64,000 bases of DNA from Marine Group II euryarchaeote MED-G37 (GTDB lineage Archaea > Thermoplasmatota > Poseidoniia > Poseidoniales > Thalassarchaeaceae), in contig NTJQ01000004.1 in the NCBI GenBank assembly GCA_002457555.1, positions 24,860 to 88,859 on the forward strand. Direction: 5' to 3'. Made by a program: the position numbers and the translations under genes. Of the stretch, positions 1-64,000 are shown piece by piece. Position 1 is the first letter of the stretch; each line of letters begins with the position of its first letter. The notes under the pieces were generated by a model. It did not search any database and was not told the origin of the DNA. It saw only the letters and a program-made list of their open reading frames with translations.

Positions 1-576
1 AATGGGCACTCCTGCCCTTTCAATGCCTTCTCGGATTTGTTCTAGAGTGACAGAATCTAGCGCTCCTTCTGAAGGCTTTGGATAGTACGCAATACCGTCG
101 TTATCCAACAACACTGGCATACACCTGTCACCATCAACTAGACTTTCTTCATCGAATAGAAGAGATATATCCGCCCCGTGTTCTTTTGCAACCTCTCGAG
201 CATCGAAATATGGTGTCCAATCACCGTGTTTTGTACCTCTTACTGCACCTTCCCATCGGGGTGCTGAAAGACTGATTGCAGTCATTTGATTGGGCCATTT
301 TCCATTTACTCGAGGTACTAATTCAATTTTCCCATTAGGATTGATTCCAATCTTTACCAAAAATGGCGCTTGATTTTCTTCTACTACTGATTCGCCCGGA
401 ATCTCACATTTGCTGAGTGCTTCAAAGATAAGTTCTGGTAGGTTATCTGGCAGATTGAATCCCAATCTTTCCGCGTGTCGGAAAAGGCGAGAAATATGCA
501 AATCGGGTGCTAATAGCCGTGTTCCGCCATCCCAAGCTATGGTGGTGAATACCTCGGAGCGCGGATCACCACCCAT
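1..576 (-). CDS. Fold-type IV aminotransferase / aminodeoxychorismate-lyase-like protein, N-terminal part (gene runs off the left edge)
   Basis: Hand translation of the minus strand from ATG 576..574 stays open to nt 1: MGGDPRSEVFTTIAWDGGTRLLAPDLHISRLFRHAERLGF...RGTKHGDWTPYFDAREVAKEHGADISLLFDEESLVDGDRCMPVLLDNDG. The pattern (FTT..G, H..RL, Lys-containing TKH motif, GAD..LL.D...V.DG) fits the BCAT/PabC family. It is absent from the ORF track because no stop lies in the window. Confidence 0.55.
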   Translation of the reverse strand, partial: MGGDPRSEVFTTIAWDGGTRLLAPDLHISRLFRHAERLGFNLPDNLPELIFEALSKCEIPGESVVEENQAPFLVKIGINPNGKIELVPRVNGKWPNQMTAISLSAPRWEGAVRGTKHGDWTPYFDAREVAKEHGADISLLFDEESLVDGDRCMPVLLDNDGIAYYPKPSEGALDSVTLEQIREGIERAGVPI

Positions 577-620
577 AGGTCTCGATAGATGAATATGGCT
601 TCAACCCGATGTTGATACAA

Positions 621-3600
621 TCAGAGCATTTCGTCTAAGAACGATGTGTCAATATCTTCGTCTTTTGATTCTTCTTCATCCAATTCTTCGAAGTTTAGGT
701 CGTCTGCCATGTCATCAAGGTCACCAAGATCTAAGTCTTCATCCTCATCTCCGAGTAATTCGTCCATAACACCGCTATCTGCAGATGGCGTGGGGCCTAG
801 ATCCTCGTCAACTGGGACTCCTGCACTAGCCATATCCTCAGTGTAATCACTCTTGTTTTCATCGGAGGTATCTCCTTCCTTACGTCTGGCGTTGGCGACA
901 AGACCACCATCAATTTCCAACTCATCTGCACCGAAGTCTTCGTCATCGGTAAGACCGGCAGCTTCGCGTTCCATTTGCTCTTCCAACTCGACTTCGAGAG
1001 CACCCATTTCCCAGGGCTCAGGAGCAGAATCTCCTCTTGGCCTGATGAACATCATTGCCCCAATTAGAAACATTACTACGGATAATGCAATGATTACCAT
1101 ATTCATATCACCCGCCATTATCCTATCGACCCAAGACTCACCGGCTGCATCATCTCCTGGTTGCGTAGTGCCAAAGCTGGATTCTTCCCAAGGTGGAACT
1201 TCGACTGGGTCTGCATAGAATGTGTGAACTTCTCCATTATAGGTTACAATCTCAATCCAATAGGTCTCTTCACGATCTATCATCTCACCATTGAATTCAT
1301 TGAGAATCAAAATCGTATCCCTAATACCAGACTTAACCAAAGAAGCGTTTCTTGTATCGTCGAACGAATCAAGGCTGACGAAGGCGTAGTAACTTGCATA
1401 CATCGGGTCGTCGACATTGTCCCAACTTACCTCAATTAGAGACCCTGCAGCATTCCAACTGGCCCTTATCCCACTAACATCTGGACACTCTGGACATGGG
1501 TCCGCGGAAAGTTCGTCGGCGAGTTCTATCCAAGTGTTAGCAAGATTGTCCGTCCAAGCATTACCTGACGAATCAACTGCCATCACTGCGACATAGATTC
1601 GGCGGTTCGGCACCAATGGTGTAGCAATATCATCCCCATAGGCTGAGAACTCAGTTAGCAGGACTGGAAGGCCCTGTTCTCTGTCAACTATCATAGCGGG
1701 TTGAAGATCATCGATTCTCTGCAATAGAACAGGAGTATCTATTACCGCGTAAATCCAGTATTCAGCGATGTCGGAGGCATCACTTGATGGGAATTCCACG
1801 AACATCGCATTTCCGGCGTCATTTGGTCTATCACTGAGTACGGGGGATTGAAGTCGCTCGGGAGGAGATACGTCCCCACGATTATCCATTGGAGTAACTA
1901 ATACCATGTGTTCCGACAGCCCACTTAGGTGCACATTTCCAGTGACGTCATGAATAGTGACTGTGACATAGAGAGGAATCATCGATTGGATTGGACCTAC
2001 TTGCAAAGAATCGACAGAGTTACCATAGAGTGCACTTTCTGCAGTATACTCTAATTGGAAGTTAGCACCAAACTGGCGCTGGTTAATGACTACTAAACCG
2101 CATTCTGATGGGTTTTCGATACAGGTTTCCCAAATCTCAGTTACATCATTTAATGGGTACTCAGAAACCCAAATTGTGTAGAATGAGAAGTCATCAGCGG
2201 ATGAACGATTCCAGCGAATATCAATGGCTGAACCGTCATCCTCAGGATAATCCCATGCATCTAGACCAGTCACACGATTTGGAGGGATTGCTTCACCATC
2301 AAAATCAGCCTCAGGAGTAGCATCCACGACTAGTACATTGTCGATATCAGCATTACCCCAATCATCGAAGGCAACGACTCCAATCCAGTAGACTGTTCCG
2401 TCGATTAGACCACTTGCTCCAAGTGAATCGATGATGATTGAAGTTGTTTCACAACTGTCTGTATATCCCGCAACTGGCCAACCGTCGACTGTTGATGGTG
2501 GTTGCCAGCCGGAGGCTGGTAGAGCATACACTGCGTAGTAGGTGCAGTCTTCCTCAGTATTTGCATTCCAAGTGACATTGATTCTTCCACCTTCATCATT
2601 CGGTACGTCGAAGGCTGTTGTTCCGGTAATCGGTGCAGGAGGAATTCCATCATCTAGACCACCCGCGGTAACTACAGGACCGATTATTGTGGCATTATTG
2701 ATTGATGATTGCCCTGCTTCATCAACACAAACCGCTGCAAACCAATATGGAACTCCACCTTCCAATTGTAAGGCGGTTGTGTTTCCAGTACTCCAATGGA
2801 ATTCGAATGGTTCTGAAAGTCCAACTATGCTAGTAATCTCCTGTTGTACCGCCCAAATCCTCACCCTATCTTGGTCAAGTTCAGTACAGGCAGCCCATTC
2901 TAGGAAAATGGTACCCGCTGCCCCACCCGAAACCGGATTTGCAGTCATCCAAGAAGGAGCGGCTGGAATCTCATCTGTTGGGGTAATATTTTGAGGATAA
3001 GTCATTGGAACGCCCAGAGACCCATCTGCATACTCGATAACTACTGCTGCACGGTATTGTCGGTCATCTCGTAATTGTTCGGTTACACCAGCATTATCTG
3101 CTCTTGTTATGGTCGCATTTGTGCGAGACCATAAGTCCGATCTAATGTATGTAGATAATGAACCGAGATCTTCTTCAGTTGGCTCCCATAGTGGGTCAAC
3201 TGTTGAATCCCATACATACAATCTGTAGGCATGCCATGCAGCGTCTTCTGCTGGTAACCAAGAGGCTTCGATTACACCTCCACCGTCGTTTGGTCTGTCG
3301 ACTAAATTGGTAATTACAGTCGGAACCTCAATTCGTTCCCAGTCGTAGGTTAAGCGAACCTGCATTGCTCCATCTTGAGGAGACTGCAATTGGACATGTA
3401 AAATCGCAGATGAGGTCCCTGGTCCTACTGCGGAGATTGCTGATTGGAAGGCCTGTTGTATTCCTCCATTACTAGCGGCTAAATCCCAACTTCCGGTGTA
3501 ATTCAACGAGGTTGAACGGGCCCAAACCCACGCTCCTCTTTGGGGTGCGAGCATAGTCATAGTTTCGACGTGCATTGGAAGTTTTCCTGGTGCGGCAGAG

Positions 3601-6600
3601 TTGGAGGTTTCAGGAATTTCAATTGGATTATCAGGGGTGACTAGTACTGTTGCCATTCCTGGGTGAGTTGTATTGGTGATATCCCATGATCGGCCGCCGT
3701 ACAACAAGGTTAACGGGTCTGCACGACGTTGATTCTCTCTTGCTATCTCTTGTAGACTAATGACTGGTTTGTAGACATGTAGGCCATCATTTCCTACAGC
3801 ATAGAATCCACTGAAATCAATGTACCCTCCTTGTAGACCAGTGATCACCCGGTTACTAACTACGTCATGACTTCCATCTACATCTACGACATCTAGGCCT
3901 CTCGGACTCATAACTACAAGATATTGGCCATCACTATGCATTTGATATGGAGGCCAAGATAGTAGAGAGCTGGTACTAACACCTGTCTCCATTTGCATCG
4001 TGCTACCATTCCAATGCACCAGAGGAGCAACATCGGTTGCAACGTGTACTCCCCAGTCATCAGCGACAATCGCCCGAACATCGTTGCTTGGAATCATGTC
4101 GATGTTATAGCTGCCGTTTGCCATATCGGTGGCCAAGTCCCAGGCTGCTACTCCAGGTCTTGTTGGTCCCTGGCCATTGTGAGAAATGAATATCGCCGCG
4201 TCGTGGTAAAGAGTGGAGTTTGTCCCGTCGGGATTTTGTACGACGCGTGAAATTGGTCCTGCTTCCGTAATCCCGCTGACGGCATTACCCATCAAGCCGT
4301 CATTGAATCCTAAGGTATTGAGGACTGAGAGATTAGCCCCATGCAGGACTGTAACACCAGCAGCACCACCAGCCAGAACCTTCCCTCCGCCCTGAATCGT
4401 GGTATTGATTGAATGTAAGTGAGTGATTATTGGTGAAGGTAATCCATCCATGGTAGTAATCGGATTATCCCAATCATCACGAGTGGTATTGTACATTCCA
4501 ATTCCACCATGAGTTGCTATCATGATATGATCTCCATAAACCATGAAATCACGCACTAGATTACTTGGTAATCCAGCGATTAGACTGCCATAGCCCCATT
4601 GCCGACTTAGGGTATCGAATGTTTGGAAACCGGCCGCTGAGCCTTCATTACCCATCAGTCCAACATACATTGTATTGTTTTCAATAATCATTCCATCCAT
4701 CTGCGCATGAAGCGCCGGTGGAGTAGATAGTATGCGGCGTTGCTTCAAGTCAATTGCCTTGAGACCCCGGCCAGCTGTACTTACCCACAGAGTCTCTCCA
4801 TCCAAGGTCATTTCATTGACTACGTCTTGTTGGAAATTGTAACCATATTCCCATCTTACTGAGCCATTTGATAGGAGTTCTCCTTGAAGAATAGAGGAGC
4901 CGTAGAATGAACTGGAGTCCAACGCTGAGGTAATCCAAACATTAGTAGCGTTAGAGACAATTTCTAGAACACGACCACTGGTTAGTCCAGCTAATTCGTC
5001 GTAACCACTTGCAATTAATCCTGAACTATCCAATCTGTCGACTCTGTTCAGGCCCGTTGTTTGGCCTGATCTTCCAACCGCGTAGATGACTTGCCCTGTG
5101 GATGATGGAGCTCTATCTATCGAACAACCATCCATTCCAGGATCTAAGACCTGCCCGTTTGCGGTTGCTGTTCCAGAAGTTATCAGTCGAGATATTCCAC
5201 CTTGATTATCGTACTGATGTGCGGCATAGAGGACGTTATTGTCATGTAACAATCCACCAGGGAAAATTCGGTCCTCACTAATTCCATCGGCAGAAGTGAG
5301 TAATGGAAGATATGCGTCAGTGTTGTAGTTGTAGCGATCAATACCGATTCCCTCTGTGTCATATGCAATGTACAGGATGTCATTAGCTTCGTCACAAGTC
5401 ACAGCCCTTGGGTCATTATTTGACAGTCCTGAGTTACCAGATGTCATCGCACTAATCCATTCGTTAGTAATTGAATCTGAATCGTGGTCGGCAAGGTCGT
5501 ACCGGGCGACACCACCTTGATTGCCCCACCAAAATCGGGCTCCGATAGCAACGTGCACAATGTCGTCGCATACCTTGATGTCTGCTGCATATCCATCTGG
5601 GATATCTCCAGTCCCTAAATCCCATGATGACCAGTTGCCGGTGGCTCCATCCTTTCTCAATACCTGTGCATTTGAGTTCCATCCGCTCGATTCCATATTT
5701 CCAAGCCATAGGTCGTTACCGACGACTTCCATCGAGTAGAATTCCTCTTCCGTGTTCGATGGTAAACCATCACTTGGAGTCCATGAATCAAGCCAAGTCT
5801 CGTTTACAGGGTCCCATCGGAGAATACCGTTCATGCTAGCAAAGAGGTATTCTCCTTCGAATTCTTCCATTCCGCGAATCGGACCATCCACATCTGTCCA
5901 CTCGTCGAGTAACGTCATGGTGTCTGCATTGAATCTCCTTAGAATGAAATTTCCATAGGCCACCCATAGTTCACACGAACTTGTATTGAGCGGGAAACAT
6001 TCACCAAGGAATCGAGCATTTACTCGCAGTACATTACCAATGGTTGCTAAATCATCTTCCCAGGATTCGTTTGTCATGTTCCAACGAACAATCGTTCCAT
6101 CCCCATCGTTCCAAGTCTGCGTTGGCCGGATACCAATCCACAATTGGTCGTTAACTATTCCAATCCCATTGATTACTCCGTTCCACCCAGTTCGGTCGTC
6201 TACCTCTATGGTTGTCAGGCTAGTATTTGTTGTCAAATTGATACGATAAATACTATCCGAGCCACCACCCCACCAACTGGTTGAACGCTGGGTTGAGTAA
6301 TGCAAAATGTCGCCATATATCTCTATGTCAGCAGGGATTGAATTAGATAAAGTGGGGCCATTTGAATTAGAACCTCTGTCCCAAGAAATGAGTACCAAGT
6401 CATTGATGACATCAATTAGTGTGAGGCCGAAGTCTCCGCCGGCCCAAATGGTACCGTAAGTCAGACCTGGTACTAGGGCAGTTACATCGTCATCATTGAT
6501 GTATCCTTGATCCCCATCCCAAGTGGTCAGCCATTGGTTATTGATTAAGTCATAACGAGCTATACCGGTGTTTTCGAAACCGAGGTAGAGAATATCGTCA

Positions 6601-9209
6601 ACTTTGACGGTTCGAGCGCGCTGAGTGTCGTCACCCGCTGTCCAAGTTTCAATAACGGAGAAGTTGTCCATGTTAACGATACCAGCGCCTTCATTCCCAC
6701 CGGTATATGCCCTGTCTGGAGCCAGCATTTCTATGGTGTAGACAAAGCGACTTTCAAGACCGTCCCCCGAACTTACACAATCTTGGAATTGGTATTGCCA
6801 ATTCCATTTACAGGCTCCTCTGTTTGTGCCAGCGTAGAGTCCATCTCCATCGCTAGTTACATCGTAGAATACACTGGGTCGATTCCACCATGAACCACTC
6901 GTTGTCAATGTTGTCCATGTGCTGCCATCATACCGCGAAAATGATCCTTCTGAGCCGACTAATAGACCTCCGAAATCGTCCATTTCTAGAGATAAGACAT
7001 CATCGTCGGGAAGCGAGTTTGTATCCTGAGTCCAGAGATCGGAAATATCACCAGTTAGCCTGTCTACAACAAGAATCCCAAACTCGTATAGTCCAATGTA
7101 TACTATATCCCCATCAACTGCAACTGGTGTCGCATCCAAATCGTCGGCGCCGAGAGATTGCCAGGATCCGATGATTGTTGAAGTGGATAATTCTACTCGC
7201 ATTACTCCCTTGTCTGGAGTGGCCATGTATGCTATTCCGAACCTAGTCGTAACAGAATTAACAAAATCGGAATCTAGTCCGTCTGAAGTGGTAATCGTGT
7301 CTACTAGTGTCATCTGATTAGTATCGATTATGGATATTCCAGACTCGCTATGTCCAACTACCAAGTAGCCGTTTGTATCGTCATAGGCTAGAGAACTAAC
7401 TTCGTTTGAGCTTAATCCAGATACGGTTCCGATGTAACTTCCATCGGTATTTTCTAACCTCAAAATTCCAGCATTGCTTGTTCCAATCCAAACCTTGTCG
7501 TTATCATCTTGTTGAATAGCAACAATTTGGCCTGGGTTGCTGACATAATCACGAATATCGATCGGGGTATTCCAGGCACGAGCTGCCTCGTCATATTGAT
7601 CGATTATTCTGCCGCTTGCAACCCAAATCTCTCCACTCTCGCCATCATTGATACGAGAGACTACATTCATTCCATCGATTGATGGCCCACTAACTAGAGT
7701 CAGAGTACCAGCAGGATTCTCAGCAATTTGCATTCCAAGAGTCCCTGAACCATCACTGAATAGGGCGGTAGAGCTAATCGGTCCTCGGGCAGGATGGGCT
7801 GGCCATGCTATGGCCATTGCACCATTTCCGTACAAATCTAGTTGTGAGAGTTGATTCTGAGATTGGAAAATTAGTGTATTTGTGTCGTAAGCATGAACCG
7901 TGGTGCCAGCGAGAATATGGAGCCAACCTGGGGTGAGAGACAAACCGTGAATTTGATTGGAGGCCAACCAGTTATTTGTTGACCAAGTGGCGATCCAAGA
8001 TTGTGCAGTTAAGTCCCTGCGGTTGATGCCTGAATCAGAGGTTGCGATTAGGAGACAGTCGCCGGCAACCTCGAGGTCGGTAATTTGGTCCGAGGAAAGG
8101 AAATTCTGGGTGTTCCAATCTGTTTGGGAATCAACAGATACAGAAACACTGCCGGAGGAAGATGATGTGATGTAATTGAGAATGTGAACTCCAGCATTTG
8201 TTGTTGCCAAGTAAACACTATCGCCGATTATCATAATGTCAGATGGCGTCTCAATGTTTAGTGTTGGACAGTAGTCGTACTCATTCCAAACTACGTCACC
8301 AACCGGCTTGAAGTGAATAGTACAATTTCCAGCTGCCCATATTGTTCCATAATCATCGACTGCTAATGCATAGATTCCAGCGTTTTGAGAACCTGTAGGG
8401 TCCTTTTCGTGTGGCATTTCAGAGGAATCGTGCAAACTACGCGAAAGTACTGACCCATCTTCTGTTCCAATCAGTAAAGTTCCGGTATCACTGTCTATCG
8501 CTAACGACCTTCCCATGATCCCTGTTTCAATATCTATGATTGGCTTTTGAGAACGGGCGTCTAGATGGAGTAGGTCGTCATCGAGTAATATGTACAACCG
8601 GCCATCGTGAGGATTTACCGCTGATGCATGAATATCTATGGTCACTGAGGAGTAGGACACCATTGGATCGGCCGGCCTTAAAGCCTCAATTACCATGTCA
8701 GTGAGCGTTACTCCGGCCGGTAATTCCCATGAGGCATCAGAAATGGAGTTAGGTTTGAGATGAGTGCTTAGAGTACCGTCGAGTACACTCGGGGGGTTAT
8801 TTTCCATCTCATTCTGCTGGCCTAAGTCGCCATAACCTCTCCAATCTAGAATTGGAGTTTGAGTATCCATGAGAGTAATTTGTGGCTCATTTGCCCAATA
8901 TCCAGCCGAGCCGTTTACTGCAATTTCGAAGGTTAGATTCGAAATTTGAGCGCCCGGAGCAAATGGCAAGAACAAGTCGCTATAGGCATAGCTCCCGTTA
9001 TCTGGATCTGCTCCGGTAGCGACCAAATCAATCCATCCGGTATCGTTGCTTCCTGTGGCGCCCCATGCAGCCTGCGACACCTCACGGGTTTCTTGCTCAG
9101 AATCTAATTCATTTGCACCAGAATATGCAGACCAAGGCAACAAAACCATCAATGTTGCAAGAAGCAAAGCAGACCTGCGCTTGCTCGGCAATTGACGAGG
9201 ATTCGACAT
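621..9209 (-). CDS. Giant (2862 aa) membrane-anchored surface protein: signal peptide, many beta-propeller (Reg_prop-like) blades, six FN3/Ig-like modules, C-terminal TM anchor and acidic tail
   Basis: One uninterrupted ORF. N-terminal signal-like RRSALLLATLMVLLPWSAYSG. More than a dozen degenerate blades of the form xWIGT/VGxxxxGIxRxD (VWIGTSNAGILRLEN, LYLGFENTGIARYDL, LLVGSEGSFSRYDGSTW). One TM helix MNMVIIALSVVMFLIGAMMF (nt 1047..1106), followed by a D/E-rich tail of about 140 aa. Confidence 0.85.
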   Translation of the reverse strand: MSNPRQLPSKRRSALLLATLMVLLPWSAYSGANELDSEQETREVSQAAWGATGSNDTGWIDLVATGADPDNGSYAYSDLFLPFAPGAQISNLTFEIAVNGSAGYWANEPQITLMDTQTPILDWRGYGDLGQQNEMENNPPSVLDGTLSTHLKPNSISDASWELPAGVTLTDMVIEALRPADPMVSYSSVTIDIHASAVNPHDGRLYILLDDDLLHLDARSQKPIIDIETGIMGRSLAIDSDTGTLLIGTEDGSVLSRSLHDSSEMPHEKDPTGSQNAGIYALAVDDYGTIWAAGNCTIHFKPVGDVVWNEYDYCPTLNIETPSDIMIIGDSVYLATTNAGVHILNYITSSSSGSVSVSVDSQTDWNTQNFLSSDQITDLEVAGDCLLIATSDSGINRRDLTAQSWIATWSTNNWLASNQIHGLSLTPGWLHILAGTTVHAYDTNTLIFQSQNQLSQLDLYGNGAMAIAWPAHPARGPISSTALFSDGSGTLGMQIAENPAGTLTLVSGPSIDGMNVVSRINDGESGEIWVASGRIIDQYDEAARAWNTPIDIRDYVSNPGQIVAIQQDDNDKVWIGTSNAGILRLENTDGSYIGTVSGLSSNEVSSLAYDDTNGYLVVGHSESGISIIDTNQMTLVDTITTSDGLDSDFVNSVTTRFGIAYMATPDKGVMRVELSTSTIIGSWQSLGADDLDATPVAVDGDIVYIGLYEFGILVVDRLTGDISDLWTQDTNSLPDDDVLSLEMDDFGGLLVGSEGSFSRYDGSTWTTLTTSGSWWNRPSVFYDVTSDGDGLYAGTNRGACKWNWQYQFQDCVSSGDGLESRFVYTIEMLAPDRAYTGGNEGAGIVNMDNFSVIETWTAGDDTQRARTVKVDDILYLGFENTGIARYDLINNQWLTTWDGDQGYINDDDVTALVPGLTYGTIWAGGDFGLTLIDVINDLVLISWDRGSNSNGPTLSNSIPADIEIYGDILHYSTQRSTSWWGGGSDSIYRINLTTNTSLTTIEVDDRTGWNGVINGIGIVNDQLWIGIRPTQTWNDGDGTIVRWNMTNESWEDDLATIGNVLRVNARFLGECFPLNTSSCELWVAYGNFILRRFNADTMTLLDEWTDVDGPIRGMEEFEGEYLFASMNGILRWDPVNETWLDSWTPSDGLPSNTEEEFYSMEVVGNDLWLGNMESSGWNSNAQVLRKDGATGNWSSWDLGTGDIPDGYAADIKVCDDIVHVAIGARFWWGNQGGVARYDLADHDSDSITNEWISAMTSGNSGLSNNDPRAVTCDEANDILYIAYDTEGIGIDRYNYNTDAYLPLLTSADGISEDRIFPGGLLHDNNVLYAAHQYDNQGGISRLITSGTATANGQVLDPGMDGCSIDRAPSSTGQVIYAVGRSGQTTGLNRVDRLDSSGLIASGYDELAGLTSGRVLEIVSNATNVWITSALDSSSFYGSSILQGELLSNGSVRWEYGYNFQQDVVNEMTLDGETLWVSTAGRGLKAIDLKQRRILSTPPALHAQMDGMIIENNTMYVGLMGNEGSAAGFQTFDTLSRQWGYGSLIAGLPSNLVRDFMVYGDHIMIATHGGIGMYNTTRDDWDNPITTMDGLPSPIITHLHSINTTIQGGGKVLAGGAAGVTVLHGANLSVLNTLGFNDGLMGNAVSGITEAGPISRVVQNPDGTNSTLYHDAAIFISHNGQGPTRPGVAAWDLATDMANGSYNIDMIPSNDVRAIVADDWGVHVATDVAPLVHWNGSTMQMETGVSTSSLLSWPPYQMHSDGQYLVVMSPRGLDVVDVDGSHDVVSNRVITGLQGGYIDFSGFYAVGNDGLHVYKPVISLQEIARENQRRADPLTLLYGGRSWDITNTTHPGMATVLVTPDNPIEIPETSNSAAPGKLPMHVETMTMLAPQRGAWVWARSTSLNYTGSWDLAASNGGIQQAFQSAISAVGPGTSSAILHVQLQSPQDGAMQVRLTYDWERIEVPTVITNLVDRPNDGGGVIEASWLPAEDAAWHAYRLYVWDSTVDPLWEPTEEDLGSLSTYIRSDLWSRTNATITRADNAGVTEQLRDDRQYRAAVVIEYADGSLGVPMTYPQNITPTDEIPAAPSWMTANPVSGGAAGTIFLEWAACTELDQDRVRIWAVQQEITSIVGLSEPFEFHWSTGNTTALQLEGGVPYWFAAVCVDEAGQSSINNATIIGPVVTAGGLDDGIPPAPITGTTAFDVPNDEGGRINVTWNANTEEDCTYYAVYALPASGWQPPSTVDGWPVAGYTDSCETTSIIIDSLGASGLIDGTVYWIGVVAFDDWGNADIDNVLVVDATPEADFDGEAIPPNRVTGLDAWDYPEDDGSAIDIRWNRSSADDFSFYTIWVSEYPLNDVTEIWETCIENPSECGLVVINQRQFGANFQLEYTAESALYGNSVDSLQVGPIQSMIPLYVTVTIHDVTGNVHLSGLSEHMVLVTPMDNRGDVSPPERLQSPVLSDRPNDAGNAMFVEFPSSDASDIAEYWIYAVIDTPVLLQRIDDLQPAMIVDREQGLPVLLTEFSAYGDDIATPLVPNRRIYVAVMAVDSSGNAWTDNLANTWIELADELSADPCPECPDVSGIRASWNAAGSLIEVSWDNVDDPMYASYYAFVSLDSFDDTRNASLVKSGIRDTILILNEFNGEMIDREETYWIEIVTYNGEVHTFYADPVEVPPWEESSFGTTQPGDDAAGESWVDRIMAGDMNMVIIALSVVMFLIGAMMFIRPRGDSAPEPWEMGALEVELEEQMEREAAGLTDDEDFGADELEIDGGLVANARRKEGDTSDENKSDYTEDMASAGVPVDEDLGPTPSADSGVMDELLGDEDEDLDLGDLDDMADDLNFEELDEEESKDEDIDTSFLDEML
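1190..3335 (-). repeat. Six tandem FN3/Ig-like protein modules inside the giant surface protein gene
   Basis: Recurrent module starts: VPTVITNLVDRPNDGGGVIEASW; PAAPSWMTANPVSGGAAGTIFLEW; PPAPITGTTAFDVPNDEGGRINVTW; PPNRVTGLDAWDYPEDDGSAIDIRW; SPPERLQSPVLSDRPNDAGNAMFVEF; CPDVSGIRASWNAAGSLIEVSW. Each is followed by an aromatic Y-x-(I/V/L)-(Y/W) strand. Confidence 0.6.
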
Positions 9210-9275
9210 AGTTACGAACCACTGGCCTACTTGTTCCCATTAAGAAAGGGTGGGTTAGTTGATTTATACATGAGT

Positions 9276-9294
9276 CTCCCTCTTAAGGAGGGAG
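9276..9294. promoter_or_regulatory. Perfect 7-bp inverted repeat (CTCCCTC-TTAAG-GAGGGAG) in the divergent intergenic region between the giant surface-protein gene and maeB
   Basis: Read directly from the sequence. It is flanked by TATA-like TTTATACA (9263..9270) and ACATAAAG (9303..9310). Confidence 0.3.
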
Positions 9295-9370
9295 TGCAGT
9301 GTACATAAAGCGCATTTCCATGGGCCGATAAATCGCTCGAATTGTGTAGGATAGCATCAAAGAGGGGTGC

Positions 9371-11680
9371 ATGGCCCGAAATTCTCGAGGTACAGGTATG
9401 GACGAGGACCGATTGCGTCAGGAGGCGTTAGAATATCACGCTACTGAACCAGCCGGAAAAATCAGAGTGGAGCCAACAAAGCCACACGGAACTGCTCGTG
9501 AACTCTCGCTAGCATATTCTCCGGGCGTTGCATATCCTTGCGAGGAGATTGCTGAGAACCCAGATGATGCTTACAAGTACACCTCGAAGGGTAACTTGGT
9601 AGCAGTTGTTAGCAACGGTACTGCAGTGCTTGGGTTAGGTGATATTGGTGCGCTTGCAGGAAAACCGGTAATGGAAGGTAAAGGACTCTTGTTCAAGGCA
9701 TTCGCAGACATCGACGTTTTTGACATCGAGGTAGACAGAACTGATGTTGACGAATTTGTCGAAGCGGTGAAAGCGATTGCCCCTACTTTCGGAGGAATCA
9801 ACCTAGAGGATATCAAGGCGCCAGAATGCTTCGAAATCGAACGAAGGCTCGTCGCCGAATTAGATATTCCAGTAATGCACGATGATCAACATGGTACTGC
9901 GATTATCTCCGGTGCCGCTCTAATCAATGGGTTGGAAGTCGTCGAAAAAAATGTCTCAGAAGTTAAGGTCGTGATTTCAGGCGCTGGTGCTAGTGCGATT
10001 TCTTGTGCTCAGCACTACCTTCGTCTAGGAGTTAATGCGAATAATCTGATGATGTGTGATAGCAAGGGTATCCTTACCAAATCACGAGGTGATGCCGGTG
10101 AGTTAAATGAATACAAACTCGCCTTCGCCAGAGATGTCGATGATGGCGGATTGGCACAGGCAATGGTTGACGCCGATGTATTCCTCGGTCTATCGAAAGG
10201 TGGACTGGTCTCCGGAGAGATGGTCGAATCTATGGCCGAACGCCCATTGATATTCGCTCTTGCAAACCCTGACCCAGAGATCTTACCAAACGATGTACAA
10301 GCTGTTCGAGATGATGCAATCATAGCAACTGGCCGCTCTGATTTTCCCAATCAGATAAACAACGTGCTCGGATTTCCATACATTTTCCGTGGGGCCTTAG
10401 ACGTGCGTGCTACGGAAATAACAGAAGGAATGAAAATGGCCGCAACCAAGGCTTTGGCGGCTTTAGCAAAGGAGCCTGTACCGGACGAAGTCGCCGCTGC
10501 ATATGCAGGAGAACAAATGCAGTTCGGACCAGAATATCTGATTCCAAAACCATTCGATGCGCGTGTACTAATTTGGGAAGCCAGCGCAGTAGCTCAGGCG
10601 GCTGTGAATGAGGGAATGGCTCGAATTAGCGCCAAGGATTTCGATGTCAATAAGTACCGAGAGGACCTTGAGGCTAGATTAGGATTAACTCGTTCTATCA
10701 TGCGACACGTCATCAATCAAGCAAGAAAAGATCGGAAGAAAATTGTCTTTTCAGAGGGAGAAGAACCCACGATTATCAAGGCTGCATCACAATGTCTTGT
10801 GGAAGGGATTTGCGATCCAATTCTTTTGGGACACCCCGAGCGAATTGAAGCGGTAAAAGAAGAGCTTGGGCTTACTTTTGATTGCGAGATTATCGATGTC
10901 AGATATGACCCACGCAGGCGCGGAGATTATGCTGATGAATTACACAAACTTCGTGGCCGTAAGGGGTTAACTCGCGGAGATGCCATCAACCAATTGAAGT
11001 CACCAAATTACTTTGGCCCAATGATGGTACACTGCGGAGATGCTGATGGTTATCTTGGAGGTATTGCCCATAATTACCCAGATATCGTTAAGCCATGCCT
11101 ACAAACAATTGGCCCTGACCCCTCGTCTCATCGAATTGTCGGTCTATACATGATGACCGTGAATGGTCAGTTGATGTTTATTGCAGATGCTACAATCAAC
11201 ATTTATCCAGATGCTAGAACCCTTGCAGAAATCGCTATTCAAACCGCTAAGGTCGCCCGAAGATTCGGAGTCACTCCAAAGGTTGCTATGCTTTCATTCT
11301 CCAACTTTGGAACCTCGAACGAATTACGTACTGACCGAATTGAGGAAGCCATCGCAATGGCACGTGAATTAGATCGCGGTCTAATTATCGATGGGCCAAT
11401 GCAGGCAGATACCGCTCTTGTTCCTGACCGTCAAAACGAGTTCCCATTCATGGAATTTGACGGGCCAGCCAATGTATTGGTATGTCCAAACCTTGCTTCG
11501 GCTAATATTGCCTACAAATTGCTACAGAGGATTGCAGGAGCAGAAATGACCGGTCCTATTCTAGAAGGCCTCTCTAAGCCTGCTCACGTTCTTCAGCGTG
11601 GAGACTCGGTTAGGCAGGTTGTCCACATGGCAGCAATCACTGCGGTAGATGCTCAAAGACATGCAAGGCAACGTCTCTGA
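9371..11680 (+). CDS. maeB: NADP-dependent malic enzyme with C-terminal phosphotransacetylase-like domain (MaeB type)
   Basis: 769 aa. Malic-enzyme core motifs [29 protein letters not shown] and DDQHGTAII, plus a PTA-like C-terminal half of about 330 aa. SD-like GAGGGGTG sits just upstream of the ATG. Confidence 0.93.
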
Positions 11681-11686
11681 ATTGTC

Positions 11687-11752
11687 TTAACAGCATCCAT
11701 CACACGAACAGTCTGGGCCACAAGGGTCGCAATCGCAACAGTCACAAGGCAT
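11687..11752 (-). CDS. Candidate 21-aa cysteine-rich (metallothionein-like) micro-protein MPCDCCDCDPCGPDCSCDGCC
   Basis: Hand translation of the minus strand: ATG CCT TGT GAC TGT TGC GAT TGC GAC CCT TGT GGC CCA GAC TGT TCG TGT GAT GGA TGC TGT TAA. That is 9 Cys in 21 codons, arranged as CxCC, CxxC, CxC and CC. TATAAATA lies 21 nt upstream on the same strand. Confidence 0.3.
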   Translation of the reverse strand: MPCDCCDCDPCGPDCSCDGCC

Positions 11753-11773
11753 ATTTCCCCGACCGAAAATTAT

Positions 11774-11781
11774 TATTTATA
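11774..11781 (-). promoter_or_regulatory. TATA-box-like element (TATAAATA on the minus strand) positioned for a leaderless or short-leader transcript of the Cys-rich micro-ORF
   Basis: The plus strand reads TATTTATA. There are 21 nt between the element and the ATG at 11752, which fits the archaeal TATA-to-TSS spacing of about 25 nt. Confidence 0.3.
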
Positions 11782-11820
11782 GATAATCGAAATAATATTT
11801 TCTTGATAGCGAAATGCGAT

Positions 11821-11952
11821 CTAATTTACTCCGTCTGAATTTTCCCGCTTGTAGTATAATCTCCAAAGGTAGGCGATTATCGCAACCAAGCCTACGGCCC
11901 AACCCGGAATAATCAGTAAAATAGCCGCAATTGCCGCAATCGCTTCTAGCAT
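11821..11952 (-). CDS. Candidate 43-aa single-pass membrane micro-protein
   Basis: Hand translation: MLEAIAAIAAILLIIPGWAVGLVAIIAYLWRLYYKRENSDGVN. A hydrophobic helix is followed by a basic/polar tail. It starts 6 nt after the GYD gene stop on the same strand. Confidence 0.3.
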   Translation of the reverse strand: MLEAIAAIAAILLIIPGWAVGLVAIIAYLWRLYYKRENSDGVN

Positions 11953-11957
11953 CGAAT

Positions 11958-12281
11958 CTACTGGCCTGGTAGTCTGAAATCTCCGATGTCTGCTTTACAG
12001 ATATCGTCCATCTCTTCCACTGAGATTAGAGGCGTCAACTTACCATTGAAACTACCAGAGGCACCGATATGGAGAGATAATTTAGCGATTTTAGCACTAT
12101 CTGGCACATCCATGATACACATGAAGTCTGTATCTCCATAACACCAGTAGTACGCTTCTAGAGTCCCGCCGAGCATTTCTGCAATCCTCGCGGCCTCATC
12201 TCTTCGGGCTGTTCCACCGTCTGCCAGTAGTCCAGCCACGCCTTCACTAGTATAGCTCCCTGAAAACATGTATTTGGGCAT
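11958..12281 (-). CDS. GYD-domain protein
   Basis: 107 aa. MPKYMFSGSYTSEGVAGLL...GGTLEAYYWCYGDTDFMCIMDVPD matches the GYD family signature (YGxxD). Confidence 0.8.
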   Translation of the reverse strand: MPKYMFSGSYTSEGVAGLLADGGTARRDEAARIAEMLGGTLEAYYWCYGDTDFMCIMDVPDSAKIAKLSLHIGASGSFNGKLTPLISVEEMDDICKADIGDFRLPGQ

Positions 12282-12348
12282 GTTTTGGTGGTAATTTTGG
12301 CTCTTATATTACCGTTTTGGGATGATTTCCACTGCTAATTTATTGTGA

Positions 12349-13278
12349 TTATCTATTATACCTTCGTTCCTGCAAATCGTTCTGGTATTCTCGACCCAAA
12401 TCTGAGCCATTTTCTCCGATCCACTTACTGAATGTAATCTCCCCTAACGGCTCTTCCTCAGATGCTACCAAGCCGTTCATCAATCCGCGAATTTCCGCTC
12501 TGGTAATGACTCTGTCACGAAGGAATATTCCCAACATTTGCCCAGCTAACCAACCGATGATTGGTGGGATTGGAATAATCAATCTCCTTACCCCCATGCT
12601 CTTGCCTATCAAAGATACAAATTCCCTGTAGGTAAATCTCTCAGGACCGGCAATATCTCGAGTTATGTTTTCATCACTTGCTCCAAGTTCAATCGACACC
12701 CTTGATACATCGCGAATATGCACTGGCTGGATTGGATACTTGCCAAAACCAAAGACTCCGAATATTGGGATTTTTCTCATTATCCAGGCGATATTGTTGA
12801 TCAGAACATTTCGACCACCGCCAAAGAACACTGTTGGGCGAACGATGGCGTAGGATTGTCCGGATTCCCTGAGCAATCTCTCGGTCTCTACCTTACCTGC
12901 AAAGTAAGTCCAACCTGGGGCTTGGTCGGGTTTTGCGACACTGAAATGGACTACTCTCCTAACTCCTGCTTCGGCAGCAGCATCGAACAATTTCTTGCAA
13001 TTTTCAACAGCGATTCCGTGGTTGAAATTCCGTTGATTATCGTTGTACCGCACCCAATACGTATTATACAATACGTCTGCACCTCTCAGAGAATCGACTA
13101 ATGATTCGTAATCATCGAAATTCAATGGGTGGACTTCGACAGCGCCGTCGAATGGGTCGTCTCGAGTGGCGGCGTTGGTAAGGGTGCGAACCTGTTTGCC
13201 TTCGGAGAGGAGTTGCTTGGCTATCCATCTGCCACTATAACCGAAGGCTCCGGTTACGACATGCAGTTGGGAAGACAT
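12349..13278 (-). CDS. NAD(P)H-binding atypical SDR (NmrA/NDUFA9-like epimerase/dehydratase family)
   Basis: 309 aa. N-terminal Rossmann motif VVTGAFGYSGRWIAKQLL, and a length and layout typical of SDR_a5-type proteins. Confidence 0.75.
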   Translation of the reverse strand: MSSQLHVVTGAFGYSGRWIAKQLLSEGKQVRTLTNAATRDDPFDGAVEVHPLNFDDYESLVDSLRGADVLYNTYWVRYNDNQRNFNHGIAVENCKKLFDAAAEAGVRRVVHFSVAKPDQAPGWTYFAGKVETERLLRESGQSYAIVRPTVFFGGGRNVLINNIAWIMRKIPIFGVFGFGKYPIQPVHIRDVSRVSIELGASDENITRDIAGPERFTYREFVSLIGKSMGVRRLIIPIPPIIGWLAGQMLGIFLRDRVITRAEIRGLMNGLVASEEEPLGEITFSKWIGENGSDLGREYQNDLQERRYNR

Positions 13279-13304
13279 TGTGATTGGCCACCCCCTTCTT
13301 TATC

Positions 13305-14075
13305 TCAAGGATTTGGTGGAGATTCGACTTCCTCATATAGAATTGAGATCGAGTGATCGATGTCTATGTTATCTTGGCCACTATCATAACTAATTCTTAG
13401 GTCGTGAACTTCGTTTGTTATTCTGTGATGCACCTTCCAATTTGCGATTTCTCCTTCGTCAACAGTGGTTGGACGAATCAAGCAAGCATCGTCCGCTTCG
13501 TCGAAAAGGCGCCAAGTGATTTCCACCTCTCTACCGCCTCCCACATTATCGATTAGTTCTGGATTCTCTACATCTGAGTCGATAATTATCATCGAAGGAT
13601 ATGGCCCCCCATTCTTGGGTATAGAATCAATTTCAAGTGAATTTGGCTCATTCGTTGTATCTTGATTCCATTCGATATTGAGTTCGATTCTTACAACAAT
13701 TGTCAGGTTCACCCTCGCTTCCATCTCATCGATAGTAAATGCGTCTAGATAGTATATTCCGTGCTCAGAGAATTCAACCGAGACCATTTGTGAAGATTCT
13801 GCTGCTTCAAGTATCGGGCTTCGACCATCATTGGGGTCAATTCCAAAACTGACTAAATCATACTCAGAGATTGTTTTTGAAAAATCGAAATCTAATATGA
13901 TGCTCGATGTGGATTCTAATTCTCCATCAACGTATGTTTGAACAATTGTGCCATTTGTTGAATCATAATTTACCACTATGTCAATACCGCTATTTTCTTC
14001 GGAATGGGAGAGGCATCCAACCGCCGTATACGACAGCAAGAATACCGCCAATATCACAACTGGGTTGAAGCGCAT
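13305..14075 (-). CDS. Secreted or lipid-anchored hypothetical protein
   Basis: 256 aa. Signal peptide with a lipobox-like AVGC (MRFNPVVILAVFLLSYTAVGCLSH). Acidic, predicted beta-rich body with no catalytic motif. Confidence 0.6.
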   Translation of the reverse strand: MRFNPVVILAVFLLSYTAVGCLSHSEENSGIDIVVNYDSTNGTIVQTYVDGELESTSSIILDFDFSKTISEYDLVSFGIDPNDGRSPILEAAESSQMVSVEFSEHGIYYLDAFTIDEMEARVNLTIVVRIELNIEWNQDTTNEPNSLEIDSIPKNGGPYPSMIIIDSDVENPELIDNVGGGREVEITWRLFDEADDACLIRPTTVDEGEIANWKVHHRITNEVHDLRISYDSGQDNIDIDHSISILYEEVESPPNP

Positions 14076-14121
14076 GATTGAATCAAATCAATTCCTGATT
14101 TAACAGAAATGGTTTGCCGTT

Positions 14122-16725
14122 CTAATCAGAATCTTCCTCAACTTCTACTTCCAATACCTCTTCTAGTGATGGAGGAGGAGGAATCTGAGATTCCGATTCC
14201 ATTAGGGATGATTCGTTTCTAGAATAGGCAATTGCTCCAAGAATTAGCAAGAAAGAAATTGCGAATGCGATTCCAATTCCACCTGAAAATAGTTCTGTGA
14301 TTCCTTGCTTATCCATTGCATCGCAGATTCCATCATTGTCTGAGTCTGTTGGCCAATCTTCACCGTCCATTGAGTCTGTTCCACATTTATCTTCGTCCAA
14401 ATCGCTCCAATCATCGCCATCTCTGTCGGCATCTATTGAATCGTCAATTCCATCGCCATCGGTGTCTAACCAGCGATTTGCATCAAGTGGAAAGTCGTCT
14501 TCTGTGTCCAGATATCCGTCATTATCATCATCTGTATCTTCCTCTATTGAACCAGTTAACCCAGATTTGTGTATATCCGGAAGGCCGTCTCCATCTGTAT
14601 CCAAACCCATTGCTGGATCCAATGGCCAAGCATCTACAATATCCTCTACTCCATCTCCATCATCATCGGTATCTTCCTCCAAAGAAGTAGGGCAATTTGG
14701 AATCACGAAAGAATCCGGTCGACCATCTCCATCCGAATCAATGTAGGCGCATGCTTCGTTCGAGAAGGCGTCTTGATGATCTTTCCAATCATCATTATCG
14801 TCGTCGTCATCCTGATTATCTCCGATGCCATCCATATCATTGTCTACCCATTCTTCGGAGTTGTAGGGAAAATCATCTTCCACGTCCAAATAACCATCTC
14901 CATCGTCGTCATTATCATTATTGTCACAGACTCCATCTCCATCGCTATCTGTTGGCATTGATGATGCATCGGTTGGAGTGTGAGAGCATTCAATTTCCTC
15001 TGCATCTAACCAACCATCATTGTCATCATCAAGGTCTTCGGTTGAATCATTACATCCGTCTCCATCATAATCAGTCGTAGAATCGCTTGTCCAACCTTCA
15101 TCACCCATGGGACAGTCGTCTAATTGATTTGGTATACCGTCTCTATCATAATCTGAAATGATTACACGAACTAATGTGCCATTGTTTACAGAATTGAAAG
15201 TTTGCTCGCCCATCTTGAAACTGCAATCTGCATCATTATCATCACTGTAACAATTTGGTATTGACATGGCAATATCACCAAATTCATTGTGTATAACTTG
15301 AGAGACAGGAGAGGCCGATCGTGTGGTGGAATGTACTCCTTTCATCCATTCACTAATGCCGGCTTCATCCACCTCCAAAGCCCATCCAATCCCGTAAGTT
15401 CTGCCGTTGTGAGATTTTCCAGCAACTTCGATTGTACAAGGTGTAATTTGCCAGCACCCAGAACCTGCGACAACAATTTGACCATCTGGACCTACAGAGG
15501 CAGAGTGAATGTATGCATCTCCAGTTTCATTTGAATCCCATAGGCCTTCCCATTCCTTGTTTTCATGATTGAAAATAGCCCACCATGCATCCGAACTACC
15601 TGAATTATTTACACTAAATCCAGTTACAGAAAAATTAGCAGAGTAATGGTTGCCTCCAACTAGTATTCTACTTTCATCGATTGGTACTGTAACTTGTAGA
15701 AAATCAACTGCAGAGCCTCCAACTAGTTCATACCATTGATAAGTACCATTTGCAGAGTATTTTGCGACAAAACCATCTTGTCCTGTAATTTCATCATCGG
15801 GAGATAGTCTAAATGAACATGTGTCAAGCCAACTGCTGTCGTGACAAACTGAACCAGTAACTAATACTCCTCCATCGGAGGTAGGGATTATTCCCATCTG
15901 TTGAAGAGACCAATAACCTCCCCCTAAATCATGGTCATTTGTAGAACTACCAAGATTTTTCACCCAATCCAAAGACCCATCCGAATCTAGCTTTCCGAAG
16001 AAAATATCTGCATCTCCTTTCGTCAATGGGCCTTGAACTCCCTGAACAGAATTCAGTCTACATTGTGATACTGAGTCGGCACAGAATGTTCCTTGAAAAT
16101 AAATTTCTCCGCTCGGGCCCTCGGCTAAACTGTGGATTAAATCATTACCACCAGACCAGAAAGGGCGAGACCAAATTACCTGTCCAGATGGTGCCATTCT
16201 CAGCACGAATGCATCCATATTTCTGCCAGGTGCTTCTAAGAGCATACCATCTCCCTGAAGATAGCATTCGTTAGACAGCCAACAGAACCCTCCTGCGACT
16301 AAGATATCGCCATTTTCTAGTACGATTAGATCATCAATACGATCTCCGTATCCACTATGGAAAAGATAGGCTTCCAACCTGTTTCCTGCATTATCCATAG
16401 AGGCAACATAGGCGGGTGCGAAACTAAGTGTTGATTCTGAACCTGTATCCGAAGTAAATTCACATTCTACAGCGTTACTTAATTCGGTGCTTGAGCGACC
16501 ACAGAGAGTGCCAGCGTAATACAACTTTCCAGATTCATCATAATCCATAGCATTGACAGACTCGGAATATATACTATCATCTACAAGATGAAAAGGGCCA
16601 GATGCAATGTTGTCGGTGTTAGATTTAATCCCTAAAGAGGATAATTCATCTCTATCTTGAATTGCTGATGACATTGACATCAATAATAGAATGCTTACTG
16701 ACAGTACGACGGGTATCTTATGCAT
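14122..16725 (-). CDS. Secreted surface protein with N-terminal beta-propeller-like region, thrombospondin type-3 (Ca-binding Asp-rich) repeats and C-terminal TM anchor
   Basis: 867 aa. Signal peptide MHKIPVVLSVSILLLMSMSSA. About a dozen DxDxDGxxDxxD-type repeats (DYDGDGCND, DSDGDGVCDNNDNDDDGDGYLD, DTDGDGLPD, DTDGDGIDDSIDADRDGD). TM segment GIGIAFAISFLLILGAIAY followed by a short acidic tail. Confidence 0.8.
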   Translation of the reverse strand: MHKIPVVLSVSILLLMSMSSAIQDRDELSSLGIKSNTDNIASGPFHLVDDSIYSESVNAMDYDESGKLYYAGTLCGRSSTELSNAVECEFTSDTGSESTLSFAPAYVASMDNAGNRLEAYLFHSGYGDRIDDLIVLENGDILVAGGFCWLSNECYLQGDGMLLEAPGRNMDAFVLRMAPSGQVIWSRPFWSGGNDLIHSLAEGPSGEIYFQGTFCADSVSQCRLNSVQGVQGPLTKGDADIFFGKLDSDGSLDWVKNLGSSTNDHDLGGGYWSLQQMGIIPTSDGGVLVTGSVCHDSSWLDTCSFRLSPDDEITGQDGFVAKYSANGTYQWYELVGGSAVDFLQVTVPIDESRILVGGNHYSANFSVTGFSVNNSGSSDAWWAIFNHENKEWEGLWDSNETGDAYIHSASVGPDGQIVVAGSGCWQITPCTIEVAGKSHNGRTYGIGWALEVDEAGISEWMKGVHSTTRSASPVSQVIHNEFGDIAMSIPNCYSDDNDADCSFKMGEQTFNSVNNGTLVRVIISDYDRDGIPNQLDDCPMGDEGWTSDSTTDYDGDGCNDSTEDLDDDNDGWLDAEEIECSHTPTDASSMPTDSDGDGVCDNNDNDDDGDGYLDVEDDFPYNSEEWVDNDMDGIGDNQDDDDDNDDWKDHQDAFSNEACAYIDSDGDGRPDSFVIPNCPTSLEEDTDDDGDGVEDIVDAWPLDPAMGLDTDGDGLPDIHKSGLTGSIEEDTDDDNDGYLDTEDDFPLDANRWLDTDGDGIDDSIDADRDGDDWSDLDEDKCGTDSMDGEDWPTDSDNDGICDAMDKQGITELFSGGIGIAFAISFLLILGAIAYSRNESSLMESESQIPPPPSLEEVLEVEVEEDSD
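14305..15155 (-). repeat. Array of thrombospondin type-3-like calcium-binding repeats (protein level)
   Basis: Reiterated D-x-D-x-D-G-x-x-D motifs in the translation. They also generate the Asp-codon-driven shadow ORFs seen on the + strand (14297..15080). Confidence 0.65.
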
Positions 16726-16791
16726 GGTCTAAAAAAAATCCTCTCGTATTTTACTTTCTCCAATTTAGATTCACGTTCAATTCTATACGAA

Positions 16792-18408
16792 TCAAAGTAG
16801 AACCTTTGGAGATGAGGCTAGAACTTCCTTACTACATCCTTCTTCATACTGTTGGAAATTTTCCCTAAACATTTGCGCTAGAAGGTTGGCCACATTGTCA
16901 TATCTTTGCTTGTCTGACCATGTCTCTCGAGGTTGTAGAATTTCACTCGGCACGCCGTCACATTCGACTGGTACTGCAAAGCCGAAGCGTTCATCTTCAA
17001 CAAATACAACATCTTCTAAATCTCCCCGCAGTGCTGCGTTTAGAAGTGCTCTAGTCCAACGGATTTTGATACGATTAGATTCGCCATATCCACCTGCGAC
17101 CCAGCCGGTATTTATCAACCAACAATTTGCTTCCTGTTCACTTATCTTCGTTGATAACAAATCAGCGTAAATACTTGGGTGACGCGGCATAAATGGAGCC
17201 CCGAAACATGTCGAGAAAGTTGCTTGAGGTTCAGTAACTCCAATTTCTGTTCCCGCGACCTTAGCGGTATAACCTGACATGAAGTGGTAGGCCGCTTGGT
17301 CTGGGGTCAATCGGGAAAGTGGAGGTAGTACTCCGAAGGCGTCGCATGTCAGGAAAACCACGTTCTTTGGATGGCCTGCGGTAGAATCTTCGGTTCTGTT
17401 TTCTATGGCTTCAATTGGATAAGAAGCTCGAGTGTTCTGAGTAAGAGTTCCATCATCGAAATCTGGAACGCTATTTGAATCGAGGATTACATTCTCTAAA
17501 ATAGTTCCAGGCATTCTAGTTGTAGCATAGATTTCTGGTTCGTCTTCCTTAGACAAACCGATTAATTTTGCATAGCATCCTCCTTCGAAATTGAACACGC
17601 CATCGTCTGACCAACCATGTTCATCATCTCCGACTAATGCCCTGTGAGGATCGGCGGAAAGAGTCGTCTTTCCGGTTCCGGATAATCCGAAGAAAAGGGC
17701 TGACTCGTCACCATCTGTATTTGCCGAGCAGTGCATTGGCATGATACCTCTTTCTGGAAGAATGTGATTCATTATGGTGAAGATGGCTTTCTTGATTTCA
17801 CCAGCGTAATGAGTTCCACCGATAATTACCAAACCTCGATCTAATGCTAAAATCACGAATACACCAGAATTTACTCCGTCAAATTCAGGGTCAGCAAGTA
17901 AGTCCGGAGCGTGTAGAATTGTGTATTCAGGGACGTGGTCGCTCAATTGAGAGGGTTCACTGCGAACGAACATATTGTGGAAGAAAGCAGCGTGCCAAGC
18001 CTTCTCTGTAACTAGACGTACTGGCATTGCGTAATTTGTGTCTGCGCCACAATGCGCATCTTTGACGAATAATTGGTCTGCAGAGTCAAGGTGAGATTGC
18101 ACCTTCTTGAGAAGATTCTCAAACACCCAGCGACTTGTTGGACGGTTCACCTTACCCCACCAAACATGGTCTGCATATCCTGGTTCGTCGACTATGAATC
18201 GATCATTTGGTGAACGCCCAGTTCGTTCTCCAGTGGTTGCAAGTAAAACACCGTGCGCAGTCATTTCTGCTTCCCCAACCTGTACTGCCCTTCCGTGCAA
18301 TTCATCGGAAGACAGATTCCAATGTACTGAGCCGCTAGGATTCAATCCGTGCGAAGACAAAGGGGTTGCCGAGACGGCGGTTGTGGACGAGCGCGAGGTG
18401 CTCTCCAT
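16792..18408 (-). CDS. pckA: Phosphoenolpyruvate carboxykinase (ATP)
   Basis: 538 aa. Kinase-1a motif FFGLSGTGKTTLS, plus RSPNDRFIV and IGGTHYAGEIKK, which are typical of ATP-dependent PckA. Confidence 0.95.
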   Translation of the reverse strand: MESTSRSSTTAVSATPLSSHGLNPSGSVHWNLSSDELHGRAVQVGEAEMTAHGVLLATTGERTGRSPNDRFIVDEPGYADHVWWGKVNRPTSRWVFENLLKKVQSHLDSADQLFVKDAHCGADTNYAMPVRLVTEKAWHAAFFHNMFVRSEPSQLSDHVPEYTILHAPDLLADPEFDGVNSGVFVILALDRGLVIIGGTHYAGEIKKAIFTIMNHILPERGIMPMHCSANTDGDESALFFGLSGTGKTTLSADPHRALVGDDEHGWSDDGVFNFEGGCYAKLIGLSKEDEPEIYATTRMPGTILENVILDSNSVPDFDDGTLTQNTRASYPIEAIENRTEDSTAGHPKNVVFLTCDAFGVLPPLSRLTPDQAAYHFMSGYTAKVAGTEIGVTEPQATFSTCFGAPFMPRHPSIYADLLSTKISEQEANCWLINTGWVAGGYGESNRIKIRWTRALLNAALRGDLEDVVFVEDERFGFAVPVECDGVPSEILQPRETWSDKQRYDNVANLLAQMFRENFQQYEEGCSKEVLASSPKVLL

Positions 18409-18539
18409 GAGTCACGCCTCAGATGTTTACCTTTCAACCATTACGGATAAACCGCTGAGAGAATTTCTCTAGGATATTGGAATTCAACTAACCCTTGACG
18501 GGGATGCGATTATCGTAGAATGCCGTTCCTCGCGAGCGC

Positions 18540-21500
18540 GTGAGCGATGAGAAGGACGACAGCGTGATTCGCGAACGTCGATTCAAAATCGGTGCAAACA
18601 TCGACATTGGAGACCTAGGTTTAGGAGAAGATTCCGACGAAGTACCCGATTCCAATTCTCCCACTTTCGACGAAAACGAAACTGTAGAAGTGGATGAGGC
18701 TCTAGGAGATGTCTTTGACCCATTCAAAGAAGCCTCTGGAAAGGAAGCTGGTGCAATATCTTCTGACGGAACAGTGACCAGTGCTCCGGAAGATGACATT
18801 GTTACCTCGATGGCAAAAGATGGCGAGCGTCGTGTAAATTGGTCGCTTATGGTATCTATGATATTCGTCTTTAGTCTCTTAAGTGTAGTTGCGGGAACGG
18901 CTTTCCCCCCATTGATTTCACTGGTATTACTTCTCATTCTAGCAGTTACAGGATTCGCTTTAGGGGAACGATGGGTTCCGGATAAGAATCTGCATTTGCT
19001 TGGTGTTTCTTGGGTAATAATTTCAATGAAGGTGCTCTATGGTCTTGCAATCGAGCTAAATCGTTGGGAATTAGGTGAGTTCCTTCCAATTTCTGTGGAA
19101 ATTCTAGCGATTCTATTGTTATTGCTCGTTGCGCTTAACATATTTATTGCCTATCGGCATGATCACGATGCAATCGCTGCACAGGCAACTCTCGTTCTGT
19201 TAGCAATTGGTTCTACTGCTGGCTCGATTGGAGGGGAGGTAGGGGTCGCTGTGATGATTCTACTGGCTACTTTGCTACTCCATGGTCTTGCATTGCACAG
19301 AGAATCCGGAAATCTAGCAGCGCTAGGAGTTGCTGCTTCTAATCTGTGGATAGGTATGCATGCGATTACAGAAGGATTTACCGCTGGTTCATTGATTATT
19401 GAACCTCTGGATACACCATTAATCCTCTTCCTACTATTGATGCTTGTTTCTGGAATCAACGCTGGTATGGCAGCACGCTTTGCGCGCGAAGACAATTGGT
19501 TCTCACAGGGATTCAAGGCAGCCGGACTTGGCCGGCCCGGACTTTGGGGCGTATCTATTTCCTTAGGTATGGTTGGAGCATTAATGGCTGTTGCATCAAG
19601 TCGAGAAGATTCTGGATATGCATTGGGAATGGTTACCTTCCTGGCAGGGGCATTTGGGGGTTCATATCTCATAGTAAGGGGTGTTGAGCGGCTCAGAGTA
19701 GCAATCCCTCTAATGGCTGGTGCGGCATTATTTTCTCTATTACTGATCTTCGGAGATACAACTGAAGCGATATCTCTTTTCGATCGTTATGAAACATTCA
19801 CAATTTTTGCTGCTATTCTGACTGGATTCGTCATCTTACGGGACCAGAATCGTGTTACTGACCGTGTCCTATGGGTCGGTTCGGTTGGCGTTCTAGTACT
19901 CTTAGTCGTACTAATTCCTGCACAATCCGAGGCAAATGGAGGGGATGGTGGGTTGGTTCTCTTGGGGCTACTAACTGCGCTCCACATAGGTACTGCGATT
20001 CTTGCAATAATGCGGCGGGCACCTTCTTTGGCAGGTGCTACAGTACTGCTCCCTTGGACTTGGGTTTTGTTGCAGGAATTTGTAGTCGAATCATTCCGAA
20101 CCGTGATGATTGCTAATGGGTGGACCGACCCTGGGAATATCATTGACCTAGCGACTACTCCGTTCGCGGTCTACCTCATTATCTCGGTAGCATTGATGCT
20201 AATCGTCAATTTGCAATTAGGTCAAACTGGTGTTAATCTCGCCGCAGGATTCCTTGGGATTACCGAAGTATCAGCGTCCATTAGAGATTCAGGAGTATTG
20301 CAATTGTGGTCGATTGGATTGTGGTTACCTATGGTCACAATTGTAGTCATGGCCCATGCCGGTGGTTTTACTGCAATCACACTCTTGGCTGTGGTTTCAG
20401 TTGTATCATTATCTCATTTAGGTGCCGAATTTGGGGGAAAAAGACTCGGTGGCCCAATTGCTCTTTTGGGCATAATTGCAGTCAGTGCCGCTGTCCTAGG
20501 ATGGAGGCACGGATTAGACGAAGTGTGGATTATTCTCTTGCTTATCGCTACAGCCTCAATCCTCTATAGAGGAGACCCTGAGAACGAACCGATATTCACC
20601 AACGGAATGGCTCTAATGTCTCTTCCATTAATTATTGCAATTTCTACAAAAGATCCTAGTCGCATTCTAGATTCTACCGATTCTATTCCAAATATCGACT
20701 TATCATTGACTTCCGTTACTTGCACCGGTTTGGTGATGGTCTTCTATCTCCCGCGCGCGGAGAAGATGGAAAAATTGCTCAAACCAGCAGCAGCTGCTCT
20801 TTGGTTGCTAGTGATTACAATTGGACTATCGATACAATTGGAAAATCAAACCGCTACCATGGCTGGCATCGGTTTGTTTGCATTAAGCGCACTATGGCTT
20901 GTTGCACGAGGGGAGATTAGAGCCGAACTGAAAACACTAACCCAAAGAGAACAACTTTTGGCAATTGCAGGGCAGGACAACGTCAAAAAATTGAGTTTGG
21001 GGACTGGGCAATTAGATACCTACGATCCTAAGAGAATGGAATTACAACAAAAGCGCAAGAAGAGAAGAGAACTTACCACAACCGACGATGATTCTGAGTT
21101 ATACACAACCGATGTTTCACATCGGCCAACAATTGTTCTCCTAGTTCTCTTTTTGGTACTTGGTTCGGTTATCGTTTGGAGTCTGTTATTCTCCTCTTCA
21201 CCTTTCATTCTACTCAGCGCCGGAATCTTCGCAACCATATTGGTTGCAATCGCTAGATTACGAACCAAACAACTCGACCTCGATTTACCCACGGTAATGG
21301 GAATCGAGATGCCTATTGCATACGCAATTATTGGACTGATGGTTGCATTAATCTCAGGCCATTTAGGTCCTGGAGCTAGTAATAGGGAACTACTAGACTT
21401 AGCAGTGGTTACAATTCTGATTATGCAATTTGTGATTATTTCCTTATATCAGGGAGATAACCTACTAGATAGAATTCCTATTGCAATCGACTGGTTTGTT

Positions 21501-22298
21501 CTACCTCTAGTTCTTGGTAGGATAGCCGGAGCACTTCTTGTTGAATCCCTACCATTCCCATTCACCGTTGATCCGTTCGATGGAGACCTGATTGAATGGC
21601 AGATTCCTTGGCTGCTCCTTGAGGCATTGTTAATCCTCACAATCGTCATTGATTTGATGATTGATTCACGGAGGTCGAGTGTCGGACGAGATACTCATTT
21701 GAGTAGTTCAGGAAGAGGCCTACGTGCCTTGGGATACGTGATGATTTCTTGGGGTCCTGCTGGAATTATTGCGGTTGCTAATGCCATATATACAGGACGT
21801 AAACATAGACAAGTAGAGGCTGTAGGATTGGCAATTATTTGTCTACCGTTAGCACTATTCTCGATAGGCGCATTCATTCCACAGATTATCGAGTATCTAG
21901 ATTGGATTATCCTTGCTGGCGGATTTGTCATGCTTGGATTAGTGGCGGCATCTGTGCCGATGAGAAATGGTCATTGGACGATGATGGCAGCCATTGATAG
22001 TCACATTCTGATGTTCGCTGGACTAATTTTAGTCAATATGTGGATAATTTATCCAATCGCTTTATTTGCCATATCAACGACCTTATGGGTCGTTGGAATA
22101 TTCCATTTGCGGCGTGTTTTACGAATTTGGGGATTCGGGGACCTCATTCTAGGAATCGCTGCATCACTCCTGATGTTAGGTGCTGCTTCATCGATTAACG
22201 CAATCGGATTATTCCTATTACTAACAGTAGTCGGTGCCGAGCTCGCTCTAGTGACTTGGCTGGGGCAAAGACATCAAGAAGCATTGTTACAGGATTGA
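18540..22298 (+). CDS. Very large polytopic membrane protein of unknown function (about 30 hydrophobic helices)
   Basis: 1252 aa from a GTG start. An acidic soluble N-terminus of about 95 aa is followed by almost uninterrupted hydrophobic helices. One short charged loop (KRMELQQKRKKRRELTTTDDD) occurs. No recognisable catalytic or transport signature. Confidence 0.75.
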   Translation: MSDEKDDSVIRERRFKIGANIDIGDLGLGEDSDEVPDSNSPTFDENETVEVDEALGDVFDPFKEASGKEAGAISSDGTVTSAPEDDIVTSMAKDGERRVNWSLMVSMIFVFSLLSVVAGTAFPPLISLVLLLILAVTGFALGERWVPDKNLHLLGVSWVIISMKVLYGLAIELNRWELGEFLPISVEILAILLLLLVALNIFIAYRHDHDAIAAQATLVLLAIGSTAGSIGGEVGVAVMILLATLLLHGLALHRESGNLAALGVAASNLWIGMHAITEGFTAGSLIIEPLDTPLILFLLLMLVSGINAGMAARFAREDNWFSQGFKAAGLGRPGLWGVSISLGMVGALMAVASSREDSGYALGMVTFLAGAFGGSYLIVRGVERLRVAIPLMAGAALFSLLLIFGDTTEAISLFDRYETFTIFAAILTGFVILRDQNRVTDRVLWVGSVGVLVLLVVLIPAQSEANGGDGGLVLLGLLTALHIGTAILAIMRRAPSLAGATVLLPWTWVLLQEFVVESFRTVMIANGWTDPGNIIDLATTPFAVYLIISVALMLIVNLQLGQTGVNLAAGFLGITEVSASIRDSGVLQLWSIGLWLPMVTIVVMAHAGGFTAITLLAVVSVVSLSHLGAEFGGKRLGGPIALLGIIAVSAAVLGWRHGLDEVWIILLLIATASILYRGDPENEPIFTNGMALMSLPLIIAISTKDPSRILDSTDSIPNIDLSLTSVTCTGLVMVFYLPRAEKMEKLLKPAAAALWLLVITIGLSIQLENQTATMAGIGLFALSALWLVARGEIRAELKTLTQREQLLAIAGQDNVKKLSLGTGQLDTYDPKRMELQQKRKKRRELTTTDDDSELYTTDVSHRPTIVLLVLFLVLGSVIVWSLLFSSSPFILLSAGIFATILVAIARLRTKQLDLDLPTVMGIEMPIAYAIIGLMVALISGHLGPGASNRELLDLAVVTILIMQFVIISLYQGDNLLDRIPIAIDWFVLPLVLGRIAGALLVESLPFPFTVDPFDGDLIEWQIPWLLLEALLILTIVIDLMIDSRRSSVGRDTHLSSSGRGLRALGYVMISWGPAGIIAVANAIYTGRKHRQVEAVGLAIICLPLALFSIGAFIPQIIEYLDWIILAGGFVMLGLVAASVPMRNGHWTMMAAIDSHILMFAGLILVNMWIIYPIALFAISTTLWVVGIFHLRRVLRIWGFGDLILGIAASLLMLGAASSINAIGLFLLLTVVGAELALVTWLGQRHQEALLQD

Positions 22299-22358
22299 TT
22301 TATGATATCTATATCGCAACGGAATTAAGTTAATCACCTGAGATAGGTTGCTAAGTTT

Positions 22359-23411
22359 ATGGCGGGTCCGGTTGATATTCTAATCGAACGTTTACAAAAT
22401 CTAAATCCGATTGAATATTTCACCTTCGCTGTGAATGCATTGGTTTTCATATTTTCAAAACAAATCGCTAGAATGCACGGAGAAGATGACCATACAAAAA
22501 CAAGATTGCGACTACGAACTTTACATTCATTCAACCTAGTCGTTTTCTTAGCATTTATCGTCTCAATAATTCTATTGAGTAGTTCGTATCCTGATGAGCA
22601 GATTAGTCAGTCATCTCTCTGCTTACTGATTGCCTATGTAGTATACAACATCGCAGATGGTCTCATTCTGAAGAGATATGGAGAGGTGATTTCAGTTATG
22701 GGTTCGGCAAGAACAGTTGAAACCGCCACTTCTAGAACCCTAGAATTGATTGTTCTTGGAATTATTCTGATTACTTCTGGAATTACTCTAATCAATATAT
22801 GGGCAATTACAGGTATCCTTGAAACTACAGGGGCAATAGGATTCCTAGCGCTACTAATTTTCACGACTAAGGATTATTGGTTGAATGACTTCTTGAGTGG
22901 GATTTTGATAATTAGCGGAAATAGTGCTAAGCGTGGTGATGTGATTTCTATTCCTGACCTGAATGTCCTAGGCATAATTATGGAAATCGGTGGGCTTCAA
23001 ACTCGAGTTCGTGATTTGGCTCAAGGCCACGATATAGAAATCCCAAACAATGCGATGCTTAACCACCGTACTGATTTCTACAAAGATAACCCTGGTGGAC
23101 CACACAAAGAATTTGTAGAATTTAACATAGGATACGGTGTTGAGACAAAAGTGGTGAATAATTATTTGAATCTGGCTTACCAAGAAGCGAAGAAAAATTG
23201 TACAGGTCTGGATGAAGATCGTTCACCGATTATTTCTCTGAAAGAAAATGCAAACAACGCCGTTAGATGGAGGATGACATATTTTGTCTCCTCCCCTAGA
23301 CAATTACTCAAGATTAGAGATGAAATCAACCTAGCAGCGTATAATTTGCAGAGTGAATTTGGTATCGACCTAAGTACGCCAACATTGGAAAAGTCAGTAG
23401 CAGATAATTGA
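22359..23411 (+). CDS. Mechanosensitive ion channel (MscS family)
   Basis: 350 aa. N-terminal TM helices, then the MscS beta-domain pattern KRGDVISIPDLNVLGIIMEIGGLQTRVRDLAQGHDIEIPNNAML. Confidence 0.72.
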   Translation: MAGPVDILIERLQNLNPIEYFTFAVNALVFIFSKQIARMHGEDDHTKTRLRLRTLHSFNLVVFLAFIVSIILLSSSYPDEQISQSSLCLLIAYVVYNIADGLILKRYGEVISVMGSARTVETATSRTLELIVLGIILITSGITLINIWAITGILETTGAIGFLALLIFTTKDYWLNDFLSGILIISGNSAKRGDVISIPDLNVLGIIMEIGGLQTRVRDLAQGHDIEIPNNAMLNHRTDFYKDNPGGPHKEFVEFNIGYGVETKVVNNYLNLAYQEAKKNCTGLDEDRSPIISLKENANNAVRWRMTYFVSSPRQLLKIRDEINLAAYNLQSEFGIDLSTPTLEKSVADN

Positions 23412-23450
23412 CAATTGGCGATTCGACATTGATTTCTAATCGTGGATTAG

Positions 23451-24461
23451 TTGAGTTGGACAGTACTAACCTTGATGACTGACGGGGTGCGGTCAGATAT
23501 CGTGTCCCGTAGTTGGATATCAGATACTCCCGACGAGGTCGAGCACCCTACTGTGCCGCTAGGCATCAATCAAATGGCGATTCCAAGAGCCGCTATTTTG
23601 CTCTCGTTGGCCACCGCTGCACTACTAATTGGTTCGACGGTAGTGGTTGGCTACAGCGTTTACGTCTTCGTTAAAGAAAATGAGGATGCGTTCTCCGTAA
23701 CAGATCAAGACTTGCTGAAGGACGAAAACAATCGATGGTTCTGGGAAGTAGACTTGTTATTCGACACCTGTGATTCAAGATTAGGTGATTGGGATTGGCC
23801 GGACGTTCTATCTGAACAAGACGATGTATTCCTCTACCCTGGTGAATTGCGCTGTGACTGGGAACATCAAGGAGATGGCGATAGGGCAAGCGTGGCGGTA
23901 TACAATAGAGGCGACCAAACCCTAGATATTGTCCTCGAAATAACCGGTGGAGAGGTTGTATTTGCCTCGGAAGGCGATACTGTCCTTACAGTGAATGAAA
24001 TAGGGGTAAATGAAACTGCAATTGTAGAAATTCAATTGAATAATGGAGTAACAGAGCACGATATTCAGATTCAGGCATCACACCTGAATGTTCGAGAAGC
24101 GGAGGTTTTACTCGATGTCCATATCTTTGAAGGCTCTAATCCCAGGGATTTGCATGTAAGTGACGGAGATACACTCGAAGTTGAATACACAGTATGGAAT
24201 GCAGATAGTGGAGAAGAAATAGACAGTGGAGATTGGGGAGATACAGCCGGTGATGGGTGTAATTGGTCAATTATCGGTTTTTGTTGGTCAATGGTTGGTC
24301 TAGACATAGACGGAGACAGAGGATTGATTCCTGGGATCGACACAGGTACGACTCATACCACATTATTACCGCCAGAAATCGCTTATGGGAACAGTGACGA
24401 CCCTCAGATGTCAGATATGTGGTTACGTTTTGAAATAAAGGTCGTCAGAGTGACAATTTGA
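23451..24461 (+). CDS. Membrane-anchored protein with C-terminal FKBP-type peptidyl-prolyl isomerase-like domain
   Basis: 336 aa from a TTG start, with an in-frame ATG at 23475. One TM helix (AAILLSLATAALLIGSTVVVGYSVYVF). The C-terminus GDTLEVEYTVWNADSGEEIDSG...IPGI...LLPPEIAYG...LRFEIKVVRV parallels the FKBP motifs GDxVxVxY.G...G..FDS / IPG / IPPxLAYG. Confidence 0.55.
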   Translation: MSWTVLTLMTDGVRSDIVSRSWISDTPDEVEHPTVPLGINQMAIPRAAILLSLATAALLIGSTVVVGYSVYVFVKENEDAFSVTDQDLLKDENNRWFWEVDLLFDTCDSRLGDWDWPDVLSEQDDVFLYPGELRCDWEHQGDGDRASVAVYNRGDQTLDIVLEITGGEVVFASEGDTVLTVNEIGVNETAIVEIQLNNGVTEHDIQIQASHLNVREAEVLLDVHIFEGSNPRDLHVSDGDTLEVEYTVWNADSGEEIDSGDWGDTAGDGCNWSIIGFCWSMVGLDIDGDRGLIPGIDTGTTHTTLLPPEIAYGNSDDPQMSDMWLRFEIKVVRVTI

Positions 24462-24510
24462 GAACCTCTAGACGCGAAAAGGACTTGAGTTCGACAAAGG
24501 AGCGGAGTGC

Positions 24511-25815
24511 ATGAACGAGGAGCCAAGCCACTACGCTCTGAACCCCTCACCTGACCTTGTAAAGAGGGCTTCCAAGGTTGCCAAGGCTGAATCTGCACGC
24601 AAGGGTGAACCTAAATTTCACATTACCGAAGAGATGCGGAGATTGTCCACTCCTTGGTCTGTTTCTCAAGTCAGAGCTGAGCAAATTCAAGCTATCGATC
24701 TACCAGCCGGAGTAATCCTAGATGCAGCGGCTGGAAGTGGGGTACAACTTATCGCACTGACCACTGGTCTGAAGCGTCCTGGATTAGCCATAGAATTAGA
24801 TCCGAATATAGGATTACTATGTGCTGCAAACATGCAAATTACTGGAGATGAGGACGATCTGCAGAGAACGATGGATCGCGTTCTGATAGGGGATGGTACT
24901 GATGCCGAGAATGCAATCGTCGCCTATTGGAATAGCCTCAGGGAGGCAGGAACTAGGGCACATCCACCGATTGGTATGTTACATCTTGACCCGGCTCGGC
25001 CAAGGGATGCTCAAAGACATGAAATTGATGAGATGGAACCAGCGCTTGGCCCGTTGCTCAAGGCATGGGCTAATCATCTTGAAACTGGACCACGAGGTCC
25101 GGCGATTTTACTGGATTTATCCCCTAGGCTAAACGAGGGCCAGCGTTCACTTGTCGATGCGGTTATCGAAACGACTTTCCCAGGAATCCGAAGGACTTGG
25201 GAATACCTCAGCCAAGGCGGAGGCAGAATTGACCGGCTATCGGTTTGGATTGGTTCTCTTTCCTCGAAAGAACCCTCTCGATGTGTTAGAATGGGTAAGA
25301 AGAAAATCATGGCTACGATAGAGGGCAAGGTGGCCGAATCTGAATTGGTTAGCATAAGCTCACCTCCACCATTTGGTGCACACCTAACTATTGTCGACCC
25401 TGCACTTGTTCAATCCGGACTGCACGAGGCTTGGCTCGATAGAGCGCTTCCGGAAAATGCAGGGCATTCTTGGCTTAGGCTGGAAGGCAGAAGGCCGCTC
25501 CTAATCAGCACAGATCCACTAACCAGGGATGATGAAATCGATGCCTTCGTAATTGCAAGCGGAGAAATTGTTCAGCACAGACTAACTCCTCCAGAACCTC
25601 ACACAATTGAACAGACTGCTGCTTCCGCTGCTCGTAATGGGGTTGGAAAGGTGACTCTTCGATGTAGCCTAGACCCTGACGAGCATCCAACACTTCAACG
25701 GAGATTGCACAAGGCAATGAAGGAATTTGAAGGCACAAATGGATTCATGGTTGACCTAGATTTGGATAGAGGTAGTGGAAGTCACACCCTATACATCGTT
25801 TGTAAGGAGCAGTGA
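24511..25815 (+). CDS. Putative class I SAM-dependent methyltransferase
   Basis: 434 aa. Motif I VILDAAAGSGVQLIAL, an acidic motif II (AIELDPN) and a LHLDPARP post-motif similar to the DPxRR-type RNA methyltransferases. Substrate unknown. Confidence 0.5.
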   Translation: MNEEPSHYALNPSPDLVKRASKVAKAESARKGEPKFHITEEMRRLSTPWSVSQVRAEQIQAIDLPAGVILDAAAGSGVQLIALTTGLKRPGLAIELDPNIGLLCAANMQITGDEDDLQRTMDRVLIGDGTDAENAIVAYWNSLREAGTRAHPPIGMLHLDPARPRDAQRHEIDEMEPALGPLLKAWANHLETGPRGPAILLDLSPRLNEGQRSLVDAVIETTFPGIRRTWEYLSQGGGRIDRLSVWIGSLSSKEPSRCVRMGKKKIMATIEGKVAESELVSISSPPPFGAHLTIVDPALVQSGLHEAWLDRALPENAGHSWLRLEGRRPLLISTDPLTRDDEIDAFVIASGEIVQHRLTPPEPHTIEQTAASAARNGVGKVTLRCSLDPDEHPTLQRRLHKAMKEFEGTNGFMVDLDLDRGSGSHTLYIVCKEQ

Positions 25816-25890
25816 GTCGATTAGCACATTTAACGCCCCGTAGGAGCGGCCGTCTCCTTCAAATATGGAGGGTAGGTCGGCGGGATGCCC

Positions 25891-25896
25891 TATAAG
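25891..25896 (+). promoter_or_regulatory. TATA-like element upstream of the r-protein/RpoD operon
   Basis: CCCTATAAGGGCC lies about 40 nt upstream of the S13 ATG. This is a spacing argument only. Confidence 0.25.
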
Positions 25897-25934
25897 GGCC
25901 ATCGGGCAACCGATGAACACGGGGGAACCGTACT

Positions 25935-26402
25935 ATGGCAAAAGTGAATGAAGCAGAACTAGGAGAGGACTTCTCCTACATCCTGAGACTTGCTGACTCT
26001 GATATCGATGGTCTTCGACCGATTGCACAGGGACTTACTTCGATTAACGGAGTCGGACAGCGATCGGCCGGTCAGATTTGCCGCATGGCGAAAATCGATG
26101 GAAACAAACTCGGTGGTCATCTGACCGAAGAGGAACAAGACAGGATTCGAACAACAATTGACGAATACGCGTTGAACGTGCCTTGGTGGCTCGTCAACAG
26201 ACAACGAGATTTGCAGTCTAATGAGGATGCACACATCATCGGAACAGAAGTCCGATTGACTCGAAACGATGATGTAGCACGCTTGGCTTCAATCAAGACT
26301 TACCGGGGGATACGCCACCGCAGCGGACACAAGGTCCGCGGTCAGCGCCTTCGAAGCAATGGCCGCAGTGGTAGCACACTCGGTGTAGAGAGGAAGAAGT
26401 GA
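25935..26402 (+). CDS. rps13: 30S ribosomal protein S13 (uS13)
   Basis: 155 aa. ILRLADSDIDG, INGVGQRSA, YRGIRHRSGHKVRGQR and the position first in the archaeal S13-S4-S11-RpoD cluster. Confidence 0.95.
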   Translation: MAKVNEAELGEDFSYILRLADSDIDGLRPIAQGLTSINGVGQRSAGQICRMAKIDGNKLGGHLTEEEQDRIRTTIDEYALNVPWWLVNRQRDLQSNEDAHIIGTEVRLTRNDDVARLASIKTYRGIRHRSGHKVRGQRLRSNGRSGSTLGVERKK

Positions 26403-26413
26403 GGTGGTAAAGT

Positions 26414-27109
26414 ATGGGACATCCTAAGTTTGCACGACCTAAGACACAGACTCCCACTCATCCTTGGAAGGCTGCTAGAATTGAGGAAGAACACGCCCTA
26501 AAGGAACAATTCGGCTTGAAGAAGGTTGGTGGAATGCGTGAAATTTGGCGAGAAAAATCGGCACTAAGGCGACATCGAAACCAAGCGATGAAGCTCATCG
26601 GAAGGGTTGATTCATCAGAAGGCCACTTCGCTCAGGAAAAGACGGATTTGGTTGGTTCTCTAGTTCGTAAGGGGCTACTAGCCGAAGGATCTAGTATCGA
26701 TGATGTTCTACAAATTTCCGTTGAACACATGCTTTCTCGAAGACTCCAATCAGTGGTCTACTACCGCGGACTAGCGCCATCTATGCGCGCTGCTCGAAAT
26801 ATGATTGTCCATGGCCACATCGCAATTGGCGAACAGAGGATGACCGTTCCTGGATACAAGATTCTCCGACAAGAGGAAGAATTCCTTCAGTACAGTGCGA
26901 CATCACCTTACCTAAATGAGAATCACCCCTTCCGTGTCGAGATGGAGCAACTCCGAATGACTCGACAGACCGAGGAAGAGGAACTGGAAGAAGTCGGTGG
27001 CGTTAGAGCAACCACGGACAATGATGACTTTGTTCAAAAAATCAAGGCTGATGCTGAGGAAGCGCCCACAGTCGAGGAAACAATTCCAGAAGAGGGGGGC
27101 GATGAGTGA
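26414..27109 (+). CDS. rps4: 30S ribosomal protein S4 (uS4) with an acidic C-terminal extension of about 50 aa
   Basis: 231 aa. MGHPKFARPKTQTPTHPW, an S4 RNA-binding domain (RRLQSVVYYRGLAPSMRAARNMIVHGHI) and a GAGGTGGT SD motif upstream. The tail EEEELEEVGG...AEEAPTVEETIPEEGGDE goes beyond the usual archaeal S4 length. Confidence 0.93.
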   Translation: MGHPKFARPKTQTPTHPWKAARIEEEHALKEQFGLKKVGGMREIWREKSALRRHRNQAMKLIGRVDSSEGHFAQEKTDLVGSLVRKGLLAEGSSIDDVLQISVEHMLSRRLQSVVYYRGLAPSMRAARNMIVHGHIAIGEQRMTVPGYKILRQEEEFLQYSATSPYLNENHPFRVEMEQLRMTRQTEEEELEEVGGVRATTDNDDFVQKIKADAEEAPTVEETIPEEGGDE

Positions 27110-27489
27110 TGGGTCACAAGGCTGTTTTACACATTTTCAGCACATACAACAACGTGCTAATTACCGCAACTGATCTTACCGGAGCTGAGACTCTGGCGAA
27201 GGTTTCTGGTGGACAGGTTACCAAGAAGGGGAGCGATGCCGGTGGTCAGTTTGCAGCAACAAGAGCTGCTGAGAAAATTGCTGAAATGCTAGCTGAGAAG
27301 GAATTTGACCAAGTTATCGTCAAGTATCGAGGAGCTGGCGGAAACCGGTCGCACAGTGCGCCAGGTGCTACTGCAGCTATCCGTGCACTGACTCGCGCGG
27401 GTGTTCAAATCACTCGCATCGAAGATGTAACTCCAATCCCGACCAATGGGACAAAGGCAAAAGGCGGCCGAAGAGGCCGTAGGGTCTGA
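27106..27489 (+). CDS. rps11: 30S ribosomal protein S11 (uS11)
   Basis: 127 aa. AVLHIFSTYNNVLITATDLTGAE...DVTPIPTNGTKAKGGRRGRRV. Its start overlaps the S4 stop by 4 nt (ATGA). Confidence 0.95.
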   Translation: MMGHKAVLHIFSTYNNVLITATDLTGAETLAKVSGGQVTKKGSDAGGQFAATRAAEKIAEMLAEKEFDQVIVKYRGAGGNRSHSAPGATAAIRALTRAGVQITRIEDVTPIPTNGTKAKGGRRGRRV

Positions 27490-27496
27490 GGTGATT

Positions 27497-28489
27497 ATGA
27501 TGGTGAAAATAGATGTTCTAGATATGGGACCGGAGAATGCTAAACTCTTGCTCAAGGATTGCGATCGAGCATTTGCAAATGCACTACGCCGAACACTGAT
27601 GTCTGATACTCCAAAGATGGCTATCGAGACCGTTCGATTCCAAATGGGGTCCTTCGATCTGTGTTTGTCATGCGGTCACCTAAATCCTGCCGCTGCAGCC
27701 CGCGAATCGTCTGGAGGCACTGGTTGTAATCAGTGTGGAAAGAAGTTAGAAAAAGAGGGTGTTGATTACACCGTTTGGGAAACCAATGGAGCGCTACCTG
27801 ATGAGATGATAGCTCAACGCCTCGCAATGATTCCAATTCCTACCGACCACGAAATGTTCCATTACGAGGAAACCTGTCCAACCTGCAAAGATTTGATTCC
27901 GGAAGATCGTGGATGTCCAACTTGTAACATGATATACACTTGTAAGGCATTTGGAACAGAAGAAGGGATAGCGGTTACCGCTGGTGACATGATTTACCTA
28001 GGTGACCAGAGCCTTGAGATCCCCGAACACTACAGATCTATTCCGATTACTAAGTTGTACAAGGGACAAATGTTGGAGTTCTATGCTACTGCAGTAATGG
28101 GTCGTGGAAGTCAGCATGCAAAGTGGTCGCCTGTTTGTGGTGTCGCTTTCGCTCCACGTCAAGTTGGAATTTTGAATAACAAGACCAAGGCGAAGATTCT
28201 TTGGGATTTGAATCTCACAATCAATGCAAAGGATTTCGATAAAGATGGACGCCTTGACGACATTGAGAAAGTTGAGACTCTCAAGAAGGAACTACACCAT
28301 GTTGGTGATGGAACAGAGACTAAGGCTGAATTCAAGGAAGCAATCACAATCGAAGAGGTTCCTGGGGAATTCATCTTCAGCTTCGAAACCGATAGTTCCA
28401 TGAGTCCACAAACTGCACTCGAGATTGCTTCAACTTCTCTCTCGGAGAAATTCGATTCTCTTCTAGAGGACCTGAAAGCTGTCCTTTGA
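27497..28489 (+). CDS. rpoD: DNA-directed RNA polymerase subunit D (Rpo3) with extra Cys4 zinc-ribbon-like insertion
   Basis: The start is taken at ATGATG 27497, preceded by GAGGTGAT. The track start 27446 would overlap S11. FANALRRTLMSDTPKMAIETV...LPDEMIAQRLAMIPI is the RpoD/alpha-like dimerisation motif. Two Cys4 clusters are present: CLSCG-x19-CNQCG and CPTC-x9-CPTC. Confidence 0.88.
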   Translation: MMVKIDVLDMGPENAKLLLKDCDRAFANALRRTLMSDTPKMAIETVRFQMGSFDLCLSCGHLNPAAAARESSGGTGCNQCGKKLEKEGVDYTVWETNGALPDEMIAQRLAMIPIPTDHEMFHYEETCPTCKDLIPEDRGCPTCNMIYTCKAFGTEEGIAVTAGDMIYLGDQSLEIPEHYRSIPITKLYKGQMLEFYATAVMGRGSQHAKWSPVCGVAFAPRQVGILNNKTKAKILWDLNLTINAKDFDKDGRLDDIEKVETLKKELHHVGDGTETKAEFKEAITIEEVPGEFIFSFETDSSMSPQTALEIASTSLSEKFDSLLEDLKAVL

Positions 28490-28531
28490 TGACGGCGCAG
28501 TGTTCTTGCAGTGCCTCGGAGATGAGAGGGT

Positions 28532-29506
28532 ATGACTGCGGTGTTGGGCAGAGGCACCTGCGGGGGTCACGTCACACTACTTTTCACCGTCGATGACCGC
28601 GATGAAGACCCCATTAAGCAAGGTAGTCTAGGCGCAGGATTATGCCTATATGATGGATCAGAAGCCATTGCTAGAGGGGAATTGGGCGATTATAACCTCG
28701 AAGTTAAACTCCTAGATGGAAATGGCGATACAAAAATGTTCCAACAGGTGTTAGACCTGTTGAGTGAGGAAATTACCGCTATTTCAGACCATAGTTGGGA
28801 AATCGCAGTTCGAAACAAATTACCTTCCTCACAAGGATTTGGAATGTCGGCCGCCGGTGCAATCGCCGCCGCCGCTGCATTCCAAAGAGCCCTTGGATTA
28901 CCGCATGAGGAGAGTTTACGAAGATCGCTTGTGGTTGCTCACTTGGTTGAGAGAGGTAATTCGACCGGGCTCGGGGATGTTACCGCGTTAGCCGCTGGGG
29001 GTGTTGAGCGCAGATTGAATCCAGGATCGCCTTATTCGGGTCCTGATTTATTGAATGGTCCTGGTCAAGCCGAAGGTTGGAGTGAAACTATACCTTTGGT
29101 TTTGGCTTGGCGCGCCAATCCCGGGCGACATACATCAGAGTATATCGATGACGATGATTGGAAACAATCGATTACAGAGGCGGGAACAAAACAGATGGCC
29201 CACTTGTCGGATGGGACTTGGGATAAGTCAAGATGGGGTGAGCTTCTTGCCTCTGCAGAGGCATTTTCAAAACAATCTAGACTGAGTGATGATGCATCTC
29301 GATCAGCATTGGTAAAGGCGGGAGAAAATGCTACACTTAGAGCTGGTTTACACAAAGATACGTCTGTTTTATTGTGTATGTTAGGAGAAAGCATTGTCAT
29401 TGTTCCACGTAATATTTCGAAGGCTATTTCCCTTGAGAAATTATTGTCTGAATTGACAAAAGAAGGGTTGGATTCTACTCTAACACACATTGGAGCTGTA
29501 TCATGA
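28532..29506 (+). CDS. GHMP-family kinase, probable archaeal pantoate kinase (CoA biosynthesis, COG1829-like)
   Basis: 324 aa. N-terminal GGHVTLLF...GSLGAGLCL, the GHMP motif LPSSQGFGMSAAGAIAAAAA, and NSTGLGDVTALAAGGVERR. This layout is characteristic of pantoate kinases, but specificity cannot be proven by eye. Confidence 0.55.
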   Translation: MTAVLGRGTCGGHVTLLFTVDDRDEDPIKQGSLGAGLCLYDGSEAIARGELGDYNLEVKLLDGNGDTKMFQQVLDLLSEEITAISDHSWEIAVRNKLPSSQGFGMSAAGAIAAAAAFQRALGLPHEESLRRSLVVAHLVERGNSTGLGDVTALAAGGVERRLNPGSPYSGPDLLNGPGQAEGWSETIPLVLAWRANPGRHTSEYIDDDDWKQSITEAGTKQMAHLSDGTWDKSRWGELLASAEAFSKQSRLSDDASRSALVKAGENATLRAGLHKDTSVLLCMLGESIVIVPRNISKAISLEKLLSELTKEGLDSTLTHIGAVS

Positions 29507-30571
29507 ATGCGAGCCGCTAGATCTCTTTTCGTGGAACTCCTTAAGTGGAGTCAAATCTAAAGGGCTCGCGTCGAGTAAAATCGCTCCTCTTTGAACCAAA
29601 GAGCCAGTAAATCCGTGTCTATACACGATTGCTCCTTGGCCATACTCATTGACATATCTATCAACTTGTTTCTGAGTCTTCTTTCTTGGGAATCTTAGGT
29701 CAGCCCCGTAGAAATGCTTTGCGTCAATCCAAGCGCAAGGGACTCCATTGATTCGTACGTCATCAAGGAACAGAAGGTCAGGAGTAACAACCGCTCGGCC
29801 TTCTGATTCTTTCTGCTCACGAAGTAAATCTTCTTGTCTTCGAAAACGTATTCCTAGGAAATCAAAGTATTCACATAAAATATCCTCGAAAACCTCAGCG
29901 GCCGTCTGAGTATCTGATTGATTGACAGAACTTACCTTGTCGGCTTCTTCTGCTTTAGAGAACTCCTCTTGGTCTCGATCGTTCATTCTCTTTGGATTTT
30001 TCAGTGTCTCTTTAATTCGGTTCTTTGACCATCCACGACCGGTTAATATTGCTCTGAATGTATTGACGGGGGGCGCATCAAATCGTTGAGAAAGAGTTAG
30101 TACGCCTTCGCCATTATCGTATCGTCTTCGTAATTGGTTTGCATTTCGCATCAGACGTCCGTGTGAATGTACACTTTTTTCTTGATTTAATGCACCGCGA
30201 AGCGAAAGGGCTTGTTCAATGGTTATTGGGAGATTGTCTATTTGACCTCTTATTTCGTCGACTCTTTCTTCAGGGAGGAAGCCAAATTCACCGGGTTTAC
30301 AGACGATGTCACCTACTTTCTTTTGGATATTTTTGGGAACCGCATTAGGTTGCCATTTCAATTGTTTTTCTCTTGGAGCAGGATCTATTGTTTCCGGTAT
30401 ACCCATGGGAGGTGGTGACTGATCAAAGCGAGCTAGAGCACGCTCAACAGCATTGGAATCTCCCTGTGACCATGGCCTTGAATCTGCAGCTTTGGTCGGT
30501 TTTCTTCGAGGCCTACGCCTTCTGCGTCCGCCGCCGCCTTCCTTTTTCTCGCTCAACGGGTCTTGCGACAT
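29501..30571 (-). CDS. Protein with Arg-rich disordered N-terminus and C-terminal PD-(D/E)XK nuclease-like core (CDIN1/C15orf41-like by motif)
   Basis: 356 aa. N-terminus KKEGGGGRRRRRPRRKPTK. The C-terminus VVTPDLLFLDDVRINGVPCAWIDAKHFYGA provides a D ... D-A-K arrangement typical of the restriction-endonuclease fold. Confidence 0.55.
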   Translation of the reverse strand: MSQDPLSEKKEGGGGRRRRRPRRKPTKAADSRPWSQGDSNAVERALARFDQSPPPMGIPETIDPAPREKQLKWQPNAVPKNIQKKVGDIVCKPGEFGFLPEERVDEIRGQIDNLPITIEQALSLRGALNQEKSVHSHGRLMRNANQLRRRYDNGEGVLTLSQRFDAPPVNTFRAILTGRGWSKNRIKETLKNPKRMNDRDQEEFSKAEEADKVSSVNQSDTQTAAEVFEDILCEYFDFLGIRFRRQEDLLREQKESEGRAVVTPDLLFLDDVRINGVPCAWIDAKHFYGADLRFPRKKTQKQVDRYVNEYGQGAIVYRHGFTGSLVQRGAILLDASPLDLTPLKEFHEKRSSGSHS

Positions 30572-30616
30572 GACGGCCGTCCATGAACCCTCGCGCCGAA
30601 GATGGCGGCTTTTCTA

Positions 30617-30982
30617 TCACGAATTACTCGGAGTTCTCTTTCGATTACGGGCATATAGGTCGTAAGCAAAATTACGCATTGGGCTTGGAATAAACCAAAT
30701 TATCGCCCCAAAATTATAGGGGAAACCAAGACCAAGAAGGATGCGTATTACCGCTGTAGATTGAGCATACCATTTCCCAGATTCATCGATTAGAAACACT
30801 GAGTCAAGTTCACTCATCTTTGCCGGACGATTGCTTAGGACTTCTTCTCCCTCAGTAGTCTCTTGCGCCACAACCGAGAATTGATTTGATGAATCTCGCT
30901 TGTTGATGAAAGCCGCCCAACCAGTACAAACTGGGCAAAAACCATCGATGAGAACGGTGTACTGAGAGCCCATCGCCACCAC
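30617..30982 (-). CDS. Thiol-disulfide oxidoreductase, DCC family (DUF393)
   Basis: 121 aa. LIDGFCPVCTGWAAFINKRD carries the DGxCxxC signature. Confidence 0.8.
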   Translation of the reverse strand: MVAMGSQYTVLIDGFCPVCTGWAAFINKRDSSNQFSVVAQETTEGEEVLSNRPAKMSELDSVFLIDESGKWYAQSTAVIRILLGLGFPYNFGAIIWFIPSPMRNFAYDLYARNRKRTPSNS

Positions 30983-30984
30983 TC

Positions 30985-33858
30985 TCAGACAAAAGCAATA
31001 CCTGGCTCCAATGGGAAGGCAAAGCGGGCCTTGCCTCCAATATCTTCACCTTCTCCAACTGGATATGCAATAACTGATTTTACTCCTAAAGCAGTTGCGA
31101 TAAAATCCCCAGCCGAATTGATAACCTCGCTTTCATCGATACCACTCAATACCAATTGTTTCTCACCCTCAGCCCAAGTGTGTATTCTACCACGTTTCTT
31201 CTTCGACCCCATGGTCAAGGTCATCCAGGTTTGGAATATTTCTCCTCTCAAAGACTCATTCTCAAAAATCGCCATTGACTTTAGATGATTTTGACCACTA
31301 ACTTTGAAATCAAAATCTTCGTTTGACAGTTTTACCGCTTCACGAGATAACTCAACTTTCCAAGCAGGTGCGGTCTGGATTACGACTCCGGAAATTTCTG
31401 TATCTGAATGACGTTCTGCTAGTCCCCTTAGATTGCGTGCTGATTCAATGACTTCACGTAGGTAAGATTCTCTAGCAAGAATACTAGCATCAGTTCCCTC
31501 ACCCGAGTAGAGTTCCATCTCATGTGTGGCCAACATATCTGGTGCTTCGCCCTGCGAAAGGACTGACCAAAATTCTTCAGCAATATGAGGAGTAGCTGGT
31601 GCTAACATCGGCGCCCATCCACAAAGGAATTGCCGCGCAGTGTCTCTATCTGAACCGCCTCTTCGCAGATACCATTGCCAATCTGCTAGCATCTCAAAAT
31701 GGCTCGCCATGACTCCTTCTCGAAGGCTTACAGCATCCATACATTCTCGCCAACGATTCTGATTTATTCTGAGGCGAGCCATTAGCCAAGAATCCATCGG
31801 ACCGGGTGAATCTGAGAGTGAAATTCCGTGATTAAAGGCGTCGACTATTGCACAAACTTGCTTGTGATTTGCAATTACTGCATTGTCGGACCAATCCATT
31901 CCAGCCTCAGGGTTTGCACCGAAGAGAATGAACAGACGTACGGTGTCAGCGCCAAATCGGTCTACCATCTCTCCCGGGCTAACTGTATTACCAAGACTCT
32001 TGCTCATCTTGGCGGAACGTGAGCCTAATCCTTGTCCACAATTGGGGCAATCTCCTCCGAAATTATCTATGTGATACTCTGTATTACAATCTACACAAAA
32101 TGGCGCGGGAGCGTTTAACATTCCCTGACAAACCAATCGCCCGAATGGCTCCCCGACCTCATTCATACCTAAATCACGAGTAGCTTTAGTGAAGAATCGA
32201 GCATACAGAAGATGCATGACGGCGTGTTCAATACCGCCAATGTACAAATCAACTCCTCCATTCATCCAGTAATCTACTGCTTCACGATCGAATGGGGCTG
32301 AGTCATTTGATGAATCTACGAATCTCATAAAGTACCAAGATGAATCATAGAATGTGTCCATTGTATCGGTCTCTCGGCGTGCAGGACCGTTGCACTGCGG
32401 ACAAGTTGTAGTAAGGAAGGATTCACTGCGAGCCAGTGGATTACCACTCTCTTCCCAACTAAATGTCACATCCAATGGCAACTCCACAGGTAGTTGTTCG
32501 TAGGGAACAGGGACTACTCCACAAGAGTCACAATGTAGCATAGGAATTGGCGTACCCCAAAAGCGCTGTCGACTTAGTAGCCAATCTTTCAATCGATATT
32601 CTGTAGAACCGTGGCCCGCTTCTCTTTCTCCCAAGGCAGAGATTATCGCAGTCTTTGCATCATCCCCGAATAGGCCGTCAAATCCTTCTATGGTCGAGTT
32701 GACCATCCATCCTAATCCATCGAATACAGGATTCTCCTCAACTCCCTCGCCACCCTCATTCCTTGATAGAACAGGTTTGATTTCAAGTCCGTATTTCTTG
32801 GCGAATTCGTAATCTCGCTGATCGTGTCCTGGGACCGCCATCACAGCACCGGTTCCATAGCTGGCAACAACAAAATTACCAGCAAAAATTGGCACTTCTT
32901 CTCCAGTGATTGGATTAGTTGCAAATCTACCAAGAGGGACTCCTTTCTTTTCTTTCAGCATATTGATTCGCTCAAATTCAGTCATTCGTGCGCATTCCTC
33001 TGCCAAATCTCTCCAAGCCTGTTCGTATTCGGTTCCGCTTACTAGTGGCTCACAAAGGGGATGTTCGGGAGATAGAGTAACGAAAGTGACTCCGAAAATT
33101 GTATCTGGGCGGGTTGTAAATGCACCAATGCTAGCAGATTCACCATTGACATCTCCGACCACAGGGAATTCTATGTGGGCACCATGTGAACGGCCAATCC
33201 AGTTTCGCTGCATTGCTTTAACGTTCTCTGGAAATTCGATGTGGTCTAATTCATCCAATAATTCGTCAGCATACCTTGTCATGCGCAAGAACCACTGCGC
33301 CATATCCTTCTGAACTACCTCGAGACCACAACGCCAACAACGATTATTCTTGACTTGCTCATTTGCAAGTACTGTGTCACAATCATCACACCAATTGACT
33401 GGTGCGAATCTCCTTTCAACCAAACCTGCTTCGTTGAATCGAAGGAACAATTCTTGATTCCAACGATAATATTCCGGTGTGGAAGTTGCAAACATTCGCC
33501 TCCAATCGTATGAATACCCCATTCTCTCCTGATCGGCTCTAATCATCTCGATATTTCTCTCAGTGACACTGTGAGGGTGACCTCCTTCTTTCTTGGCAGC
33601 GTTCTCAGCTGGCATTCCAAATGAGTCGTATCCCATCGGATAGAGAACATTCTTTCCCATTAAGCGCTGGAAACGAGCCATGGCATCGCCAATAGAGTAA
33701 TTTCTTACGTGACCCATGTGCATGTATCCAGATGGATATGGAAACATCTCGAGGCAGTAGAATTTCTCACGAGAATCGTCTACTTCTGCATCGAATACGC
33801 GGGCGTCACGCCAGCGAGCCTGCCAGCGCGTCTCAATTTCCGCCGAATCGTATACCAT
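30985..33858 (-). CDS. leuS: Leucyl-tRNA synthetase (archaeal/eukaryal type)
   Basis: 957 aa. HIGH-type motif PYPSGYMHMGHVRNY, KMSKS motif AKMSKSLGN, zinc-binding CWRC and CDDC clusters, and a long archaeal-type C-terminal domain. Confidence 0.95.
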   Translation of the reverse strand: MVYDSAEIETRWQARWRDARVFDAEVDDSREKFYCLEMFPYPSGYMHMGHVRNYSIGDAMARFQRLMGKNVLYPMGYDSFGMPAENAAKKEGGHPHSVTERNIEMIRADQERMGYSYDWRRMFATSTPEYYRWNQELFLRFNEAGLVERRFAPVNWCDDCDTVLANEQVKNNRCWRCGLEVVQKDMAQWFLRMTRYADELLDELDHIEFPENVKAMQRNWIGRSHGAHIEFPVVGDVNGESASIGAFTTRPDTIFGVTFVTLSPEHPLCEPLVSGTEYEQAWRDLAEECARMTEFERINMLKEKKGVPLGRFATNPITGEEVPIFAGNFVVASYGTGAVMAVPGHDQRDYEFAKKYGLEIKPVLSRNEGGEGVEENPVFDGLGWMVNSTIEGFDGLFGDDAKTAIISALGEREAGHGSTEYRLKDWLLSRQRFWGTPIPMLHCDSCGVVPVPYEQLPVELPLDVTFSWEESGNPLARSESFLTTTCPQCNGPARRETDTMDTFYDSSWYFMRFVDSSNDSAPFDREAVDYWMNGGVDLYIGGIEHAVMHLLYARFFTKATRDLGMNEVGEPFGRLVCQGMLNAPAPFCVDCNTEYHIDNFGGDCPNCGQGLGSRSAKMSKSLGNTVSPGEMVDRFGADTVRLFILFGANPEAGMDWSDNAVIANHKQVCAIVDAFNHGISLSDSPGPMDSWLMARLRINQNRWRECMDAVSLREGVMASHFEMLADWQWYLRRGGSDRDTARQFLCGWAPMLAPATPHIAEEFWSVLSQGEAPDMLATHEMELYSGEGTDASILARESYLREVIESARNLRGLAERHSDTEISGVVIQTAPAWKVELSREAVKLSNEDFDFKVSGQNHLKSMAIFENESLRGEIFQTWMTLTMGSKKKRGRIHTWAEGEKQLVLSGIDESEVINSAGDFIATALGVKSVIAYPVGEGEDIGGKARFAFPLEPGIAFV

Positions 33859-33878
33859 TTCTTCACCTCATTCGAAAT

Positions 33879-33898
33879 GGGAGTCCTTTCAGACTCCC
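33879..33898. promoter_or_regulatory. Perfect 7-bp stem hairpin (GGGAGTC-CTTTCA-GACTCCC) 21 nt upstream of the leuS start codon
   Basis: Read directly. It lies in the divergent leuS / MBL-hydrolase intergenic region. Confidence 0.3.
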
Positions 33899-33941
33899 AA
33901 GCTAAGCAGCAGGTCGAGCGAGTAGCCCGCCGCGAAGTTAG

Positions 33942-34820
33942 GTGAAGCAGGCATTCGTGCCATACTTGGCCGTTGGGCCTTCTCTCTTTCAATCATTGGA
34001 TAGAGAATACAAGTTTGACGTCGAACAATCGCCATTGCTATTCCTCAGAAGCCTCTCGGGGCTATTGATGCTAGACGATGGCGAGTTCGATATTCGCACT
34101 GATGATGCAGGAATCGAGGTTTGGGTCACCCAAATGGGTGATTTCATGAATATGAATACAGCATGGATTGACCGAAAAAATGGAATCGTTGCAATTACCG
34201 ACCCATTCGATTCGCAGCGTTGGGTCGAAGCACTTGCAAATGAGGGATTGCGCCCCACTCACATACTCTATACACATACCCACAGAGATCATACTGCGGG
34301 GTATGCCAAAATGATGGAATTAGTTCCAGACATCGAGGTCTGGGGGCATCATGATTCCATTCACAAATCGCTACTCGGACGTTTCGTCTTCGGGAACGTT
34401 TCTTTGACTAATGAGTGGAATCATCATCCTAACTCCAGCGTTGAATGGTCAGAAGGAGAAATTACCCTCAGTGTCACACACTCTCCAGGTCATGCACCGG
34501 GGCACTGCACATTCCATGGACACGGAATCTACCACGCGGGGGATCTACTATTCACAGCCGCCTCAGGTCGAGTGGATCTTCCAGGCTCCGACCCAACTGC
34601 GCAGTGGTGGTCTGTATTATTCGCGCGAGGGATACTCAGAGAACTTCCGATGGATTGGAGATTAATTCCTGGCCATCGATATGACTGGATTGACGGTTCT
34701 ACTCCTGATTGGGTATCGGTCGCCGAAGCATTAGCACACAATTATGCGTTGAACGCAAGAGAGTTAGAAGTCTTCGAAAACTTACCATTTCAAAGGTTCG
34801 ATGACGATATCGCAGCTTAA
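33942..34820 (+). CDS. MBL-fold metallo-hydrolase (glyoxalase II-like)
   Basis: HTHRDHTAG (HxHxDH), a downstream SPGHAPGHC and a HAGDLLF motif. 33942 (GTG) is the longest ORF start, and the in-frame ATG at 34068 is an equally plausible start. Confidence 0.78.
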   Translation: MKQAFVPYLAVGPSLFQSLDREYKFDVEQSPLLFLRSLSGLLMLDDGEFDIRTDDAGIEVWVTQMGDFMNMNTAWIDRKNGIVAITDPFDSQRWVEALANEGLRPTHILYTHTHRDHTAGYAKMMELVPDIEVWGHHDSIHKSLLGRFVFGNVSLTNEWNHHPNSSVEWSEGEITLSVTHSPGHAPGHCTFHGHGIYHAGDLLFTAASGRVDLPGSDPTAQWWSVLFARGILRELPMDWRLIPGHRYDWIDGSTPDWVSVAEALAHNYALNARELEVFENLPFQRFDDDIAA

Positions 34821-34927
34821 ATTCTATTTGCGGCGAGAAATTCGCTTCAGAAAACTAAGGATTGCACCAACCTTTCCCAAGAACTTGAATCCAGTCCAAA
34901 TTGCACGTATTGGATTGGCCATTATGC

Positions 34928-37582
34928 TCACTCCGTCTTATCGTATCTCTCACTTGAAATACCTAATTTTTTGGCCGCCTTCTTAGTAGTTCCAGCATCT
35001 AGAGAGCCGTCCTGCTCTAAGGCAGACAGAGAGGCTACTACAATGCTAGCAGTATCGATTTCGAAGAATCTGCGCAGTGATTCGCGAGTATCTGAACGAC
35101 CGTAGCCATCTGTTCCAAGGACAACGAATCGACCTCCTACCCAGCGTTGAATCATCTCTGGTACTGCCGTGATATAATCGGAAGCCGCTACGGTTGTTAC
35201 GTCATCGCCAAAACACTCGGAAACAAAGGCGAATTGAGGGTTTTCAGGGTCAAATCGAGTTGCTCTCTCTGCTGCGAGTCCGGCCCTCCGCAACTCACCA
35301 TAGGAAGGTACTGACCATATCTCTGACCTTACTCCATATTCTAGCAAAAGTTCTGCTGCCTCTCGGACGTGAGAAAGTATTGGCCCTGACCCAAGCAAAC
35401 GAATTACAGGACCCTCTCCATCAATAGCCTCACTGTAGAGATAAGCTCCACGGACTAAGTCAGCATCGATTCCCTTTGGTTTAGGTGGCTGTTGTTCATT
35501 TTGATTATAGAGCATTATGTAATGGAAAATATCTTTGTTCTGACCCCACATTTCATCGATACCGTGCTCGATTATTGTTGCCAGCTCATATGCATATGCA
35601 GGATCCCAAGCACGGCAGGATGGTACGGTGCTAGCGTGTAATAGTGAATGCCCATCCTGATGTTGTAGGCCTTCTCCATTAAGTGTGGTTCGACCAGCTG
35701 TTGCACCCATCAGGAAGCCGCGTGCTCGAGCATCAGCCGCCGCCCAAATCTGGTCGTTGACGCGCTGGAATCCAAACATCGAGTAGAACACGTAGAACGG
35801 AAGAGTAGGACTTGCGGCGTGGGCGTAAGATGTTGCACTGGCTATCCAAGATGCGATGGAGTTGGCTTCTGAAATACCCTCTTCGAGAATTTGGCCGCTT
35901 GTTGATTCCTTGTAATTCATCAACATCTTATGGTCGACTGGAGTGTATAGTTGACCAAATGAAGAGTAAATTCCGAACTCGCTGAAAAGCGGATCCATAC
36001 CGAATGTCCTTCCTTCATCTGGAATAATCGGGACTAATTTCTCACCAATTTCCGACTTCATTAGATTTCTCAAAAGCCGCACGAATACCATGGTGGTAGA
36101 GACTTCTTGTCCTTCTGGAGTCCCATTATCGAAGGCAGCATAGGTTTCGTTGCCAGGTAGGTCTTCTTCGATAGTTGGCGAAAGCCGACTCGGAAGATAT
36201 CCCCCCAATGCTTTTCTTCTTTGATGGAGATATGCGAGTGCATCACTCTCCTCTTCAAACTCATGGAAGGGGTCATTCTCTAGGTTCTCATCGGCTACTG
36301 TTATTCCTAGGTGATATCTGTATTGTTTGATGTCTTCAAGACTCATTTTCTTCTTCTGATGAGTGGTATTTCTAGCCTCGAAGGAATCGATACCCCAACC
36401 TTTCACGGTATGGGCTAAAATTACTGCAGGTTTGTCGGACTGTTTGGCCGCATGGTAGGCAGACCAGACCTTGATTGGATCATGTCCGCCCCTTCGCAAT
36501 AAGCCGATTTCTTGGTCGGAAATTTTTTGTCCCATTTCAACTAATGCCGGATTTCCTGCGAATAATTCGTTACGGAAGTCCGCTGGTTCAAGGGTGCTCA
36601 TTCGTTGGAAATCCCCATCGGTTATTTCCTCAAGGCGAGCGAGTAAAATTCCGTCTCGATCTTGTGAAAAGAGTCGATCCCAATTAGAATCCCAGAGCAC
36701 CTTGAATACATCCCATCCAGCTCCTCTGTAGAGGCCTTCCAACTCTTGAACTATCTTGGAGTTACCACGGACAGGCCCATCCAAACGTTGTAGATTACAG
36801 TTTACGATTGTGATTAGATTGTCCAGCTTTTCCCTACCTGCAACAGCGATTGCGGCGATGGATTCCGGCTCATCCATCTCACCATCGCCGAGGAAAGCAA
36901 ACACCGTTGATTCTGATGTGTCAGCCAAGCCTCGGTTGTGAAGGTATTTCCAAAATCGAGCATGCATCACAGCCGCTAGAGGACCTAGCCCCATTGAGAC
37001 TGTTGGGTACTCCCAGAAATCAGCCATCAATCGAGGGTGTGGATAGGAAGAAAGGCCATCGGCAAATGCTTCTTGACGAAAGTTGGCCAGTTGTTCTCGA
37101 CTAAGTCTTCCTTCTAGGAAGGCTCTAGCATAAATCCCTGGACTCCCGTGACCTTGGATGTACAGAGCATCTCCAATCCCATTGCTGTCCTTACCACGGA
37201 ATACATGGTTGAATCCTACTTCGTAAAGCGTTGAAGAGGAGGCATAAGTGGAGATGTGTCCACCGAGTCCATCGGTTTTACGATTCGCATCTGAGACCAT
37301 AAGTGCGGAGTTCCAAAGAATTGAATTCTGGATTTCTCGCTCCGTTTCAAGATTACCCGGATATGGTGGTTGTTGGTCCCAAGAGATGGTATTGACGTAG
37401 GGGGTTTTGGCAATTGGAGCAATCTCCACATCTAGATCTTCGGACTCTGCCATCAATTCGTGTAATAGCAGACGTGCTCGCTCAACGCCATGAGCTTCGA
37501 CTACCGAACGTAGGGCTTCGAGCCACTCATCGGTTTCCTCTGGGTCGATGTCCGGAAGTCGTTGTCTGGGATTGATTGACAT
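34928..37582 (-). CDS. aceE: Pyruvate dehydrogenase E1 component, homodimeric (AceE) type
   Basis: MSINPRQRLPDIDPEETDEWLEALRSVVEAHGVERARLLLHEL aligns with the canonical AceE N-terminus, so the start is placed at ATG 37582 rather than 37687, which would overlap the GNAT gene. ThDP motif GDGEMDEPES, and about 885 aa overall. Confidence 0.88.
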   Translation of the reverse strand: MSINPRQRLPDIDPEETDEWLEALRSVVEAHGVERARLLLHELMAESEDLDVEIAPIAKTPYVNTISWDQQPPYPGNLETEREIQNSILWNSALMVSDANRKTDGLGGHISTYASSSTLYEVGFNHVFRGKDSNGIGDALYIQGHGSPGIYARAFLEGRLSREQLANFRQEAFADGLSSYPHPRLMADFWEYPTVSMGLGPLAAVMHARFWKYLHNRGLADTSESTVFAFLGDGEMDEPESIAAIAVAGREKLDNLITIVNCNLQRLDGPVRGNSKIVQELEGLYRGAGWDVFKVLWDSNWDRLFSQDRDGILLARLEEITDGDFQRMSTLEPADFRNELFAGNPALVEMGQKISDQEIGLLRRGGHDPIKVWSAYHAAKQSDKPAVILAHTVKGWGIDSFEARNTTHQKKKMSLEDIKQYRYHLGITVADENLENDPFHEFEEESDALAYLHQRRKALGGYLPSRLSPTIEEDLPGNETYAAFDNGTPEGQEVSTTMVFVRLLRNLMKSEIGEKLVPIIPDEGRTFGMDPLFSEFGIYSSFGQLYTPVDHKMLMNYKESTSGQILEEGISEANSIASWIASATSYAHAASPTLPFYVFYSMFGFQRVNDQIWAAADARARGFLMGATAGRTTLNGEGLQHQDGHSLLHASTVPSCRAWDPAYAYELATIIEHGIDEMWGQNKDIFHYIMLYNQNEQQPPKPKGIDADLVRGAYLYSEAIDGEGPVIRLLGSGPILSHVREAAELLLEYGVRSEIWSVPSYGELRRAGLAAERATRFDPENPQFAFVSECFGDDVTTVAASDYITAVPEMIQRWVGGRFVVLGTDGYGRSDTRESLRRFFEIDTASIVVASLSALEQDGSLDAGTTKKAAKKLGISSERYDKTE

Positions 37583-37670
37583 CGCTAACACCTGCCCTAC
37601 GGGCAGACTTGCGAACATACCGACCGATTTGAATGGTCGCGTTGAAGGCCGGTCCTCTAAGAGGACCGGA

Positions 37671-38240
37671 TTAGGGTCTAATTTCAATGAGGTGGCATTC
37701 GTGTATAGTACGGACTCCAGCGACGGTGATAGCCGAATCTCCGGCTACACAGCGACTACCCCTCCAACGCCTAACCGTTCTTTCTACAGTCCTTTTTCCC
37801 GCTGCATTATTCGGATCGACTTTTAGCTCAACAGATACCGGCTCTAATTCAGATAGCCAAGACAAAGCCGCCTCAATGGCACGGCTGGCAATGCCTCGCC
37901 TTTGTTCCGAAGATCGTACCCAATATCCAAGGTTCCATTCAGCAATTCCTGAACGTGTAACCCTGTCAAATCCTAAAAGCCCGAGTACCGCCTCATCCCA
38001 AGGTCGAATAAGTACCCAATGGTGCATTCTACCTACTCTTCCAGTCCGTTCAGTTTCATCAAGAAAATCGGCCAACTGTGGCTCAATATCCTTCTCTGGA
38101 AGAATCCAAGGCATGGCTCTGCTAACCTCAGGCCAAGTTTCCTCGAATGCCTCCAATAGGTTGTTCGTGTGAGTTGTATTTGCAGGTCGCATAATTAGCC
38201 CGTCGTCGACTTGGATTGTCGTCGTCGCGCGCCGCTGCAT
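37671..38240 (-). CDS. GNAT family N-acetyltransferase (RimJ/RimL-like)
   Basis: 189 aa. Acetyl-CoA-binding segment RRGIASRAIEAALSWL, and WNLGYWV, which is typical of the RimJ/L subgroup. Confidence 0.78.
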   Translation of the reverse strand: MQRRATTTIQVDDGLIMRPANTTHTNNLLEAFEETWPEVSRAMPWILPEKDIEPQLADFLDETERTGRVGRMHHWVLIRPWDEAVLGLLGFDRVTRSGIAEWNLGYWVRSSEQRRGIASRAIEAALSWLSELEPVSVELKVDPNNAAGKRTVERTVRRWRGSRCVAGDSAITVAGVRTIHECHLIEIRP

Positions 38241-38287
38241 GTTATTGCCTAAGAGTACTGAACGAATGAGGGCTACGGCGCGGTGAA

Positions 38288-39637
38288 TTACGGCCTTAAC
38301 TTGGCCTTTGCAGTCTGAACATGAGGGTCTTCAGGAGAATTTTTCATCGCTACTTCCAACATTCTATCGACTGCTGCGACTCTACCTATTCTTTGTAATA
38401 ACGCACCAACAGGATAGATTAGTTTTGTTCGGTCACCAAGATGAGGCCCTACCTCGTCCAACAATACCGTGCACTGTGCCATGTTACGGCTCTTTGCAGC
38501 TTCCATGGCCTCTTTGACTTTCATTGCAACATCCCGATTGGACCATTCTTCCTGCTGAGGCCAAGGCCAAATTCCGTTACTCATAGATTGGTCTTCGCCA
38601 AAATTTGCTTCTTCGATATGAGGTAATTTCGGTATTTTAGGTATCTTAGGGGGTGTTGGCATGGGGGGAACGATTGGTTCCGGTGTGTTACCATCGAATA
38701 CGGCGTCCATTGGGTCTACCGGCCTAGCCGACACTGGTGGAGGAAGGGGTAATCCCGCTGGTGTAGAAGGTACTGCGATTGGCGTAGGCGGCGCGGGTTC
38801 TGGCTCAGCAACTATTTCTTCCTCAATTTCGGGTTCTACTGCTTCTTCTATCGCCAACTCAGTGTCTACAATTCGAGAAACTAATTCTGCTTTGGTTCCA
38901 GAGGTTGCTAGACCTTTTTTCGAGGCTATTTCGACCAGTTCAATCTTCTTTAGACTGAATAATTTTTCTTCCTCACTAATCTCCTCTGCTTCTTCTTCCA
39001 ATTCTGGAGTTGTCTCTTCTTCCGCCGTCTCCTCGGCTTGATGCTCAACTTCTGATATTTGCTCCGTATCCAAAAGCTCACCATCGTCATCCGATTTTTT
39101 AGTAGCCGAAACAATCGGCGGGGCCTCTGGTGAGGTTGTAATTGGTTGAATCAATTCTACTTGCTGAGGTTTGACTTCATCTAGCGGTTCTAATTCTGTT
39201 TCAGGAACCTCAAATTTCGTTACGAATTTTGGAGCGTCTGCAGATGTCAATTGGTAATCTTCCTCCTCGTCTTCATCAGCAGGATCTGGGTGGTCGACGG
39301 TCATTGCAAAGGTTGGGTTATTACTGAGTTTGATTCCATCATCATCGCCGTATTGTTCGACATCTATTGTAACGTCATCCATGGTGAAGGTGCCCTTTGA
39401 CCAGTCGATTACTTGGTCCTCTTCATCTTCCTCAACATCAGCGAGTAGTTCATCGAATAAGCTTCCGGCTTCCTCCTCATCAACCGATGCGACTTGTTCA
39501 AAGCCGGCCTTCCCTAATTGATACATACATTGGGAGCATTCCAATGCATCTTCGGGATTTTTTGTTTGACAAAGGGGGCATTCTATGGTTGGACCGGCTT
39601 CTTTCTTGCGCCATCCTTTGAACTTGTCAAATACCAT
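38288..39637 (-). CDS. Acidic protein with N-terminal zinc ribbon, central SAP-like DNA-binding motif, Pro-rich linker and helical C-terminal domain
   Basis: 449 aa. CPLCQTKNPEDALECSQC (CxxC-x11-CxxC). LKKIELVEIASKKGLATSGTKAELVSRIV matches the SAP consensus L..L.V.EL...L..RGL...G.KAELI.RL. Pro-rich tract PAPPTPIAVPSTPAGLPLPPPV. Confidence 0.7.
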   Translation of the reverse strand: MVFDKFKGWRKKEAGPTIECPLCQTKNPEDALECSQCMYQLGKAGFEQVASVDEEEAGSLFDELLADVEEDEEDQVIDWSKGTFTMDDVTIDVEQYGDDDGIKLSNNPTFAMTVDHPDPADEDEEEDYQLTSADAPKFVTKFEVPETELEPLDEVKPQQVELIQPITTSPEAPPIVSATKKSDDDGELLDTEQISEVEHQAEETAEEETTPELEEEAEEISEEEKLFSLKKIELVEIASKKGLATSGTKAELVSRIVDTELAIEEAVEPEIEEEIVAEPEPAPPTPIAVPSTPAGLPLPPPVSARPVDPMDAVFDGNTPEPIVPPMPTPPKIPKIPKLPHIEEANFGEDQSMSNGIWPWPQQEEWSNRDVAMKVKEAMEAAKSRNMAQCTVLLDEVGPHLGDRTKLIYPVGALLQRIGRVAAVDRMLEVAMKNSPEDPHVQTAKAKLRP

Positions 39638-39773
39638 CTCAAGTCCCCAAAGATGAGTCCTTTCGGCCGCGTTCTGCGTATAACCCTCACGTCCTGTTGT
39701 AAACTACATTCTTCAGCGATTAGGATTCCAATGTTTGCGAAATCTGATGTGTCGCCACTGTTGCAGGGGTGAT

Positions 39774-41696
39774 ATGGCATCTGGCGGTAGGCTCCCTGCG
39801 AGGTTCACTCGTAGCCAAGATCACCATGAGACATATCTGCCATTAATTCAATGGGAATTGGACGATGAATTAGATTCAACCGATGAAAGATTGCGTAATT
39901 GGTCGCGCACGAAGTTGGCCTCTCACGGGTTGGCTCTATTCGATTTGAGAGCTCGACCGGATGGATGGCTATTCGGTCAGAGAATTGTCAAACTGGAGTT
40001 AGACGGTCGGGCAAATATGGGTCAACACCGATTTCGTCAGGGAGACATAGTCATGTTGAGTCGAGGTGACCCCATCGGTGAGAAACCGATTGAGGCAATA
40101 GTATCGGATCGTTCACGGAATCGTATTAGAATCGTCTTGCCGGAATTACCGAGCGGAATTCGTAGTGGGTATTGGAGGATAGATAGAGCGGCCAATAAAG
40201 TGGCCTTCGATCGAATGCGTGATGCTCTTAATTCGATCTTTGCAGAGGAAGGAGGAGCGCCTCTAAGAGACCTGCTTCTTGGATTGGTTCACGACCCCAT
40301 TGGAACGGCAGGGCTAGGTCCAGAATTAGGTGGAGCTAATAGAAGGCCAGCGAGCAGACCTGAGGGTCTCAATGAATCACAACAGGTCGCCTGCGATGCT
40401 GCAATATCTGAACGCCTTACCTTAATTCAGGGGCCCCCTGGCACTGGAAAAACCCATACTGCAGTACGTATTTTGCAATCCTGGTCGAGTCAAAATGTTG
40501 GAACAATTCTTGCTGTTGCTGATTCAAATGTAGCGGTAGACAATCTCCTAGAAGGGCTTCTTGGACTAGGAGTAAGTGCGGTTAGACTTGGTCAGCCGGT
40601 CAAGGTAAGGGAATCATTACGCGAAGCTACGGTCGATGCTCAGATGGAAAATCATCCACTTCGTCGTGACCTCGAGGAGCATTTGGAATTGAATGAAAAA
40701 TTATCACGTCGTATTCCTGGGATGAAGGGTAAAGAAAAGGGATTGGCACACCGAGATTTGAATCGAGGTTGGAAGGAGGTTCGGAGAATTGAACGACAAA
40801 TGCGCGACGATATTTTGGATCGAGCGCAGGTGCTCTGTTGCACTTGTATCGGTGTAGGCCACCGACTATTGGAAGGAAGGAAATTTACTCGTGTTTTGCT
40901 TGATGAGGCGACTCAAGCAACAGAACCCGCCAGCCTTGTTCCTCTTGTTCGAGGAGCAAGACAAATCGTCTTGGTTGGAGACCATCGACAATTACCACCA
41001 ACAGTAATTAGCCGTAGGGCAGAAAACGGCGGGCTGAGGCGCTCTTTATTCGAAAGGCTGGTTGCTATGGGCATCGAACCGAAACTTCTAGACACCCAAT
41101 ATAGAATGCATCCTGCAATCTCTGATTTCCCTAATCGGACCTTCTACGAAGGAAAGCTAGTCGATGGTATCGCTGCAACCGACAGGCCCAATCCGGCAGG
41201 GCTACTATGGAATGATTGGGAAGTACCAATAGCATTTCTGCCAGTTAATGGAGATGAGATTCTCTCAGCAGACGGAGCCTCTAAGGAGAATCCATCGGAA
41301 GCTGGTTGGGCGGCTAGAATTCTCGAAAGTCTTCTAGAACCAGGAGATCTAAATCAATCTGATATTGGAATTATTACACCTTACGCTGGTCAAGTGAGAG
41401 CGATTCGTGATGCCCTTCCTGAACGAAATGATTCTGTGGAGGTTCACACTGTTGATGGTTATCAAGGAAGGGAAAAAGAAGTAATCATATTTTCCTGTGT
41501 ACGCTCAAATCCCGATGGAAACGTTGGATTCCTCGCCGATCCACGTCGCCTAAATGTCGCTTTGACTCGGGCCAAGCGAGGGTTAATCGTAATTGGAGAC
41601 CCAGACACTTTGCGAAATGATGAGACTTGGGCATCTTGGTTAGAACACATACGCAGTCGTAACCTTGAGGCGTGGCACATTCTCGGGATGGCTTGA
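39774..41696 (+). CDS. SF1B helicase of the Upf1-like family (IGHMBP2/SMUBP-2/Hcs1-like architecture)
   Basis: Motifs GPPGTGKTHT (I), DEATQATEP (II), LVGDHRQLPPTV (III), QYRMHPAISDFPNRTFYEGKL (IV), VDGYQGREKEVIIFSCVRSN (V) and NVALTRAKRGLIVIGD (VI), plus an N-terminal beta-barrel region. The start is taken at ATG 39774; the track start 39735 is TTG. Confidence 0.9.
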   Translation: MASGGRLPARFTRSQDHHETYLPLIQWELDDELDSTDERLRNWSRTKLASHGLALFDLRARPDGWLFGQRIVKLELDGRANMGQHRFRQGDIVMLSRGDPIGEKPIEAIVSDRSRNRIRIVLPELPSGIRSGYWRIDRAANKVAFDRMRDALNSIFAEEGGAPLRDLLLGLVHDPIGTAGLGPELGGANRRPASRPEGLNESQQVACDAAISERLTLIQGPPGTGKTHTAVRILQSWSSQNVGTILAVADSNVAVDNLLEGLLGLGVSAVRLGQPVKVRESLREATVDAQMENHPLRRDLEEHLELNEKLSRRIPGMKGKEKGLAHRDLNRGWKEVRRIERQMRDDILDRAQVLCCTCIGVGHRLLEGRKFTRVLLDEATQATEPASLVPLVRGARQIVLVGDHRQLPPTVISRRAENGGLRRSLFERLVAMGIEPKLLDTQYRMHPAISDFPNRTFYEGKLVDGIAATDRPNPAGLLWNDWEVPIAFLPVNGDEILSADGASKENPSEAGWAARILESLLEPGDLNQSDIGIITPYAGQVRAIRDALPERNDSVEVHTVDGYQGREKEVIIFSCVRSNPDGNVGFLADPRRLNVALTRAKRGLIVIGDPDTLRNDETWASWLEHIRSRNLEAWHILGMA

Positions 41697-41704
41697 GGAT
41701 ACCC

Positions 41705-42280
41705 ATGGCGGACCACGACTCTCCGATATCTCTGCAGGGCGGAGGTACTCTTGCAAAACAAATTGTAACGGCTGAGGAAGGTGGCCATTGGCCAGTTCCA
41801 GAGGGCACAATTTTAGCATCAGGAGTACGTAGAATCGCTGCATTGTGTGTAGATGTTGTGATAGTCACTACTATCCTATCGGTCGCCAGTAGAGGTCGAA
41901 TTATTGATGCATGGAATCTCACTCTCTGGGGCTCTTCCAACTTTCATTATGCACTAGCAATGGCGTCATTGATTTTCGTTGCACATTGGTTGTACTGGCG
42001 GTTGACTGGACTAAGGTATTCTCGCTCATTAGGTCAGAGAATGTTCGGTATCGCTGTACTTTCCGAGGATGGTTCAGCGATGACAAGCAAAATGTGGGAT
42101 CAACGCGCCTTGAGGAAGCTGATTTTTCTAATTCCAATCATAAACATAGTACAAGGTATTCAAGAGTTAATGCGAATATCCCAAAGGCATACTCACCAAT
42201 CCAATATTGATCTACACGTCGGCTCGATAGTTGCACATGCAGATTCACTACCTCCCGCAAATAGGAAGCACATCAAGTGA
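41705..42280 (+). CDS. RDD-family membrane protein
   Basis: GVRRIAALCVDVVIV...WLYWRLTGLRYSRSLGQRMFGIAVLSEDG fits the RDD-domain pattern. The start is at ATG 41705, just after the helicase stop; the track start 41672 overlaps the helicase. Confidence 0.62.
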   Translation: MADHDSPISLQGGGTLAKQIVTAEEGGHWPVPEGTILASGVRRIAALCVDVVIVTTILSVASRGRIIDAWNLTLWGSSNFHYALAMASLIFVAHWLYWRLTGLRYSRSLGQRMFGIAVLSEDGSAMTSKMWDQRALRKLIFLIPIINIVQGIQELMRISQRHTHQSNIDLHVGSIVAHADSLPPANRKHIK

Positions 42281-42293
42281 GGAGGGTCAACGT

Positions 42294-42947
42294 TTGGCTG
42301 CAGATTCCCAAATAATTTCTCCCACGGCCCAATCGATAGTTGCTTCTGGGGGTTGTATTGTCTACCCTACCTCCACCCAACCAGCTCTAGGTTGCCGACC
42401 AACAAACACCGCCCTGGATGATTTGTATGCAATTAAAAACAGGTCATCCCTTATGCCCGTAAGTATTGGTGTGGCCGATTTGGAACAGGCTTCTGACCTG
42501 GTTGAGTTAACCGATGAGATTCCGGATCTGTTGGCTTCATTTCCAGAGGGCTCTCTAACTTTAGTACTTCCAGCAAAAGAGACTCTCGATAGTCGGCTGG
42601 GTGGGGATAAAATTGCCATACGAGTCGTCTCTCATCCTGTCGCAAAAGCATTACTGCGAGCCACAGGTCCGCTTACAGCAACCTCCGCGAACATTAGTGG
42701 TACGGAACCGGAGTCAAGTTGTACTGATGCTGTTGATATTTTAGAAAAAGCCGGTCATAAAGTTGGTTTAGTGGAAGGAAACACGCCCGGAGGCTCGCCC
42801 AGTACTTTGATAGCATGGTATTCGGTCTGTGATTCATCCGATAACGCGAGCATAGAGGTGCTGAGAGAAGGAATAGTCCCGACTGATGAGGTTTTGTTAT
42901 GGTGGAAGAGTCGGATCTCAAACAATGGCGAGACGCCGGGCATGTAG
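42294..42947 (+). CDS. tsaC: L-threonylcarbamoyladenylate synthase (YrdC/Sua5/TsaC family, YrdC domain only)
   Basis: GGCIVYPTSTQPALGCRPTN, LYAIKNRSSLMPVSI and TATSANISG motifs. The likely start is TTG 42294, preceded by GAGGAGGG 7 nt upstream and directly after the RDD stop. The longest ORF starts at 42231. Confidence 0.78.
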   Translation: MAADSQIISPTAQSIVASGGCIVYPTSTQPALGCRPTNTALDDLYAIKNRSSLMPVSIGVADLEQASDLVELTDEIPDLLASFPEGSLTLVLPAKETLDSRLGGDKIAIRVVSHPVAKALLRATGPLTATSANISGTEPESSCTDAVDILEKAGHKVGLVEGNTPGGSPSTLIAWYSVCDSSDNASIEVLREGIVPTDEVLLWWKSRISNNGETPGM

Positions 42948-43915
42948 CTCGACGAACCCTTGAAGGAATCAAAGGAGAGATTGTCGCAGGTAAGGCTTGG
43001 GATGATGTTATTGACTCAGCAGAGCGGTTCATCCGTAGGCACGGAGGAACGCCGGCCTTCCCTGTGACTATTTCTGTAAATGATATTGCCGCCCATTACA
43101 CAAGTGACCATCGACTTACTGCTCCTGAGGGTTGGGAGGATGAGATGGTTTTCCGGAAAGGTGACTTGGTGAAACTCGATGTTGGAGTTCATGTTGCTGG
43201 AGCAATTGCAGATAATGCCATGACGATTGAAGTTGGCAATGGCGGCAAACACACAGAGCAAATTAAGGCCGCACGAGAGGCTAGGGATGCTTCGATCGAA
43301 AAGATGCATCCTGGGACACCTTGGTGGGAAATCGGTAAGGCTGCGGGCCAAGTCCACCAAGACGCTGGATTCGAACCAATTCGCAATCTTTGCGGACATG
43401 AGTTGAACCGCTGGAATCTACATGCTGGTACATCGATTCCATCCTACGATATCGGTCCAAACGACGCGGCCGGATTCAAAGGCGAGGTAGAATTAGGTTC
43501 GATATACGCAGTTGAGCCGTTTAACACAACAGGAAAATCAGGTATGGTTGAGAATATCCCTCCTAGTAATTCCAGTAATATCTACAGGGTCACTGGAAAC
43601 ATAACAATACGCAAGGCAATGGCGAAAAATAAACTCAAACCAATCGGTGCAACAATGGCGAGGTACATCGAAGAGCGCTACCATACCCTTCCATTTGCTG
43701 AACGATGGGCATATCCTCTGCTAGAGAAGCCATTCCCTGGAGAGGATGAAAAAATTCTACGCAAGAAATGGAATGCATTAGCTAAGAAATTAATCTCAAT
43801 TAGATTCCTCGAAACATATACTGCTCTACGCTGCCAAGATCGAGGACTAGTGGGTCAATACGAGCATACAGTTTGGATTACTGAAGGCGGTCCCGAGGTA
43901 CTTACAGTCGAATGA
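42899..43915 (+). CDS. map: Methionine aminopeptidase, type 2 (archaeal)
   Basis: 338 aa. NDIAAHYT, KLDVGVHVAGAIADNAMT, CGHELNRWNLHAGTSIP, YAVEPFNTTG and EHTVWIT metal-ligand motifs, with the type-2 helical insertion. Confidence 0.93.
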   Translation: MVEESDLKQWRDAGHVARRTLEGIKGEIVAGKAWDDVIDSAERFIRRHGGTPAFPVTISVNDIAAHYTSDHRLTAPEGWEDEMVFRKGDLVKLDVGVHVAGAIADNAMTIEVGNGGKHTEQIKAAREARDASIEKMHPGTPWWEIGKAAGQVHQDAGFEPIRNLCGHELNRWNLHAGTSIPSYDIGPNDAAGFKGEVELGSIYAVEPFNTTGKSGMVENIPPSNSSNIYRVTGNITIRKAMAKNKLKPIGATMARYIEERYHTLPFAERWAYPLLEKPFPGEDEKILRKKWNALAKKLISIRFLETYTALRCQDRGLVGQYEHTVWITEGGPEVLTVE

Positions 43916-44156
43916 TATTGTTAATTCTTGACGACCATGCAAACAAATCTAATATATTGATGAAATCAATAAACTGCACCTCAGTGTGGCGTTATTGGGG
44001 CATAGAGGTTCATTTCACACAACGATTAATTATCGTCTGCTGCAAAGTTATACCGTACGGGGCCGTTGAGGTTCTCGCTGAGTGCATCCCATCCCCTCGC
44101 TTTTGTCTCTCGCCCTGTACACCTATTCGGGGTACGCGAAGGCTTTCTCCAATGGT

Positions 44157-45089
44157 TTAGGATTCTAAATTTTCGATTGAGGGTGTTGATCCCTCAGTAG
44201 CTCCAAAGAGTGTAACTGAAATAATTGCAGCGAAGATGAGTACCATTCCTGTAGATTGTTGTATAGATGGAGTTTCATTGAGTATAATGATACCCCAAAT
44301 GATGGTCAGTACCGGTTGCAAAAGCACTGCGAAAGAGGTGTGGGCGGCGGGGAGTCTGGGGAGAGCGTAGGTAATAGCAATCCAACCGATTACTTGGCAA
44401 AATATTGCTAGAAATAGCAGCCAACCATGACTCGGCCAAGTGATGGAATGATTGATGGCTTCGATTCCTAAAGATGTTGGAGGCATAGTGCCTAGAATTA
44501 GAATCCCAAGAGTTGCTCCGGCGGTTGCGTCGAATTGTGCATTTACTGCTGGCGCCGCAATCCTATTCGATTGACGATAGGCGATTAAGAAGGAGGAATA
44601 GAACACCGCTGCTACCATTCCTCCGATTACGCCCTTTACGGGATCTTCACCAAAGGGAGCGTCGTCCCAGATTCCAGAAATAAGTAATAATCCCAGCATT
44701 ACCATTGGTAATGAAAGAAGAATGAAGCGATTAGGGCGTTCTCCAAATAGCCACCAACTCGCCAATGTGACGATAATTACCTGAGAGTTACCAATCATTG
44801 TTGCAATTCCGCTACCAATATAATCGATAGCAGTGTGATATCCTGCGAAATCGATTGCTAATAGAATCCCTGCGCCAAACGCCAGCCATCGAGAATTTGT
44901 ATCTCTAGCGTCTTCCTTTTTCGATACCAATACCAATACTCCCAGGATAGGGAGAGCGTAGAACATTCGATAGAATGCACCGGTTAATGCGGTCGTATCA
45001 GAACGAATATACAACAGAGGAGCGAAGGAAATCGCCGTAGCACCTGCGAGTGCGATAATCATAGTGCGACGGTCTTCCACCGTCGCCAT
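44157..45089 (-). CDS. EamA/DMT-superfamily transporter
   Basis: 310 aa with about 10 hydrophobic helices in two similar halves, typical of EamA-domain permeases. Confidence 0.75.
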   Translation of the reverse strand: MATVEDRRTMIIALAGATAISFAPLLYIRSDTTALTGAFYRMFYALPILGVLVLVSKKEDARDTNSRWLAFGAGILLAIDFAGYHTAIDYIGSGIATMIGNSQVIIVTLASWWLFGERPNRFILLSLPMVMLGLLLISGIWDDAPFGEDPVKGVIGGMVAAVFYSSFLIAYRQSNRIAAPAVNAQFDATAGATLGILILGTMPPTSLGIEAINHSITWPSHGWLLFLAIFCQVIGWIAITYALPRLPAAHTSFAVLLQPVLTIIWGIIILNETPSIQQSTGMVLIFAAIISVTLFGATEGSTPSIENLES

Positions 45090-45098
45090 CTAATCGCC

Positions 45099-45431
45099 TC
45101 ACTCAGAGGCTGCATCGCCATCGGCAATCATTTGCTGAAGCTCTCCAGATTGAGACATTTCGAGCGCAATATCAGACCCGCCGATGAGTTCTCCGTGAAT
45201 GTATATTTGAGGCATTGTTGGAAAGTCTGCCCAAGTACAAACGGATGGGATTGCTCGTGGGTCAGCGAGTATATTCACACTTGCGAAAGGTTCGCCGAGC
45301 TGATTCAATACCATTGCAGCCCTATTGCTAAATCCGCATTGTGGTTGTTCTGGTGTTCCTTTCATGAAGAGAACTATTCGGTGTTCGTTAACTAGGGCAT
45401 CAAGTTCGTCTGGGGTCCAATTAAAACTCAT
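45099..45431 (-). CDS. grxD: Monothiol glutaredoxin (CGFS / Grx4 family)
   Basis: VLFMKGTPEQPQCGFSNRAAMVLNQLG...PQIYIHGELIGGSDI. The start is taken at ATG 45431 (MSFNWTPDELD), 5 nt after the BolA stop; the track start is 45503. Confidence 0.9.
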   Translation of the reverse strand: MSFNWTPDELDALVNEHRIVLFMKGTPEQPQCGFSNRAAMVLNQLGEPFASVNILADPRAIPSVCTWADFPTMPQIYIHGELIGGSDIALEMSQSGELQQMIADGDAASE

Positions 45432-45435
45432 TATA

Positions 45436-45765
45436 TCACTCCTGATCAGGTCGGCGGATATGCACTCCAAAGAATTGCATTTCTTTTTCCCCATGGGGGT
45501 CAAAAGAGGTATCTCCTGAATTCTCTGCCTGCTCTGGTGTCATGCATTTCAAATCCAAGGCGTGCACGGTGTTTTGTGCAATAAATGGCTTGAAGTGGCT
45601 AAGAATCGGTCGTTGTCTCTGTAATGGACGAACTCCTTCGTAACTCTCTGATATCACTCGAACATGGAAGTGGTCGCCACTCCCGTGCAAGTCCTTGGCT
45701 TCTACGATAGCATCTGGAACTACTTTCAGAACTTCCTCTACTACCCACTGCTCCGTGACCATCAA
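45436..45765 (-). CDS. bolA: BolA-family protein
   Basis: 109 aa. DLHGSGDHFHVRVISESYEGVRPLQRQRPI...VHALDLKCMTPEQ matches BolA (GDGxHxxVxVVSxxFxGxxxLxRHR). Located immediately upstream of the CGFS glutaredoxin. Confidence 0.8.
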   Translation of the reverse strand: MMVTEQWVVEEVLKVVPDAIVEAKDLHGSGDHFHVRVISESYEGVRPLQRQRPILSHFKPFIAQNTVHALDLKCMTPEQAENSGDTSFDPHGEKEMQFFGVHIRRPDQE

Positions 45766-45813
45766 TCGCCTGCTCGGGTCGCTGTGATTTTAATGCTCGC
45801 GCGGATGAACCAA

Positions 45814-46545
45814 TCAAAGACCCATGGCCGCATTGATTTCTGCGAGATTTTCTGCGATGCTGGCTTTGTCATTGATGAGACCGCTTCCAACGACTGCCAC
45901 ATCGATTCCCCAATCTGAAACCATGGCGGAGTTATGATGCTTGATACCACCATCAATCATCAATTTTGTTGCTCTTCCACCATCGTTTATCTGTCGGTCG
46001 ATGGCTGTACGGAATTCTCGTACCTTGCCTTCTACTTCTGGCATGAAAGATTGGCCTCCCTTTCCGGGAACTACTGACATCACCAATACTAGGTCTAAGT
46101 CTGTGAGATAAGGTAGGATTGAATTTACGGGAGTATCTGGATTTAGGACTAAACCTACCTGACAGCCAGCCGCGTGTATAGAGGAAATTAGTGCCCCGGG
46201 GTTGTCGATGGCTTCGATGTGAGCGATTACTAGGTCTACGCCTGCCTCGACGTACTGCGTCCATGTTTGTTCGGCGTTTGTTATCATTAAGTGACAGTCG
46301 ATAAAGACATTCGGACCAAGCCTATTTCGGATAGAGCGAATCAACGCGGGTCCGAATGTGATTGTTTTGTTGACAACCCAATTACCGTCCATTACGTCCA
46401 TGTGAATCCAATTTATTCCCGCGTCTACTGCTTCTTTCAATGTCTCACCGAGACGGGAGAAATCCGCTGTCAGAATGCTTGGAGTGATTTCGATGATGCT
46501 CCCCTCATTGTTCGCGAGTGGAAGGGGGTTCTCAACAGTTATCAC
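45814..46545 (-). CDS. rpe: Ribulose-phosphate 3-epimerase
   Basis: 243 aa. ITPSILTADFSRLGE, IHMDVMDGNWV, HLM and MSVVPGKGGQSF motifs. Confidence 0.93.
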   Translation of the reverse strand: MITVENPLPLANNEGSIIEITPSILTADFSRLGETLKEAVDAGINWIHMDVMDGNWVVNKTITFGPALIRSIRNRLGPNVFIDCHLMITNAEQTWTQYVEAGVDLVIAHIEAIDNPGALISSIHAAGCQVGLVLNPDTPVNSILPYLTDLDLVLVMSVVPGKGGQSFMPEVEGKVREFRTAIDRQINDGGRATKLMIDGGIKHHNSAMVSDWGIDVAVVGSGLINDKASIAENLAEINAAMGL

Positions 46546-46604
46546 TCAAACTAAGATACTAGCATTGATAAAACCGCTATCCTCACAGACTATGGGGCGA
46601 CATA

Positions 46605-46922
46605 ATGGGAAGGCTGATTGAAGCAAGGGATAGTGATTTTGACACGGTAACAGCGAGCGATGAATGGGTCTTAGTTGACTTCTGGGCGCCTTGGTGTGGA
46701 CCATGTAAGATGATTGCACCTGTACTTGAGCAATTATCTGGTGAACGAGAGATGACAATCGCAAAAGTCAACACCGACATTAACCCTCTATCGGCTGGAA
46801 AATTTGGTATTCGTGGAATTCCAGCCTTGCTTCTATTCCACAACGGACAATTGGTCGATCAGCAGGCTGGAGCCATGCCAAAACCAATGTTTGACCAATG
46901 GCTTGATAGACACATGGCATAA
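46605..46922 (+). CDS. trxA: Thioredoxin
   Basis: 105 aa. VDFWAPWCGPCKMIAP active site and GIRGIPALLLF. Confidence 0.95.
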   Translation: MGRLIEARDSDFDTVTASDEWVLVDFWAPWCGPCKMIAPVLEQLSGEREMTIAKVNTDINPLSAGKFGIRGIPALLLFHNGQLVDQQAGAMPKPMFDQWLDRHMA

Positions 46923-48491
46923 TCAAACTGATTCTCTCAGTTTTGTTGCCCGCTCTTCAAGTGGTTGGCCAACCTCTCTTAGAAGACGTGAACGTAGGGC
47001 TTCATGTAGCCACATTCCACTGTCGAGTTCTAGCATTAAACCACGAGAGACTAGCGCTTCTGGTGGCTTTCCATTGTATCCTGCTGCTAATGCCAATTTT
47101 TCCCAAGGAATGGGTCGGTCGGCTACTGCCAGCAGCGCGAGTAATTCTCGATGATCTTCTGGTAGGACATCTAGAATTTCCTCGTCGAGGAATCTAAGCC
47201 AATCATCATGTAGTGTTTGGCCGTACAATTCCAAAAGTTCGACGGCAAGGGGATGACCTCCTGTGGCTTTGTGAATTTCTTCCGCCGGGGCTTCTGATGG
47301 CAGATTGATTGAAGTAATCCATTCGGCGACTTCCTCCAGAGAAAGTCCAGTCAATCTGAGTTCGACAACCCTACCACGAGTATGTACATCCCGGCGGTCG
47401 TAGAATGCCAAATTAGTTCTCGACACTAGAAGTAATCGCATATTGCTCGACTCTGCTACCTGAAGAAGAGCGCCGAACAAATAGTTACCATCTGAAGCAA
47501 GGTTGTGAACATCGTCCAATATGACAATTAAATCATCATCTCTCCCTCCTCGTTTACCTTCTTCGTCTACCAAGTGAGCGATTAGACGGCGGCGATATTG
47601 ATCGAGGTCTAAATGTGCTCCAGGCTTCATTGGAAGGCTATCCAAGACCCCGTAAGGGTCTTGATTATCCTCATCAGAATTAATTTTCAGCCTGTGTAAA
47701 AGACTCGTTGCGATACCTAAGCTGCTATCCCAGGGCTGACAGGGGTAATACATCACATCGAGTTTAGGTTTATTTTCTAGGGCTAGTTCAAGCCAATGAC
47801 TCGTCAGGGTGGTTTTTCCACATCCTGCAATACCCGATACAACCGCCATAGATGCATTGCCTGCAAACCATTCGTCTAGTACAGCAACCTCGCTATCTCT
47901 TCCGTGAACCGTACGAGTTTCTGGTGGTCTTGTGTGATATGTCGAGTGAGCCCCTGAAAGTAACTTCAGTGACCCTGGTGCCGGTGATTCTTCTGTGTCG
48001 GTTCTAACGATTGCACCAAATCGAATATCACCGAAGTTGAGTACACCTTCGTGTTGGGCATGCATCAATACTTGTAACAGAGTAAGTCCAGTCTCCAATC
48101 GAGAACCAGCCTCATCCGCTCGTACCTCTAGGAGATCCCCATTACGTTCTCGTAACAGTACCTTGGTAGACCGTAGTTCTGGTAATCTGTGTTGTATATG
48201 CTCTCGACCTTCGTCAGTCAGTTGCCAAGTCTTTTGTCTACGCTCATCCCCTCGGACTACTCGAGTGTGTTCGCTTACCATTCCATCGGTTGCCAATTCG
48301 CGCATTGTTCGTGAGACATTAGGAGGATGGAGTGCACAAATTTCAGCTATGCCTGGTCTAGTAACTTCGCGACTGACCAAATAGTGGTCTGCCTGATGGT
48401 CCTGTTCCCAAAGATGTAGCAAAATACGTTCAGCAACAGCGATGTTGACCTTACTGGAGGGGGGTCCCATTGGATTAATCCTCCACAACAC
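46923..48491 (-). CDS. wHTH + P-loop NTPase (AAA+/STAND-like) putative transcriptional regulator
   Basis: 522 aa. N-terminal MarR-like winged helix (GIAEICALHPPNVSRTMRELATDGMVSE). Walker A VVSGIAGCGKTTLT, Walker B LIVILDDVHNL, and a helical C-terminal region. It overlaps the stop of the upstream peptidase gene, or abuts it if the start is 48473. Confidence 0.62.
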   Translation of the reverse strand: MLWRINPMGPPSSKVNIAVAERILLHLWEQDHQADHYLVSREVTRPGIAEICALHPPNVSRTMRELATDGMVSEHTRVVRGDERRQKTWQLTDEGREHIQHRLPELRSTKVLLRERNGDLLEVRADEAGSRLETGLTLLQVLMHAQHEGVLNFGDIRFGAIVRTDTEESPAPGSLKLLSGAHSTYHTRPPETRTVHGRDSEVAVLDEWFAGNASMAVVSGIAGCGKTTLTSHWLELALENKPKLDVMYYPCQPWDSSLGIATSLLHRLKINSDEDNQDPYGVLDSLPMKPGAHLDLDQYRRRLIAHLVDEEGKRGGRDDDLIVILDDVHNLASDGNYLFGALLQVAESSNMRLLLVSRTNLAFYDRRDVHTRGRVVELRLTGLSLEEVAEWITSINLPSEAPAEEIHKATGGHPLAVELLELYGQTLHDDWLRFLDEEILDVLPEDHRELLALLAVADRPIPWEKLALAAGYNGKPPEALVSRGLMLELDSGMWLHEALRSRLLREVGQPLEERATKLRESV

Positions 48492-50298
48492 ATTGAGGGT
48501 AGGGGTCGGTCATCATAGGTGGCATAAACAAATCAACGCAGCCACGATCAACTGTTGAAAGAGAAAGGATGCTAGTGGCGCCTACGCCAACGGTTACTGC
48601 TTGCATAGATACTGGACTTGGGATGTAGTCCTCGCCGGTTTGAGTGATAATGAGGTGAATTCCGTCGCCGGCAGGAATCAATACATCCATTCCGAAGAAT
48701 TCCATCTTTGCATTGACCGTTTCTCCTGGACCAAGCACTTCTCCTTCTTTTCCACCGGCGTGGAATCGAAGATCCATTACTGCGTGTCCAAGGTGCATGT
48801 CATTGCTAGCCTGTACCATCTCGATGAATAGATGGCCACTAGTAGAGAAAGCGGACACGGTTGCGTCTACGTGGAAGGTTGGTGTCCCTACTATTCGAGT
48901 ATTCTCTTCAAAGAATGGACACTCGACTCTCATGAATGAGCTGGATGTAATTGTCTCTCCGCCGCCGATTATAGTGCATTCATCCATCCCAAAACGAATC
49001 CAGTCTTGGTTGGCTGGTGGATATGTTTCTTCTACTCTCCAGCCACCCATATTGTCCTGAACCTCTGCGATCAATCTAGGCTGAGGTCCCTTTTCCAGGA
49101 GATAGTAATCGAACCATTCGAGCAAATCATCTGCCCAGTCCCACCTCAATGTGAATGGGAAGGCTTCCCCTCCGCGGCCACTGGAAAGCCCTTGGTGGCC
49201 GCTCATACGGTCGGGGTAATCGTGCCCCCACTGGCCGTAAAGGCCCTTTACTTCAAAGCCGGCATCTTCCATCATACGGTGAACTGGGAAGGCCATGTGA
49301 GGGTCTACGTTCCAATCTTGCAAACCATGAATGATGTATACAGATCCTTTGTAATTTTGAATCGCTCGCTCAAGGAAGTGCCGTTCCTCCCAATAATCTG
49401 AACCTAACCAGGCCAAGTTATCACCTGTCATGTATGCCAATGGTCCAGCGTAGTATCCTTCGACATAACCTTCGCAAGCATTCTCTATATCTCCGGAGTC
49501 TCCATCTAGACCAAAGCTACCGTAGACTCCATTGTGCATTATGGCTCCTCTGGCTTCCATGCTGCCATTACGCCACATGAGATCCTGCACTCCGACGAGT
49601 CCGGACATTGGCACGATGGTCTTCAGATATTCAGAGCCCATGGCCGCAGCCTCCCAAGGAGTTGAGCCGTCGTAGGATTTACCGATTATCCCGACGGCCC
49701 CATTCGAGAAGGGAGCACTTCCAAGATATTCCACTGCGGCGTGTATACCCTCTTGTTCATCTAGACCCATTAGATCCATACAATGATTCGAGTTGCCTGT
49801 TCCAAATACGCTAACCTGAGCTACTCCATATCCATGTGGAACGAAGTTTTCTATTAAGAACCGGCCTAGACGATTAGCAGGAGTCAGTGCATCGACATCC
49901 CCGTCGTCATAATAAGGCCCAATTTCGGCGATTACGGGTACTTTGCATTCCTCAGGAAGTTCTGTTGCATCGTAATCGCAGCCTTCTATCTGAGGGAGCC
50001 AAAGTCCGAGATGCACCTCTGCCCCGCCGGTTACACCTGCTCCTCCGTCGGCGGTTGTAATTGTTGGAACAGAGACGTAAATCGAACGTACGATATCGAT
50101 TCCATATGTTCCATTCCAAGATACTCGACTGAATACATCACTGTTATCATAAACCAAATTTTCCCGTTCTTCGACGGAAGGAAGCCAATGTTCTGGATTT
50201 CCCGAATCTCCAATATTTATGCCATCCCCAAAACAACCTGACAACATTGGGGCTGTGAATAACAGCGCCAACAGAAGGCTGACGGTGGTACGAGACAC
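48475..50298 (-). CDS. Secreted or lipid-anchored CocE/NonD-family serine hydrolase (X-Pro dipeptidyl-peptidase S15-like)
   Basis: 607 aa from a GTG start. Signal with lipobox-like LSGC (LLLALLFTAPMLSGCFG). Nucleophile elbow IIGKSYDGS. HGLQDWNV and a C-terminal beta-sandwich typical of the S15 family. Confidence 0.72.
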   Translation of the reverse strand: MSRTTVSLLLALLFTAPMLSGCFGDGINIGDSGNPEHWLPSVEERENLVYDNSDVFSRVSWNGTYGIDIVRSIYVSVPTITTADGGAGVTGGAEVHLGLWLPQIEGCDYDATELPEECKVPVIAEIGPYYDDGDVDALTPANRLGRFLIENFVPHGYGVAQVSVFGTGNSNHCMDLMGLDEQEGIHAAVEYLGSAPFSNGAVGIIGKSYDGSTPWEAAAMGSEYLKTIVPMSGLVGVQDLMWRNGSMEARGAIMHNGVYGSFGLDGDSGDIENACEGYVEGYYAGPLAYMTGDNLAWLGSDYWEERHFLERAIQNYKGSVYIIHGLQDWNVDPHMAFPVHRMMEDAGFEVKGLYGQWGHDYPDRMSGHQGLSSGRGGEAFPFTLRWDWADDLLEWFDYYLLEKGPQPRLIAEVQDNMGGWRVEETYPPANQDWIRFGMDECTIIGGGETITSSSFMRVECPFFEENTRIVGTPTFHVDATVSAFSTSGHLFIEMVQASNDMHLGHAVMDLRFHAGGKEGEVLGPGETVNAKMEFFGMDVLIPAGDGIHLIITQTGEDYIPSPVSMQAVTVGVGATSILSLSTVDRGCVDLFMPPMMTDPYPQCVVED

Positions 50299-50359
50299 GC
50301 GCTACGCGCGTGCTCAACTACTCAAGAGAGTTCTGACGAATAGTGCGTAGAAAAAAACA

Positions 50360-50380
50360 AAAATTGAGAAATTCAATTTT
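50360..50380. promoter_or_regulatory. 8-bp inverted repeat AAAATTGA-N5-TCAATTTT in the divergent promoter region between the S15-like peptidase and the M32 carboxypeptidase
   Basis: Read directly; perfect arms with a 5-nt spacer (GAAAT). Candidate operator for a dimeric regulator. Confidence 0.3.
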
Positions 50381-50430
50381 GAATAGGTCGTATCGAAGGG
50401 TTTGATGAGGAGCGTCGACTCGGCCCTTAC

Positions 50431-51933
50431 ATGGATGCTTACGATGAGTTACTCGAACGTCTGAAGAACATTGATTTAATTTCACAAATCGGTAGTCTAT
50501 TAGGCTGGGATCAAGAAGTATTGATGCCCCCCAAAGCCGCTGCTCTCAGAGCCGAACAATTGGCTTGGATGTCAAAAACTGGACACGAAGCGACAACTGA
50601 TCCTAGAATTGGAGAATTACTCGCCGATTTGGACGGCAGAGACAACCTAAATGACGTGCAAGCAGCCAACGTTCGTCTAGCACGCGACATGTATGATAAA
50701 GCCACAAAACTACCAACAGAATTCGTCGAAGAGATGGCAAAGCACAAATCCCAATCTCTGATATCTTGGCAGAAGGCTAGAGCAGAGGATGATTTCTCGA
50801 TTTTTCGAGACGACCTTGCAAAAATGGTAGACTTGGCTCGACAAAAAGCCGACTATTTGGGATATGAGGAGCTTCGCTACGATGCTCTATTGGATATCTA
50901 TGAATCCGGCCTCAGTGTGTCACGAGTCGACCCCTTATTCGCTGGATTGAGAGAAAATGTTGCACCTCTTGTAAAGGCGGTAGTGGAACGAGGGGAGCGC
51001 CCAGAAATGGGTTTCATCGAGAACAATTCTTGGAGTCAGTCAGGGCAAGAAGCTCTTTCGCAATCTGTCTCAGAAGCCCTTGGCTTCGACTTTGCTGCAG
51101 GACGCCGTGATGCATCTACTCATCCGTTCTGTGGTGGCCCAAATCCTGACGATGTACGTTGGACGACTCGGTATTCAGAAAGTGATCCATTTGGGTCGTT
51201 ATACGGTTCAATGCATGAGACGGGACACGGTCTGTACGAACAAGGTAGGCCGCGTAACCTAGACTTCCAACCTGCTGGACAGGCCAATGGACTGGGTGTA
51301 CATGAAAGTCAAAGTAGACTATTCGAAAATCAAGTTGGTCGAAGCAGGGAATTCTGTGAATGGGCATTGCCAATTTGGAAGGAAAATTTCCCAGAAAATA
51401 TGGATGGAGTTAGTGCAGAAGATCTCTGGAGGGCTGTTAATCTAGTCGAGCCTAGTTTGATTCGCGTAGAAGCTGACGAGGCTACCTACAATCTCCATAT
51501 AATGATTCGATATGAAGTCGAGAAGAGGTTAATCGCAGGTGAAATCGAAGTCGACGATCTCCCTGAGGTATGGGACGATATGTACGAAGAATTCCTAGGG
51601 ATCAGAGCACCAAACCGAACTCTCGGGGTTCTACAAGACATACACTGGTCTATGGGTGCCTTCGGGTATTTCCCAACCTATACCCTCGGAAACCTCTACG
51701 CAGCGCAACTTCTTGCCAAGGCACGAGAAGATCTTCCAGACCATGATGAGAAAATTCGCAACGGAGACTTTGCGCCGATTTTGAACTGGATGCGCGCGCG
51801 CGTGCACGCGCGAGGGAGTATCCTTGAGCCAGCCGCCTTAATCGAGGAGGCAACCGGTTCACCGCCATCTCCAGACGCATTCGTAGAATATCTTCGCGAT
51901 AAGGTCGAGCGACTCTATGGATTGACCACATAG
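50431..51933 (+). CDS. Carboxypeptidase Taq (M32) metallopeptidase
   Basis: 500 aa. HETGHGLYEQG (HExxH), HPFCGG, IRVEADEATYNLHI and HWSMGAFGYFPTYTLG motifs. Confidence 0.9.
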   Translation: MDAYDELLERLKNIDLISQIGSLLGWDQEVLMPPKAAALRAEQLAWMSKTGHEATTDPRIGELLADLDGRDNLNDVQAANVRLARDMYDKATKLPTEFVEEMAKHKSQSLISWQKARAEDDFSIFRDDLAKMVDLARQKADYLGYEELRYDALLDIYESGLSVSRVDPLFAGLRENVAPLVKAVVERGERPEMGFIENNSWSQSGQEALSQSVSEALGFDFAAGRRDASTHPFCGGPNPDDVRWTTRYSESDPFGSLYGSMHETGHGLYEQGRPRNLDFQPAGQANGLGVHESQSRLFENQVGRSREFCEWALPIWKENFPENMDGVSAEDLWRAVNLVEPSLIRVEADEATYNLHIMIRYEVEKRLIAGEIEVDDLPEVWDDMYEEFLGIRAPNRTLGVLQDIHWSMGAFGYFPTYTLGNLYAAQLLAKAREDLPDHDEKIRNGDFAPILNWMRARVHARGSILEPAALIEEATGSPPSPDAFVEYLRDKVERLYGLTT

Positions 51934-51972
51934 ATACAAAACTACGATATTTGGCAGTCGAGTAGCGGCTTT

Positions 51973-53199
51973 GTGACCGGACTTTCCATTGAGTCTATCT
52001 CCTCCTATGTGCGAGACCTTTCTAGCTCCTGTTCCGCATTACTTCTAGTCGAGGATTTACTATTCGCTGGCTCGCACGATGGCTTACTTGTTTCCTGGGA
52101 TGCTTCCAGCGGAGTTGAACGCTGGAGAGTTTCGATTGATGGCCCAATATCAGATTTTTCTCTTGATTTAGATACTCTTTTTGTTACATCATCAGATTCG
52201 CTGTATTCAATTGATGTGAGTGATGGCTCCATCCTTTGGAATAGAGAGTTAGAAGGCGCTAGTGACTATGTCGTTGCTTTGGATGGGATTGTTTGGGCAA
52301 CTTCTTCTGTATACGAATTAGAGGTTGCGGACTTTATTGAGAATACAGTATGGCGATTCGATGCGGATGGTAAAGAACTCGAGCGCTGGGATATCTCAGA
52401 GAAGCCATGGCACATAGGCTTGGACAAAGAAGGGAGCCTTCTACTCGGAATTGGCTTACCTCGTTGTGGTGTGGCCAAGATATCTTCTGGAGAAAAGCGA
52501 TTGCAATTCATTTTGAAACCACTTTCTACTTATGAAAACGGATATGATATACGAAGATCCCCGGTTACTTGTGGAGATTGTAGTGCCGATTTTTTCTACG
52601 CACCTGGTCCTTATTCCAAATCTCCTGAGGAAGAAAACTGGGTATGGGAAAATGATCCACAGCTAACAAAGAGATTGTCTTTTGGAGTAACTGGAAGTGA
52701 TGTGACGGCAGTGAAATCTACTGGTTTTGGATTTGTATATGGGACTTCAACTGGCTTTTATTATTATTCTGGATGTGAAGGAACTGGAGCGATTACAAAA
52801 GACGGATTAGTCATTCAAGGTAATCGCACTGATCTTGTAAAAATCAATGGTTCCATTGATGCCGTCGCAGGTCTTGGAACCAGTATCTGGCTATCGTATT
52901 ATGACTCAAGAGATTCCAGACCTTCACATCAACATAAGATAGGTTTGTTTCGGGAAATTACACAGGATGACACTTACCGTGAAAATGGAAAGCATCATTT
53001 TATTCCCCATGATTCTCGTATACGTCTGATGGATTCCTCTGATGATATTCTAGTGATGGGTGATGAGCAAGGGAGAGTTTTCGTGATTGAATCCGAAGTA
53101 GCACAAAGAAGGATTGATTTCCCTAGTTTCTCCGAACCAAGAAATGACCCGAAAGAATCCGAGCTTAGAGCTCGTCTAAGGATGTTAAGAAATCGATAA
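51973..53199 (+). CDS. PQQ-like/WD40-like beta-propeller repeat protein
   Basis: 408 aa from a GTG start. Repeats of the type LFAGSHDGLLVSWDASSGVERWRV and LFVTSSDSLYSIDVSDGSILWNR (BamB/PQQ-repeat pattern). Confidence 0.65.
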   Translation: MTGLSIESISSYVRDLSSSCSALLLVEDLLFAGSHDGLLVSWDASSGVERWRVSIDGPISDFSLDLDTLFVTSSDSLYSIDVSDGSILWNRELEGASDYVVALDGIVWATSSVYELEVADFIENTVWRFDADGKELERWDISEKPWHIGLDKEGSLLLGIGLPRCGVAKISSGEKRLQFILKPLSTYENGYDIRRSPVTCGDCSADFFYAPGPYSKSPEEENWVWENDPQLTKRLSFGVTGSDVTAVKSTGFGFVYGTSTGFYYYSGCEGTGAITKDGLVIQGNRTDLVKINGSIDAVAGLGTSIWLSYYDSRDSRPSHQHKIGLFREITQDDTYRENGKHHFIPHDSRIRLMDSSDDILVMGDEQGRVFVIESEVAQRRIDFPSFSEPRNDPKESELRARLRMLRNR

Positions 53200-53269
53200 T
53201 TCCCGGCCTGAAGTGCAGTGGAAATTAACACCCTATGACCCCTATTTCCGGTCCACAGTACCTCATTTA

Positions 53270-53284
53270 GCGAAATGTTTATTA
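53270..53284 (+). promoter_or_regulatory. BRE/TATA-like element (GCGAAATG-TTTATTA) that could drive + strand transcription of the ORF-free island
   Basis: TTTATTA at 53278..53284 is preceded by purine-rich CGAAA. The predicted TSS near 53310 lies just upstream of the cUUCGg hairpin. No flanking gene needs a promoter here, because both neighbours end at this gap. Confidence 0.3.
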
Positions 53285-53309
53285 GCCTCTGTCTTTCAGA
53301 CCAAACTTG

Positions 53310-54010
53310 CCGCTCAGGGAGAGTGGTGTGGTGCTTGCTTCGGCAAACACCGCGGGCCACAGAACCGAACCCCGAACTCGGGGTGGTAGAACCGGAAACC
53401 GCAAGGAGACCGGGGATAATCAAACCTGGCACTTGGGTCAGGGGAGATACGGTCGAACTGAGGTGGATAAAACCGGACGAAAGAAAGGGGAAAGAAGCCA
53501 CAGGGAAAGTTGGGGAAAACACAACCGCACTGCTTAGGCAGGGAAAACGCATACCGTGCCAACTAACTAGACCGTGAGTGCATAAGCAAAGAGCGAGAGA
53601 ACCAGAGATGGGAAAAGCTTGAGGCGGATTTGTGGGGAACAAAGGAAGACGAAAACCGGACGTAAGGAAGGGGAAAAGAAACCAGAGGGAAACACAGCGG
53701 GAACAAGAGCGCGGAGACGCGTGGAGGACCGGCACTCATTCCAAAAAACAAACCGGTGAGAGCCGGAGAGGGAAATGGAAACGCAGAAACGGGGAGCGAT
53801 CCTCGAAAAAGCGGGAAACGACGAAACAGCTCCTCGGAGCAATGTAGTCATCTACCCGGGAAAAAAAGGGCGCAAGCCCGGATGGAACCGGACCCTGCGG
53901 AGATAGTAGGGGGGGATGCTCCCCCATGTGCAGAACCCCCTGCTACTCCCACCTTGTACCAAAGTACGGCTGAGCCCCATTCCATCTAACTATCAATCAT
54001 TGCGGAGTAT
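53310..54010 (+). ncRNA. Candidate large (about 0.7 kb) structured non-coding RNA, unclassified
   Basis: The 861-nt gap lies between convergent gene ends. Strong purine bias on the + strand (50 of 60 nt in 53641..53700). Hairpins: cUUCGg-capped stem of about 11 bp (53328..53353), CCCCG-AACT-CGGGG (53370..53383), CCGG-AAA-CC-GCAA-GG-AGA-CCGG (53392..53413), CGCG-GAGA-CGCG (53710..53721), GGGC-GCAA-GCCC (53868..53879) and GGGGG-ATGCT-CCCCC (53911..53925). T-rich stretch after 54005. The boundaries are estimates. Confidence 0.4.
53383..53892 (+). repeat. Five dispersed copies of a GGWGG(N2-4)AACCGG(A/T) module, including one clear 50-75-nt duplication
   Basis: AACCGGA at 53390, 53471, 53654 and 53886, and AACCGGT at 53751. 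TGAGGTGGAT-AAAACCGGACGAAAGAAAGGGGAAAGAAGCCACAGGGAAA (53459..) is matched by TGAGGCGGAT-[22-nt insert]-AAAACCGGACGTAAGGAAGGGGAAAAGAAACCAGAGGGAAA (53620..). Confidence 0.6.
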
Positions 54011-54060
54011 TTCTCCCCTCAAAGTTAGATTTCACTTGTTACGAACAACATCCAGTCGGA

Positions 54061-55662
54061 CTAATCTTTAGGCCCAATCATTTCTCTAGGTTTCACCCAT
54101 TGGTCGAATTGATCGTTTGTAACCAGGCCCAGTTCAAGCGCAGACTCTCTAAGTGTAGAACCGCTTGAATGTGCATGTTTAGCAATCTTTGCTGCACCAT
54201 CGTACCCTATGTGGTTGTTGAGAGCTGTGACCAGCATCAAACTATTTTCTAGATGGGATGCAATCACTCCTTCATTGGCCTCAAGTCCATCAACACATTT
54301 CTCGGTAAAGGCCCTACAAGTGTCTGCAAGTAATCTGGTGCTGTGTAGCAAATTGTAGATCATCAAGGGCTTGTACACATTGAGTTCGAAATTTCCTTGA
54401 CTACCTCCGACGCTAATTGCTGTGTGATTACCCATTACTTGGCAACATACCATAGTCATCGCTTCGGCTTGAGTTGGATTGACTTTTCCTGGCATTATGC
54501 TAGAACCTGGTTCGTTGGCTGGTAGAGATAATTCACCAAAGCCACAGCGGGGGCCCGAGCCCATCCAACGAATATCGTTTGCAATCTTCATTAGGCTTGC
54601 AGCTAGAGTGTTTAGTGCCCCTGATGCAGCAACAATTGCATCATGAGCCGCTAGTTGCGCAAATTTGTTTTCTGCCGAGACGAATGGTAATTGGGTCTTC
54701 TCGGCGATTCTATCAGCGACTTTGTCCGCGAATTCGTAATGGGTGTTTAGCCCCGTTCCAACTGCTGTTCCGCCTAATGCTAACTCCAGTAAATCGTCCC
54801 ATGCTGCTTCAATTCGGCGGATATCGGATGAAAGCATTGAAGCATAGCCTCCAAACTCTTGGCCTAGAGTTAGTGGTACTGCATCCATTAGGTGAGTTCG
54901 GCCAATCTTCACTATATTCTCGAACTCATCGGCCTTTACTGCGAGAGCGTTGTGCAGTAATCGAACTGCAGGTAATAATCGATGGTGAATTTCCTCGGCG
55001 GCTGCTATATGCATCGCTGTGGGAAAAGTATCGTTACTGGATTGACCACGATTTACGTGATCATTAGGGTGCACAGGCGATTTGCTACCCAATTCACCTC
55101 CTGCCATCTCTATTGCTCGATTAGCAATGACTTCGTTGCTATTCATGTTAGTCTGTGTTCCAGACCCCGTTTGCCAAACTCGGAGTGGGAAATGTTCGTC
55201 CAATGAACCAGATATCACCTCGTCACAGGCTGAAGAGATTAGAGCACCAATCTGAGGGTCGAGTTGGCCGAGTTCGACATTAGTTTCTGCTGCTGCTTGT
55301 TTTAGTATTCCAAAGGCTCTGATTAATGATGGAGCCATCTTATCTGTACCTATATCGAAGTTGATTAATGAACGGGCGGTTTGTGCCCCAAAGTATCGGT
55401 CCGCCGGAACTTCTAACTCACCCATGGTGTCTCTTTCGATTCTAATTTCACCTGTTACACCGGATGCGCTTCTTTGCTGGATAGAGGAGTTTTGCGATGG
55501 TGCAATTTGCTCGGTTTCCAAACCGCTTTGAATCATTTTTGTTATTGTAGCGGATCTGCCATCATTTCGGCCCTTTCCGACCCTTCTATCTAACTTCCTT
55601 GCAAGCTCTTCGGGTATGCTGATACTGATTATCCGGCGGTCGCCCGCTCTGTGTTTGGCCAT
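54061..55662 (-). CDS. fumC: Class II fumarate hydratase with an N-terminal ribbon-helix-helix (CopG/NikR-like) extension
   Basis: 533 aa. The core begins [30 protein letters not shown] and carries the signature [13 protein letters not shown]. The preceding ~70 aa ([41 protein letters not shown]) have the RHH strand-helix-helix pattern. Confidence 0.88.
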
Positions 55663-55680
55663 AAACAGCCGGTTAATTAG

Positions 55681-55692
55681 TTATTAATAAAA
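55681..55692 (-). promoter_or_regulatory. TATA-like element (TTTTATTAATAA on the minus strand) 18 nt upstream of the fumC ATG
   Basis: AT-rich palindromic tract 55671..55700. The spacing suits a leaderless or short-leader transcript. Confidence 0.25.
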
Positions 55693-55718
55693 TTAATTAT
55701 TGGCTTTCTGTGCGGCGG

Positions 55719-56210
55719 TTACTCTTCCAAACGCTGAACAGAGATGATTTTTTGAGGGTCATAAGGCCTATCTCCAGGCTTAGTATCACAGTTCTCAATC
55801 TTGTAGACATTTTCCATACCCTCGATAACCTCTCCAAAAACCGCATGATTTCCGTCCAACCAAGGTGTTGGAACAGTGGTTAGGAAGAATTGTGAGCCTC
55901 CAGTATTAGGCCCTGCGTTTGCCATGGAAAATAGGCCCGGTCTGTCGTGTTTTTTTGCCAAAGCGGATGACTCGCAAGGAATTTTCCAACCAGGGCCGCC
56001 TGTTCCTGCTCTTCCATCGAGAGGATCCTTTGACCTTGGACATCCGCCTTGGATCATGAAATTCTTAATTACGCGATGGAAGTGTAATCCGTTGTAGAAT
56101 CCCTCATCGACTAATTTGAGGAAGTTGCCTGTTGTCTCAGGGCAATCCTCTGTATACAGTGCTATGTCAATATCTCCGGTGCTTGTCGTCATTCTAACCA
56201 TAGTAGGCAT
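55719..56210 (-). CDS. Cyclophilin-type peptidyl-prolyl cis-trans isomerase
   Basis: 163 aa. [28 protein letters not shown] and HAVFGEV motifs. Confidence 0.93.
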
Positions 56211-56256
56211 GACCCCTACGAGGGGCGTCTAGTCCAATAGCATGACGATTGAATTG

Positions 56257-56826
56257 TCACTCTTCGCTGACCAGATTGGAATTGATTTCCTTGAGTAAAT
56301 CTCTGATTTCAATTAAAACGTCACCGGATTCTGTTGAAGGGCTAGAATGTTGAGTTGGGGCTGCCATCAATGAGTCCCTGTGTTGAAGTACGACATCGCG
56401 GAATTGGTCTGCGTTTTTCACCCCGGACAGTATGAAAGGTGCAGCCCCGGCTGTCTCGAATTGCATCTTTACAACTCCGAGTGCTTTCAGAATTGGACCT
56501 TCGGAAATTGATACATCAGTAAGTTTGTCTAGAGCAATGTTCTGTTGTTTTTTGAATAACCAACCCATACGCATATTGAGAGAACGAGTAGTTAGGGCTC
56601 CGCTCATATGTTCGTACTGCTTCTGGTGAACTATCCAACCAAATGGAATCCAAATCAGCATCAATGGGATTCCTATAAATGTCGTCAGGAGGCCTAAATT
56701 AGCCATTAACCACCAATAAATGATGATTTTTCTGTCGAATTCTACAGACATAATTTGGCCGCTATCGGCGTAACCCGCCTTTTCTTGCATGATTTCTGGA
56801 ACTACGCCCGGGTTATTCAATATCAC
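56257..56826 (-). CDS. Membrane protein with bacterial-type PH domain (bPH_2 / YdbS-like)
   Basis: 189 aa. A TM hairpin (IIIYWWLMANLGLLTTFIGIPLMLIWIPFGWIV) followed by TTRSLNMRMGWLFKKQQNIALDKLTDVSISEGPILKALGVVKMQFETAG. Confidence 0.62.
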   Translation of the reverse strand: MILNNPGVVPEIMQEKAGYADSGQIMSVEFDRKIIIYWWLMANLGLLTTFIGIPLMLIWIPFGWIVHQKQYEHMSGALTTRSLNMRMGWLFKKQQNIALDKLTDVSISEGPILKALGVVKMQFETAGAAPFILSGVKNADQFRDVVLQHRDSLMAAPTQHSSPSTESGDVLIEIRDLLKEINSNLVSEE

Positions 56827-57221
56827 TAAGCAACCATCGACCCAGGTTTGACTTCTTTTGGTAGTTCTAACAGCCTAACTATACCATCTGGGTCTAAGGC
56901 GCCTAGGACTAGGAATTGGCTAACAAAACCAGTCGGTAACGTCTTGTCGCCGAGATTCAATGCTCCAACTACACTCCGTCCGACCAACTCTGCTCGAGAA
57001 TAGTTGGTAATCTGGGCCGAGCTCCAAAGCCTGCCAATAACAGGACCGAAATCCACTTCGATTTTGTAAGAGGGTTTTCGCATCTCCGGAAACTCTTCGA
57101 CTTTGAGGATAATTCCTGATCTCAAATCTAATTCGAAGTAAGCAGCAGCTCCAACGTAGTCCTTTTTCTCGAGTTTCTCAGGGTGGTACGGCTCGCTAGA
57201 ATCAATTACATGTTCCGACAT
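56826..57221 (-). CDS. csaA: tRNA-binding domain protein (CsaA/Trbp111/EMAP-like)
   Basis: 131 aa. FELDLRSGIILKVEEFPEMRKPSYKIEVDFGPVIGRLWSSAQITNY...VVGALNLG matches the OB-fold tRNA-binding domain consensus. Confidence 0.78.
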   Translation of the reverse strand: MSEHVIDSSEPYHPEKLEKKDYVGAAAYFELDLRSGIILKVEEFPEMRKPSYKIEVDFGPVIGRLWSSAQITNYSRAELVGRSVVGALNLGDKTLPTGFVSQFLVLGALDPDGIVRLLELPKEVKPGSMVA

Positions 57222-57806
57222 TCACTCACCAGTTACGTCGGAGCGTAGAATTAGAGGATGTAAGCTAATTCCTGCAGATTGGAAGGCATCTTGACCTCCT
57301 TCCTCTCTATCTAGAATTGTAATACAAGCCGCAACGTCGCAGCCCATATCGATTAGTCGAGTGGCGGCTTTCAAAGCCGAGCCGCCAGTTGTGGTCACAT
57401 CCTCTAACAAAACCACACGGTCGTCTTCACGCAGAGTTGAGCCTTCTATACCCGGAGGATTTCCTGTTTTGCGACCACCTCGGCCCTTTGCTTCCTTACG
57501 AACTAGAAAGCCACGGAGATCTGATCCTTTTCCGGCCTTTGCAATTGCAATACCGGTGAGCGGCACCGCTCCTAATTCAAGTCCGCCAACCGCCTCGACT
57601 CCGCCAATCGATTCGATTTCGGCGTGGAGCAGTACCCCGATTAGGTGGGCGCACTCTGGATCCATCATTACTGGCTTCATGTCAAAGAAATGTGGGCTCT
57701 TTCGGCCACTCGCAAGAGTGAATAATTCATCCGGAGAATGGAGATATGCTAAATCGCGAACGCGCTCGATTAGGCGTTGTTTTGCTTCCACAACCGTAGT
57801 CGACAT
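57222..57806 (-). CDS. pyrE: Orotate phosphoribosyltransferase
   Basis: 194 aa. PRPP-binding motif RVVLLEDVTTTGGS and FTLASGRKSPHFFD. Abuts csaA with no gap. Confidence 0.9.
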   Translation of the reverse strand: MSTTVVEAKQRLIERVRDLAYLHSPDELFTLASGRKSPHFFDMKPVMMDPECAHLIGVLLHAEIESIGGVEAVGGLELGAVPLTGIAIAKAGKGSDLRGFLVRKEAKGRGGRKTGNPPGIEGSTLREDDRVVLLEDVTTTGGSALKAATRLIDMGCDVAACITILDREEGGQDAFQSAGISLHPLILRSDVTGE

Positions 57807-57946
57807 GCCTCTTCCCTTCCATTTCGGCTTGGTAGTAATCGGATGAAGGTTCGCACTCGGGCGGTCCTGAAAGAGCGGGAAGACAGTGAATGTTCTTGGA
57901 CGGTCTAGTCCGGTAGTCGAATGTTCAGCAGCGGAGCGTATGCGAC

Positions 57947-60900
57947 ATGATAGGTCAGGACAGCCCCGAAATCGTAGTCGACGAGGCTCGTCTTTCTAGC
58001 GAACTAGAGTCATACAGAAACTGGCTTGAAGAAAATACTGAGAAGGCTTACCTGATCGCTCAAGAGGCTCGCTCCAAGGGGTTGGATTTCGCTGACACTG
58101 TTGAAATTCCACGTGCTGCGGACTTGGCAAGTAGGACAGAGAAATTGCTTGAAGAATACCTTAGACCAACTCCAGAAGAAGACCCCATTAGAATTGAGGA
58201 TGATTTACGTAAGTTGCTCGGCAAGGTCGATCGTGAGACGGCTTCGATCCAAATCGCGGTCGACGTTGGGAAAAGAATGCACAAACTAACGGCTGATGTT
58301 AGACGCTCAATCGACACTGGCCTTCGTGTTGGTTTAGCGGTACTTACCGAGGCTGTTCTAGTCGCACCTTTGGAGGGCATCGGCGATGTTAAGATTCTAA
58401 ATAATGAGGATGGAACTGAGTTCCTATCAATCGAGTTCTGCGGGCCAATTAGAGCCGCAGGAGGTACCGCACAGGCTCTCGGTGTACTGATTGGAGACAT
58501 GGTTAGGCGTGAGTTAGGTTTGAATCGATACATCCCCAGCACTCCTGAAGTTGAGAGGGTAAAGGAAGAATTTGGCCTGTATCGAAAAGGATTGCAGTAC
58601 AAGCCTCCGCCTGAAGAAATTGAAATGATTGTCAGAGCCTGTCCGGTGATGATTAACGGAGAGTCCACGGAGGATATCGAATGTTCAGGATATAAGGAAG
58701 TTCGCAATATTGAGGGAGCCCGAGTTAGAGGTGGAGTTCTACTCGTAATTGGTGAGGGTCTATGTCTCAAGGCCCCCAAGGTTCAGAAACACACGGACCG
58801 GCTAAATATCCCCGGATGGGATTTCATTGCTCACTTCGCCTCCAAAGGAAAAACTGAGGAAGAGGATAATTCATTCAAGCGTCGAGTAATCAAAACGGAT
58901 TCTCGATTTATGCAGGATGTAATCGCTGGCCGCCCCGTTTTCGGTGAACCTAGTCAGCCTGGCGCTTTTCGAATAAGATATGGTCGCAGTAGGGCATCTG
59001 GATTGGCTGCCGCTGGAGTCAATCCTGTGTCTATGGAAGCGATGCAAGGATTCCTTGCTGTTGGAACTCAGATGAAAGTCGAGCGTCCCGGAAAGGCGGC
59101 TGCGGTTACTCCAACTGTCGATATCGAAGGACCAATGGTATTGCTGGAAGATGGAGGATTCCATAGGATAGATTCGATAGATGAATGGAATAGTATCAAG
59201 GATAATGTTGCCAGCATTTGGGATTCTGGAGAGATGTTAGTTGGGTTTGGGGAGTTCCTTGAGAATAACAAGAATCTAGTCCCATCACCCTACAATAAAG
59301 ACTGGTGGGCTGCTGACCTCGCGGAAAACCTCAATCAGCCGCAAAAGGTCGAAGAATTCGCCTCAATAATTGGTGTTAATCGAGACCATTTACCTCCTGG
59401 GTTGCCGTTTAATGGTGCGATTAGTCGTGGCGGAGAACCAGCTTTAGAGCGCGTTAGACGTAAGCGGGATTGGAATCGCTATCTTCGCAACCTCGAGATG
59501 GATTGGCGGCAAATTAAGCAAATATGTAGCAAATTCGGAACGGCCCCCCCGCCTCCATTCAACCCGTGGTGGTCGGACCTTCCACTGTCATTTACTGGGA
59601 AATTAATCGAGGCATTGCTAAACTCCAAAATCAAGAGTAAGGGGCTAAGGATTCCTGATGTCGTTCAGGGGTGGTCGCCTGAACAAAAACTTGAGGATAT
59701 TGGGCTTGATACACCTTCGACTGGAGTTTGGCCGAGATGGACGAAAGTCCAGACGCATGGAGTAATCAAATCTTCACTATTGGTTCTAGGAATACAACAC
59801 CACCATCGCCGTGGCGATATTGTGATTCCATCTAATTGGGATGCACTATTGGAAGGGTTAGGACTAGAGGTTGAAGGTTCGCAAATCAAAATACGCACCG
59901 ATGCAGGGCCACATATCACCGATCGAGTAGCCAAAATTAGAGCTTCAACCGATACCCTACAAGCGGAATACGCTCGAAGGGAGGAGGTTGAGGCAGAGCG
60001 TGACGTAGAGCGAGTCAGGGCACAAACCGCTGCACGACAACGAGGGATGAGTATCGCTGAGACTGAGAAAGAAGGCGATGAGGCGGCTGAAGCAATCGAA
60101 GACCCAGGGCCGCCAGAACCGAAGGAATTGATGGCCGCCCAACATATCCTAGACGATCACGAGGTAGACAGGTCGCTTTGGTTGGTTAGAAAATTATCTA
60201 ATCTTAGGTGGGAAGATGCAGTACCTTGCCGAGTCGGTTCAAGAATGGGGCGGCCTGAGAAAGCAAGTAGGCGTGAAATGAAGCCATTAGTCCATTCATT
60301 GTTCCCAATCGGCGACCACGGTGGGCCCCAGCGCTTGCTAGGAGAAGCCGCAAAGCGAGGTCATATCCGGGTAGAGACCGGGCCTCGAATATGTGCAAAA
60401 TGTGGTATGGAGTCGCCGATGCTAAGATGCCACAATCGCCCGGATGCCTCTATCCCAGAAGAGTGTGGAGGGAAAACTCGCCCTCGGCCGATCAGAGGAA
60501 ATAGAAATCCTCGAAGATTAGGTCAAAGGACTAGCATTCCAGTGGCAGGATTACTTGAGGTAAAACGACGCTCTCTCGGCCTAGACCGGTTGCCAGGAAA
60601 AATCAAGGCAGTAAAGGGCCTAATGTCCTATGGACAAACACCTGAACCGATGGAAAAAGGTATACTACGAGCAAGAAATGAGCTCTCAGTCTTTAGGGAC
60701 GGGACGGCAAGATACGATATGATTGATGTTCCGGTAACCCATTTTCGACCTTCTGAAATCCATACATCCTGGGAGATATTGAGTAAACTAGGATACACTC
60801 ATGACGTCGACGGTAAACAATTAACCGGAGATGAACAAATTCTAGAATTATTTCCTCAAGATTTCATTCCTTCTTCGCTAGCGATAGAGCATTTGACTTC

Positions 60901-61924
60901 GACTTGTAATTTCGTCGATGAGTTACTTACTCGATTCTATGAAATGGAACCCTTCTACAGCGTAAACTCCGCTGATGATTTAGTTGGCCATCTAGCAATT
61001 GGTTTGGCTCCCCACACCTCCGGAGGAGTATTGTGCCGGATCATTGGTTGGACCGACGCATCGGCCGGCTATGCCCACCCGCTATTCCACGCGGCAAAGC
61101 GTCGTAATTGCGATGGTGATGAAGACAGTATCATGATGCTAATGGATGGTTTGTTGAATTTCTCAAGATCGATTCTTCCGGCCAATCGGGGAGGCAGAAT
61201 GGATGCACCTCTAGTATTGACCACTAGGCTCAATCCCTCAGAGATTGACAAAGAGGCATTGAATGTCGACTGTTCATGGCAGTACCCTAGGGCTTTCTAC
61301 GAGGCATCTCAAGCACAGCCGCACCCTGCCGAGTTGAAGTCTCACATCGAGATTGTAGAGCATCGTCTCGGTACTAATGGTGACCTCCGCGGATATGGCT
61401 GGACTCACGATTCCGGCGCTCTAGATGCGGGGCCCGCTAATTCGTCATACAAGACTCTGAAGACGATGGTCGACAAGATGACTGCTCAATTAGAACTCGG
61501 ATCAAAGTTACGTCCGGTTGATGTTTCTAAGGTTGCAAGTCAGGTGATTGAATCCCACTTCTTACCTGATTTGAGAGGAAATCTTGTTGCTTTCACTAGA
61601 CAGAAAGTTCGCTGTGTTAGATGTGGTGAGTCTTACAGAAGAATGCCGTTAGCGGGGCGTTGTATTCAACGTAAGGGAAACCAGGATGGGGGCCCTACAC
61701 TTTCCAATGGGCGAGATGAAGACTCCTCTATGTGTGGCGGAAATGTAGTGCTGACTGTATCGGAAGGTTCTGTAAGAAAATACATCAAAGTCACTCAACA
61801 CGTCATGGAGAATTACGGAGTTGACCTTTACACAAGACAGCGTGTCGATTGGTTATCCGATAGTGTAGATTCTCTGTTCAATGATGATACTGTGACTGTA
61901 ATGACACTAAGCGACTTTCTCTGA
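57947..61924 (+). CDS. polC: DNA polymerase II (PolD) large subunit DP2
   Basis: 1325 aa. Conserved N-terminus (YRNWLEENTEKAYLIAQEARSKGLDFADTVEIPRAADLASRTEKLL). Zinc clusters CAKCG...CHN and CVRCG...CGG. LGLAPHTSGGV and KRRNCDGDEDS catalytic-region motifs. Continuous, with no intein-like insertion. Confidence 0.93.
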   Translation: MIGQDSPEIVVDEARLSSELESYRNWLEENTEKAYLIAQEARSKGLDFADTVEIPRAADLASRTEKLLEEYLRPTPEEDPIRIEDDLRKLLGKVDRETASIQIAVDVGKRMHKLTADVRRSIDTGLRVGLAVLTEAVLVAPLEGIGDVKILNNEDGTEFLSIEFCGPIRAAGGTAQALGVLIGDMVRRELGLNRYIPSTPEVERVKEEFGLYRKGLQYKPPPEEIEMIVRACPVMINGESTEDIECSGYKEVRNIEGARVRGGVLLVIGEGLCLKAPKVQKHTDRLNIPGWDFIAHFASKGKTEEEDNSFKRRVIKTDSRFMQDVIAGRPVFGEPSQPGAFRIRYGRSRASGLAAAGVNPVSMEAMQGFLAVGTQMKVERPGKAAAVTPTVDIEGPMVLLEDGGFHRIDSIDEWNSIKDNVASIWDSGEMLVGFGEFLENNKNLVPSPYNKDWWAADLAENLNQPQKVEEFASIIGVNRDHLPPGLPFNGAISRGGEPALERVRRKRDWNRYLRNLEMDWRQIKQICSKFGTAPPPPFNPWWSDLPLSFTGKLIEALLNSKIKSKGLRIPDVVQGWSPEQKLEDIGLDTPSTGVWPRWTKVQTHGVIKSSLLVLGIQHHHRRGDIVIPSNWDALLEGLGLEVEGSQIKIRTDAGPHITDRVAKIRASTDTLQAEYARREEVEAERDVERVRAQTAARQRGMSIAETEKEGDEAAEAIEDPGPPEPKELMAAQHILDDHEVDRSLWLVRKLSNLRWEDAVPCRVGSRMGRPEKASRREMKPLVHSLFPIGDHGGPQRLLGEAAKRGHIRVETGPRICAKCGMESPMLRCHNRPDASIPEECGGKTRPRPIRGNRNPRRLGQRTSIPVAGLLEVKRRSLGLDRLPGKIKAVKGLMSYGQTPEPMEKGILRARNELSVFRDGTARYDMIDVPVTHFRPSEIHTSWEILSKLGYTHDVDGKQLTGDEQILELFPQDFIPSSLAIEHLTSTCNFVDELLTRFYEMEPFYSVNSADDLVGHLAIGLAPHTSGGVLCRIIGWTDASAGYAHPLFHAAKRRNCDGDEDSIMMLMDGLLNFSRSILPANRGGRMDAPLVLTTRLNPSEIDKEALNVDCSWQYPRAFYEASQAQPHPAELKSHIEIVEHRLGTNGDLRGYGWTHDSGALDAGPANSSYKTLKTMVDKMTAQLELGSKLRPVDVSKVASQVIESHFLPDLRGNLVAFTRQKVRCVRCGESYRRMPLAGRCIQRKGNQDGGPTLSNGRDEDSSMCGGNVVLTVSEGSVRKYIKVTQHVMENYGVDLYTRQRVDWLSDSVDSLFNDDTVTVMTLSDFL

Positions 61925-61927
61925 AAT

Positions 61928-62686
61928 TTAGACTAGGAACCCCAAATGTTGTAGAACCTCAGCCATCCACTGAAGTTTGACCAATTTGCGTTTAGGGTTG
62001 GTCGTTCCTGACCACTCTCCTACTAGATCTGTTCGAGTTCCAAGAAGTAAGATATCGTCTCTTTGCACTCCTAATGCTCGTGCGAAGCATACCGCTCGAT
62101 CGCCGTCAGTAAAACCACCAGGATTGTGCATTCCTTCAATCGATTCGGGTGTTTGATGAGTAAGTACAATTGGTGGAGGCGAACGTTGAGAACTTGCCAA
62201 TTCTAACAATTCCGACCATGAATCAGAATTATCGCCATGAGCGTGTAAAATTACCGGCACGCCCCGCTTAACTGCGGCAACCGTGCCTTCTCCGCCGTCC
62301 CCATCACTAACGATGCAAACCAAGCGCGACCAAGCCCGCTCCGAGACTGAATTAGGAAGTGTATCCAATACTCCACATGAGCCATCTGCGGCAATGAGGA
62401 GGCAGTTACTTTCCAGTATCTCTTCGACTTCGTCTGTGGTTATCGCCGCGCCAAGAATAGCAACCTTGGTGTCTCGGAGTACCAATCTCCTATGCAAAGA
62501 AGCGACTGTTTGTGCTCTCCAAGGTTTTGACCAAGATTCAATCTCGTAATCATCTAATTTAGAGGCTAAGGCAAGCGCGCTATCGATATCTGCTTGGAGT
62601 CCCCAACCGAAGTGTTCACGCACCTCATTCTGTAGTTCGAGCAAACGCTCGTCAACTGGATTGAGGTCGGTGGGTTTAGGCTGCAT
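61928..62686 (-). CDS. mptE: MptE-like 6-hydroxymethyl-7,8-dihydropterin pyrophosphokinase (DUF115 family)
   Basis: VAILGAAITT, LLIAADGSCGVL, IVSDGDGG and HAHGDN motifs are characteristic of archaeal MptE. The start is taken at ATG 62686 (MQPKPTDL); the longest ORF reaches 62782 and would overlap priL. Confidence 0.58.
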   Translation of the reverse strand: MQPKPTDLNPVDERLLELQNEVREHFGWGLQADIDSALALASKLDDYEIESWSKPWRAQTVASLHRRLVLRDTKVAILGAAITTDEVEEILESNCLLIAADGSCGVLDTLPNSVSERAWSRLVCIVSDGDGGEGTVAAVKRGVPVILHAHGDNSDSWSELLELASSQRSPPPIVLTHQTPESIEGMHNPGGFTDGDRAVCFARALGVQRDDILLLGTRTDLVGEWSGTTNPKRKLVKLQWMAEVLQHLGFLV

Positions 62687-62753
62687 CAGACAGTTCTCCA
62701 GTGGAAGGATTCGGTGAGTCTTGAAATACCCTCTCGATATATTGCGGCTTACA

Positions 62754-63947
62754 ATGCCAATGCCGCTCACTCCACCGGCCATCGAAGATGAGTCCGTATT
62801 AGCGCGCTACCCCTTCCTTCCACAGAGTCGAAACTTCATTCGTAACCAACTAAATGGCAATGGAATTTCTGTTGAAGGGCTTATCGAAGAGCCTTGGTTA
62901 GAAGATATCAGACGGCGTGGAAGTTTACGTCTAGTCGAATCGGTTGTTCACAAGGAGGGAGTTGACTCAACCACTACCGTCGACCTGTCCTCTGACGTTG
63001 GTCGTATGACTGAGGCTCTATCCTTCTTACACGCTATGCTAGTCGTCTGTGCTTCATTCGAAGAACGACTGCTGAACCGCTGGGTGGAAGGTGAGTCGAG
63101 TCGAGCAGACCAACTTTTTGGAATAGATGCAAGTCACTTCGAAATTATCGCCCGCACCTATCTGTCCGATATTCGTAGTGAACCGGCTGCCGGTACGACT
63201 GAAATCATCTATCATGTTCCCATGGTAGATTTCTTAGAACTATGTCCGAAAATAACCGGCGGGTATTGGAGACTGGTAAACCGGCCGGTGAAGGAAGGCT
63301 GGGTGCAAATGGATCCTGCTAGTGGAGAAAACAGTCAACAGCGTACTGCACGCCTATTGAAGGAGCGAGTTCGTCAATCATTGACTGAGGATTGTACCGA
63401 CAGGATGGATAAGATGGACGATGCCTTTGCGGGGCTGTTTGCCGATCCAGTCGATCGAATTCTCGGCCTGCTATCTGAACGGGTAAGCGCTGAGATGCCT
63501 ATGACGGCCGCCGTGCGAGAGGATTGGCCGCCTTGCTTCGAATCTGCAGTGGCTGAATTGAGTCAGGGCATCAATGTCAATCACACAGGACGAGTATTTT
63601 TGGCCGCTATGTCAAGAGCAATGCAGCATACGCCAGAAATCACCTGCTCGTTTTTCGCAAACGCCCCCGACTACAATGCCGAAACCACATCATATCAAGT
63701 GGGACACATCTACGAACACCAATACACACCTCACGGATGCTCTGCACTGAAAACTGGTGCTCGCTGCCCTGTAAATCCGGGAGACGATCGTTTGTGTGAT
63801 CAAGAGTGGATGAACCATCCGCTAAAATATCTCAGAGCCAAGCAACGAAGACGATACCAGAATGAAGGTCATTTGTCTCAATCCGAAGACACCAAAGAAC
63901 GCACAGAAGGTGCTTCTGAAACGAGCAATCCTGCCGATTCTTCATAA
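62754..63947 (+). CDS. priL: DNA primase large subunit PriL
   Basis: N-terminal ARYPFLPQS, WPPCFESAV (the PPC motif of the Fe-S domain), NHTGRVFLAAM, and C-terminal cysteines HGCSALKTGARCPVNPGDDRLC. The start is taken at ATG 62754; the track start 62721 is TTG. Confidence 0.78.
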   Translation: MPMPLTPPAIEDESVLARYPFLPQSRNFIRNQLNGNGISVEGLIEEPWLEDIRRRGSLRLVESVVHKEGVDSTTTVDLSSDVGRMTEALSFLHAMLVVCASFEERLLNRWVEGESSRADQLFGIDASHFEIIARTYLSDIRSEPAAGTTEIIYHVPMVDFLELCPKITGGYWRLVNRPVKEGWVQMDPASGENSQQRTARLLKERVRQSLTEDCTDRMDKMDDAFAGLFADPVDRILGLLSERVSAEMPMTAAVREDWPPCFESAVAELSQGINVNHTGRVFLAAMSRAMQHTPEITCSFFANAPDYNAETTSYQVGHIYEHQYTPHGCSALKTGARCPVNPGDDRLCDQEWMNHPLKYLRAKQRRRYQNEGHLSQSEDTKERTEGASETSNPADSS

Positions 63948-64000
63948 TGGGGAAGGCCTCATTGCACTTCGCAACGGAGGCTTCCAGTATGGTGCGGACA

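Follow-up and report, generated by a model that had tools for sequence, protein, structure and literature searches.

A predicted large structured non-coding RNA in an intergenic gap of Marine Group II archaea (Poseidoniales)

The locus, its neighbours and its inferred ends

The window analysed here is a 64-kb stretch of DNA from a Marine Group II euryarchaeote, in which two convergent genes terminate at the same intergenic gap. The 5' neighbour is a PQQ-type beta-propeller gene (51973-53199, + strand), and the 3' neighbour is fumC (54061-55662, - strand), with Lyase_1 and FumaraseC_C domains. Between them, a non-coding RNA gene is placed at 53309 to ~53981 on the + strand, on the basis of conservation, covariation, strand tests and T-runs in relatives. 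A first-pass annotation of the window, made without database searches, had noted that both neighbours end at the gap and had inferred a structured RNA of ~0.7 kb that is transcribed independently from the + strand. This inference is supported, with transcription remaining inferred and the 3' end approximate. All six of the underlying sequence observations, the convergent neighbours among them, were confirmed at the positions given.

The base composition of the gap is unusual. The whole RNA is 66% purine, and long A/G-only tracts occur within and behind each of its repeated modules (see below) on the + strand. The purine-richness reported in the annotation, 50 of 60 nt in 53641-53700, was recovered, and the 600-nt stretch richest in purine across the 64-kb window begins at 53316 (0.69, compared with a window-wide mean of 0.496 and a standard deviation of 0.042). 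G+C climbs from ~0.42 to 0.55 across the gap, and the minimum free energy z-score is -3.3 for the + strand versus -1.95 for the - strand. Because of the free energy z-score, the rise in G+C, the conservation and the covariation observed in many genomes, the signal in the gap is considered to exceed chance.

An archaeal BRE/TATA-type promoter, GCGAAATG TTTATTAG, lies at 53270-53285 (+ strand) and keeps a fixed spacing in the alignments. The BRE/TATA-like sequence claimed by the annotation, GCGAAATGTTTATTA, is indeed present at 53270-53284, and its TTTAT begins 31 nt before the first helix. Of 101 distinct upstream flanks, 100 have a TTTA[TA] box whose start is exactly 31 nt before the G of GCCGC. 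This spacing is shown; the start of the RNA at ~53309 is inferred from it and from the first helix. Transcription of the locus from its own promoter is likewise an inference, in the absence of transcript data for expression, abundance or ends. A scan for sigma-70 promoters and intrinsic terminators was uninformative for an archaeon. The 3' end, also inferred, is placed approximately, after the conserved GCCCC-AUU and shortly past CUCCCACC...GCCC(A/U)UU. In many relatives the 3' domain is followed by T-runs, and runs of T5 or longer occur at a median of 20 nt beyond CUCCCAC in 44 of 130 distinct downstream flanks; no clear T-run was found after the RNA in the window itself.

Conserved elements also flank the gene. 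Upstream, an inverted repeat composed of GGAAAT (53220-53225) and ATTTCC (53244-53249) lies within 53216-53259; its core GGAAATTAACA is almost invariant in the alignments, being conserved by sequence and not by covariation. This palindrome might bind a regulator, or it might form part of the 3' UTR of the PQQ gene. Downstream, a conserved element, TATCAATCATTGCGGAG, together with a hairpin (53991-54016), is located between the end of the RNA and the stop codon of fumC. Several deep lineages keep this element and others lack it, and it may be part of either the RNA or the 3' UTR of fumC.

Distribution, synteny and coding status

DNA-motif searches identified homologues at 52 Poseidoniales (Marine Group II) loci in at least 51 assemblies and also matched 120 marine metagenome stretches; the non-redundant full-length set comprises 142 unique sequences in 22 clusters. 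All named matches are Thalassarchaeaceae (MGIIb), and there is one locus per assembly, with a single exception. The RNA appears restricted to Marine Group II archaea (Poseidoniales), with the reservation that homologues were gathered with DNA motifs from the RNA itself, which biases both motif invariance and taxonomic range. A search of genome contigs with the PQQ protein as query returned no related loci.

The gene order M32 peptidase, PQQ propeller, gap, fumC and cyclophilin is kept in all relatives fetched, and the RNA is found between the PQQ gene and fumC wherever flanking genes were inspected. The DNA of the gap contains long invariant runs, whereas the adjoining PQQ protein is merely 30-48% identical. 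Sequence conservation and synteny are both shown. The RNA measures ~670 nt in the window and from ~590 to >1000 nt in relatives. The possibility that it belongs to a mobile or viral element was considered and rejected, given its near single-copy occurrence, its fixed location and the lack of true viral-contig matches: among the viral contigs of IMG/VR, the 3' motif had 0 matches and the 5' motif 17, every one of them due to chance.

Could the gap instead contain a hidden protein gene, or be just the 3' UTR/terminator region of the convergent genes? This explanation is all but excluded. In its favour, public annotations call ORFs here, namely a 71-aa 'hypothetical protein' cluster and ORFs of 141-289 aa at homologous loci. 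Against it, the called ORFs switch strand and frame between homologues, a Pfam search of the gap ORFs gave no matches, variable sites number 138/131/145 by codon position (p = 0.70) and thus lack a 3-base periodicity, and the indels are mostly frame-shifting (318 are not multiples of 3, versus 32 that are). Being pyrimidine-rich, the - strand is expected to contain long ORFs. A UTR, for its part, would not exceed coding regions in conservation, nor would it bear a promoter at fixed spacing. The absence of a coding signal is therefore stated as shown. The first-pass annotation had described overlapping, low-complexity ORFs on both strands, which held, and had named 3-nt periodicity or a conserved reading frame as grounds for refuting its own proposal; both were looked for, with negative outcome. 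The 'hypothetical proteins' set on the RNA locus by public MAG annotations are regarded as annotation errors. The 71-aa cluster is recorded as a hypothetical protein in MAG annotations, and no transcript information is available from it.

Covarying local helices and a repeated purine module

Compensatory changes were counted in two alignments. In the 27-sequence alignment, 39 of 118 predicted pairs are compensatory and 98.3% of cells pair, compared with 35-46% when partners are slid; the covariation score is 0.243, versus 0.03-0.08 in controls, and was reached by none of 500 shuffles. In the 47-sequence alignment, the corresponding figures are 46 of 87 compensatory pairs and 96.7% paired cells (31-45% when slid), with a score of 0.350 (controls 0.05-0.08). 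Related sequences are not independent, so the shuffle statistics overstate significance, and several conserved helices lack any variation, so that covariation cannot test them. Within these limits, the locus encodes a structured non-coding RNA, many of whose helices are preserved by compensatory changes above control levels. The + strand is assigned because it has the better consensus fold (-126.9 versus -88.2 kcal/mol for the - strand), because several G-U pairs are invariant in the 47-sequence set, and because the stable tetraloops are correct only when read on this strand. The predicted fold comprises more than 20 mostly local helices, many of them with UUCG or GNRA loops, separated by invariant purine-rich internal loops and linkers.

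The helices are described below from 5' to 3' on the + strand. Hairpin 1 (53309-53327; GCCGCUC/GAGUGGU) contains two conserved G-U pairs, and 3 of its 7 pairs are compensatory (alignment A4), with changes that include C-G to U-A in the L080-type lineage. Hairpin 2 (53328-53353) has a C(UUCG)G cap and a local helix, 53328-31:53350-53, that covaries from G-C to A-U (GC 32, AU 15), which favours local over long-range pairing. The block GCGGGCCACAG-AACCG (53352-53368) is mostly unpaired and invariant in 47 diverse sequences; its proposed GGG:CCC pairing with 53893-53895 is without variation, and so has no covariation support. The hairpin CCCC-GAAC-UCGGGG with its flanking stem (53364-53387) varies in sequence by lineage (CCCC/GGGG, UCCG/CGGA, CUCC/GGAG, CCUC/GAGG), and the counted pairs varied on one side only. 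In the hairpin CCGG-AAA-CC[GCAA]GG-AGA-CCGG (53392-53413), 2 of 4 outer and 2 of 2 inner pairs are compensatory, and the L042-type lineage retains full pairing throughout the helix. The next hairpin (53420-53447), formed by 53426-30:53437-41 and an outer stem 53420-22:53445-47, is compensatory at 7 of 7 counted pairs and is the top-scoring helix in de novo covariation scans.

A larger domain (53449-53575) is closed by ACGGUC (53449-54) and GACCGU (53570-75), with 4 of 6 pairs compensatory. It encloses module 1 and a sub-domain (53504-53568) predicted to fold into helices 53510-15:53554-62 and a CUGC[UUAG]GCAG hairpin (53525-53542). This sub-domain is missing from the ~590-nt 'short' class (L084-type sequences). 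Beyond the domain, the hairpin CCA[GAGA]UGG (53602-53611) has one compensatory pair, the others being invariant. Downstream of module 2 lies an irregular hairpin, CGG-GAACAAGA-GCGCG[GAGA]CGCGU-GGAGGA-CCG (53698-53731), whose apical stem is compensatory at 3 of 5 pairs in the 27-sequence set and at 3 of 4 in the 47-sequence set; its purine internal loops show little or no variation, and GUGGAGGA and GGGAACAAGAGC are largely invariant. The hairpin CCGGU[GAGA]GCCGG (53753-66), with an outer stem (53742-53777), is compensatory at 3 of 5 pairs (27 sequences) and 3 of 3 (47 sequences), and the hairpin CGGGGA[GCGA]UCCUCG (53790-53805) at 5 of 6. At 53820-53849, a GAC:GUC stem carries an inner hairpin, GCUCC-UCG-GAGC, with 3 of 3 inner-stem pairs compensatory.

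Towards the 3' end, UCUACCC (53851-53857) is invariant in 47 sequences, and its predicted pairing with GGUAGA (53385-90) is disrupted in several lineages by changes that nothing compensates. A CCGG:CCGG stem around an apical GGGC[GCAA]GCCC (53868-79) spans 53856-53891; 2 of 4 pairs are compensatory, and the stem covaries in the L080 and L027 lineages. The block GGACCCUGCGGAG (53890-53902) is invariant in all aligned sequences, an invariance that is partly circular since the block served as a search motif. In the 3' domain (53896-53951), UG(C)GGAG:CUCCCA closes the stem 53905-12:53937-44, which encloses a G-run/C-run hairpin; the outer helix is invariant, and the inner stem covaries from G-C to A-U (GC 32, AU 15) and also in L107. 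Finally, the alignment reveals a lineage-specific hairpin, UUGUAC[CAAA]GUACGG (53954-53969), which occurs in window-, L009- and L014-type lineages and is replaced by T-runs in L011-type ones.

The structural claims of the first-pass annotation also held. CTTCGG (53338-43), GCAA (53401-04 and 53872-75) and GAGA (53714-17) each cap a helix of the consensus fold, and the nested AGUUG/CAACU helix around CUGC-UUAG-GCAG corresponds to the predicted 53510-13:53559-62 and 53530-31:53537-38. Covariation supports neither a long-range helix nor a pseudoknot. The long-range helices 53328-33:53948-52, 53350-56:53894-900 and 53386-90:53851-55 of the first RNAalifold prediction were rejected or downgraded to untested, because the rival local hairpin 53328-31:53350-53 covaries and changes in GGUAGA are uncompensated. 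The overall architecture is consequently not resolved, despite the covarying local helices.

One further element is a purine-rich irregular hairpin of the form CYGGA-S[tetraloop]S'-GAAGG, followed by a purine tail; two copies of this module are present in the window, where its motif is enriched, and 1-6 or more in relatives. This variation in copy number accounts for the range in RNA length, from ~0.6 to >1 kb. The recurrence of the length and copy-number classes in independent assemblies is shown. Assemblies from short reads are frequently interrupted at these modules, a point to bear in mind in genome assembly for this group. Module 1 (53458-53503) consists of a stem, 53458-64:53497-503, around CCGGA-C[GAAA]G-AAAGG (53473-53489), with 3 compensatory stem pairs and a loop-closing pair that flips from C-G to G-C (CG 38, GC 9). 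Module 2 (53630-53697) consists of the stem UUGUG (53630-34):CACAG (53693-97) around CCGGA-C[GUAA]G-GAAGG (53656-53671), with 4 of 5 stem pairs compensatory and a closing pair that also flips (CG 39, GC 8). The module loop is GNRA or CUUG, and the GGA/GAA is fixed.

The module resembles K-turns and K-loops (L7Ae sites) and the sarcin-ricin/loop E motif in that it can be drawn as C-G, Y-G, G.A, G.A, A.G, closing pair and tetraloop. The invariant GGA/GAA is compatible with tandem G.A pairs; yet, unlike a K-turn, the module has neither the 3-nt bulge nor the C-stem, and it bears a covarying closing pair and a stable tetraloop at the loop position. The G-G-A-A strand that follows the module loop also matches the 3' strand of the archaeal sarcin-ricin loop. 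A sarcin-ricin mimic was nonetheless rejected: strand 1 is YGGA and not AGUA (the U of AGUA being a G), and the loop is GAAA, GCAA, GUAA or CUUG, not the conserved GAGA. These resemblances are possible leads only.

Known RNAs and possible functions

The RNA matches no catalogued family in Rfam, and its function is unknown. A comparison with Rfam, proposed as a check in the first-pass annotation, found no known family: Rfam 15 gave no gathering-threshold match in the whole window, and permissive searches, extended to E 10 for 53000-54300 and to E 5 for six homologous loci, gave no family match either. The permissive hits were noise: Atu_C4 (E 2.8) in the gap and, in homologous loci, sR12 and MEG8_3, both of which fall outside the RNA. 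Neither OLE, GOLLD, ROOL, HEARO, raiA and IMES-1 to IMES-4 nor any other Rfam 15 family gave a covariance-model match.

One alternative is that the locus encodes a housekeeping RNA, RNase P RNA or SRP RNA, in a strongly diverged form: the RNA is large and highly conserved, contains invariant blocks and occurs once per assembly. There are superficial resemblances, in that ACAGAAC looks like a segment of RNase P CR-V and CCGGA..GGAAGG like one of SRP helix 8. Like the window RNA, RNase P RNA (RF00373) and SRP RNA (RF01857) are conserved, single-copy and structured, with their own archaeal promoter, which for the window RNA is inferred from sequence; they differ from it in size and architecture. 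Neither RF00373, a model covering the CR-I/CR-V P4 core, nor RF01857, which covers the Alu domain and the helix 8 motif, was matched, and Marine Group II archaea express separate, canonical RNase P RNAs of 292-306 nt matching RF00373 and SRP RNAs of 305-315 nt matching RF01857 (PMC5069720). The housekeeping explanation is therefore all but excluded, and the annotation's claim that the RNA is neither of the two held. Identifications made by eye from CR-I/CR-V-like and helix-8-like strings are ruled out by the same Rfam results and PMC5069720.

It is possible that the locus corresponds to 'Tan1', an abundant 229-nt unknown ncRNA of complex structure from Red Sea metatranscriptomes (Hou et al. 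2016, PMC5069720), which would then be the best-conserved or processed part of the longer RNA; no sequence comparison is available. Tan1 ranked 5th in the RNA-Seq analysis of euryarchaeal contigs, and its homologues, five by BLASTN for six sequences in total, were found solely in Ca. Thalassoarchaea (MGIIb) (PMC5069720). Both RNAs belong to the same lineage (MGIIb), both are uncharacterised and of complex structure, and reads in PMC5069720 were mapped to non-identical reference contigs, so that conserved segments alone might recruit reads. Against this identity, Tan1 is 229 nt and not ~590-1000 nt long, and its five homologues are few compared with more than 140 distinct sequences. If the identity were true, the RNA would be partly known but still uncharacterised. 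Highly expressed 'intrinsically disordered protein' genes in PMC5069720 may include misannotated RNA loci, a point that is unchecked.

With conservation, synteny, covariation, promoter spacing and lack of coding signal established, the reading that we favour, with a probability of roughly 0.6, is that the gap holds a stand-alone gene for a large structured ncRNA of Poseidoniales. OLE, GOLLD, ROOL, HEARO and raiA offer the closest parallels: they are stand-alone genes of several hundred nucleotides, lineage-restricted, with covarying helices and invariant loops, discovered via sequence analysis and of unknown function. The window RNA differs from them by its archaeal host, its strong purine-richness, a repeated module with lineage-variable copy number and the lack of phage or mobile-element association. 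CsrB/RsmZ-type titrating RNAs are also stand-alone ncRNAs with variable copies of one short structured motif, and the window RNA is proposed to operate in a comparable manner. There is no homology with them. Their GGA lies in a hairpin loop, whereas that of the window RNA lies in an internal GGA/GAA loop below a tetraloop, and such sponges lack its large invariant 5' and 3' domains. CsrA is bacterial.

More specifically, and more doubtfully, our leading guess is that the RNA acts as a multivalent ribonucleoprotein scaffold or sponge. The invariant GGA/GAA purine loop of each module would be a binding site for the same protein, and the invariant 5' and 3' blocks would form a separate functional core. 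The only support for this model is that the motif is repeated and that its non-Watson-Crick loop does not vary; the partner protein is unidentified.

Two rival functions were weighed against it. In the first, which is unlikely, the RNA works without a dedicated protein, self-folding or self-assembling like the homo-oligomeric ROOL, GOLLD and OLE, or acting as a ribozyme; the invariant unpaired blocks would make up an active site or a tertiary core, with the purine modules serving as structural struts. Blocks outside covarying helices are indeed invariant (GCGGGCCACA, UCUACCC, GGACCCUGCGGAG and CUCCCAC), the abundant stable tetraloops and purine internal loops are typical of large self-folding RNAs, and large ornate RNAs can build RNA-only assemblies (PMC12286853). 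Against this possibility stand the lack of covariation support for long-range helices or pseudoknots and the absence of similarity to Rfam ribozyme families; specific tetraloop-receptor docking is also improbable because module tetraloops may be GNRA or CUUG. In the second, which is very unlikely, a purine-rich sponge would titrate pyrimidine-rich RNAs, e.g. 16S rRNA at its CCUCC end or mRNAs at their pyrimidine tracts. The 66% purine content with its long A/G-only tracts and an invariant GGAGGA at 53723-28 speak for it. Against it, the purine tracts flank covarying stems and resemble irregular helices rather than free strands, no target has been identified, and GGAGG occurs only once among invariant positions.

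Beyond the favoured reading, a bolder one can be formulated, which we consider improbable: an RNA machine with an activity of its own, catalytic or residing in an RNA-only or RNP super-assembly, in which the invariant unpaired blocks would be the core and the array of purine hairpins would tune valency between Marine Group II lineages. If this were true, it would be the first large, ornate, lineage-wide archaeal ncRNA class besides rRNA, RNase P RNA and SRP RNA, beyond which no large archaeal ncRNA is known to us. Marine Group II are among the most abundant planktonic archaea of the surface ocean, and to our knowledge none has been cultivated. The gene and its promoter, together with a structural model and a collection of over 140 sequences, now provide a resource for this group, and an RNA of 0.6-1 kb that is better conserved throughout the family than the adjoining proteins points to an unrecognised and probably important component of these cells.

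A conserved, syntenic and non-coding locus

The 861-nt intergenic gap at 53200-54060 harbours a conserved, syntenic, non-coding locus with covarying helices, an archaeal promoter at fixed spacing and an expandable hairpin module. It is flanked by convergent genes, a PQQ-type beta-propeller gene upstream (51973-53199, + strand) and fumC (54061-55662, - strand). The purine maximum of the whole 64-kb window, taken over 600-nt stretches, begins at 53316 (0.69 vs a mean of 0.496, sd 0.042), and across the gap G+C climbs from roughly 0.42 to 0.55. The observation made in the first-pass annotation was confirmed: its BRE/TATA-like GCGAAATGTTTATTA (53270-53284), its tetraloop sequences (CTTCGG at 53338-43, GCAA at 53401-04 and 53872-75, GAGA at 53714-17), its AGTTG/CAACT pair enclosing CTGC-TTAG-GCAG, position included, its count of 50 purines out of 60 in 53641-53700 and its overlapping ORFs on both strands, which have no Pfam matches, all held. 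Another gap between convergent genes, of 241 nt and without an ORF of 100 aa or more, lies at 43916-44156.

The exact PQQ protein is present on many contigs, and the gap DNA there matches that of the window identically or nearly so. Relatives of this protein at 30-93% identity led to contigs with a shared gene order, M32 carboxypeptidase and the PQQ protein being followed by a gap of roughly 0.8-1.2 kb and then by fumC and cyclophilin. Long invariant runs occur in the aligned gap DNA, whereas flanking protein identity is just 30-48%. A search of GTDB species representatives with a motif from the 3' part of the gap returned 52 Poseidoniales loci and 4 chance bacterial matches; family-level names among the hits were all Thalassarchaeaceae (Marine Group IIb), none Poseidoniaceae. 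A second motif recovered at least 120 marine metagenome stretches. The full-length set came to 142 distinct sequences, which group into 22 clusters at 90% identity. The RNA locus is single-copy in all assemblies but one, and viral contigs searched with the RNA motifs yielded no true homologue.

The possibility of a coding gene is all but excluded. Aligned homologues lack 3-nt periodicity (variable columns by codon position 138/131/145, p = 0.70), and indels relative to the window comprise 318 non-multiples of three vs 32 multiples. Among homologous loci (L007-L021), gene-caller ORFs of 64-289 aa fall on the - strand in some and on the + strand in others; few stop codons are expected on the - strand because it is pyrimidine-rich. 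Periodicity or a conserved frame would have refuted the earlier non-coding reading; neither was seen, so that reading held, and the locus is non-coding. A spurious + strand ORF within the RNA (53632-53847) has been deposited in public MAGs as a 'hypothetical protein'; its 71-aa protein cluster has 43 members (e.g. MAQ04369.1). It is conceivable that a result reported in the Euryarchaeota section of PMC5069720 stems from low-complexity ORFs over abundant structured RNAs, of the kind seen in this gap.

Secondary structure, promoter and ends

Two alignments were analysed, one of 27 standard-length sequences (A3) and one of 47 more diverse sequences (A4) that includes the AT-rich L080-type lineage and the 'short' L084-type class of about 590 nt; locus L113 was left out. 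Predicted pairs numbered 118 in A3 and 87 in A4, with 39 and 46, respectively, changed on both sides. Standard pairs were made by 98.3% and 96.7% of cells, falling to 35-46% and 31-45% when partners were slid by 1-3 columns, while the covariation scores of 0.243 and 0.350 fell to 0.03-0.08 and 0.05-0.08 and were attained by 0/500 shuffles in either alignment. Many helices of the gap RNA thus covary. Well-supported elements on the + strand are hairpin 1 (53309-27), hairpin 2 with its UUCG loop (53328-53), hairpins at 53392-413 and 53420-47, a domain-closing helix (53449-54:53570-75), a helix at 53630-34:53693-97, an irregular hairpin capped by GAGA (53698-731), hairpins at 53753-66 and 53790-805, a stem enclosing the GCAA hairpin (53856-59:53888-91) and a 3' stem (53905-12:53937-44). 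In the metagenome contig L113 the TATA box is joined directly to GGGTGTGAGG and hairpin 1 is absent, so that the contig may be an assembly chimera or carry a genuine deletion.

Consensus folding energy is -126.9 kcal/mol for the + strand vs -88.2 for the reverse complement, and single-sequence z-scores are -3.3 vs -1.95. Several invariant G-U pairs in A4 would read as A-C mismatches on the opposite strand, and the UUCG and GNRA tetraloops exist in the + reading only. The gap very likely encodes a + strand structured RNA, although its transcription is inferred.

Four + strand blocks outside the covarying helices are invariant in all sequences: GCGGGCCACA (53352-61), UCUACCC (53851-57), GGACCCUGCGGAG (53890-902) and CUCCCAC (53946-52). 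Invariance of the last three is partly circular, since they served as, or overlap, search motifs. Three long-range helices predicted initially were dropped, as a competing local hairpin covaries from G-C to A-U (GC 32, AU 15) and uncompensated changes in GGUAGA contradict them in the wider sequence set. Because these helices failed, the global architecture of the RNA is unresolved.

Of the 101 distinct upstream flanks, 100 have (C/G)GAAA followed by a TTTA(T/A) box that starts exactly 31 nt upstream of the G of GCCGC, the opening of the first helix; this fixed spacing places the RNA start at about 53307-53309. Runs of five or more T follow the conserved CUCCCACC in 44 of 130 distinct flanks (median 20 nt downstream), with T4 in 34 more. 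The window has no clear T-run after the RNA, and its 3' end is inferred to lie near 53981, past a conserved GCCCC-AUU. An untranslated region of a neighbouring gene is all but excluded for a locus with this promoter. An abundant stand-alone RNA is inferred, without transcript data.

An inverted repeat GGAAAT...ATTTCC with a near-invariant core GGAAATTAACA (53216-53259) sits 30-60 nt upstream of the TATA box and is a perfect 10-nt palindrome (CAGTGGAAAT/ATTTCCACTG) in L011-type lineages. It could be a regulator-binding site or a 3'-end element of the PQQ gene. A conserved element TATCAATCATTGCGGAG with a small hairpin (53991-54016) separates the RNA from the fumC stop codon; present in several deep lineages and missing from others, it might be part of the RNA, of the fumC 3' UTR or a protein-binding site. 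The N-terminal ~75 aa of fumC (about 55438-55662) form an extension with a weak ribbon-helix-helix match (CopG, RHH_1; E 1e-3, 19.4 bits, below the cutoff of 20.5), apparently conserved since every syntenic fumC homologue is 532-533 aa long. A regulatory role for such a DNA-binding domain-fumarase fusion adjoining the RNA gene is possible.

Relation to known RNAs

The Rfam check showed no family match: Rfam 15 gave none in the window at gathering thresholds, and only noise in permissive mode for the gap and six homologous loci. Metatranscriptomic TSS mapping has described canonical Marine Group II RNase P RNAs (292-306 nt, RF00373 match) and SRP RNAs (305-315 nt, RF01857 match) (Hou et al., 2016; PMC5069720). 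With no Rfam match and canonical versions of both present, RNase P and SRP identities are ruled out, and a divergent housekeeping RNA is all but excluded. The first-pass interpretation of a structured + strand RNA that is neither of these is supported, transcription remaining inferred. Tan1, an abundant 229-nt ncRNA of unknown kind from Ca. Thalassoarchaea (PMC5069720), might be part of the gap RNA, a link given a fairly low probability; the literature searched held no other account of a large Marine Group II ncRNA. The gap RNA lies outside every catalogued family and is likely a new RNA class, with transcription inferred and overlap with Tan1 possible.

The repeated purine module

The module GUGGAGAGAAC-YGGAC[GMAA]GGAAGG-GGAAGGAAGC has two copies in the window (GGACG at 53475 and 53658), with 2 exact matches in 64 kb and 3 in total at up to 2 mismatches (chance expectation 0.23), and 1-6 or more copies in relatives. 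It forms a hairpin whose loop-closing pair switches between C-G and G-C in both copies (CG 38/GC 9; CG 39/GC 8). Loops vary among GAAA, GCAA, GUAA and CUUG and flanking GGA and GAA are constant, so the conserved functional element is a 3x3 purine internal loop, not the tetraloop; from its sequence, this loop could accommodate tandem sheared G-A pairs. Differences in module copy number account for the RNA length classes (about 590, 665-684, 711-720, 767-786 and 855-876 nt, and >1 kb), each of which recurs in independent assemblies.

Our leading reading, held only tentatively (about 30%), is that the RNA is a multivalent RNP scaffold or sponge. The invariant purine loop of each module would bind one protein copy, such binding being inferred, and the invariant 5' and 3' blocks would serve a separate function. 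An assembly of RNA alone, or a ribozyme, could also be built on these repeated hairpins and invariant blocks, and is considered unlikely; a purine-rich sponge titrating pyrimidine-rich RNA is more doubtful still.

The RNA locus is where many contigs terminate or show runs of N (including L004-L007, L013, L046, L062, L064, L078 and L079), since the repeated modules appear to break short-read assemblies. Owing to such breaks, the RNA is probably absent from, or truncated in, many MAGs.
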